Origin: Saccostrea cucullata
Taxonomy: Eukaryota
NCBI RefSeq assembly: GCF_032062105.1
Contig: NW_026926468.1
Coordinates: 1-64,000 of the forward strand
Direction: 5' to 3'
DNA: 64,000 nt
Part shown: positions 1 through 64,000 of the stretch, one piece after another
Layout of the letters: every line of letters starts with the position of its first letter
How positions within the stretch are numbered: position 1 is the first letter of the stretch
Position numbers and translations under genes: made by a program
The notes under the pieces: model-generated
What the model saw: only the letters and a program-made list of their open reading frames with translations
What the model was told of the DNA's origin: nothing
Database searches by the model: none

Positions 1-1408
1 CATTGAGTCAAAATCTTACATGACAAATCAAAATACTCACAGAGAAGAAAATGGAATGTTCTTTGTCCTCTATCTTTCATGATTCCTCTAGCTGAAGTGA
101 ATATGATTTTTAAAACCTGTCAGAAAAAATAAATGTTACATTTATTTTTGAAAAAATTGCTTAAAACAGAACCAATCGAATGGCTCTCATTTTTTCCTTC
201 TTATCTTGCAATGGATTTTTAATTTTAACTAGGGCCTAATGAACTTCCTGTAATAATTAAAAGCTGTAATTAATAGTACCAACTGACACAACACCAGCAT
301 TTTTTTAAAACGCAGATCTGTGAGGATATTCTTCCGGAATTAGATTTCTATCTTGAAGTGCAGTTCAATTTTTTTTTCTTCAAGAGGTATAATTTGCACT
401 AGTTCTGATTTTTAAATATACGAGAATCAAAGTTAATTTTTTTTTATTTTAGATCTTTTTTATTAATTATATATATATATATATATATATAAATCGGCAT
501 ATAAAATTAAATGGGCAAAGAGCCATAGCTCCCTTACAGACAACAGGTCGACTAAAGGATTTAATTAGAAATTCCTTGTTTCTATTTATAGATAAACTTG
601 TACCTTTTCATTTTGTAATATCATTTCTGGGTGAGTGAAATATATGTTCATAGGGGCAAGTATTTCAAATGACAATCATATTACTTCTTATTACTCTAAT
701 TTTGACATAAAAGATTAAGAAAATCAATGAATATAAAACAGTTAGCTATAAATTTCCAAATTTTTGAATAAAATAGTGTATTGAGACTCTTCTTTCCGAG
801 GTACTTTCAAAGAGTAATGTGTTTATTATAACTCTGAGAAGTTATGTATATTATAAAAACATAATAAGGAAAGCATACAAAAGATACACAAAGAAAAAAA
901 ATATAAAAAGAATGGGAAAATATGGGACTCGAACTCGCAATAACAATATTCTCATTCCAGTAGTCAAACTACTGCGCCAACGAAGTCAATGGTGTTAGTC
1001 TCTAGTCTCTGTATGTTAAAATTTAAGAGACAATACTTGCGGCTTGCTATTCTTATTTTCAAATTTTGTGTTGTCGATTCAGGTAAAATAAATAATATAA
1101 CAAATGTTGCTCTTTTATTCGATCAATCCATAGATATATAAGTTTACTTTACAGACAAAAAGCCAGAGGACATCAAGGGCACCACAAAGCAGATTGTCTC
1201 CTGGCAAAAATAATATATCTATAAATCAAAACAGCATTTGACTAATTACATTTATTAATACATTATTCAAAATGCAAATTACATCACTTCCTTTGGCACG
1301 GAATTGCGTTATTATATAACCTCCAACTCCATTGCAAGGTATAATTTCTTAAAACTTACATCGTATTAAACAAATGATAAAAGAAAATTGAATACCCTCC
1401 ATTTATTT

Positions 1409-1575
1409 NNNNNNNNNNNNNNNNNNNNNNNNNNNNNNNNNNNNNNNNNNNNNNNNNNNNNNNNNNNNNNNNNNNNNNNNNNNNNNNNNNNNNNNNNNNN
1501 NNNNNNNNNNNNNNNNNNNNNNNNNNNNNNNNNNNNNNNNNNNNNNNNNNNNNNNNNNNNNNNNNNNNNNNNNNN
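1409..1575. other. Assembly gap (N run)
   Basis: Run of n; ORFs spanning it are artefacts. Confidence 0.99.
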
Positions 1576-1598
1576 ACGAACAATAAAAATTGTCAAAT

Positions 1599-1602
<4 letters not shown>

Positions 1603-1687
<85 letters not shown>
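1603..1687. repeat. (TA)n microsatellite
   Basis: About 42 perfect TA units next to the gap. Confidence 0.98.
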
Positions 1688-1690
<3 letters not shown>

Positions 1691-1716
1691 CCAAAAACGT
1701 TCTACTTTCCCATTTT

Positions 1717-1920
1717 TCCGTTCGCTCACCGTTCGTTCACCGTTCGTTCACCGTTCGTTCAGCGTGCGTTCAACGTTCGCTCTCCGTTCACAGTATTGCG
1801 TTCACCGTTCACCGTGCGCTCGCGTTCACCGTTCACAAAACGTTCACCGTTCACTCTTCGTTCCATTTACTTTGCGTTCACCTTGCGTTCACCTTGCGTT
1901 CACCGTTCACTTATCGTTCA
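1717..1920 (+). repeat. Degenerate (CGTTCAC)n heptamer array, probably the subterminal region of a DNA transposon
   Basis: Many CGTTCAC/CCGTTCA units; these generate the low-complexity RSPFT ORFs. Confidence 0.85.
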
Positions 1921-4029
1921 GTCTTTATTGTCATTCGGAACTCTGAAGTGAAAGGACTTATCTTTTTGATGGTACGGATTTACACGTTTTTTAATTAAAT
2001 AACTTAGATATCGTGTTTGAAGAATAATTATTTCATTGCAAAAATCATCTATGGTATTTATATCTTTATTGTCATAACTCAGCTGTTACTTTATTCATGA
2101 AATTTCCCTGGAAAATAAAACATTAAGTACCTACTGTACATGTATGTAGAACGATGCTAAAATATTAAATTTTAAAAAAGGCAATGTACAAATGCTTTAC
2201 GCACGGCAAGAATTTGTTGTAATGTTAAAGACGACAAAACACCAATGGATGTATAATAATTAATGCTTTTACAAGACATGTACAACTTTTTTCAGTTATT
2301 TCCCTTAGTAAAATTTCATCCCGATAGGGGTCGCAGAGAGCAGCCGCCATTGCATCCGTGACGCTGCATTTATAAACAAACTCCGTAGCAACAACACACC
2401 GGTGAAACTTACGCAGAATTACGTAACGGTACTGTTCAAATAAATATTCAAGTAAATATTAGCGCACAGACAACTTTTAATATATGAAAATCTTGTAAAT
2501 TCGTTCGTTTACCTTAAATATGAACCAATATCAATGTGAAAATTGTAAAGATCGAATTATTTCCTCGCCAAAAGAGACAAAAAATTATTCCTACAGTAAC
2601 ACGTGTTTCAAACTACACGTAGGTCTTAGAATTAAGAACAGTACTGCAAATATTCAGTTAATTAAATATTTTTTAGAGCTAATTAAATTGATAGTGTGGT
2701 TTTAAATTTTAGAAAACACCAACTTTTTAAAATAATCTTTTATTAGAGATAGAAAATTCCTTCCATCACCGTACCAAATTATATGTTTGCCATTCAGTAT
2801 AATTAAGCCCCCCCCCCACTCCCGGTGCCTTTTCTCCCCGAAATAAAATTCTTAGTACTTTCAGTACATTTTACTTAATATCAAATGTGTATTGTAACTC
2901 AAGAAAATCAGTCTTAAACCCAACATCAAACAGTCATTAAACAATATTATTTTAGAATAAATTTGTGCCAACAGTAGTATTTTCAAAACGAAATATGGCT
3001 TACATGTAATACCGATTTAAGATTTCAAAGAATTATCAATATTATTCATTGACTTTTTCTGGAACTAAATACATGTAAGACTTATTTTAATATTTTAGAT
3101 TATAAATAATTATTTAGGTAATTCTCAGACTTAAGAAAACGGATTTGTTTGTTCTACCAGAAGGTGTACATGTAGGTGGACCGTAAAATTTGATTGAATT
3201 GGATTTCATAATATGCAGAAAGTGGAATACGATTGAAAAAAAAACGCAGCATGAAATGTCTTAAATTACAAGATATATCCATGTTTCCATTGATTCAATG
3301 CTTGCGAATCTCTAAAAATGATTTTACCAATTATTTATCAATTTTTCATTTGCAGAAATTTAAAAAATTAAGCTCCAGAGCTAAATACTGATAAACAAAT
3401 TCCCGAAAATTATGTCGTGTGCATGTACATTCGCCGACGAAATATTTATGTAAGCTTTTAGAAATGTTTATTTGTAAAAAAAAAAAATTTATTTTTGGTG
3501 TATTTCAAATTTTCAAAGTATCTTGACCACAAGAACCAGTAAACAAGAATTAACATTAGAGAAAAAAAACGTTAAACATCTAAACTGTATGGTTTATCAC
3601 AATAGGGCACACTATTTGACGAGAACATAATACTGTACGACTTACTATATTGTTTGTTTACAAGCGATAATTAGTTTGTTCATGTATGTACCGCGTACAA
3701 TGTAATTAATACATTCAATAAGTAGTAGTTTTATCTTCTGAAGTCCACATTATTTTATTAGTTAAAAGAATAAGCATATTTACTATATAAATAGATTAAT
3801 TTTATATTCAAACTACACGCGTTCGGTAACAAATACACATGTTTTACGGCAATTAAAATCGTGTTATAAAATAAAACATAGGAACAAAACTTTTTATTAT
3901 TCATTTATTTAATTATTTTTTTATTTATCTATTGTTAAATTTTATATTAAAGCACCTGAAATTAGAATTATAGAATAATAGAATAATTTCAATGCACGGA
4001 AAAGATAGGAGGCATTCCGAATAAATCGT

Positions 4030-4767
4030 TCATCTTGCGTTCACCGTAACCTCTTCTGTTAGATATGGAAAGGAACAAAACAGATCTTCATTGACGTCAC
4101 AAAATACGTGATTTTGAAAAAACAAATCAAGGCGATGAATTTTGGAGCGCCATAGTCCTAAAAATGATGTATTTGTTATGCTAAAATCATTTACGATATA
4201 AAACTGTAATTCATATAAGTTGATTAATTTTTCAAACGGTGCTGTAAATGAAAATTCGTTGAAAATGTCGATATGAAGACTCGATAATGACTGAATTGCA
4301 GAAAGGGCAACATCCGGGTAACCATCTGACTGAAAATTATTCTGATCAATTCGAAGGTACTTCAGGTTGTGTATATAAGAGAAAGCTTCAACTTCTATTC
4401 CGTTTTTATCAAGCTCACAATTTGAAAGATCTAAACTGCATAAACCAGAAAGTCTATGGAAGGTCTTGTTTTCGATTTTTATAATTTTGTTATATTTCAG
4501 AATTATGGATGACACAATTGATAAAGCAGCAATATTTTCAAAAGTCTTTTCTGATAACATAGAAAATCTATTAAACGACAAATCCAAAGTCACATTGCGT
4601 TTTTGTAACTTTTGTGGTATTTTATCAGGCAATCTGTCTGTGTTAAGTCCGCTACAGTTCCATAGAATTCCAAGGTTTCCACATTCGTCTGTGTATGGCA
4701 CCGTTGGACAAGGGTATGAAAAGATAGCCAGGCTACTAACTGTAAATAAAATAAGTTCAGATATCAT
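4030..4767 (-). CDS. Truncated TLR: signal peptide, LRR N-cap and about 6 LRRs, no TM or TIR
   Basis: 245-aa uninterrupted ORF. Hydrophobic N-terminus MISELILFTVSSLAIFS, Cys cap (CPTVPYTDECG...WNCSG), LRR motifs (LDLSFNRF, LDLSNCEL, LRIDQNNF). Clearly paralogous to the ectodomain of the TIR-bearing copy at 12634-14369. Confidence 0.85.
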   Translation of the reverse strand: MISELILFTVSSLAIFSYPCPTVPYTDECGNLGILWNCSGLNTDRLPDKIPQKLQKRNVTLDLSFNRFSMLSEKTFENIAALSIVSSIILKYNKIIKIENKTFHRLSGLCSLDLSNCELDKNGIEVEAFSYIHNLKYLRIDQNNFQSDGYPDVALSAIQSLSSLHIDIFNEFSFTAPFEKLINLYELQFYIVNDFSITNTSFLGLWRSKIHRLDLFFQNHVFCDVNEDLFCSFPYLTEEVTVNAR

Positions 4768-5249
4768 TCTATGATATTCATTCTTTCATTCCTATGTAGA
4801 TTATAAAAATCTGCATTTGGTAAAATAATAATACTTGTCCAAAGTTTTCTTAATTTTACTAATTCTATATCGACATCTTTAAATTCCCCGTTACATTTTA
4901 ATCTCTATATCTTTAATTACCAAAGCATGATGGACACAGTGGAGTGTTTAGGTTCTGTCTTATGGAACTTTAAAGCAATTCTGCTTATCATACTACTTCT
5001 CTTTTAACACCGAAAAGCAACTTTAAAGTTAAGAAATTTTTTTTTTATTTAATAGTAATGTATGAAATTGCTTAAGATGCTAAAAGCTTCATTAGAAAAT
5101 ATATTTAAATCGAAGAATGATATCCTTGGACAGATAAGCACCTCTGATCTCATCAAGCACTGCATTATTTAATTGTGTATGTCCATATACTAATTGAATT
5201 AGCGATGGATTTATACGTTATTTTTCTATCATGACTAGAAGCTGGAGCT

Positions 5250-6295
5250 CAAGGTGATCTAACCGGTGGGCAGAGGATGCTTGATTACTCCTCCATGGCA
5301 CCTGATCCCACTGTTACAACGCACTTTGAAAAAATACGCACTTTGAAATTTTTTTCAAAGTGCGTTAAACTTGGGACCAAATCAACGCACTTTGAAAAAA
5401 ATTATTTTCAAAGTGAGTTAATATCGATCATATAAACGCACTTTGAAAAAATTTTGTGGCTTGGTCAATATTCTTGCAAATCGTAGGTATGATAAATAAT
5501 TAAACCTATTTGATAACTCATTGTCGATGAGGTCACTTCAGGACCTGAAAGTGAGCGATTTTGATTTTTCCATATTCTGAAAATTCTATCTATCTTAAAT
5601 GTTTTACTGTACTTAATTTTTCCAGTTTGCATGCATTTAATATGTAAATTAAAATTTATTGAAAGTTTTCAACGTCATACCAGTTATGCATATACATTCA
5701 TATATTTGGGTGTAGCATAGGCATCGGTACCGGGAGTGGGGTCTTAGGCACACAAATGTTTTGCAAAGATATATGGGCATTGAAAACAGGGGCTTACCTT
5801 TGAGGGGGTGTCAACTTTCAATTTGCTACAGACAGCTATATACATGTATGTACAATGTATAAGAAAAAAAGTTGGGCTGAGAGACCTACTCGTCTTCTCC
5901 TTGATCCCAGTGAGGTTAAATAAGTACATGTAAATTAAAACGATTTCAAAAGATATGATTAATACAAATTGCTTCTCTCAGTTACTTAAATCTTAGTCTA
6001 GAGGTCTTTTTTGTTTCATGCATATTTTTTTCAAAGTAAAAAATGTTTATGTACGCTCTTAACGCACTTTGAAATATTTTTTTCAAAGTGCGTTGAGTGT
6101 GTCCCAAATTTAATGCACTTTGAAATGTTTTTTAAAGGGGCGTTGATTTGGTTTCTATTTTAGAGCACTTTGAAAAAAAAAGTGCGTTGCCACATCCCAC
6201 CTCTGATGTTTTGGAGGCCCGTATTTGCTCTGCTCCCAATTATATTGTTTAATGAACTTTTGACCTTGAATACTGTTTGTTATCTACATATATTT
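5250..6295 (+). mobile_element. Penelope-like element 3' tail copy, split by a TIR element
   Basis: ACTCCTCCATGGCACCTGATCCCAC|CTCTGATGTTTTGGAGGCCCGT matches the tail that follows the PLE RT end at 49150-49280. Confidence 0.75.
5312..6194. mobile_element. Non-autonomous TIR DNA transposon (TGT...ACA ends, 6-bp TSD TCCCAC)
   Basis: Left TGTTACAACGCACTTT and right AAAGTGCGTTGCCACA. TCCCAC at 5306-5311 and 6195-6200. Palindromic subterminal ACGCACTTTGAAA...TTTCAAAGTGCGT repeats at both ends. Confidence 0.9.
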
Positions 6296-6526
6296 CATTT
6301 CATAAACATTCTTCAGTGACAGTCAATTTAAGATAAATTAAGATTTTATTAGATTGCCCCAGAACGTATCGACAATGTTTCTTCTCTGCTATTAAATGTT
6401 AAAACTACTGCAATATGTTTTATTTATACTTCAGACAAAAGAGTTCTTGTACAAAAAAGCGACACTGTAATGCGTAACTTTTTTCAAAATCGTCGAATTC
6501 ACTTTAGAAAAATTATAATTATGTGA

Positions 6527-6578
6527 GTGCACACGGTATTTTCGTAGAGTAGTTATAATTAAGGTCATTGGCAAGGCA
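6527..6578 (-). pseudogene. Tiny TLR TM/juxtamembrane remnant
   Basis: Translates ALPMTLIITTLRKYRVH, compared with ALSVLIIVAALRKYRIH at about 62470-62520 and LIVAALRKYRIH at about 13830. Confidence 0.55.
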
Positions 6579-8399
6579 GGGTTTCCGGAGAAAAAAGGTT
6601 TAATACATAGGTTTTTCCATTTATAAAAACAGTCATTGAGAGTGATCTCCCGTTTGGAATTCTCTAGGCGGTGGAAATAAATAAAGCGTTTACAGAGGTA
6701 CACAAAAGCACATGTGTTTTTAAACGGATAGAATCAACAATAATGCACGAAAGAGAAGCAGTGATAGCTTTGTTTACATTGTGTAAACTAAAAGGGCAGA
6801 CAGTCAACAGGTCGTCATTTACTATGATAGTTAATGTGTGAAGGAATTCTATTATACGCAAAGATTTTGGGTAATTACATTTGCGAATAAATAGTGATAG
6901 TTAATGTGTGAAGGGCAAAGATGGGACATTTTTTGAAAGTCGCGAAAGCTAGGCTGGTAACCGAATAAGAACAGTTCTATAGGTCATGTGAAGGAGGCCC
7001 TGTTTAGTAATTACGAATAAAAGTTATTATAAATCCATACAAATATATTTATGTCAATTTGTTTCCAATAACGTAAATTACATGATAGAAACTCTTGATC
7101 ATTGTGAATAAAATTTAGATGTTAAGGGAAGTAACTCAAATTAGCTAACAGTACTGGAATTTCTGTGTCTTGTGTCTATATTCTGCATTTTCATCACAAT
7201 ATATCCATGTCGTCGGATATAAGGTTACAACAATGTATTTTATTCAAAACGTCTATGAAATAAATGGGTTTTAGAGAAATCGTATGGTTAAAAATTATGT
7301 AGGTCCTTTTTATCAACATTAAGTAAAAGCAATTCTAGAATCAAAATATCTTAACTCTCTGGTAAATTAATAATTGTTAACATATTAGTCTGCATTCAGA
7401 CGAATTTAACATGATTAAGTACAAATGTTGACGTTTTGTTTATTGGGGTGCAGGAAAGAAAAATCCACCAAATCATACGTCGGCGATCGCGGCAAAATGT
7501 CAAACAAAATATCTTTCTGCAGTTCCAATACAATTTGCTTCAAATGGCAATAATTTTTATATGTCATAAGTGCATTTTTACGTTGAGTTTACACTGAATT
7601 ATAAAATCAAATGGCAAATGTCATAAGTGCATTTTTACACCAAATCATTGATCGCGGCAAAATTTACACTGCAGATTTTTTTGGCAATATTTGAAAGCCA
7701 TGGAGATACGAGAAATAATCGCATGTATCAACAAACCTGTAGGGTAGAACCTTCGCGAGCCCCACGTGAATGTCGCGGAGATCCCGTTTCTTCTTCATCC
7801 AATGATTATATTAATCTCCCAACTAAATTTTTGTCAGGAAAGTTGCTTTTTAATTTCAAGCCCTAATTTTGTTTTTTGTTTTTTTGTTTTGGTCGACTTT
7901 GTCAATGTAGCAGGCCTACCGGTCTTCCCTCTCTTACCATGCTGTTTTGTTTATGAAAACTATGCGCATGCGTGAATAGCATGGAATGTGGAACCTCGAA
8001 CACGTTGTGATGTATATATTTATGGGCCATAAATAATTATTAATTTTAATGAAATAATCAGAATTATTTACTTACGAAATTTGTAATTTTCTGAAAGTGT
8101 ATAAATTTATGAGTACATGAATGAAAAAAATTCAAAATCCTATAGAAAAAAATTTTAACAAGTCTGTTTTTGAAGAGATGCGCCGTATTGTCACTTTAAA
8201 AGGAAAGTCGTAAAAAAAGGTATCGAATTAGTCAACAAATAATATTTTTCACAAGCATTGTACAATAGTCTACAAAATTTGATTTCCATCTTGAAGTACA
8301 GATCCCCCCCAAGATATTGTTTACACGTCTAGCCAAGTGACTTTAATGAGAATCAGGGTTTTTTTCTTATTATGTAATTATACATTTTTTTAATAGATA

Positions 8400-9260
8400 A
8401 ATCTAGTCAATGAACTAGGATTTTTTTTTTGAACACCCATCTGATGCACAAATTTTGTAACTGCTACTGAATTTTTAACATTTATTTCCTCAAAGATCAC
8501 ATGTTCCCCTATGGCCCTCCAAAATATAAAGCCACGCGTCCAATGATTATTTATATGAACCAACTATATAGATATTCGAATACTTACAATAACGTTTCCA
8601 AGCATTTTACGGTCTGTAAAGGACTGGTAGATGTACTTTGCCATTCAGTAGCTTACATGTAAAAATATCTGGTAGAATCCTAATATACACTTCCTCATTG
8701 GGTCATGCTCTAATAAATTGGTGTGATACCCGGTGACGTTTTCAATGTTGAATAAAGTTTCCGCCTGATTGTCTGTCAGAGTTTAATAAACTGCGAGGGT
8801 TTTACTTTTTATAGAGGATTGACATTGAACTAGTGTTGATGTCTCTCGTTAGTTTCATAATATTTCCTACGACAGGGACAGTTGGGTATTTCTCATTGAT
8901 AAAAACACTTATTTTTTTCTGTGTTTAAATAATTGGTATTATTAACAAGAACCTTTCCATTTCTTTTCAAGTAGCAATTACATGTACATTTCAAATAAGA
9001 AAAGAACTAATACTCCTGCAAAAAAAATCTGTTCATCTTCTCAGTGTGATTGATAAAAAAAATATCTAAAATTTAATGCAGGATCAAACGGTCATTTCTA
9101 TTATATACTTTTTATTGTGCTAACAGATTAGAAAGTAGCAAAAAGGCATCGAATAATTGGTCGAGAACAAGGATGTGTCGAAGCATTATTTGAACACTAC
9201 AATATGAATGAAACATGATAGTTACATTAAATAGCTTGATTAATTTCTATGTCGTTTGTT
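8400..9260. repeat. Inverted segmental duplication; partner is 18060-18092 plus 23619-24427
   Basis: Blocks such as TGAACTAGGATTTTTTTTTGAACACCCATC and GCTAACAGATTAGAAAGTAGCAAAAAGGCATCG match the reverse complement at about 24390 and 23700. Confidence 0.9.
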
Positions 9261-9327
9261 ATTTAGATTATAACAACATGAACAATATGTTTGTTACATT
9301 TTGAGTTGAGATTAAGCAAAAGGCAAG

Positions 9328-9410
9328 AACGAGTCATCATACCGACCATAGAACTGACGAAATGACTACTTTAAACGAGACTGGTGATATTCTTGTTTTA
9401 GCAACTTGTG
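9328..9410 (-). mobile_element. Penelope-like RT C-terminal fragment
   Basis: Reads KLLKQEYHQSRLK*SFRQFYGRYDD, paralogous to 48940-49015. Confidence 0.7.
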
Positions 9411-11239
9411 AAACCCGGTCTCAAAAAACCACAAACATATTGACAACCAAAAACTCAAATTTCTTTTTAATGTCAGGTTCAGAGTATTTGTGTGTACAAT
9501 CAGAATGTTTTTGCAAATGCGTAATGACAATGTAAGTTAATTCACAAGTTCCAATTTAACTGAAAAATCAGTTTAATAATTTATCTTAGGGAATGGTTGT
9601 ATATAAAGTTGAAAAGTCGTTATCTTTTACGCTGTTGATGTTGGTAAAATCTTGTGATTTAAAATTTTTTAATACTTATTTTTAAGTATCCAGATCTGAT
9701 TTACATGCTTTCCTAAAACTCTTAAAGTTTCTCCTTCATTACCATTAATATCTAAGTGAGGAGTAAAGAAAGAGGCTCGGTTGCATAATATTTACTGGAC
9801 CCCCGCTATGCAAAGGTTGGTTTTTAAGGTTTTTATGATGTTTAGAATCCAAAAAATATATGGTAATTCAAATTCATTTTCGTTGTTTGGAATAATAAAA
9901 ATATTCAAAATTAACACGTGATTTTGAAGAATTTTCTCTTAGAAAGAATTTTGAATGGGCCTTTCAAACAAAGACAATATTGTTACCTGCTTTGTATAAC
10001 TATTGTGAAAACAGAATCTATTGTGATGTCATTTTTTCTTGTTTCTGAAGCGGAAAATCCACATTTAAACATATTTATAACATAACTGTGTGCGTTTGAC
10101 GACGTCATTTAAGTTCAAGAAACTCTATTTCAACAACATTGGTAAATTACGCTGTGTCATTTATGTTAAAAAATTTATGTTTTACTAAGATCTTGTTTCA
10201 CGCTCTTTATATTTTCAGAAAAACAAATCAAATGTAAGAGTTAAAGATTGTACAAAAAGGAAGATTGTACAAAAATGCAATGGCAAACTGTTTCTAGGTG
10301 TAAATACATGTATAATTTAAAACGTTTTGTTTTCCCCTTTCCTTGTTACATATATGTGGCATTTAATTTATTTACTAATGGCAAGTAAAAATCAATAAGA
10401 AAGTTAAGCAATTAAAAGACTCGTAAAAAAAACTAGCCCCACTCCGAAAAAAAAAATGAGATGGAAAAAAAGCTTTCGTATACTAATGAATTTTAATGAC
10501 CTAATGGTATTTCAGCGACATAATTTCATTCCTTTGCACTTTGCAAAGGATTTATTTTTACAACAACCAGATATTTGAGAAATTCCAATAAGTAGACTCT
10601 TTTTCGTCGTCTGCATTCAAGGTATGGTAACAATTAAATTTAATCACAAATATTTTTTTCTGTTATTATAATCTAAGAGTAGAGGTTTGTGTAACTTGTA
10701 TATATTCCACAACAACTTCAACCAAACATTGTTGTCCTGTATTTCGTGAAGTTTGAGTGTCCATTTCTAGAGAGAATCACAATCTACTGATTTTTTTAAA
10801 TTATTGGCATTGTATCTTTTTAATTGCTAAAATATAAGAAACATTTGGTACAAGTTTCCTCATTTTGACATATTTTAATTTGGATTCCACTTCCACTATT
10901 CTGTTGATTTTTTTTTTTTTTTTGGTTTAAATTGATTTCAAAATTTTCTCTTAAGAGGACTTAAAGTATGGCATATCATCTACATTGGAATTGTTCAATG
11001 CCTTGACGATGTATATTCTATTTTGAGGAAACATTTACCCTAGCTATTGCGTACTATCTTAAGAAAGGTTAATCTAAACACATAACAACTGTTTATTATG
11101 TCTGCTTTAATCTGCTTGTCTCTGCCATCTAAAGATTGTGAAACAAACACAAAAGAAGTTAAACTCCTATTTCATTTGAATACTTAAGATATGGTGATAT
11201 TTGTATAATCTTTTTTGTTCTTTGGTCATTTCAAATCTC

Positions 11240-11712
11240 TAAAGGTGTCATTACAATATCGAAATAAAACTGAACTGTTCTCCGGTGCGCCGTAACGTCA
11301 TAAATCGTCGCCATTTTTCGTGTGTTGTGTTTACCACTTTCCCATTTCGAATGCCCGAGAAACTCTCAAAAATTAAGCAAATGCCGTAAAATTTTTACAA
11401 AGACTACAAAATTGATTGTGGAATTGATTTAGGATAATTTTAATCCAAATCTTATGTATTTAAAACTTTTATTTTGAATTCAAACTTGTGTATTCTTAAA
11501 TAAAACCTTGGTTTTTTGACCGTGCGCCGTAGGACAATACCTCGTGCACATTCAACCATAATAAAATCTTTATTTTTGCCTATATTTTATCAAAAAAATT
11601 ATCATGCACTTAAATATGATAAATAAATATTTACTGAAATTTGCAGCATAGTGCGCCCATTACTTTTCAAGAAAAACGCTTTGTCAACGATTTTACGGGA
11701 CAACCCTCGTAA
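11240..11712 (+). mobile_element. Dispersed repeat; second copy at about 41870-43727, interrupted
   Basis: AAACTGAACTG(T/C)TCTCCGGT(G/T)CGCCGT and ...GATTTTAC(G/A)GGACAACCCT shared by both loci. Confidence 0.75.
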
Positions 11713-11799
11713 TGATGATTTTATGAGTATTCATCATTTCACATGCTGAATACTATCATTTAGTAAAAAAAAAAAAAACTATTTCGAAAAAAAAAAAAT

Positions 11800-11871
11800 T
11801 GGCTGAATGGGGATGCGATCCCGGGCCCTCTCACATGTGAAACGAGAGACATACCACTAGACCACGGCGCT
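11800..11871 (-). pseudogene. Degenerate tRNA-like sequence (Val-CAC-like pseudogene or SINE head)
   Basis: Minus strand has A box TGGTCTAGTGG, anticodon arm CTCGT-TTCACAT-GTGAG and B-box-like GGGATCGCATCCC. The acceptor stem does not pair. Confidence 0.55.
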
Positions 11872-12103
11872 GCTTTAAGTTAGTAGAAATTATATGCAAA
11901 GATGAAGTCACATACATGTATAATTCACGTTTGATATTGTCAAAATTTTAAACAATGCATGGTGTCTAATTTATCCTTCATTAAACAGTTCTATTAGATG
12001 TAATAAGAATATAAAGTCCATCGAGAACCTGTTTTGTACGTAATAACTCCCCTCATGCCCCTGTGCTAAAAATAGGACATGTAATACAATAAATTTTATA
12101 CTA

Positions 12104-12620
12104 TAAAACAAGCGGGGCGGGACACTTTGAGAGGGGTGAGAGAGGTCCCAGGGAGTTTTGGTATAAAATAACATTGCACAAGCTCAAAATCTTCTTAAAA
12201 TATCGCCTGGAAAAGATAGTGTTTCATACAGACAGAATGTATAAATTGACGACCTTGAACTTTGACCTTTTGACCTCAAAATCAATAGGGGTCTTCCTTA
12301 GGCCACAGCGAGTTGTTATGTGAAATTTCATTGCAAAAGCTCAAAGGGTTCTCGAGATATCGCGTGGAAACGAAAGTGTTATAACAGACAGAATTTGCAA
12401 ATTTATGACCTTGACCTTTGACCTTTTGACCTCGAAATCATTAGGGGTCTTTTTTAGCCCATAGGGAGTTGCCATGCAAAATTTCATTGCGAAAGCTCAA
12501 AGGGTTCTCGAGATATCGAGTGGAAACTAAAGCGTTACAGACAGACAGAAAGACGGACGGACGGACAGACGGACGGACAGACCCAAATTAATATCCCCCA
12601 CTTTTCAAGCGGGGGACAAA
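12104..12620 (-). mobile_element. Helentron-type non-autonomous element (HINE-like) with ~170-bp tandem units and GACG/GACA microsatellite
   Basis: Tandem TGACCTTTTGACCTC...AGGGGTCTT units, (ACGG/ACAG)n at 12536-12582, and terminal hairpin TCCCCC...GGGGGA followed by an A run. Confidence 0.8.
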
Positions 12621-12633
12621 AAGAGAACACTTT

Positions 12634-25095: not shown

Positions 25096-25670
25096 AAGTT
25101 CACATTGGTCCATTTTTGGCCCTGTGAATTTCTGAAAAATCAGAACTACTCAGTTTTAGTTAAAAATATGTTAAATTTTACTTGGACTCTTGGTGACTTT
25201 ATATCAAATAAAAATGACGTAACTTTTTCTCTTGTCCATGTATTATGACGTCATGAATTTCGTCATTTTCCTCAAATCTTGAAATTTTTCTTTAAAAATG
25301 ACCAAGATTTTAAACTATTTTTAAATATTTTGCATAGCCCCCAACCTCTGATCTAAAATGTTTAATTATATAATGAAAGAACTGTTTCAGAAGATTTTCT
25401 AATTCGTGAATTTTTTTTTTGGATCGCAGGGTGGGCTCACATTTTTATCAAAAGTTGAAGATACTCGATTTCACCCATTTTCTTCAAAAATCAAGAACAT
25501 TGCAGTTTCACAACGCCTGTGTTTCCAAACTTGGACTCTCAGAGGAAATTTTTTTGATAGGAAATGAAAGCACTAAGTCTCTACTTTATGTTGATGTTCG
25601 AAATGGGACGTTAGGACTTGGTTGGATAATTAGTATATTGACAGGGCCATTATATGGAGTAAGTGAATCT
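25096..25670. mobile_element. TIR element nested in a degraded HINE/satellite-like relic (about 24900-25830)
   Basis: TTCACATTGGTCCATTTTTGGCCCTGT pairs with ACAGGGCCATTATATGGAGTAAGTGAA. Flanks carry TCTTCTCAAGAA and AGCATCCTTGG...TTTGTTCAAATCA motifs. Confidence 0.6.
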
Positions 25671-25934
25671 ACCTCTTTGTTTCATTTATTTGGAAGCATC
25701 CTTGGTTAAATTCAAATTTGTTCAAATCATAACTACTTGAGGTAGGAAAGGGACAGTGGGTTATTAAAGTTTTGTTAGAAATGTATATAAAAAAATAGTC
25801 TTTTAAAAATCTTCTCAAGAACACCAATATAAAATTTAATTGCTGGTTTTGTGGCTAATTTCTCTGCATTTAAACATCCAATTATATTATAATCGTGCTA
25901 GACTTTCTGGTGTCAACTTAAATTGGATACATGA

Positions 25935-27255
25935 AATTAACAATTGAGACTGAATAAATATTGTAAACCGGAAAAACCTCATCAATTTATCTTAAATTGA
26001 ATTGATACCAACAGCAATTAAAATTCACTTTGCTTGTAATTGGAAATTCAGAGAGTTGTTGGAAAACCTTCTCTGGGAAACATTATAAATAATGTTCTTG
26101 AGAAATAGTGCACCTTAGTTACATATAGTAGGCCTTTCAATTAATTTTTGAAGTTGCACATGTTGTAAAACATTCTTTAGAAAGATTTATAGGTACATAA
26201 AATTATCAAAAAAAAAAAAAAAAAAACACAACACTTTATGCATACCTTTATTTAAATCATTAAAATGTTTAATTATCAAAATTAAACTGCACGATGTTGT
26301 GTTTTAAGGACAGGTAACTTAAGTATGAAAATGAACATCTGAGTGCCAATTTATGAGTTATCGTTTATAGGAATGATATATAGGCTGCTTCAGCTTTGTA
26401 TTGGTATGTTAACAAAAGGGTTCCTTACATTGTTTTATACACAAAAGAGTTAACCAAAAGAAGGGGAATGTCTTCTCTCTACCTGAAAAAACGGGATCAA
26501 ATGAATGAAGAACGGACTATATTCAAGATTTTTAACTCTTTTTGACGATTGTCATGAGAAAGAAAATATAATGTCACATTTTTATATGTGCGTTTTTGTG
26601 CTATCTATATTTAAATATATATATATATTTACAAGTAAAAGCAACCATTAATTATCATATTCATGTTACTAAAGTCGAAGAAGAACGACCAAGTTTAAAA
26701 TTTCAATCAGGTTAAAATTAAGATGGTGGATAGATTCCACTGTATATTTTGATTGAAAATAGAAAGTTTTATATTCCATGTTTGCTCTGCTCCTATTTTG
26801 TATTGTTTTATGGACTTTTGATCTTGAATACTGTTCATTATCTCAATATGTTTCATGCTAAATTTTAATACCATTTGATTCTACCGGCAGCGAAGGAAGA
26901 TTTGGGAAACGCTAAAAATTGACTTACTTTAAGAACAATTAAAACCTTGGACTTGTTCTAAATAAGTTTTGACAATGAGCTATCGTTTATAACACCGAAC
27001 TCTAGCGGCAGTTGAAAGGCAGATGAAAGGCTTTCATACTATATTATTTCTTACCCCGGAGCACACAATTTACATTGGTGAAATTGATGATTCTAAATTA
27101 GTGCGTTTTATTAGACGTTGATAAATCTTGAACAATGTCTGTAAATGTCGCGTTTAAACGCTATAAAGTCTGAATATTTAATGCTATTTATTTAATACGC
27201 TTTTACCATTTCTAACTTTTAAAACTTCTTTTGAGTAAGTGATATTCAACTTGCT
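25935..27255 (+). repeat. Tandem (direct) paralog of the EGF gene's last intron and 3' region (30860-31335)
   Basis: TTGTTGGAAAAC...GAAACATTA at 26056 and 30988; ATGATTCTAAATTA...CGCGTTTAAACG at 27087 and 31184. Confidence 0.7.
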
Positions 27256-27578
27256 ACACACAATCAGTGATTACATATATATATATATATAAAACATTTT
27301 TATTTCATAATATGATTATGTTTTAAAGAGCCTTTCCGACCTTGAAATATGCAATCTGGATATCAGGAAATTCATGCAATAATGTGTAGGACTGGACATC
27401 CTTTAAACTCTTAAACTTGTTCACCAAAGTTCACATACTATTAAAAGTATAAATATTTTGTTGATATCTAATTTTATTTTACTCTATATTTTTTACTCCC
27501 TTAAAAGCTTCTTAAAGCAAAGTCGATCATAAATACATAATCTAAAAATAAGGATGGCTTTCATTAAACTCTTATTTT

Positions 27579-27610
<32 letters not shown>

Positions 27611-27745
27611 GTGATTGCTTAAGAATGCTTTTAAGATCTGATAATCAAAAAAATTCTTTGTAAGGACTTTTTTTTTGTCGTTCACAATCTAATAAAACTA
27701 ATAAATTTTGCATCAGCCTGAGAACAGAATTGTAGATCCAACAAA

Positions 27746-29097
27746 GGACTTTATGCGGTAATGAACAATATTTGTCCCCAAAATCAAATTTTGACAGAGA
27801 GATATATACACAATGTATTTATGTTTTAAAATAGGAGATATCTGCAGACTAAAAATAAGCCAATAATAATCAAAATATAGACGCAAAATGCATCCTTTTT
27901 CTGTATGAATCAAGGAAATTTCAAATTAACTTCATTTTCCAGACGTTCTATCAAACAAAGAGGTAAGGCTTCTAAAAATATTTAGCGCTTTGAAGTCTGC
28001 AAATATCCTCCTATTTTTAAGAAATAAATAAAATGTTTGAAAATTCAATGGAAATTGAAGTGAGTCGGTCACTCGATCAAATCCTGTAAATAAAGAAGGC
28101 CTCCTCAGAAGTTTTGATCACGTACCGACCCACTTCAATTCCCACTGAAATTTTTAAAACTTGTCACTTACGTATATATACATTTGAGACAGACAATTGA
28201 ATAATTTCGAATATAAATTATTGTACTAACTGTTTGTCGTAGATTTTGCAAAATTACACAAGGTTTAAATCAGCTTGAAAGTCTTAAAATCATCAGGCAA
28301 AGAATTCTATTTCGAAGAGAATATTTTGTGAAAAGCTACTTGTGATCAGTAATAGTGAACAATTTTTTCTCTCTGAATATTTTTTATCATGATTATTGAT
28401 AGTTAAAGCTAAACAGACACGTCCGAAGATTGATGGTAAAAAGTTGGAGGAAATTTGGTCGCAAAGAAAGGGATGGATGGATGGATGGATGCGATAGACA
28501 GCTTAAATAATGTTACAACGCCGAAGTGTTTGTCAGTGGTTCGTGGTGTGATTGCAATGCTTTGATATTTTCCAACAGGTTTAAAAATTTATCGTGAGCA
28601 GAATTTAATGAAAAAAATATAGTTTATCAGGGAAATTTAGCTAAAGGTCTACCAAAAAATAATAAAAAGGGTAAAACATTAGAGATTGTGCAGCTGACAC
28701 AAAACTTGTACACAAAGGATAGTTTTCTACCGGTGGGCCATAGGTCTATATTGTCTACTTATACAGGTTAAATCGATCGCCCAAAAACTGTATTGAAACT
28801 TGTTTTACATTGTCAATAAAACAATTGTCATTTACTTGCGTATTTTTTTTTTCATTTTTATACATGAAAAGCAAGTTATTTCAATATTTATGTACTTGTT
28901 GATATTAATGCGCCGTGTGATAAGGTCGCGTATTGCCTTATGAACCGTGAATGACTTCATACAGATAATAAAACATATTTGCTCTCTGCATGTTTATATA
29001 GTAGAGGGATACCACAAATTCATATATTAGAACATATTTATTTCTGCGTCAAAGTTTGATTTTGGGGGCAAATATTGGTCATTAATGCATCTAGTTC
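27746..29097. mobile_element. Putative element bounded by ~55-bp imperfect inverted repeats
   Basis: TAATGAACAATATTTGTCCCCAAAATCAAATTTTGAC pairs with GTCAAAGTTTGATTTTGGGGGCAAATATTGGTCATTA; internal (GGAT)n. Confidence 0.55.
28044..28150. mobile_element. Small foldback MITE / hairpin
   Basis: TTCAATGGAAATTGAAGTGAGTCGGT...GATCAAA pairs with TTTGATC...ACCGACCCACTTCAATTCCCACTGAA. Confidence 0.75.
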
Positions 29098-30203
29098 TTT
29101 TTAAAATTAAAAGTTGACAAACAATTCTTTTGACAGAAAGTGATAATTATTTCAAAAGGATAAACATCGAAAAAGCTTTTTTATTATGGAATAAACCATC
29201 AATGTTTTCAATGGCAAAAAAGTGTATTATAATACTTTTGTATTATTATACATTCTTGTATTCAAAAGAAAAATTATTAGTACTGCAAGTACTGAGCTGA
29301 CACATTGAAACCCCGCGTAAAATGGAGTATAAAGACGAAATATTTTGTCAGTGTTTAAATGAGGAGGTGCGAAAACAAAATGTGTACCTCTTAGTTTAAA
29401 TATTGACAAAGTACTTTTTTGTTATCGAGGTCATTAAATTCATTTCCGAAGATAATATGAAATAGTTTCTGTAAATTGATAGAAAGTTCTTGAGATGAAA
29501 CTTATGGAGATAACAAACAGAAATACTAAAATCATTCTTCTCTTTCTGTTTCATACAAATTAGTACTGCATTAATCTGTACTGCTTATGATCCAGAAAAG
29601 CATTTTCATATCAAGAAAGACACCTTATTCAAACAGGAAAGGAAGGGAAATAGACATGGCATGTTTTTAATTTTTTCAAATGTAAAAAAAAAAGTCGGGA
29701 AAATTACTTTCAAATGCTTATTGATTTTAAGTCAAGCTTGATTTAGCTTTTTATTAATTTAAAAACGTTTTCGGTTATAGAAAATATTTTAGATCAATCA
29801 GAATACAAGACCTTATGTGAAGATATCCTTAGCAAAGGGACAAACCTTTGTCTCATAATTATTTTTCTAACATTTTAGTAAATATTTGTTATCTATTGCA
29901 TGAAATAATTATTCTGAATATATATAATTTTTAGATTAACGCAGTTTCTGTAGCTAAAGAAAAAAAATTGAAGAAAAAAATAAAGCTTTGCGACCGAGCG
30001 AAAATGCATGAGTGTGAATGAATCACACGCTACAAATCATACATGAAATAAAAATTAAAACAAATCTCTGATTTCACATCGAACCCTTTTGACATTTAGG
30101 AAACGGATGTTGTTTACAATTATTAAAGTACAAATATGATTGTGAAATTTTTTGATTATTTTTTAACAGATTTAGCGCATGCTGGTAAAATTGAAGCCAT
30201 AAG

Positions 30204-31152
30204 ATGACTAGTAAAACTTTTGTATTTTTGGTACTTTATACACATTCTGTTTTTTCTGCAGAAGGTCCATGTGGGTAAGACTTTTTTTTTTTTTTTTTTT
30301 TTTTTTTAACTTATTTATTAAAAAAAATCTTTTATACTGTTTTATTACATGTAGGAGTAAAATTGAATTACAGAAAAGACTTCTTTAAGGGATGTTGTGC
30401 TAACACATATTGGAATTCTGAGATCGCGGAATGTGTCAGTAAGTTATTGTCAATCTCAAATATTTTTGACAACATTTAACATAGAGTAACTTCTTAGAAT
30501 GTATTTTTGTTTCATTTCGTAGGATGTCCTTCTGGGTACTTAGGACTAAATTGTAGCATTCCTTGTGAATATCCCTTCTTTGGAGATCGTTGTCAAAGCA
30601 TATGTTCTTGCAGAAGCAGCCTCTGTGATAAAGTAAAAGGATGCATTCCTCTAAATGGTACATATAAGGTGCATTATTCAAATTTAACATGTTCGAGCGT
30701 TGAAAACAACATATTAATTTTTATCCCTTGAAACTTTGGTAATTATTTTTTTAATAATTAGATAACAACTAAATAAATAAAATTCTTTGAATACTGCACC
30801 CATACCATTTTTAGAATAGATTGAAACTAGGTTTGAATATGCATAATAACATCAGGCCATCAATTGAAGCTGAATATTATAAAGTTGAAAACGTCAACGA
30901 TATATTTTTGAATTGATTGTCGCAACAGTTCTTTCATTTTGCTTCATATACCCACCAACACAACACAGTAACAGGAAATATATCGATTTGTTGGAAAACT
31001 TTATCTGCGAAACATTAAAAATTATTTTCAGGAAAAGCCATGCACTTTAAATACTTGTATTTTTAGAAACCCTAGAGTACATAATTGACAATATCAATGA
31101 ACTTCTTACAGAATACGTTTTCAGAAAACCAGTAACACCGCATGCAAAGTAA
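30204..31152 (+). CDS. Small secreted Cys-rich EGF-like protein (MEGF10/SCARF-like). Exons 30204-30274, 30374-30438, 30523-30657 and tentative 31067-31152
   Basis: GT-AG introns with consistent phases 2,1,1 give MTSKTFVFLVLYTHSVFSAEGPCG/KDFFKGCCANTYWNSEIAECVR/CPSGYLGLNCSIPCEYPFFGDRCQSICSCRSSLCDKVKGCIPLNE/TLEYIIDNINELLTEYVFRKPVTPHAK*. The last exon is less certain. Confidence 0.8.
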
Positions 31153-33672
31153 TTGAATTTTTTTATTGGCGAAGTAGATATTTATGATTCTAAATTATCT
31201 GCGATTTTATTGAACTTTAAATGTTCTTGTATAAATGGCGCGTTTAAACGTGTAAAAGTCTTAACACTTGATGCTTTTGATTGTGATACAAATTTCTTAA
31301 AACTCCTTTTCGTTAAGTAGTAGCAACAACCTTTTTGAAAGATTTGCCAAGTAAAACTAGGTTTCTTCTTCCAATTTTGTGTTGTTAATGATTTCAAAAG
31401 AAGTTGAGGAAGATGCTTTACAGTACTTTTCTTAAAACCCGTTTTGTATTTTTGTTACGTGCAAGTACTTGTTACCTCCTATCCAATTCGATTATTAGGA
31501 ATTCTAAAAAAGAAACTTAAAAATGATTACCCCTTTATAGCAGTTGCAACCCAAACTCAAAATTGTTTTAGCTATATTGAACAGATGATATATGATCAAC
31601 TCGTTACTTTTTAAAAGAAATAGCAAAGGCGACAAAGTCTGGAGGACATGAAAACTGATTGGTAATAGTTCAGCATTATATTTATTAATCAAATGTTGTT
31701 ATCGATACCGCACACGCTATGGAGGACAGTTTCTCAATATACGACTCTATAAAAAACACTCAACCTAACCAAATAAGATAATTTACGGATGTTTATAAAA
31801 ACATGAAGGTATTGTGTACCATCTTAACTCATGATCAATTGTTGGGATTAGTAGGGAAACAAACAGTGAAAAATGGGACTAGAGTATATACTTTTATTTC
31901 ATCGATAAAATTAATTCTAAATTGAGTAGATTGTACATTATCTATACTTTTGCTTTAATGTAGTATTTTACTAAAAAATTTCTTCTTATAAAACAAATTT
32001 GAAGTTAGAAAACTGTTTAAGTGAGGATGTACACCTTCAGTAAATATTATCGGACTCATGGCTAATAATTAGGCATGTCATAATTCTTTCATTTTCAAAG
32101 TGAAAGAATTAGGCGAAAGGGTTAATTAGGTGATAATTTTTTGTCTTGATCCCGATCATCGCGCCTTATTCTGAAAAAAAGTCTGATTGTTCTAAAATTT
32201 GAAAATCCGGATGTTACATTTTTAATGACATTTTTGTCTTATGAAAAACCAAATATTAGGCGAATTTAGTTTGGATCACTTCGAATTCCAGGAGTTTGCC
32301 AGTTGATGTTACCTAAAACATTAATTGGAACTATCAGAATAATGAACCGAGTCCAGACACCCTCCTTCCAAAAACAATGAATAATAACAAATAAAAAAGA
32401 TTAAAAACTTTCCCAAAAGCAGAAAGATTTCTAACAATTATGTGTAAGATTTTATTTTCATCAATAAACACGGGATGACTGCACTAAAAGACATGCAAAA
32501 TTTGCAACAATATAAACTTTCGAAACAAACATTTTCTTTTAAGTGCAGAAATGGACATCTAGTCTACAATTTTACGTAATCACAATAATTCAAAGTACTG
32601 TTTTCTCAGGCGGGATGATATGAAATGATAATGTGTACTGACTATCATCAAGTAAGTTCATAGAGAAGTTAACTCCCTTTGTAAATGCACATCCTTTATT
32701 TAGTTCCAGTGACAGCAACATGATGACGTGGCATGATGTGATGTGATGTGATTTACTGTAAATACATAGAAAACATGTATAAATATTTGATATTACACAT
32801 AAAACACATACTCAGCGATTGTCAAATTAACATCACTCTGATTATAAATAAATGCTATATGCTCTTTGTAAACAACACTGTTACAAAGAACATTTTAAAT
32901 AAAATTTTAAATATTGCACATGTACCCTAGTAAATTAGTACATATGAAATTTATATTACTGTCAAATCACACAATTTCAAAAGATTACTAGAAAATGCTC
33001 AACAAAATATATGATTATTACTGAGTGCACATGCGCCAAATAATTTCATACCAAAAGTCACAGAAGTCTTTAATTTTCAATATCAAATTACAAATATCAA
33101 CCTATTATGGCAAAAATTCCCTTCACATAGTCATCCAATCAAAATCGTTCATATGAACTTTCCAACATATCCGTAAAAATTACACCTTAACAGGTAAACA
33201 GTGAACACCTTGTAAACATACAATTTATAACAATTTTGCACGTCAAAATTTCTTCTGCAACAATATACAAAAAGATTTCATGCTTAACTTACCAACTTAG
33301 AAGTTTTCTCTCATGGAAAAGTTGAAGACAAACATGATAATCAGCACAGTGACTAGTAAACACTGGTAAACAATTTCTACTGTTGTAAAAATCTCGTGCT
33401 CCCGCGAAAATTATAATATTGGAACCAAATCCGGAAAAGTCTAACACTCAAACCAAATCCGGAAAAAAATGTTTCGTACAATGTTAAATTTGCTGTTACA
33501 AATGAAAACGCCCATTTTTACGGACTTTATACATACTAAGCGCATGTTAATCTATTGCTCTCATTTTAACAATAATTGTATATTTGAATTAGAAATGTTG
33601 TGGTAGAAGAAGATTTATAGACAAACATGCGCTCGCGGTTTAAAAGAGAAGAAAAATGTTTCTTCTTAAACT

Positions 33673-33674
<2 letters not shown>

Positions 33675-33760
<86 letters not shown>
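33675..33760. repeat. (CT)n-(GT)n compound microsatellite
   Basis: Direct reading. Confidence 0.97.
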
Positions 33761-34739
33761 TGTAAAAAGTGATAATTTTCCTCAGGTAACATTGTGAATA
33801 CTAAATACACGTGACTTAGCATGTTCGTGCGAACTAGATGCTAAAAGCAGAGCTTATTATTATCATTTTTATTATTTTGAGAGAGAGAGAAATATGGCAG
33901 GAGAAAACACGTGGGAATAAATAGTTTATATACAAACTTATAAGATATGTATTAGCGTGTGTACAAGAATGTATAATAATACAAAAGTATTATAATAATA
34001 ACACAAAAGTATTATAATACTTGCATTATACTACAAATTTCATCGTGTATACCGGCTTTGATCGAATGAGTTATATTGTCAGGCCTCGATTTAAGATATT
34101 CTTTACCTACATTGACGGGGTTCATGTTGTTAATTACGTTTTAAACCTTTGTAAATACTGAATATATTATGTACTTGTCCGATCGAAATAAATGGAAAAA
34201 AGTTATCTCTTTTTATTTATACATGAAAGATAAAAAACAGGATTCATTATCAAAGTCCATATAACGATACAAAATCGAAGGAGAGCAAACACGGAACTCC
34301 TAATTGTTATTCATCGAGTCTAATTTTAGATCCATCCTTACGATGTCGGCTCAGCTTCTCATTCATACAAACTGTTCAATCAAGGGCAGATATATGTTAG
34401 TGTAAATTCTCTTTATTTGGAAAACATTACGAAAAAAAAAACAGAGAATAAGTTATAATTATTTCATTCCAAAATTATTTTTATGATTTAAATTTCATGC
34501 CATATGGACAGACTTCTGTAGCAGATATACATGTACATGTACAAAAGTGAAATTAAATAAAAAAATAAAAGCTACAGAACCAATTGAAAAAGACCCTAAA
34601 TTCAACGTTAAGTGCAGTCATCCTTTACATGACAGAAAATAAGCAATATTACTAATAAATTTTGTACAAAGTGAAAGAAGTAAACTTTTCTTTTGATGAA
34701 ATGTTCACATGCAATAAACAATCGATCTGTTCTCGTTAC

Positions 34740-37700
34740 TCATACAATTTGCTTCAACATCTTTTTTGTTCCTGCAAAATAAATATGGTTTTTAAGATAT
34801 CGGCAAAGAGAGAAAAAAAAAACGTTTAAGAAACAAATGCACCATTTAATATGTTGCAAAGAATCAAAGGCCGCATACCTTTGAAATAGAAGCAAACGGC
34901 ACCGACTCCAGTAAAGATTAATACTGATAAGGTGATGTACACAATGAATTTGGCATCTCCCGTTCCATTGTTACATTAAATAAAAGTTTGTTTTATTATT
35001 AATCTTTAACAGAAATAAAGAATTTCAAAACAACATAGTAATTTTCTCAGAACATACCTGTCATTTTCAGTCACAGTTTTCTTTTTCTCAATTGAATGAT
35101 TATAATTATCAGTGGTAGTTGTAATTTCAATGTCGTCAAAGTCATATGCATTTACATCCCGTTTTAGTCGGTGTTGCCAATCCGATGAGTTTCCAGGATT
35201 TCTTTTAGTGACAAGAGCGATAACATGTCGAGTAATGAATGTTATTTTTTGAAGACCAATTGATTTAATTGATTCAAAACAAGTGGTATCTACAAATAAC
35301 GAAACATCTTATTATCTAATTATTTAGAGTTTAGTTTAGCACACGTGTCCGTGGTATCTGTCTTTCGCCTTTAAGGATACACCAAAGGCTTTTTTCAAGA
35401 TTTTTGTCAATTTTGAGATTTTTGGCTAAGAAAACAATGCTAATCACTGCTTTATAATGGATGGAAAATTCTTGCTGATTATTAAATGGTTTTCTAATTA
35501 TTTAACAATAATCAAACATAAACACTAACACATGTGAATGTGCCGTTATTGAAGCTTCTGATTTGGTCTGTAACTGCCTGCTTCTGAAAGGAGCAATAAA
35601 TCACTGTGACCACTTGGGGAATTCTTCACTAGCCACACAGAGGCTATCAGTAATTAAACTACAGGGACTCTAGATTTAGGGAAGGAGATCTAACAGGTCA
35701 CTAATGACCATGAAATAGGAGGTGGAGCTTAGCTCTTGCCATTTTGCCGGGAAATCTTTCTGATTCAGAATTGAACCTATTTTACTTCATTAAAAGCACC
35801 TAAATATCCCATTCTTGTGAATATGCATAGGAAATATGGATAAAGGTATCCAAAGCTGAATCTCCGAGGTGTCATATATTTCCAGCTTTGGCAGACTTTG
35901 TTGTGTAATGGGTTTTTGCCCTCTACTGTAAAGTAAGATCAGACAGTTGGTGGTATTATTTGAAAGGATTCAGCTCCCTTATTATTATTGACCAATTTCT
36001 CTGAAAACTGGCCAGAATGTGTCTCAAATGTGTTTTCACAAAACCGTATCTCAGATTTTTGATATCTTGCTCAGTTCTCGAATTATTTGGGGAAATGTAG
36101 AATTAGGCTAATAAATTGGTAACATTGAAAGACAAATGGATGTAACTTTTGAATAAGAAGATTTATCAAAAATCTGAGATACGGTTTTGAAGTTCAATCT
36201 TTAGTCTACATTGAGGCAAAATTTTGACTTTGAGAGGTTACAAAAAAGTTGATTTATAAAATATAAATGCACTAATATTTACATTAAAATATTAATAAAT
36301 TTTTAGTAAGATAAAATTGAAAATTTAAATTAAGATCATTAAATAGTGAATTTAACAAGCTTTCAAATGATATATACTTTTAATATGTTATCTTTGTTAA
36401 TGAAAGAATTACAAGCAAATTAAATTTTGCCCTTTGGAAACCTTTGGTGTATCCTTAAATCTAAATGTCACCATACCTTTTTTATATATATACTGCAGTA
36501 ATAAATTATCTAGGAATACTCTGCAAGCATTCAATTCTCTTTCAATTATTTTGATATCCTCATTAAAAATTTGTGCCCGTCATTTGTTTCAAATTCATAT
36601 TTTTTCTTTTTAATCATGCATTTAGATTCACCTGACCGAACAAAGGATCGACAAATACTAGTCATGTATTTCTATGTCTGCAGAATAAACGTATTCCCCA
36701 TTTATTTTTCATTTAAAATGATAGCAAACGATAGGGTTTGAAGACATAACAAACCAGTGCTCGATTTCGTACAGAATGATGCACTTTAGATATATTTCAT
36801 GGTTCAATGTATTTGACATCACATCATGTTTTGATGAAGAATTTAAGAAAAAAAAGAATTCGTACCCATGTCATTACAAAGATGTAAAGGCTTTTTGATC
36901 GTTTTCATTGAAAAAGGCATTAGTGAGTTTACTCTGCATTGTGTACATGTATGTGTTTTAGATAAAGGGAGAGATGCAAGCAAACTTTTCACCGAGACTT
37001 AGCTAAAGATGCTTTTTGTGACTATTTGTTCTATAAGTACAGGTATTTTTTTTTAAAATTAGGTTAAAATCATTGATAGGTATTCTTTGTTTTATAGATT
37101 AAAAAATAATAAAACTTTAATGGTATAAAAACGACTTACATGTTATCGATTCATTAGAATAATAATGGAATGGGCACTCTGAACATCGGATATTATAATC
37201 TTCCACAACACGACCTACTCCTTCGTTGAACTGAGCACAACACTTTCCTACAAAATAAATATCAAATAATACAGCATCGTTCATTTTCCATGTGAAAATT
37301 CCGGATCCTTTCTAAAAATATTTTAGATATGTCATTGGTCTTCCATACGCTAGAAAGAGACTCTTTATGGAAATTGAGAAAATTATTTGATATCATTGTT
37401 GTAATGTTGTGAGAGAGAGGTAAAAGAACACGTCTGTCTAGTTTACTAACTATTTATTAAGTGATGATCAGATTGAACATATTCCCATGCATATGATAAT
37501 GATTGACAACAGATGATATTAGGGAGAGGAACTTTATCGTGAGAACTGATAACGGCAGAGAGCAGTGCTTGATTGAAAATAAACATTCTGATGCTGGCTT
37601 GATAATTATTAATTACAGATTGACAGATTTAATTAAGAGTATAAACATTACAAAGGTATCAATATAACTTTATTTATTTGAGATCATTGCGAATCATATT

Positions 37701-38039
37701 CAAAGAAAATGAGGTTCAACTGATGATATTCTTCAGATGTTAATGTTTAAATTTTCATAAAAAAAAAAAATAGAAAATGGAGCAAGGAGTTAAGGAAAAA
37801 ACAAACAGAAATTACATACCGATTTAAATTTGCATACCTGAGATTAAATCCCGCGGAGCACAAACTTCAGTGAGTTTGTTTCCATACCGCAAGCAGTGAT
37901 ACACTAACGGATCCTTGGAACAGGAATCGTGGATATCTTCACACTTTTTTTCCTCTGACTTTCTTCTCATACTCTCTGTGTCGAAAGGACAATCAGTCAC
38001 TATTTCAACAGTCTTTACTGTTTCTTTGCATACATCTTC
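34740..38039 (-). CDS. Cys-rich type I membrane protein. Exons 38039-37838, 37247-37140, 35289-35058, 34973-34879, 34771-34740; first exon unresolved
   Basis: Phase-consistent open exons: EDVCKETVKTVEIVTDCP...YHCLRYGNKLTEVCAPRDLISG/KCCAQFNEGVGRVVEDYNIRCSECPFHYYSNESITY/TTCFE...HRLKRDV...END S/NNGTGDAKFIVYITLSVLIFTGVGAVCFYFK G/TKKMLKQIV*. The TM exon acceptor is TG, not AG. Confidence 0.8.
35375..36454. mobile_element. Kolobok-like MITE in an intron
   Basis: TTAA|GGATACACCAAAGG ... CCTTTGGTGTATCC|TTAA: perfect 14-bp TIR with TTAA TSD. Confidence 0.9.
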
Positions 38040-38820
38040 CTGGTTGTAAAGGCATAAATGAACTTTTTTAGAAAAGAAATTGCAACAAAAATTAATTGCG
38101 AATATAAATACATGGACAGTAATTACATATATGTATTTCTAAAGGAAATAAGTGTCTGTGGTTCTTACATGCTTTAGAAATCATGATTTAGACAATATAC
38201 TAAGATTTTAACAATACATATAGTGAAGACATATATAAGATTTTCAAATCTAATATTTTCAGTGCATTGGTGAAATTTAAACCTAAGCATGTACATGTAC
38301 ACAAAGTGAATTAAAAAATTATTATTGCTAATGTTTTGTTTTTAGTGATTAGAATTCTCACTCTTGGTGCATATGGTCACATATATCTGTAATAAATATT
38401 TTATCAGACCAATAAATCTATATGTTTAAATAATTTATGTGCCTTTATTTATATTTTATAGAATTTTTCTATGATGAATATAATACAATTTACTAATAAT
38501 GCAAAATTAAAAAAATATTATTTTGCAATTTTGTTGAAGGTTTATGACAATTTGAGTGGACTATCTACATAATTGTCAGATTCCTATCCTCTTTTTTTTT
38601 CAAATCGCGTCCTAGAAACCACTGATGTCGATGAAGACCACTTTCTTATGTAAAGAGTAGTCTTTAATTTGTTCTGGTATGTCATAAAAACTCTCTCTAT
38701 CTCTCCTCCCTAAAATGAAGGTAACCTTTATCTTATTAGTTTTCCATATACATGTGTACATATATATATACATGTACATACATGTATATGCAAATATGTT
38801 TTGCGTTCATTTCAGGATAA

Positions 38821-41541
38821 ATGTATAAAAACGGCCAGATGTGGGATACGTTACTGCTTTCTACGCATCTGACGTGAAAAACGTCTAAAGGGTAAACAAA
38901 CATTCATAACTTCGTTAAAACTACAACTATCAGAACATTTCTTGAACCGAGAAGATAGAAAATAGAGGAAATAATTACAATACATTTGTGCAAAGAAAAC
39001 TGTTGAATGGTCTGAACCAGTTTTTTGCTAGCTCAAGTTTAACTTCGCGCACTATTTGAGGGATTTTGCGACACGGTGGTACTTATGCGTGTTGTTCTGG
39101 GGGGTACATCATAATATAACAATTTAAGAAATCAATGTATTTAGAAAAATTACTTGTTCTAACAGCTGATATTTAAGGAAAGGATTGCACGGGTCCGTGA
39201 AAAAATTCTGCCCAATGAATTTTTCTCATTTTTACATATAACGTTCCTAATGTCAATGATACCATTATATCAAAGCATCAAGCATGGTCATCAGGCTTAT
39301 AAGGAAGTTATGGTTGCCATGGTAACCACCATTTTTTAATCTTTTGATATTTATGAAGTGAGTGTTTTATAATGCCATACACGCAACAAAATTGAAGCAA
39401 ATTCAATATTTTCCTGCAGATATTTGAGAACATGCTTTATACTTATTGAAAAAGAAAAATTGTTTCGGAAACTATTGATAATTGTAATAATGCCATTGTT
39501 TTTTTGGGAAGTATTGATTGTAAATTTGCAGCAATATTTTCACCTAAATAGCAGGTTTTAACGTCTAGACAAAAAATTACCCAATGAATTTTCCCAAAAC
39601 TAATATATGCTGTACTAGTCATTATAAGTGACTTATGGTTAAAATATGAAGTAAGGTAATCAGATTAATTTTGAAGCTACATGCATTTCAGTACCCCCCC
39701 CCCCTTCCTAGAATATTAAAAGATTTCACAGATTTTCATATGATGGTTTGTTCTTGGACCTTAAATATGTATAATCTGTTTAAAAGACAATAAAGGCCAT
39801 ATGTATAGATAAGTAAATACTTTTTTCTCTGAAAATCTGGCAGCTGATGCTCATTTTATATGTGAAACACAATGATTTACTTGTTACCGACAGTGGTCAC
39901 GAAAATAACTATTTTTTCAAACACAGTTTTTCATCTCCAAAACATTCATTTTGTTACTATATCAAAATAAGTAAATAAGTAAATATATTATAAACCAGTG
40001 CACAGTCCTCAAAGGCCTTATTCTTCATGCTTTGAAAACTCAGCGATGTTTCTTCTTAGTGACCTGGAATCGGGGGGGGGGGGGGGGGGGGTTTGGTTCA
40101 GAAATTTGAACACATTGAATGAAAAGATGTTATTTTACAATGTACTCGTAACTACATTAATTTTTTTTAAATAAATGTATTCATCCATAAATTATCTTAT
40201 TTGCCAAATTATAGTAACTTTAAATATTCACATTTACAAATAGTTTTACTTCCGATTCTTTTCAAGTAAGTATACACTTCATTTTCTCCTGTACATGGAT
40301 GAGCGCTATCTCCATTGTGACGTCATAATGACACAATTGACGTCAAAACTATAGATCTACAAAAATAATCATTGATTGAAATATTTTTCCATCGCTTTAT
40401 GATATATATGCTGGAGTGAAACATCTATGTTCATGTCCATGTGATTAAAAAAAAAAATTTTCAAATGTATTCCTATAAGCATGATGAGCTCACATGTTTC
40501 TTTTATTTATTTATGTACATATCTTCCCTGGTATTCTTTCAGAAGAAGTGTGTTGTGTTTCAATACGACGCATAAACCATTTTACAACAATCGTTTACAA
40601 TATATGTGTGACGATGATTGAATGTTTACACGGCGATGTCACTGCTGAAAATACTAAAGACCTTATAGGCCTCGCGAAAAGAAAATCTTCTGCGATATTT
40701 TTTAAAGATACATCTTCTAGGCATGATTGGTCTTCGCCGTAACACGTTTATCAAAATCGCCTTCGTTCATCAATATTTATACATGTTTCTAATAAATCAC
40801 GCCGTCTGAATCTCTTATTGGAAATTATCTTTATATAGATGTAGATCCTATGATAAACAACAATTTTAAATAAAATTCTAATTTTTAAATGAAGAATAAA
40901 CCTCAAGATATAAATCAAATTTATTTTTTATGAACATGGATTTCAATGTTCAGAGATATACAATATAGACAGACGTGTCAAATCGTAAACCATGCACGTA
41001 GATTAAAAATATGATCAACGCTCACCATCACTCTTAGTGCATCGTAACAATCTATAATGTCTTATACTTTCTCTACTTTAGAAAAATAAACCCTTTTTGT
41101 CATGAGCGCAAACATATGACGCTCCTTATTCCGGAAATAGTTACAGCAAAAATTCGTTTTTTATTCACCAAATGACTGATCACGTGACGCCGTGCAATCG
41201 CGTCCATAACCGATAACTTTCATTGATAAAACGCAAACAAAAAATTTAATTTTAAAAAATACTTAACTAAGCAAAATAGACAAAATGAAACTCATTCATG
41301 AATAGATAGAAAACCCAGCATGATCATTATCTATTTCGTTGCCGAGGCAACTGAAGTAATATTTTTCTAATCATTTTTATAACTACACATTACCTCCTTC
41401 TGGAATATTTATACATTGATATATACAAAGATTACAGGAAATTCGAAAAAGTGCCATGAAATCTTGATATTGATTTCTCTAGAAATGCTTAAAACCTTCG
41501 CCATGAAAGGGGTATCCCACATCTGACCGTCTTTTATACAT
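38821..41541. mobile_element. TIR element containing a nested TTAA-type element (39177-41205)
   Basis: Outer ATGTATAAAAACGGCCAGATGTGGGATAC / GTATCCCACATCTGACCGTCTTTTATACAT. Inner TTAA|GGAAAGGATTGCACGG / CCGTGCAATCGCGTCC|ATAA. Confidence 0.7.
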
Positions 41542-44500
41542 GTAAATGAACAGTTGCCACGCAGACTTTGCAAGTTTTGATTAGAGTAGGACTAGTTGTA
41601 TTATAGGCAAGTTGTTTTGGAATAGGACACATATTCTAAAGGTAAAGTGTCTTTCGGCGAACTGTCTTACCTTCTCGCGTATACATAACCTCAAAAGTAC
41701 ATAGCATCCTGTTTGACCTCAGGGTCCACGCAGCTTTTTTTTTTTAAATCAGTTGCAAGTGAAAAGTCAATAAACCAATGCTTAATGCCTATATCATCTC
41801 CATCTTTGCAAAAAATCCTAACACCACTCCCAGTTCCAATGCCTATATTTTTTCATACGTATGCATTTAAATCCTCTAAAAGTGTTATAACAACATAAAT
41901 CAAACTGAACTGCTCTCCGGTTCGCCGTTACGTAATCAAACGTCACCATTTTTCTTGTGTTGTGTTAACCTCTTTCCCATTTACACCCCCTACTAATGTG
42001 TTCTGAACCTTTCATTTTTCTGTCTTCTGCAAATTATAAATCCCGATGAGTTCAGAGTAGCTCGGGCAGTGGCTCTGGCGAAAGTTAAGGAGTCTACAGC
42101 GAGATAGATAACATTATTCACGGAAATGTGGCTAGGAATCGAAGTGACTAGCACGTAGAGACATGGTAAACAGAAAAGTTATGTTGCATTTCAGTTTTCC
42201 CCACCCTATATTTTTCTGTATAAAAATGTATTTCAATCAATCTCTCTTGAATTCATTCAAAATTAAATAAGTATTCACTATGATACAATTTTCTGTAGTC
42301 ATGAATTAAAATTTCTCTTTGGACAATTTTTTTTTGCATGGGAATTGGGACTTTATTTCTAGGCGTCAGATTAGCAATTGGGGCACCAACATGACTTTCA
42401 CTGACAAATCAGCTGAATGAGAATTGCATTATGGGTTACTGGGAATACTACAGAATTTTACTCTCAAGAAAATGAAAATTAAATCTTATGGCGATTGAAA
42501 GGCACAAAAGACAATTTTTCTATATAATTCGTAAATGAAAAGCATTTTTATTCTATTATTTCCAGGCTCACAATGACAAAAAACTCATTTGTTAAATAAA
42601 GGGTGGAAGTCGAGGTTTCTCAAAGTCAAACTGCAAATTTATGCGATTTGCTTCTGTATTAATTCCTTTCTTGTACTATCGGTGAATACAATTGGCTTGT
42701 GGATTCCCTGGCCAAAACACGTGATCACGAGTATAGTTAGGAAAAAAATGTTTTGTCCATTTAAATTCATAAGAGATGCTGCTCGTGATTATTACCCTTA
42801 AAGCGCTGTTGTTCTGAACTTAACACAAACTACATTTTATTAAATATATTTTTTCTAGTTAACAATTACAAATAAAAAACGCCCGTGACATTTTCATAGT
42901 TTCTAATCTTTGTATTGATTTTATAAGAACATTTTTTTTATTTTGCGCTCCATTGACATGATCACAGATTGACCTGAAACACGTGTTTGAAGTAAGATAT
43001 AAACACCTATTTGGTGTAAAGGTTGCTTCAACGATTAGTCAGTTGCTCGTTGTCAGATCCTCTATGCACATGAATAACAATAAATATGGCCAAATAAAGC
43101 AAACAAAGGTTTGTCAGTGTAGATGACATTACACATTTTTTAACCAGAGTATCGGTCGCTAGTGAGCTCTAATTTTCGCCGTAAAGTTTGATAAGATATA
43201 TTGGTATCCCCCCCCCCCCTTGAGCCTACCTTTTCTGTTGAAAATCACGGAAGTCTTTCAGAAAGGTCTGGAAACACATTTGTGAGCCAATGAAAAGAAA
43301 ATTTGTTCTTGTAAAAGTTTTTTTGGTTAAATCAAAGTTATAATGAAAACAACTAGTGCAAATTGTAACGGGAACCGTTACAGATGTTCCCCAAGCGCTC
43401 CCAAACTCCCTTTTGGTGCCATATTCCCTCTAAGCTTCATTAAATAAGACAAACTCTATGCATTTGAGAATTTAACAACTTTTACCCAGAAGTGCACCAC
43501 GTTCATTCAAATTTTAGCATCGCACGCAAGCGCATGTTAATGCATGTTCGTAACGACCATATCATCTTGTCTATACAATTTTATTTTTGTCTATAATATA
43601 TCCCAAAAATTATGGTTCAATAAGATATGATAAATAAAGATTTACTGACAATTTCAGTTTAGTGTGCCCATTAAGTTTTTCGAGACAAGCGCTTTGTCCG
43701 CGATTTTACAGGACAACCCTTGCATAATGGATATCAGCATTTCATTTATATATTTAAAAAGAAATGTTGATCTTCAAAACAAGAATGTTAGATTAAGTAT
43801 GCGCAGTTGCATTGTCGGCGAAACTTAAAATCCAAAGCCATAATGAAAAAAAAAATACCTGTGTAAATCTCTTTTGATTTCCATAGTGCCTAGACTCGAT
43901 GACGCAAAGTTGCATTCCTAGGACAAGGACAATTGTGAGGGTTTTCATTAAGGTCAAGAAACCTGACATCTTCGTTGTTGAAAGCTTTTTCTGGCGTTTA
44001 TTGACCCGATGCTAGAAAGGTTGGCCTTGTAATCTTTAGTAAAAATATCAATTTAATAAAGAATAAAATAAAGAATCGATCGTTTGATTAAACTTTTTTG
44101 ATCCTTATTATGTCTTTTCATGCAAATATTATTATTTTTTCTTTTTAAGGAAAAGGAATTTTTAAAAAAACATTTTCTTTTGTATGAGCAAAAAGCAGTA
44201 CACAGTGGATATTAAAATTAAGACATATGAAAATGAAGTTGAATAAAGCTGTTTGTAACTCACCCATCGAGCAAATAATCTGTTATGTTTGAAAACCACA
44301 CACTATTCAAACAGCATACCTAAATTCCATGCTTACACACAATCGCAGAACGATAGCTATTAAGAAATGTTGCAATGTTTACTTAATGTTTGAAAAGATA
44401 TATAGAATTAAATGAATAATTGAGAGAACTAATTGATTATCATTAATTATTTTATTTATATTATTATTATTATTTAGCATACCCGGTAGTCTACTTATTT

Positions 44501-45162
44501 GCCAGTTTACGTGTTTACTCAAATCTGACCACACATTGTAGGAGGAATTATTCAAGGTAAATCACAGTATGGAAATCAGAAAAATCGATGAAAAGCAATA
44601 TGAAGTCTACTTTTATGCCACATGAAATACTGAAATCTGACCAAAAACGGTACTTGGGGCATTGTTTTGAAAGAATATCGAAGAAATTATATTTTTATTA
44701 CCTTAGAAACCTAAAGCAAATTATAACAAGAATTATGTTTTAGTAGAATCTACTTGTGTAAAAAGTTAGTTCACGGAAACTTTAATGTTTATTAACCATG
44801 GCAGAACAATTTATTGAAATCAAAATCTGATACACAAAAATATGTTTTTGAATATAGCTTTTTTGTGTGCCAAATTATATTGAAATCAGACCAAATCTGT
44901 AGAAGTATAGTATTTTGAAGGAATTTAACGGAAATTTCTATTTTAAGCAACAATAGCTACACCATTTATGGAATCAAACACCGATATGTAGCATAATGCA
45001 TCTCAATGTGATCTTTTTGTGTGAAAAATTATATTGAAATTGGACTTAAACTGTATTGAAATTGGACTTAAACATTAGGAGGAGGAACGTTTTGAATATT
45101 GCTATTGAATGAACAGGTGGACAGACACACGGACAACGAAGGGCTTTACATAGAGCTTTTAA

Positions 45163-46067
45163 GGACGTTCGATTCTGCGCTTTTGAGCGGATTTTGGTCC
45201 TGTCCTCTATTTATAAAATTCTGCATCATTTTTAGGTTCTAACATTAAATCTGAATTCTATAATGCAAATTGAACTATATTCAATGAAAAAATCGTAATT
45301 AAGTTCCATTCAAGTAGAATTAAGCCACGAACTTTTTTTTGTGGCAGAAGGTTTTATAGAAGAAAATGATCAATTTTTCCCTTTTGAATTTTAACGGTAC
45401 TGTTTATTTTAGATTCAGTAAAACGTGTTATGCTGGTTCTGAAATATCTAGTAAATCATTTCTTAGGAATTCTTTCAACGAAATGTGATAAATATAGTAA
45501 ATATATTCTGAAAATCCAGGAAAAAATTGAGGCAATTTTAACACAAAATTGGTACTTTTTTAGTAATATCTGAAAATTTACATCATATACCCCAACTTTT
45601 GATGTTCTTTTCTAAATATCTAAGAAAATAAGCAAATAACTTTGACCTATTTGCTTAATTTCAGAAAAAGTTTAAGACTTTAAAATAATTTTCTTGCTTA
45701 TTAAATTTTCAATGCCAGAAAAATCACATTTTATTAGTGCAAAAAGGTCAATAATTGAATATGCGAAGCAATTTGAAACATTTTCTAAGTCACAATTTTA
45801 AAGTGTCTTATTTTAATTAGACTTAGGGTTCATTTTGTTTCATGCTTTAATAGGATAAAAATATTGGAGGGAAAACGTCGAAGATGTGATTTTTAATTAA
45901 GAAACAAATTTCAGTGCAAAAAGGTCATATTAAATGTACTGTAGCGCCAAAAGAAGCAATTTGACCCCCATTTTTTCATTTGAATTTTAATTAAGCTATG
46001 TATGTACAATTTAAAAATATACTTGGCAAAAAATGTTTAAGACTTGAAATATCAGGATCGAACGTCG
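45163..46067. mobile_element. Kolobok-like TTAA MITE (compact sister of 18093-23618)
   Basis: TTAA|GGACGTTCGATTCTG ... TCAGGATCGAACGTCG|TTAA. The interior aligns to both arms of the larger copy. Confidence 0.9.
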
Positions 46068-47376
46068 TTAAAAAAACTTGTATTTCCGTAGATTTCACTT
46101 CCTCAAATGAATGTTGAAAACAAAAGACCTGAAAAAGTGACTTTAAAGAAACAAAGAACAAGGAACAGTTTCAGATCAAATTAAGCCTAGTGTTTTTCTC
46201 AAATATGAAAGTTATATAAGAATTTAAAATTAATTCTTTCTGGGTCGTGAAAATTCCATGCAGTACGAATACACAAATTGTTTTTCTTATATGGCCTCCT
46301 AAATCATGATTGTGACCTCATTAACTTGTGCATTTTCCCATGTTTTCTTAAAAACAGTGAAATTTTCTGGGGGATGCTCACTCCTCCATGGCACCTGATC
46401 CCACCTTTGATGTTTCGGAGGTCCGTGTTTGCTCTGCTCTTATTTTGTATATTGTTTAATGGACGTTGAGATTGAAAACTGTTCGTTATTTCCATATCCT
46501 TCTTTCAGAAAACATACTCTGCAAACGTCGCCAAAAAAGATTTTGTGATTTTCAAGGCAGTTTACATAATATATCCAAAAATAGAAGTTGGCAGACACTA
46601 TTTTGTAAAGGAAAATAAGCGCAGAAATGAGTCATTTTGAGTCTTTTCTGTATTAAATTTAGAAATGTACCAACTTATTGACGTAATGTTTCCTGAATGG
46701 TCCTCCTTCATGTCATATTCTTTCATGATTTATCATATTCATCTACTCAACTCTGGTAAAAGCCAATGCCACAACTTATTAAATACATTAAATTTTCGGG
46801 CACACTTAAGTCCAAACGGTATACCTTCTTCTTTGAAACAATTCAAAGAATACATTAGATCAAAATTTGTTTGGTTTGCAAAAATTATGATTATGTGCGT
46901 TCATCATGATGACTAAATTCTATTATGAAGATCATGAAGATCATGCTCCTTACAAGTTATTTTCCTACAAAGGGACTAAGCTCCAGCTTTTATGACTCTT
47001 TTGTTAAAAACAGGCATACAACGCATAATACCATGTGAAGATGAAAAATATGAGTAATTTTTGTAAATGATGTATAGAATTAAAATATCAAATGAATACA
47101 AAAAAGGCGGATGAAAAAGAAAGACTCAAATAAAGCGTATAAATTTAAGCAACAACAGAAGTTATGATTTCTATAATGTTCACTTAACAATGTAAAGGTT
47201 CAAATTTGAAGTCCTCCACCGACAAGCGGAGGTGTCTATTTTTGAGTTTAAAATTCTCGAAGGGATTTTAACAGCAAATAAATTAACCAAATGCTATAAA
47301 AAGCAAAAACATATAAGATCATTGTATTTAGTTAATGTTAAATGTTTAATCATTTCTGATTATCAAGCTTCTTTAA

Positions 47377-48029
47377 GGATATCCGATCCTCAGCCAGGAA
47401 GGATTACTCTTTAATTCATAATTTAATTCAAAAAGTCTTAAATAAAGCTTGAAATTGAAATTTTTTCATGCAACAATTTTCATTTTATGCCTCTACGTAT
47501 GATTCAATGTTCTTTAAAGTTTTAACAAACAGTATTTAAAAAGTTGACATTTGTACCTCATAAAAAAAATCATATTTAAAAAAAATCAAAGTTCTTTAAA
47601 TTTAACCTGAGTTACCAATGTTTATGAGCATGATTTGAAATTAAAAGTGATTTACGGTGTTTTCTTTGAGAGGAAACACTTCATATACTATGCATTATGA
47701 AACGATGGAAGTAAGAAAGTAAAGTGCCGATTAAGTGTAAAAACCATGCAGTTTTCTTTAAAAACTGGATACCTAAGGTTTTTTTTTCCTAAAATGTATT
47801 CCTTAATCAATGATAAATAAGAAAATATGCAGTAGGTAGTTCCAATTGCATTTCCTGAAAAATTAATTTAGATTTACTAATTTTCCCTATATTATATGAT
47901 TATATTTAAAGATGAAGTTTAAAGAAACACCGCGGGTAAATACATTTTACTTTGAGAAATTAGAGACATTTTTGTGAGCATTTTCAATAACTCGTTCCCT
48001 GATTTTCATAAACTGAGGATCGGATGACC
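47377..48029. mobile_element. Kolobok-like TTAA MITE
   Basis: TTAA|GGATATCCGATCCTCAG ... CTGAGGATCGGATGACC|TTAA. Confidence 0.85.
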
Positions 48030-48706
48030 TTAAAAAAAGTAATCGATACTTACAGCCTTTATATCTAATAAAGTACGAAAAGTACTACTAGTTCCCTGGG
48101 ATGCGTATTCAGAAAATCCCCCTGTCCTCTAATATGGTCCTCCAATTGCAGATTACAAAGGTCTTTGCAACACTAAAACGACGCTTTAAATTTCACCTAT
48201 AAATATAGAAAAAAAATCTTTTTTGCGAATTCACAAACAAGAAGAGAAAAATGGGTTAGGGAAGGTACTTTAAGCTATTTCTTTTTCAATTCATAAATAT
48301 TTACATTTCTACATAATGTTACTCGTATGTCATTTTCAACATGGTGTATTCAATCCTGTGTAAAAACAAATTTGCCACATTTCAATAGATTTATTAAGTC
48401 TTGAACGTTCGATGTGATTTCACAATCAGGTCGTAAAAGGCCGAAGTGCATTACATTCAACAAAGCTAGGTGGTGTTTAAGAAAACATCAATGATATGAA
48501 GAGACATGTACTTTTTCTATTTTTAAAGGGAACCGACTGGGGTTTCCATTGTGCAATATTTTGCACATCATAGTAAAATGAAACTTACTTACAGATTTAA
48601 AGCAATTCTTTTCACAAAATAAATACAAATTAACAATATTAAGAAACTACAGGTTGAAAATTTAATAACAATTTTAAATAAGTAACGTTCAAAAACGATT
48701 TTTAAC

Positions 48707-49285
48707 TCATATTTACTTGAAAAATACGTTAATGGTAATCTAACAACCAATCTATATGATAAAAATGATTACTTTAACTTTTCTTTCGTCAACTTCCCTT
48801 ACTTATGCAGCAGTATACCTTCATCACCTGCATACGGAGTGTATACATGTATATGTCAGTTGATTCGATACACAAGACCATGCATATATATGCTCTACGT
48901 ATGAACAATTTCTAAAACGAGGTAAATTATTGACATTAGCAAGTTGATGAAACAAGAATATCAGCAGTATCGTTTAAAGTCATCATTTTGTAAGTTCTAT
49001 GGTCGATACAATGACCTTCTCAGCAAATACAATTTATCATTGAGTCAAATGCTGACTGACGTTTTTCATACTTATTGTTGGTTCATTATTATTTATACAC
49101 TGAATTGACGACGGATTTTTTCCGTTATATTTTTACCCGATAATGATAAGGAGCACACGGCGGATGTGACCGGTCAGCAAGGAATGCTCCTCAGATGTTT
49201 AGGAGGCCCGTGTTTGCTCTGCTCCTATTTTGTATTGTTTAGTGGACTTCGATATAGAATACTATTCGCCATCTCCATATACTTC
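48707..49285 (+). mobile_element. Penelope-like retroelement 3' end (RT C-terminus + conserved tail), Naiad-like
   Basis: LYDKNDYFNFSFVNFPYLCSSIPSSPAYGVY...QLIRY...KLMKQEYQQYRLKSSFCKFYGRYNDLLSKYNLSLSQMLTDVF, then CACGGCGGATGTGACCGGTCAGC. No C-terminal GIY-YIG domain follows. Confidence 0.8.
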
Positions 49286-49719
49286 TTTACCTCATATTTC
49301 ATTATAATTGTAAACCCTACAGTGTAGGCATGTGTCATTTTAGAATCAACATGGAACAAGTAAACATATATAAGTTGTACGACCCTTGATTTTCGAAAAC
49401 TAAAATATGCTGAAATTTGTTTTCATCCGTAAGCCTTTAAATTTATTGAATGTAACACAAAATGTATTATCTGTACTTAAGAAATCGACTGTCTGTGGTA
49501 TTATGTGTATGAAAACAACAATAGAAACGTTTTTTAATTCATTAACATATGTAACTTACATTGACTTCAGTATATATGCCAAGTTTTGAAAAAAAAATCT
49601 ACCGTTCAAGTACAGTGTATATTTAGTGAACCGTCTCAAAATAGTTACATGTACTGTTGGATTATACAGGAAAGTGCCATTTATCGCACTTTAAAGCAAA
49701 TGAGTTATATTTCACTTTA

Positions 49720-49721
<2 letters not shown>

Positions 49722-49752
<31 letters not shown>

Positions 49753-52367
49753 TTATTTTCAATTCTTCATACAAACAAACAGTGATATATATATAACAGA
49801 CAAATTACATTACAAACAATATGACAATATTACCTTCAGACAATTTTATGCAAAATTTTTAAAAAGTTTGTAGTCAAGTGATTTCAAATTTTTTAGAATG
49901 GAAGCATAGAAAAAAATTGAAGATTTAACGTGATTAAAGATGTTATAACTAGTTTCATCTAAGGAATTTATTCGACAGTACATCTTATATTTGTAAATCC
50001 TACAGGCAACATATGAGATGAGTGTGTTGAGTGATACAATTTTTCTATTGCGCTCAGAGCTAAATCCAATTATTACATGTTTCCATTTGATATCTATTTT
50101 CAGGTACAAACTTAATCTATTCCAAATTTCACCAACATTTTTACATTCAAAAATGAGATGTTTTGAAGTTTCATTCACGTGACATAATTTGCAATTACTA
50201 CTCGTTTCTTTTTTCCATTTACTGAGATACAAGTTATTACAAAGAATATTGTTTAAAAGTTTATAGTTGAATTCTGTAAGTTGTTTATCGGGTATGTCAT
50301 ATAATTTACATTGATATATATTTTTCCATTCTGAAGGTTCGACACTGAATTCGTTGCTTAAAACTATTTGATAACATGGTTTACAAAATTTTCTGTGTAC
50401 AAGATTGTCATAAAAAAAGTTACATCTTTGATCTATGATATTAACCTGTCCTGTGTAGAAAAGAAAATAATTTTTGTATCTTATGTTAACAAACTTACAA
50501 TTTGAAAAATCATACTTTAGTAGCAAAGGTTTGAAAACAGAAGAAAGAATTTTAAATTCACACAACCAGTTTGACTTGTTTTTTATACAATTAGAAAAAT
50601 CTAACAATGATTTAAAATTACCATCATCGTCAAATAAGTCTTTAACATGCAAAATCCCACTGGCTATCCAGTTTTTAAAAAATAATGTATTTCCCCCTAT
50701 AAACAAAGTTACAATTGTTCCATATCGGCTGTCGAAGAACATTATCGGAAGACATTTTGTTCAAAAAACAGGGCTTACATTCATTAAAGCAACATAACAT
50801 TTGTTGATAAAATTTAGGTAGTTTCTCTAATTTTTCCATATTTTCTACTTTTCTATCAGAAAAATCTAACACATAGAGAACTTCAAAATTTGATTTTTTA
50901 CAATAACCATCAAAAATTTTGTACAAAATACCTTTGCTTTTTAACAATCTAGGTACCCAAGCTGCTTTTAAGGCTTTTAATTTACATTCAATATCAACGA
51001 TTGAGAGTCCACCTTTTAAAATTCTACCTATTAGCGTGTTTCTTTTAATTCGTTCATTTTTATCCCAAATGAAGTTATAAATTAGACGTTGTATTTTTTT
51101 AATGTAAGCATTATCAGGAAGACTTAGTATTGAGGCAACGTATGTAAGTTTAGATATAGCAAGTGTCTTAACTATACATGATTTACCAAATAGCGTTAGT
51201 TTTCTTCTTTTCCAAGATTCAAAAAGTTTTTCAATATCGTGATAAATTTTCATCCAGTTTTTAGTGTAACATTCTTCCTTATCATGCCCTATGAATATTC
51301 CCAAACATCTTACTGCTTTATTCGTAATTTTTATACCGTAGAGTTCATCATATAAATTTCTTAGTTCCCCTAATAAAATGCATTCTGTCTTATGCATGTT
51401 TACTTTTGAACCCGCATGTTCACAGAATTCTTGTAATTTATCCAGAGTTCGCTTCATTGATATTTCGTCTTTTAAAGCTACAGTCAAATCGTCTGCATGT
51501 TGGATGTTTTTAATTTCATAATTATTAATTGTAATGCCTTTTATATCAGTATCACATTTTATTTTAATAGCCAAAATTTCTGCGACGAATAGGTACAAGA
51601 GAGCGGAAATAGGACAGTCTTGCCTAATTCCTTGCGTCATTTCGCTGGTTTTAGAAAGCCAGCCGTTGTTTTTCATTTTAAACATTGGATTTGTATATAA
51701 AATTTTTGCCCATTTTATAAAAATATTGCCAATATTAAATTTTTGTAAGACTTGGAAAAGAAAGTTCCATTCAACCGAGTCAAATGCTTTTTCAAAGTCT
51801 AAGAAAAGTAATATACCATCTGAATTTTCACTTTCACAGTATTCAAAAACGTCAAGTACTAATCTAGCATTTTCACCGATATATCTCCCTTTTATGTAAG
51901 CCGTTTGATTTTCGTTAATCAACTTATATAGTATATTTTGTAATCTCTTTGCAAAGACAAAGGCAATAATTTTATAATCTGTATTTGTTAAGCTTATCGG
52001 TCTATAGTTTTTTAAATTATCTTTTTCACCCTTTTTGTGGATCAGTGATATAATAGAAAGTTTCTGTGTGTAAGACAATTCACCTTTATCAAAAATATCA
52101 TTAAGTGCTTTATAAAAGAAAGGCCCAAGTGTTTCCCAAAAACTTTGATAAAATTCACTAGGAAGGCCATCTAGTCCAGGTGATTTTTCTTTTTTCATGC
52201 TATCAACAGCTTCCTTGCACTCTTCATATGTTGGAAATTTTTCTAACAATATCTTTTCTTCACTTAATTTAGGGATATCGTCTATCTCAGATAAATATTT
52301 TTCTATTTTTTCGTTTGAAATTTCTTTACTAGTATATAGTTAGCTATAAAAAGAATACATTTCACCA
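49722..52367 (-). mobile_element. 5'-truncated L1/Tx1-clade LINE (RT + C-terminal Cys/His zinc finger) with poly(A) and TSD
   Basis: ORF 50675-52249 has KSPGLDG, NYRPISL, DFEKAFD, RQDCPIS and QHADD. It frameshifts into 49846-50742 (CKLC...HLIFEC). AATAAA plus about 29 A at 49722-49750. TSD ACTTTACATTTT at 49714 and 52368. Confidence 0.95.
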
Positions 52368-53079
52368 ACTTTACATTTTATTCAAGAAACAAAAAATTCT
52401 ATCGTCTTGTTTTCAGAGAGGGCATCTCAAAATTCCAAAACCTAAAAATTTTCCCGTCTTTATGGAGTTCTACAAAATATGACGGAAACAAAGAATTCAC
52501 ATTAATAAATAATGAACGGGGGGGGGGGGGGTTAAAAGTCCTATGTATTGAATTTCAAATCAAATCAAAACGTCAGATATTTCGGACCAAATTTTTTGGG
52601 ATTTCTCACATAATACAGATTTTAATAAATTGTCCTTTTACGTACCTCTTTTCTCATGTAGTCCTGCTCTCAATCATCCTTGAAAGAATTTTAACTACAA
52701 TTTTCTATATAGTCATGAAAACAGATATTTCCATTTATGGTATTTGGACGTCTCTGAAACTTCTTTCAGTTTCGACTCTCTTTTGATTTTTATGCCAGAT
52801 TCTATTAATAGGTCCTGGAAATTTGAAGGCGTTCAAGATGGGAAAATCTTTAATATGGTTACTGGGTCGGAAAATTAGAACAGTCTAGTACGGATGAACT
52901 CGGGTACGCCGATATTGAATGAATACCAAAGTTTACAAGCTTACAAGTATGCTATATATTAGAACATGCACAGAAAAGGGAATACCGGTATATGATAAGC
53001 AGCTGTTGATATTCAAAAAATACATATGGGATTGTTCGCATATTTAAACTTCATTTACTTGCTTATTTTCCCCCTTCAA

Positions 53080-55620
53080 ATGCAATGTTCACCTATTTTT
53101 GTTTGTTTGTTATGTTTAATGTTTTGTTCATTGAACGTTAAAGATTGTTCATAAAACACAAAAATTTTAATTTTACTAAATATCAATATTTTTGATTTAG
53201 CGATATAAACAATTCTGGGTATTTTCTGTTTGTGCATCTTCAAAATAATGTCTTACATTTTGCCGATGATGTTATGGGATAGAAGTTTAAACCAAAATTC
53301 TTTTCCCAATACATTATCAAAAGCTTTCTCAAAATCTACAAACAATTAAGTTTTTTTCTTCTTTGTTTTGTGAAGCTCGAATAAAATATGTATTGAGAAT
53401 CAATTGTAGAATATCTCTTTCTAAATCCTGTTTGATTTTCATATCTTACTTTAAACTCATTGGCAAATATATTAAATCGTTCATTAAGAATCAAAGTGAA
53501 AAGTTTTCCAACGAAATTTAAATCTTGTAATTTGCCTGTAATTTTGTGTCTTACTTTTCCTGCCTTTTTTATGTATGGGCATAATATTTTCTTCTAATCA
53601 AGAAAATGGAATATTGCCCGATGGAAAAATCAAAATTAATACTTATTCATTAGTTGGCAATATTATGCTCTCTGTTGCTTTAATATATTCATTTCTTATA
53701 CCATCATCCCTACTCGATTTAATAATTTTAGGATTTTAAATAGTTTTTCTTTTAATTTTGTCCCGATTTATATATTTATTGAGATCTTGGTTAAGATTTC
53801 TGCTAGCAATATGATTATCAACTAATATGGTTTATTTCCTCATCTATATCAGGAGCCTTATTTCAATCTTTAAAGTATTTGTATAGTACTGGTGTATTTT
53901 CTCATGTTTATACATTTTAATATTTATTAATTATTTTTGCAATACTTTTTGGGAATCTTATTTTTATTTCTTTCAGATGTTTACTAAAATTTATTCCTAC
54001 ACTGCATATTTATCTGTTCTTTATCTACTAGTATAACTTTTTGTATATTTTTCATTTTCTTTATTCCTTTTGTATGCAATTTCTGTAGGATTTCTTACTA
54101 TTCAGGTATTTTTGTGGGTTTTCCCACAAGCCTTTGTAAAGCAAGATTTAGAGTTTCTCATATTTTTCAGGGGATACTTACTTCTGTATGGCACCTGATC
54201 CCAACTCCGATGTTTCAGAGGTACTTATATGATCTGCTTCTATTTTGTATTAATTAATGGACTTTCGATCTTGAATACTGTTCGTTATATCCATATGTTT
54301 TATTCTTTCTATTACCATTGCTACATGTAATACCTATAGAAATTTTTGCTGCATCAAACAATTCTTATTTCATTTTTCCACAATTTCATTCATTGCACTA
54401 TTCGTAGCTTTTTTAATTTGTTTAAATCTAGCAATATTAAAACGTGATTTAATTGATCAGTACATATACATGCTCCTTAGGACCCCATGGTTTGCTTTTA
54501 TTACACATTCAAACATTGTATTCGAACAATGCTCACTGAATTCAATTTTTTGTAGTTTTAAATACAACACTTTAGGATTAAGAACATATTTGTTGTTAAA
54601 GTACTTGCATATTCAAAAAATACTTATAAAGAGAATAATCACAAAGAAAGTAATCTCCAGTTCTCGATTCTTTACATGTTACCTCTCCTAATGAATAATC
54701 GTTATTACGTCCGTTTACATTTAACATCTAATTTAATGTACACATTTCCAATAAAAAATTACCATATGATTTTTATCTTTACCTTCATTGTTTCTTTCAA
54801 GCACATCGTCTTTGGAAAAATTTCTTTTTTCATGGTTTCAAAGACTTCACAAAATTGATTTTTTGTTTCATTATCAACGCTGAAAATTTCGATATTTGTT
54901 CCGGCTGAGCATTGAAGTCACCTGCTAGCATAACATATTTGTCACTATGTGCTAATTCTTGCATCTCTAGTTTAATTGTACTAAATAAAATCTAACTACT
55001 ATATCTTGTAATTTCTGGAGGTATAAATGTTATTCCAATTAGTAGAATTTCTTCATATTAAAATCGATATTTTTGAGATTTCTTATATCTAAGTCATCTG
55101 TTTTTGTTTCCTGACAAGACAATATATTGTATTGCCCCACTAGCTCCTGAGACTCTTGATAATTTAATTTTTTCCTTTATTCCACAACAGTTTAATGAGA
55201 AGATTTTTAATTAATTGTTTTTGCACGCAATTTCTCGAGTTTGTTACACACTCCCTGGAGAGTCCCTAGTCATTTTCTGGTGTGGAGTTGATTCTCCAAC
55301 GTTTGTTTTCGGTTTCTGGGGTTTGCTGTGAGTACTCCAGTGGCTCAATTGGCTCTGAATCCTCTAGGTCAGTTGGCCTTCCGATCACATATGTAATGTT
55401 CCTGACTAGCTTCACCTTTTCTCCCTTGAGCCGTAACACCTTCGTAATGAAATAAAGGCTTTTCTTTGCTTGTTTAATCTCATTAATTTCGTCCGGTAAT
55501 AGGCGGTTTATTTGGAATGGTTTCCCTTTCTGTTTCGATTGACATTGCTGTTTACACTATTGAAAATGTCGCTATAAATACACGCTCGTGACTTTCAGAA
55601 CACATTTACTTGGCCCTATC
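53080..55620 (-). mobile_element. Decayed CR1/L2-type LINE (ORF1 remnant, APE endonuclease, RT N-half)
   Basis: Fragments IFSLNCCGIK and LSCQETKTDD (APE); DDGIRNEYIK; PIHKKG...NYRQIT...GKLFTLILNER; ENQTGFRK; VDFEKAFDNV. Many stops; a PLE tail is inserted at about 54167-54300. Confidence 0.8.
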
Positions 55621-55878
55621 GAACACGTACATGTACAACTGCTTTGTTATTTTGTTTAATTCACACTACATTTCTACCAAATCAGGAGTCTGTATGATCT
55701 ATCAATATTATAAATGCATTTAAAGTACCTGTTTTCCTCGTTTTCTGATTTTGTTAATTGATTGTTTATTGTTTAACGTTCCTTTAGAGAATTTTTCACT
55801 AATATGGAGATTCTCCTGTTGAGGTATGGCAAATTAACCCATAATTTCTCTCTTCTATTTTCGTCCACCTTTCACATT

Positions 55879-56107
55879 CAGGCTCGGATCCAGGAATTGG
55901 AGTTACAGGGGGCGCCAAAATTAGGCAAGGGGTCTGGGGGCCGCCTTGAAGCTCCTGGATTCTAGAGATTTTGTAGGGTAAAAATGAGGTCTACCAATTA
56001 GACATATTTACATTTTCTAGACGAAACTTAGATTTACGCTAACTTTGACAATTTTAGGGTGGGGGGGGGGGCGTGCGCCGAGTGCGCCCCCCTTAAATCC
56101 ACCACTG
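55879..56107. mobile_element. Small GC-rich TIR MITE
   Basis: CAGGCTCGGATCCAGG...GGGGGCGCC and GCGCCCCCCTTAAATCCACCACTG imperfect inverted ends. Confidence 0.6.
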
Positions 56108-56685
56108 ACATTTTACGCATTTATTAAAATTTATTGATATTTAAAATGAAATCTTTATCTCTACTTGTATATCAAATATCTCATGACATATGTTATTCAA
56201 AATTGTCAATTATCAAACATGTCTATAAATTTATACGAATTTTTGTTAACATTCAGGGAGTTGGAATCGGGACGATGTCCTTGATACTGTCCAACCCAAC
56301 GAGAAATAAAGGTCTGCAAATCGTAAGGCGGCTTTATCGTAATTACATTCAATATTGTCCGACCAATGACACGATAATTTTTTTCCAAAATTTCATTATT
56401 TTAGTGTGTGTTAATAGTATCGTTAACAGTTGTTACAGTTCCCAGACCATGACAGGTGTTGCACCCCAAAATCATAATACTGACCTTTCGTTGAGCCGGG
56501 GGAAGGGGGTCAGGCACACGCCCTCGTAAGTCTCGGCTTCATCCTTGCATCGCCATATTTAAATCCTCTGATTCGTACCCAAACAGCTTGGATTTTGTCT
56601 GAAAAAATTGTCTTTATCACATTGACCATTAAAATTCCATCTGATTTTTCTTTTCCTCTTCACCAGTTCAGTCTCTTATTCCTGT

Positions 56686-56856
56686 AGGTCCCGTGTCACG
56701 GTAGGCGCTGGCACGATAAAGACCCTCACTGCTCAATGGCCCTAAGTGCCGAGTATAGGTCTAAATTTGAAGCCCTTCACCGGCATACGGTGACGTCTCC
56801 ATATGAGTAAAAAATTCTCGAGAGGGACGTGAAACAATAAACAATCAATCAATCAA
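56686..56856 (+). mobile_element. 5'-truncated SINE with (CAAT)n tail and 12-bp TSD
   Basis: TSD TCTT(A/T)TTCCTGT at 56674-56685 and 56857-56868; same family as 21089-21295. Confidence 0.85.
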
Positions 56857-57060
56857 TCTTTTTCCTGTTCATTTCCCTCACTCTCACTTTCTTCTTTACA
56901 ACACGTCTGTGGTACCCTTGTCGATACAAATATCACTGAGCTTTCGTTGAGACACTTTTCTGTGTCTGTATTGCTTAAATCACCCAAAAGGGATTTCCGT
57001 TTGTCCGGTCTTACTTAACATCTATCATCCCTGGGATCAATAATCCGTGGTGGCCCGCTA

Positions 57061-57616
57061 AAGTATCAGTCACATTATCCAGCGATGGGGTATACGATGA
57101 GAAACCGATGCGTTTTTTGATGAAAATGGTGTGGTTGCCGGCCGGGCATCACTAGTGATCGGACGGTGACTGAGGCCATTTTGCGAATCGGTGGGGTCAT
57201 TAGGAAATAATTCGTAGTTAAAATTCAGCGATGTCTCAAACGATGCCTCACATCGCTCCTAAATCGGCAACCCATCATTAACACATCTTTCAAGGATCGG
57301 CCGATGTATGGCCGAGCATCGTCCAATATCCGTTGAATCTGAGGTCATCGGGGGGTTGAATGGTGTTCAACAGATAACGGCCGATCATCGGTCGATGTTC
57401 GACCAAACATTGGCCTGTAGTCGATCGATGTACGAACGATGTTCACCAATGTGTGAGCGATGTAATATACATCGGCCGATTATCCTGGAACATCGTTTTA
57501 TGATTAGCAATGCATCGCTGGGCCTCTGTAAGTCCGGCCGGCAACCACGCCATTTTTATGTTAAAACACATTGATTGCCGATCGTATACCCAGCGATGAT
57601 AATGTGACTGATACTT
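57061..57616. mobile_element. GC-rich MITE with ~40-bp TIR (TA or TWA flanks)
   Basis: AAGTATCAGTCACATTATC...GGGTATACGAT pairs with ATCGTATACCC...GATAATGTGACTGATACTT. Followed by a related end, GGAAATGTGACCTAGGC (about 57714). Confidence 0.8.
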
Positions 57617-58665
57617 TAAGGACTTCTAGGCCGATGTGTACCGATGTTTGGGCATCTTTAACACCACGGATAACCACCGGTCTTCGGCTACCAGCCGGGA
57701 AATGTGACCTAGGCATAAAGAATCGGCATTTGTTTTTCGTGCTGCCCTTCTTCTTTTCTTAAATCGTATTTAACATCGGAAACCATTCCACGACGAATGT
57801 TGATTGTATTTGCAATATGCTACAATGTATATCCCTCATTCCTCATTGACACAAAAATATTTTTCCCATCAGAATTCATTTTTTTCTTTTTATTCTGCCC
57901 TTTTTGAAACTGTAAACAATCTATTATAGTGAAGATGACGGTCTAGCTTCCGGACATTACGTAACAAAAAATGTGGGAGAAAATCCAAAATACTAAAAAT
58001 AGAACAGACAACAACAACGTATGGAGGTAAACAAGAATTTAATTCTACGGTAATGTTTTCATTCGCCGCCATTTTGATTATTTCAGGTGACCTATGTCTG
58101 TACCTACCTTCTTCCCCCCTCCCCCCCAACTTCGTTTAAGTAACTTCACATTGGTATTTCCATCGATACCTAATGGGATTCGCTCCTGTTTCTGCTTGAT
58201 GCACTATTCCTCCATCTGAAATGTCTGTTTTCATAGTTATATTTGACATTTTTTTTCTCTTCGTTGTAATACTAAAAAAGCTTGAAACGTAAAAATGTTA
58301 TGTAAGGTATATTTTACTATAAATTGTTGTTGTAAACTGATACGAAATGAAGAGCATTAGAGAAACTGTTAAAGACCGCATACCTTTAATGCACATAAGC
58401 TTCCCTACCGATAAGGTTTTTAAATAAATGTTAGAGCTGTTATTAGAATAAGACATTTAAATCTGTTTTGGTCTAAAGTTTTTTTATCATGTTATCTTAA
58501 AGTGCAAATGTGCAGCCATGTTAAAAATGACAGAACGCCACGGTAAGAACATTACTTCAAATGCCGTATATCAATATTTTTTCACCAAATGTAGATCTTT
58601 AGAATAAAAAAGATGTTGAATTCTAATTGTTTTCTTTAGCTTAACATTAACTGCCTTCATTCAAC

Positions 58666-60350
58666 ATGGCGACATCAGAGATACTACAGACAGAGCACAA
58701 GACATAAAACGGTGTCAACTTTGTCCTGGAAAGGACCGGAAATCTGCAGCAGAAATTGTTTGTAGTTCCTGCCATGTCAACCTCTGTAAGGATTGTGTAG
58801 GTCTTCATATGGTTTCTGACCGTAAGGTTAAACATGAAGTTCTTACATTTGAATTCACATCTGAAATCATTGCGCCTCAGTGTAATCAACATGAAGGGCA
58901 AGGGTGTGAAATGTTTTGTGAATCTTGTGGTTCCCCTCTTTGTCCGCAATGTTTATCATCCGATTCTCATACAAATCACAATGTACAACATATTACAGAA
59001 ATTTATAACTCTCGGCAAGAGACGATTAAACAAGATATAAATGAACTGGGAAATAAGATTGCACCTGATTATGAGTCGATAATCTCTAAAATACAGTTAA
59101 TGATAACAAATGTTATCCAAAAACACGGAGAACGAAATCAGTCTATTACTAAATTTGGTGACAGCTGTCACAATCTGATAGATAGTGTTATCAATAGATA
59201 TTTGCAAGATTCAAAACAGATTGAAAAAGAAGACACAGACTCTCTGCTTGCTTTAAAATCAGTGTTTGAGAATCTGCAATCATCACTTCATTCAGCAATA
59301 AATGAAAATGCATCAATTCTAGCTTCCAGAGATTCATCAAAACTTATTCATTACATTTCAAAAAATAAAGAGTTTAGACATGTTCCCTCTAGGGTGGAAC
59401 TGACAGTGCCACAATTCAGTCCAGGTGAACTCACAGAAAAAACATTGTGTCAATTGATGGGTGACATTGAAAAGACAGTTAAAACTTACATTCAGGGATA
59501 TGTCATAAAAGGAATTTCAAGTTCCAGTGTACCACGTAAAAGCTTTCTTGACAAGCCTAGAGTTATAAGAAGTGTAGAAACCTATTTTCACAAAACATTT
59601 GGCATCAAATGTATTCCAAACAAACACCAATTTTATGTCAGTGGTGACAGTGAAATAATCAAGCACATGAACATAGAGGGAGAGGTACTGGAGGACATAA
59701 GCACCGAGCCAGGAGGTATTCTCGACCTGGCAATCAGCAGAGAGGGATTTTTAGTGTATAGCGAGAGCCGGTCAACACGTATCAATATCAGAAAGAATGA
59801 CCAAATAGAATGTCTTATCTCTCCGCAGGAGTGGACTCCACTCTCTATATGTTGCACCATCACAGGTGAATTACTCGTTGCTATGAAATCACTTCAAAAT
59901 AGAATCGCACAAAGTAGAGTGGTTCGCTATTGTGGTTCTGTAGCCACGCAAGAAATAAGATTCGATAATGCAGAACAAGCTTTATACTCATGTCCATTAT
60001 TCATTGAGGAAAACAAAAACCTTGATATAATAGTGAGTGACTCTGGTGAAAAGATAATAGTGGTTGATAGACTGGGCAAATTAAGATTCATCTATGATGG
60101 AAATCTCCAGTCGCAGATGTACAAAACATTTACTCCACGTGGTGTAACAACGAATAGCATATGCCAAATTTTGATTGCTGACCCTAGTAATCAAGTTATA
60201 CATATCATTGACGAGAACGGACAGTTTTTAATGTACATAAAAAAATCCGAATTACAAGAACCATATGATCTCTGTTCAGACAGCGATGATATTTTGTTCG
60301 TTACAGAGTTACGATCTGGCAAAGTGAAAGAATTAAAACTGTTTAGTTAG
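58666..60350 (+). CDS. RING-less TRIM-like protein: B-box, B-box, coiled coil, NHL beta-propeller (TRIM2/3/71-like)
   Basis: Frame open from 58620. AQDIKRCQLC...CSSCHVNLCKDCVGLH...H (B-box 1), CNQH...CEMFCESCGSPLCPQCLSSDSHTNH (B-box 2), heptad region, NHL repeats (PRGVTTNSICQILIADPSNQVIHII). Single coding exon after the acceptor TTCTTTAG at 58639. Confidence 0.9.
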
Positions 60351-62341
60351 TATCACAGACTAAACATGTAGATTCAGATGTTTTTTAAGTACCAGTCCAC
60401 ATAAAAATCAGACAAATTGTATGAAAGTGATACATATATACATAGAGTTTTTAATATGAATAATGTACGTAAAATGAAAAACATTTTCAGTCATGGTTAA
60501 CATGGAAACTTTGCCAAAGAAATTTCCTTTAGCAACCCTCAAATTTTTTCATGTTATTGAACAAAAAATCATTTATTTATAAGTCATAAAATAAAATGTA
60601 AATATCAGGAGAATTGTTGTCAATATATAAATGTTATGATAAAGATACACATTTTACGTGTTTTAACTGTCGCAGAGCAATCGCCCAAGTTAATTAATTG
60701 TAAATGAAAGAGTTAGAAGGTCTGATAAGGTTGCAGGTTCCTGGCGCAGGTGTTGTAGTCCTGTTTCCCAAGAATGTAATTTTAGCAAATTAGAGAGAAA
60801 GAGGGTGAGCAAGCACGGATGTATAATTTGTTTGTTTGTCATTTCTGCTGGCATCTGTTTATCGTTCTTGATAGAGCTTCAATAGATGAAAGTGAGCATT
60901 AAGTTAATTTGTGGGATAAATTGGGGAGAGATCCGCTATGGCCATGCTCTGGAAGAGAGGAGAACAAGTCAATGAGAGTGGAAGTGTCTTTGAATTGTGA
61001 ACTTTGTGCACTATTATTATAAATATATTGCGTGTGTTGTAAATATGTAAATAAACGATGTAAATAAAACAATCGTAATTATTTATCAGTGCCAGTGACA
61101 GGGAGGACCCCCGTAACATAACAATGCAGTTTTTAATTTTAAAAAAAATCGTAAATTAGTTTTGTGCTAGACAGTTGTTGTCATGGCAACATGCAGATTG
61201 TTCTTGCAAGAATTCGATTTATAAAAGCATAAAAAATGTTTCCAAGAAAAACACGAGCGTATTCAATATCTTTGTTTCACATAATATAAAGTTTAAAACT
61301 GGGCTTGTGCCATTAACAGCATTGTATGCATTATAGAAATATTAAGTAATATCTGTATTTATTGCTACATCAATGAATACAACAGACGAACAGCCGCGAT
61401 GAGCAAATAATGAAGAAGATATCCTCGATTAAATGCATTATGTTTTGAAAATTTGAGAAAGATTAAAATTATAAAATATCTACATCTACTAAATAGTATT
61501 TCCTTTATTTTATGTAAGAGTAATCGCCGTTTATACGTTAGTAAACACCAGTAAGGCAAGTCATCTTCATAGATTTCGTGAACAATGGCTCTTCCTTCAG
61601 ATATGCATGCTAGTAGTTACATATCTATCTATTACACAATATTTATCACATTTGATTTTTTTCTAAAATGTTCTTTTAAGCAAATAAAGATATTAACCAT
61701 AAAATACCTTTATTTGTTAGTAGGGGAATGAACATTGCAGCTATTGCAGAAAAAAAAACTAATAACAAAACCCGCTAATTATGTACTGTCCTTAGACAAT
61801 TGATGACAAGACACAAATTTAAATGATTGTGTATGCAAAGAACACAAATTAATCAGATTGACACAGGCAATCGATTTAAATGTACCCGTTTAAGTACATG
61901 TGTGTGTGTGGTTGATTTTCACACATGATTGTTGCAATGCAACACACTGGACAAACTCAACATTTGATTCATCAGGCTTTCGCTTTTGTGCCCGAAATGA
62001 TAATTATAGATAGTTTACACATATCATTAAAAAAAATCAAAAATGAAAAAAAAAAGTTTTCCTCTAAGTAGAAAATACATTAGAAAATACACAAAAAGTC
62101 AAAGAAAATACATTGACAGAAAGAAAATCAATATAATATTTCATGCACTTTAAAAATTTTCTGACAATAAGAAAAAAAATTGTAATTAATCATAACTTGC
62201 ACTGTCTTTATGCTGTAATTGGTTTTAGCAAATTTGATCTTTCTTGAAAGGGTTATGTTTGTATAATATTACTTGCATACAATGTAATGAGTTTGTTTGT
62301 GTTCGAATGATACAATATTTATAGCAACGGATATTTACTTT

Positions 62342-62551
62342 CTAAGTGGTATAGGGATGGTCTTTTTCACCATATGACATAAATATATCATAAATGTAGT
62401 TGTTTTCTCTGTTTTGTATATGTACACCCTTCCACCTGTTTTTAAGTCGCAGTATAACATATTCTACATGTATACGGTATTTTCGTAAGGCAGCAACTAT
62501 AATAAGTACAGACAAGGCAATCAAAATCAACACCACAGAGAAAATAAAATG
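62342..62551 (-). pseudogene. TLR fragment: TM, juxtamembrane and TIR box 1
   Basis: FIFSVVLILIALSVLIIVAALRKYRIHVEYVILRLKNRWKGVHIQNRENNYIYDIFMSY, nearly identical to 13785-13960; truncated on both sides. Confidence 0.9.
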
Positions 62552-62944
62552 GCATGCAATTTGCATTATAAAATAATATATTTACATAAAATTTTATCAT
62601 CAGAAAACAGTGACTTCCTTTCTGAATAGCCGGATTTTCTTATAAGAAAATTGATATACAAGAGTTTCATAGGTAAATCTATTTCAGATGTATAAAAAAA
62701 AATGTGTATAACCTTTTCAGTTAGGAATTACAATTATACACTTGCAAAAGACTCTGTCACAAGCATTTACCTAAAATTAAATCGGTGAAGCATTTTTAAA
62801 ATACAATTTTTATTTTTATCTAGAAAGTGCCGATTTGTCGAGATCATCTTTATTCGCCCACCTCCACCCAGTCGTTCTACGGACCTGCAGTTGTGTTATT
62901 TTATGATACGCTGATTATTCTGTCTTACTAATCATATTTAAAAC

Positions 62945-63937
62945 ATATCGATGCGCCTGTTTCAAACCTTTTGAAAATATATTGCCTTATTTGAATTTGA
63001 AGTATTCTCTTTTTATCGTTCTTTCCAAAACTTGATATGGCGCGCATTTATAGAGATCAACGCAGAATACAATAAAATACAATAACGCAAAAAAGTAACA
63101 ACGTAATTATTAGGGTTTCTACTGTACATTTTATGTTATTACATTTTGCGTCAAAATTACACCATTTTGCGTCGAGATTTAGCAACAGGCAAGAAAGTAA
63201 AATATGAGAAAACATTGTTTCGTCAGTCAGATTGGATATAATCGAATTTTACCTTTTGACATTGACAATTAAGTTTGACCAATCTTTGAAAAAATTATCT
63301 ATGTCATCAGATTTTTACAGTTTGAGCTTAGCCTCCATACTTCAGAGGTATATTCATTGAGACAAGTCCATTCTTTGGTGCAACATTTTTGAATTCTTGA
63401 ACTTAAATAAAGGTTTAATAATGAATCAAAATTATCGGTTTATTCCAAGATAATTGTATCACAAAACAAACGATTTATGTGAAATATGAAAATACACGTA
63501 GCAAAGTTTTGAAAACTCAACTTCACTGTAAAGCAAGGAAGATAACTTCAAAATATACAAAACTGGAAAAAAAAAATGTATCAATCGCGTAAGTTTTTAT
63601 CGCCAATGTCAACATTTTAAAGATCACGATCTCTTTATTTCTAACTTGTAACCATCAGTCAACTGGAGCGAGCAGAAGCGAGGAATACGTTCTGATCAGC
63701 TTTTCGAAGATCGTATCAAAATTCACAGTCATCCGATACTAAGATTTCTTTGCAATTGAAATCATGGTTTTCAAGGCATGCCTCAAATAAGGAAAAGGAA
63801 GTGTAGCAATATTTTTATTAGGTTATATTAAAATATGGTTGCCAAATGTTTTCCATTAAAGTACATTTTTGAGGTTCTAAAACCTGTAATTTTCTGAAAC
63901 CTGTTATTTTCTAAAACCTAATAACTTCAAGAATTGA
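62945..63937 (-). repeat. Inverted paralog of the TLR pseudogene's 3' flank (about 14460-17450)
   Basis: Colinear reverse-complement matches, e.g. GGCATGCCTTGAAAACCATG, CGATAAAAACTTACGCGA, TGTCTCAATGAATATAC, TGTCAATGTCAAAAGGT. Confidence 0.85.
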
Positions 63938-63940
63938 GTC

Positions 63941-64000
63941 GCCCGTGTGGTGCAGTGGTTAGAGCGTCTGCTCTAGAGTCGCGAAGTAAGGAGTCTATCA
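63941..64000 (+). mobile_element. tRNA-derived SINE head (runs off the window edge)
   Basis: GCCCGTGTGGTGCAGTGGTTAGAGCGTC A-box pattern; interrupts the duplicated block. Confidence 0.55.

Follow-up and report, generated by a model that had tools for sequence, protein, structure and literature searches.

LOC134271757 of Saccostrea cucullata, a member of a large oyster family of ten-cysteine ectodomains with a candidate released form

Oyster immune surface receptors beyond Toll-like receptors (TLRs) and lectins are poorly defined. The closest described proteins are those of Kaur 2021, whose accessible text reports Crassostrea proteins in which a 'cysteine-rich region' and a membrane helix precede TRADD-N, nSTAND3-ankyrin, AIG-GTPase or HEPN tails, with a layout of Cys-rich region, transmembrane (TM) segment, DED/alpha-rich segment, TRADD-N and variable effector (PMC8195603). 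As far as that text goes, these proteins and the family described here are alike in being oyster-expanded, of type I topology and headed by an unnamed Cys-rich ectodomain, and relatives of the domain studied here bear tails of the Kaur 2021 kinds, namely nSTAND3-ankyrin, AIG GTPase and TRADD-N-like. Because the kinds of tail are shared, the domain is probably the same as the Kaur 2021 region, matched by tail architecture rather than by sequence; no Kaur 2021 accession occurred among the 20 relative clusters looked up. LOC134271757, the gene analyzed here, differs from the Kaur 2021 proteins in that no intracellular domain is present in any of its five gene models and its product matches no Pfam family. 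In the accessible part of PMC8195603 the region is not defined by sequence, no fold is given, and neither short-tailed members nor convertase sites appear; a term search of the accessible part of the oyster IAP paper PMC8917759 returned none of 'transmembrane', 'signal peptide' and 'cysteine-rich'. The literature searched, which covered few subscription papers, held no description of the fold, of short-tailed members or of a Cys-bracketed furin site, and no mention of LOC134271757.

The integrin alpha heavy/light chains, the insulin receptor and MET are furin-processed, disulfide-linked two-chain membrane proteins. Paralogs of LOC134271757 resemble them in carrying an RxKR motif within a Cys-bracketed ectodomain segment (15 of the 16 RxKR-bearing anchored paralogs among the best 150 matches), although no sequence or fold relation was found and the LOC134271757 product itself is devoid of the bracketing Cys. 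Soluble TNFR, IL-1R2 and osteoprotegerin are soluble decoys that arise by shedding or by loss of a membrane exon; a receptor-type ectodomain freed by splicing or proteolysis would liken the LOC134271757 product to these in its working only, and not by homology. Pro-TGF-alpha/HB-EGF, CSF1 and the furin-shed EDA/BAFF are membrane-tethered cytokine or growth-factor precursors that likewise combine a small disulfide-bonded domain with a stalk, one helix, a short tail and a basic cleavage site. In contrast to those precursors, no EGF, TNF or cytokine Pfam match was found here, and the domain also tops long receptor-like proteins.

Gene structure and the membrane-exon junction

The window analyzed is a 64-kb stretch of S. 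cucullata DNA, in which a hidden gene of five in-phase exons had been predicted from the sequence. Used as a protein query, exon 38039-37838 matched RefSeq XP_062609950.1, the product of LOC134271757, at 100% identity; the gene is not hidden, as it is already known as an annotated, uncharacterised RefSeq model with the name 'uncharacterized protein LOC134271757'. The features of the locus are as follows.

Exon 1, 43859..43969, minus strand: ATG, signal-peptide-like segment and short pro-segment to a dibasic KR; phase-0 GT donor
KR, residues 33-34, 43868..43873, minus strand: candidate proprotein-convertase site ahead of the Cys domain
Exon 2, 37838..38039, minus strand: first half of the domain with 6 Cys, YHC and EVCAP; GT-AG, phase 0 to 1
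Exon 3, 37140..37247, minus strand: second half of the domain with CC, FN, CxxCP and the NES sequon; GT-AG, phase 1 to 1
MITE-like insertion in intron 3, 35370..36459, no strand assigned: 22-nt terminal inverted repeats and a 26-nt internal inverted pair
Exon 4, 35058..35289, minus strand: last domain Cys, then a Cys-free stalk with RLKR and the NSS and NHS sequons; phase 1 to 2
RLKR, residues 181-184, 35159..35170, minus strand: furin-type motif; the two Cys that bracket it in the nearest paralogs are absent
TM-helix exon, 34879..34970, minus strand: homolog of the paralog helix; the frame-keeping acceptor at the pyrimidine tract is AA
Tail exon, 34740..34771, minus strand: reached via a GT-AG intron; in the helix frame, TGA follows after about 10 residues
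RefSeq last exon, 32590..32755, minus strand: phase-2 join to exon 4; no membrane helix and unlike the paralog tails

Residues 1-37 of XP_062609950.1 map to 43859..43969 at 100%, the best 19-residue hydropathy mean of this exon being 1.95 from residue 6, and exon 2 (37838..38039) is the same in the RefSeq model. Since the RefSeq model adds exon 43969-43859, the gene has at least one exon beyond the five first proposed. At the sequence level, in-phase joining through GT-AG introns was borne out for 38039-37838, 37247-37140 and 35289-35058 but not for the junction into the helix exon; the exon model was thus wrong at both ends, having missed exon 43969-43859 and used a non-canonical 3' junction. 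The predicted 10-residue tail is encoded by 34771-34740 through a GT-AG intron, and a possible internal GT donor lies within that exon after 34746.

Exon 4 ends in phase 2, and when every acceptor position was tried, no AG in 35010-34941 held the helix frame. A cryptic AG at 34956 leads into a different, non-membrane frame, and AGs farther upstream lead to an early stop. An 87-nt intron ending in AA fits the frame, the pyrimidine tract and the register of the paralogs, while the remaining four introns are GT-AG. The segment encoded by 34970-34879 has a best 19-residue Kyte-Doolittle mean of 2.29 and aligns with the helices of close paralogs. When the tails of six paralogs were compared with the 3.1-kb region by tblastn, two matched the helix exon, these being the C-terminal 95 residues of P0152 and P0153 (E 2.7e-5 and 0.002), the closest full-length paralogs; except for the helix exon, nothing in the downstream region matched a paralog cytoplasmic tail under E 0.1. 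A longer, phase-shifted tail was rejected because it needs a frameshift and had no support.

Five gene models were compared, using the AA acceptor, intron retention, the cryptic AG, a skip to 34771 and the RefSeq end. Re-splicing onto 32755-32590 yielded XP_062609950.1 exactly, with a best hydropathy of 1.07 for that end. Only the AA-acceptor model contains a membrane helix, and the four canonical-site models peak at or below 1.07. All five stop 17-55 residues past exon 4 and have residues 35-184 in common. The single TM helix of the original prediction therefore exists as a hydrophobic, paralog-homologous segment but is missing from all four canonical-site models; likewise, its sequons NES, NSS and NHS are encoded, whereas NGT needs the AA junction. 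Judged from the sequence, membrane tethering of the LOC134271757 product is dependent on this non-canonical acceptor, and the AA itself may reflect a rare allele or a mistake in the assembly.

Ten public runs from seven studies contain 0.12-0.30 of 108 sampled words from 34250-35340, word content being weak evidence. One of these runs is recorded as RNA and contains 0.29 of the words, where exon 4 by itself would account for about 0.19 (binomial p ~0.01). The excess hints at the presence of sequence beyond exon 4; splicing and retention are indistinguishable by this measure.

The cysteine domain and its family

Joined exons 2-4 contain 11 Cys in the pattern originally described. A phmmer search of 1.84 billion representatives (50% clustering) returned 627 relatives at E 0.001 and 169 at 1e-10, and the family was analyzed from the best 150 of the 627, a sample in which the query's own subfamily is over-represented. 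Aligning 109 of these 150 proteins defines a domain of about 105 residues with a core of ten Cys, each column of which is kept in 106-109 of the 109 rows together with YHC, EVCAP and a late Y-x-S. The first Cys of the CC pair is the eleventh and is present in only 42 of the 109 rows, most of which show no compensating partner (30 of 42 have 11 Cys). Among 20 clusters looked up, 14 have a named member, and all of these are oysters (Saccostrea, Crassostrea, Ostrea); look-alikes of the domain in the Atlas are unnamed mollusc clusters. The large bivalve family that had been anticipated is thus upheld by the 627 relatives, and no further copy of the domain was found within the 64-kb window.

AlphaFold2 modeled residues 41-150 at pLDDT 94-97 and fell under 60 from about residue 171, and the model of a distant relative, P0150, has the same helix-and-strand layout. 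No Pfam family matched XP_062609950.1 at E 0.01, and no ectodomain family matched more than 3 of the 109 aligned relatives. The best exon match, GF_recep_IV, was weak (15.3 bits against a cut-off of 29.5), and a colipase-like match in 3 of 109 members was rejected as weak. A family profile searched against PDB sequences gave 8 rows to E 10, all in the helix or tail region. Foldseek returned no row against the PDB at E 0.001 for either model, a viral fold library returned no match, and VIA-align against 48,161 chains returned none at Z 5, the full model reaching Z 2.1 at best and P0150 Z 2.8. Brazzein, SP11 and a designed EHEE protein scored Z 2.1-2.3 over the N-terminal 60 residues, which we do not regard as evidence, and a two-copy complex prediction of the domain scored 0.01. 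Given that no significant sequence or structure match was found among solved structures, the predicted fold of the Cys domain is possibly new, and the Pfam, PDB sequence and fold searches agree with the earlier statement that no named family covers the domain.

The C-terminal end of the domain is included in 135 of the best 150 matches, and 102 of these have a helix by a hydropathy rule. The tails of these 102 anchored relatives have a median length of 47 residues; 11 exceed 100 residues and 10 have 11 or fewer, some of which may be truncated models. A tail as short as about 10 residues is therefore not a trait of the family as sampled, and the tails of close paralogs have 45-58 residues. Pfam tails at E 0.001 were found in 2 of 17 longer relatives, P0087, in which the domain and membrane helix are followed by nSTAND3 and ankyrin repeats, and P0122, in which they are followed by BIR. 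P0151 combines the domain with FN3 and an AIG1/septin-like GTPase, and its cluster has 22 members on transcript-sized contigs of 1-4 kb. A search of long proteins for the domain recovered 1 of 4123 candidates, and two nSTAND3-rich Atlas clusters (78 and 92 members) align to it with TM 0.68 and 0.65. The P0132 tail is TRADD-N-like as a lead only (score 0.86) and has no PDB sequence match, and P0144, P0066 and P0068 gave sub-threshold OTU matches (E 0.008-0.13).

The signaling and effector tails of several relatives argue for a receptor ectodomain and not the cytokine-like ligand family that had been proposed, although such tails are a minority of the relatives sampled from the best 150 of 627. 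By its architecture, the family looks like one of surface sensors rather than cytokines. With at least 627 diverged relatives, a confident yet unmatched model and fusions to several immune and cell-death modules, the domain stands out as a candidate for a major recognition module specific to this lineage.

Convertase sites and the cysteine loop

The original prediction placed a furin consensus, R-L-K-R followed by D, in the linker beyond the domain, and this was found at residues 181-185. Residues 181-184 form a predicted furin-substrate motif, by motif only, in a low-confidence coil of a protein with a signal-like segment. Stalk RxKR or RxRR occurs in 16 of the 102 membrane-anchored relatives among the best 150 of 627, against a mean of 1.3 and a maximum of 6 in 1000 shuffled-stalk controls. 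The conservation in paralogs on which the prediction had been staked is thus partial, in that the stalk motif is real and non-random yet a minority trait, 86 of the 102 being devoid of it.

A pair of Cys brackets the motif in 15 of the 16 anchored carriers from the best 150, and in 21 of 26 across all 135 proteins that include the domain end. The number of stalk Cys is even in 93 of the 102 anchored relatives. This is the pattern of a cut inside a disulfide loop after which the two chains would stay joined, and such cleavage would normally leave the ectodomain tethered. The loop is a pattern in the sequences, for which a Fisher test gave p 1.5e-9 with the relatedness of rows ignored. LOC134271757 has kept RLKR but lost both loop Cys, and no Cys is present near the site in its stalk. 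Ahead of the domain, [KR]R is present in 54 of the 92 rows that have residues there (of 109 rows) and in 42 of the first 50 rows, and a full RxKR in 33 of 109.

A FastTree phylogeny was built from 127 complete domains of 153 proteins and midpoint-rooted. All 19 loop-bearing rows share one half of the tree with LOC134271757. The clade of the query (local support 0.948) comprises 8 rows with a stalk and 2 ending before it; the Cys pair is kept in 8 of the 8 stalk rows and RxKR in 7. The nSTAND3, BIR and TRADD-N-like members fall in the other half, and the only long-tailed members in the query's half are the AIG1 member and one unnamed protein. Whether such a protein is tethered or released could be switched at the Cys-bracketed furin site, a possibility open to testing.

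The predicted product and its possible roles

The reading we favor, to which we assign a little short of even chances, is that the LOC134271757 product is a derived soluble decoy or sensor. On this reading, the shared module of the family would be a ten-Cys extracellular domain through which type I membrane proteins sense the outside, and the immune or cell-death tails behind it would be interchangeable. In the query's subfamily, a convertase would trim the short pro-segment at KR, and a cut at the RxKR inside the two-Cys loop would yield two disulfide-joined chains. LOC134271757 has lost both loop Cys as well as the canonical acceptor of the membrane exon, so that with RLKR kept, a free ectodomain is predicted whichever splice form is made. 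Its product would enter the secretory path and be cut by convertases after residues 34 and 184, and residues 35-184 (about 150 residues, 17.3 kDa unglycosylated) would be released under every splice option tested. We infer secretion, both cleavages and ectodomain release from the sequence. The release of the Cys domain put forward in the original prediction is thus plausible for this gene, the loop Cys being absent, but the tethered precursor from which it was to be released rests on the AA acceptor. As the family domain heads receptors, a free copy would most likely bind the same outside ligands; the freed ectodomain may scavenge the ligands of the membrane forms in the manner of vertebrate soluble TNF and IL-1 receptor forms. 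We infer the 'sensor' and 'decoy' roles from architecture. LOC134271757 would then be a natural 'released' variant, with residues 35-184 the obvious first construct.

An alternative that we regard as unlikely is that the product, made as a tethered or secreted precursor, acts as a cytokine-like ligand on a receptor of its own, and that the KR-flanked subfamily is a ligand family. Convertase sites on either side of a domain occur in growth-factor and neuropeptide precursors, and the subfamily has convertase-type sites on both sides; the domain is compact, disulfide-rich and confidently folded as modeled, and the query has no Cys to hold it after cleavage. These points are weighed against the presence of the same domain on receptor-like proteins, the scarcity of the stalk RxKR and its bracketing by Cys in nearly all carriers. 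Pfam gave no known cytokine family, profile searches found no named ligand domain in XP_062609950.1, and none of five fold searches returned a significant row, a result that does not by itself speak against a cytokine fold. TNF-type ligands are type II with a C-terminal TNF homology domain, whereas LOC134271757 encodes an N-terminal hydrophobic segment, the domain and a C-terminal helix, with no TNF Pfam match.

It is equally doubtful that LOC134271757 is a decaying duplicate of a birth-and-death family, in which the losses would be steps towards a pseudogene of no selected function. The AA acceptor, a tail far below that of the close paralogs, the MITE-like insertion and the broken TLR copies of the same window would fit decay. 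XP_062609950.1 is also the sole member of its 90% cluster; protein searches for an allele or ortholog recovered the RefSeq protein alone (1 of 6 candidates) and no close ortholog, and a short-fragment search for a copy with the stalk recovered 0 of 1 candidates. Against decay, no stop or frameshift interrupts 217 codons, none of the ten core Cys is missing, and the signal segment, the basic sites on either side of the domain and three GT-AG introns are intact. The two loop Cys vanished together and not singly, and the word content of the public runs, one of them RNA, argues weakly in the same direction.

We consider it quite improbable that the usual allele encodes an ordinary short-tailed membrane protein, such as a co-receptor, adhesion or non-immune surface protein, with the AA an artefact or tolerated; a version of this would have furin cleavage serve maturation only, the halves being held non-covalently. 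The helix exon is intact, in the register of the paralogs, and leads through a GT-AG intron into a tail in the same frame, and most relatives among the best 150 of 627 are short-tailed membrane proteins. The word excess of the RNA run fits inclusion of the helix exon, but also intron retention. The RefSeq model, however, bypasses the helix exon, the stalk around the cleavage site is predicted to be disordered and offers no modeled fold to hold the halves, and the immune-type tails of relatives speak against a purely structural role. Slimmer still is the chance that one fold serves both sides of signaling, as the sensor head of receptors and as a convertase-matured, redox-gated ligand of which LOC134271757 is constitutively released; if so, a furin-cut signal would hang on a single disulfide and be freed on reduction, the receptor tails (STAND, TRADD-N, BIR, AIG-GTPase, OTU-like) would be swappable, and the diverged copies, which number in the hundreds, could together act as a code for recognizing self and non-self or invaders.

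The TLR, EGF and TRIM families are hugely expanded in oysters. The original prediction had taken a setting among such genes as a sign of an immune ligand; the neighbors are as it described, and because they come from very large families, adjacency adds little and is weak evidence for that role. The neighboring features in the window are as follows.

4785-4030: LRR piece
12531-14369: TLR-like gene in three broken frames, by Pfam
30498-30728: EGF-like exon, by motif inspection only
52339-49846: reverse-transcriptase element
58620-60350: B-box protein, by Pfam
near 62503-62360: TIR-side fragment

Cytoplasmic regions of the relatives

The ten-cysteine ectodomain of LOC134271757 is joined to several kinds of tail among the relatives recovered in protein searches. 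In P0151, which represents a cluster of 22 members, the ectodomain is followed by a helix and then by FN3 and AIG1/septin-like GTPase domains, and the protein also carries a cysteine-rich region and a coiled coil. By its predicted domains, P0151 is a membrane-anchored immunity-type GTPase receptor. Five other relatives (P0144, P0066, P0068, P0170 and P0172) form one clade in which the ectodomain is combined with a conserved cytoplasmic region; its OTU-like matches are weak and under the cut-off (E 0.008-0.13), and the region is possibly an inactive deubiquitinase-like one. The relatives P0122 and P0132 are near-identical in their ectodomains and helices but unlike in their tails, which comprise a BIR in P0122 and an alpha-rich plus TRADD-N-like region in P0132. 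This difference suggests recent tail swapping or alternative splicing.

Cysteines of the stalk

In the relatives P0011, P0023, P0028, P0046 and P0054, four stalk cysteines surround the furin-type basic site, and in some of these proteins the RxKR motif itself holds a cysteine.

Other genes and mobile elements in the window

Toll-like receptor (TLR)-like sequence occurs at three places:

12531-14369, plus strand: TLR-like gene whose LRR, middle and TIR portions each lie in a different frame
4785-4030, minus strand: LRR piece, 79% identical to that gene
62503-62360, minus strand: helix/TIR-side fragment

The broken frame of the first reflects either a pseudogene or assembly indels. The remaining features are as follows:

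58620-60350, plus strand: B-box protein, 576 residues in a single frame (zf-B_box, E 4e-11)
30498-30728, plus strand: EGF-like exon of MEGF/SCARF type, by cysteine pattern
49846-52339, minus strand: non-LTR retroelement remnant (RVT_1 and zf-RVT, two frames)
35370-36459: MITE-like element in intron 3 of LOC134271757, with 22-nt terminal inverted repeats

On inspection, the B-box protein has a likely coiled coil and a propeller-type C-terminus; it is encoded by a TRIM-like gene lacking a RING, of the typical oyster kind.
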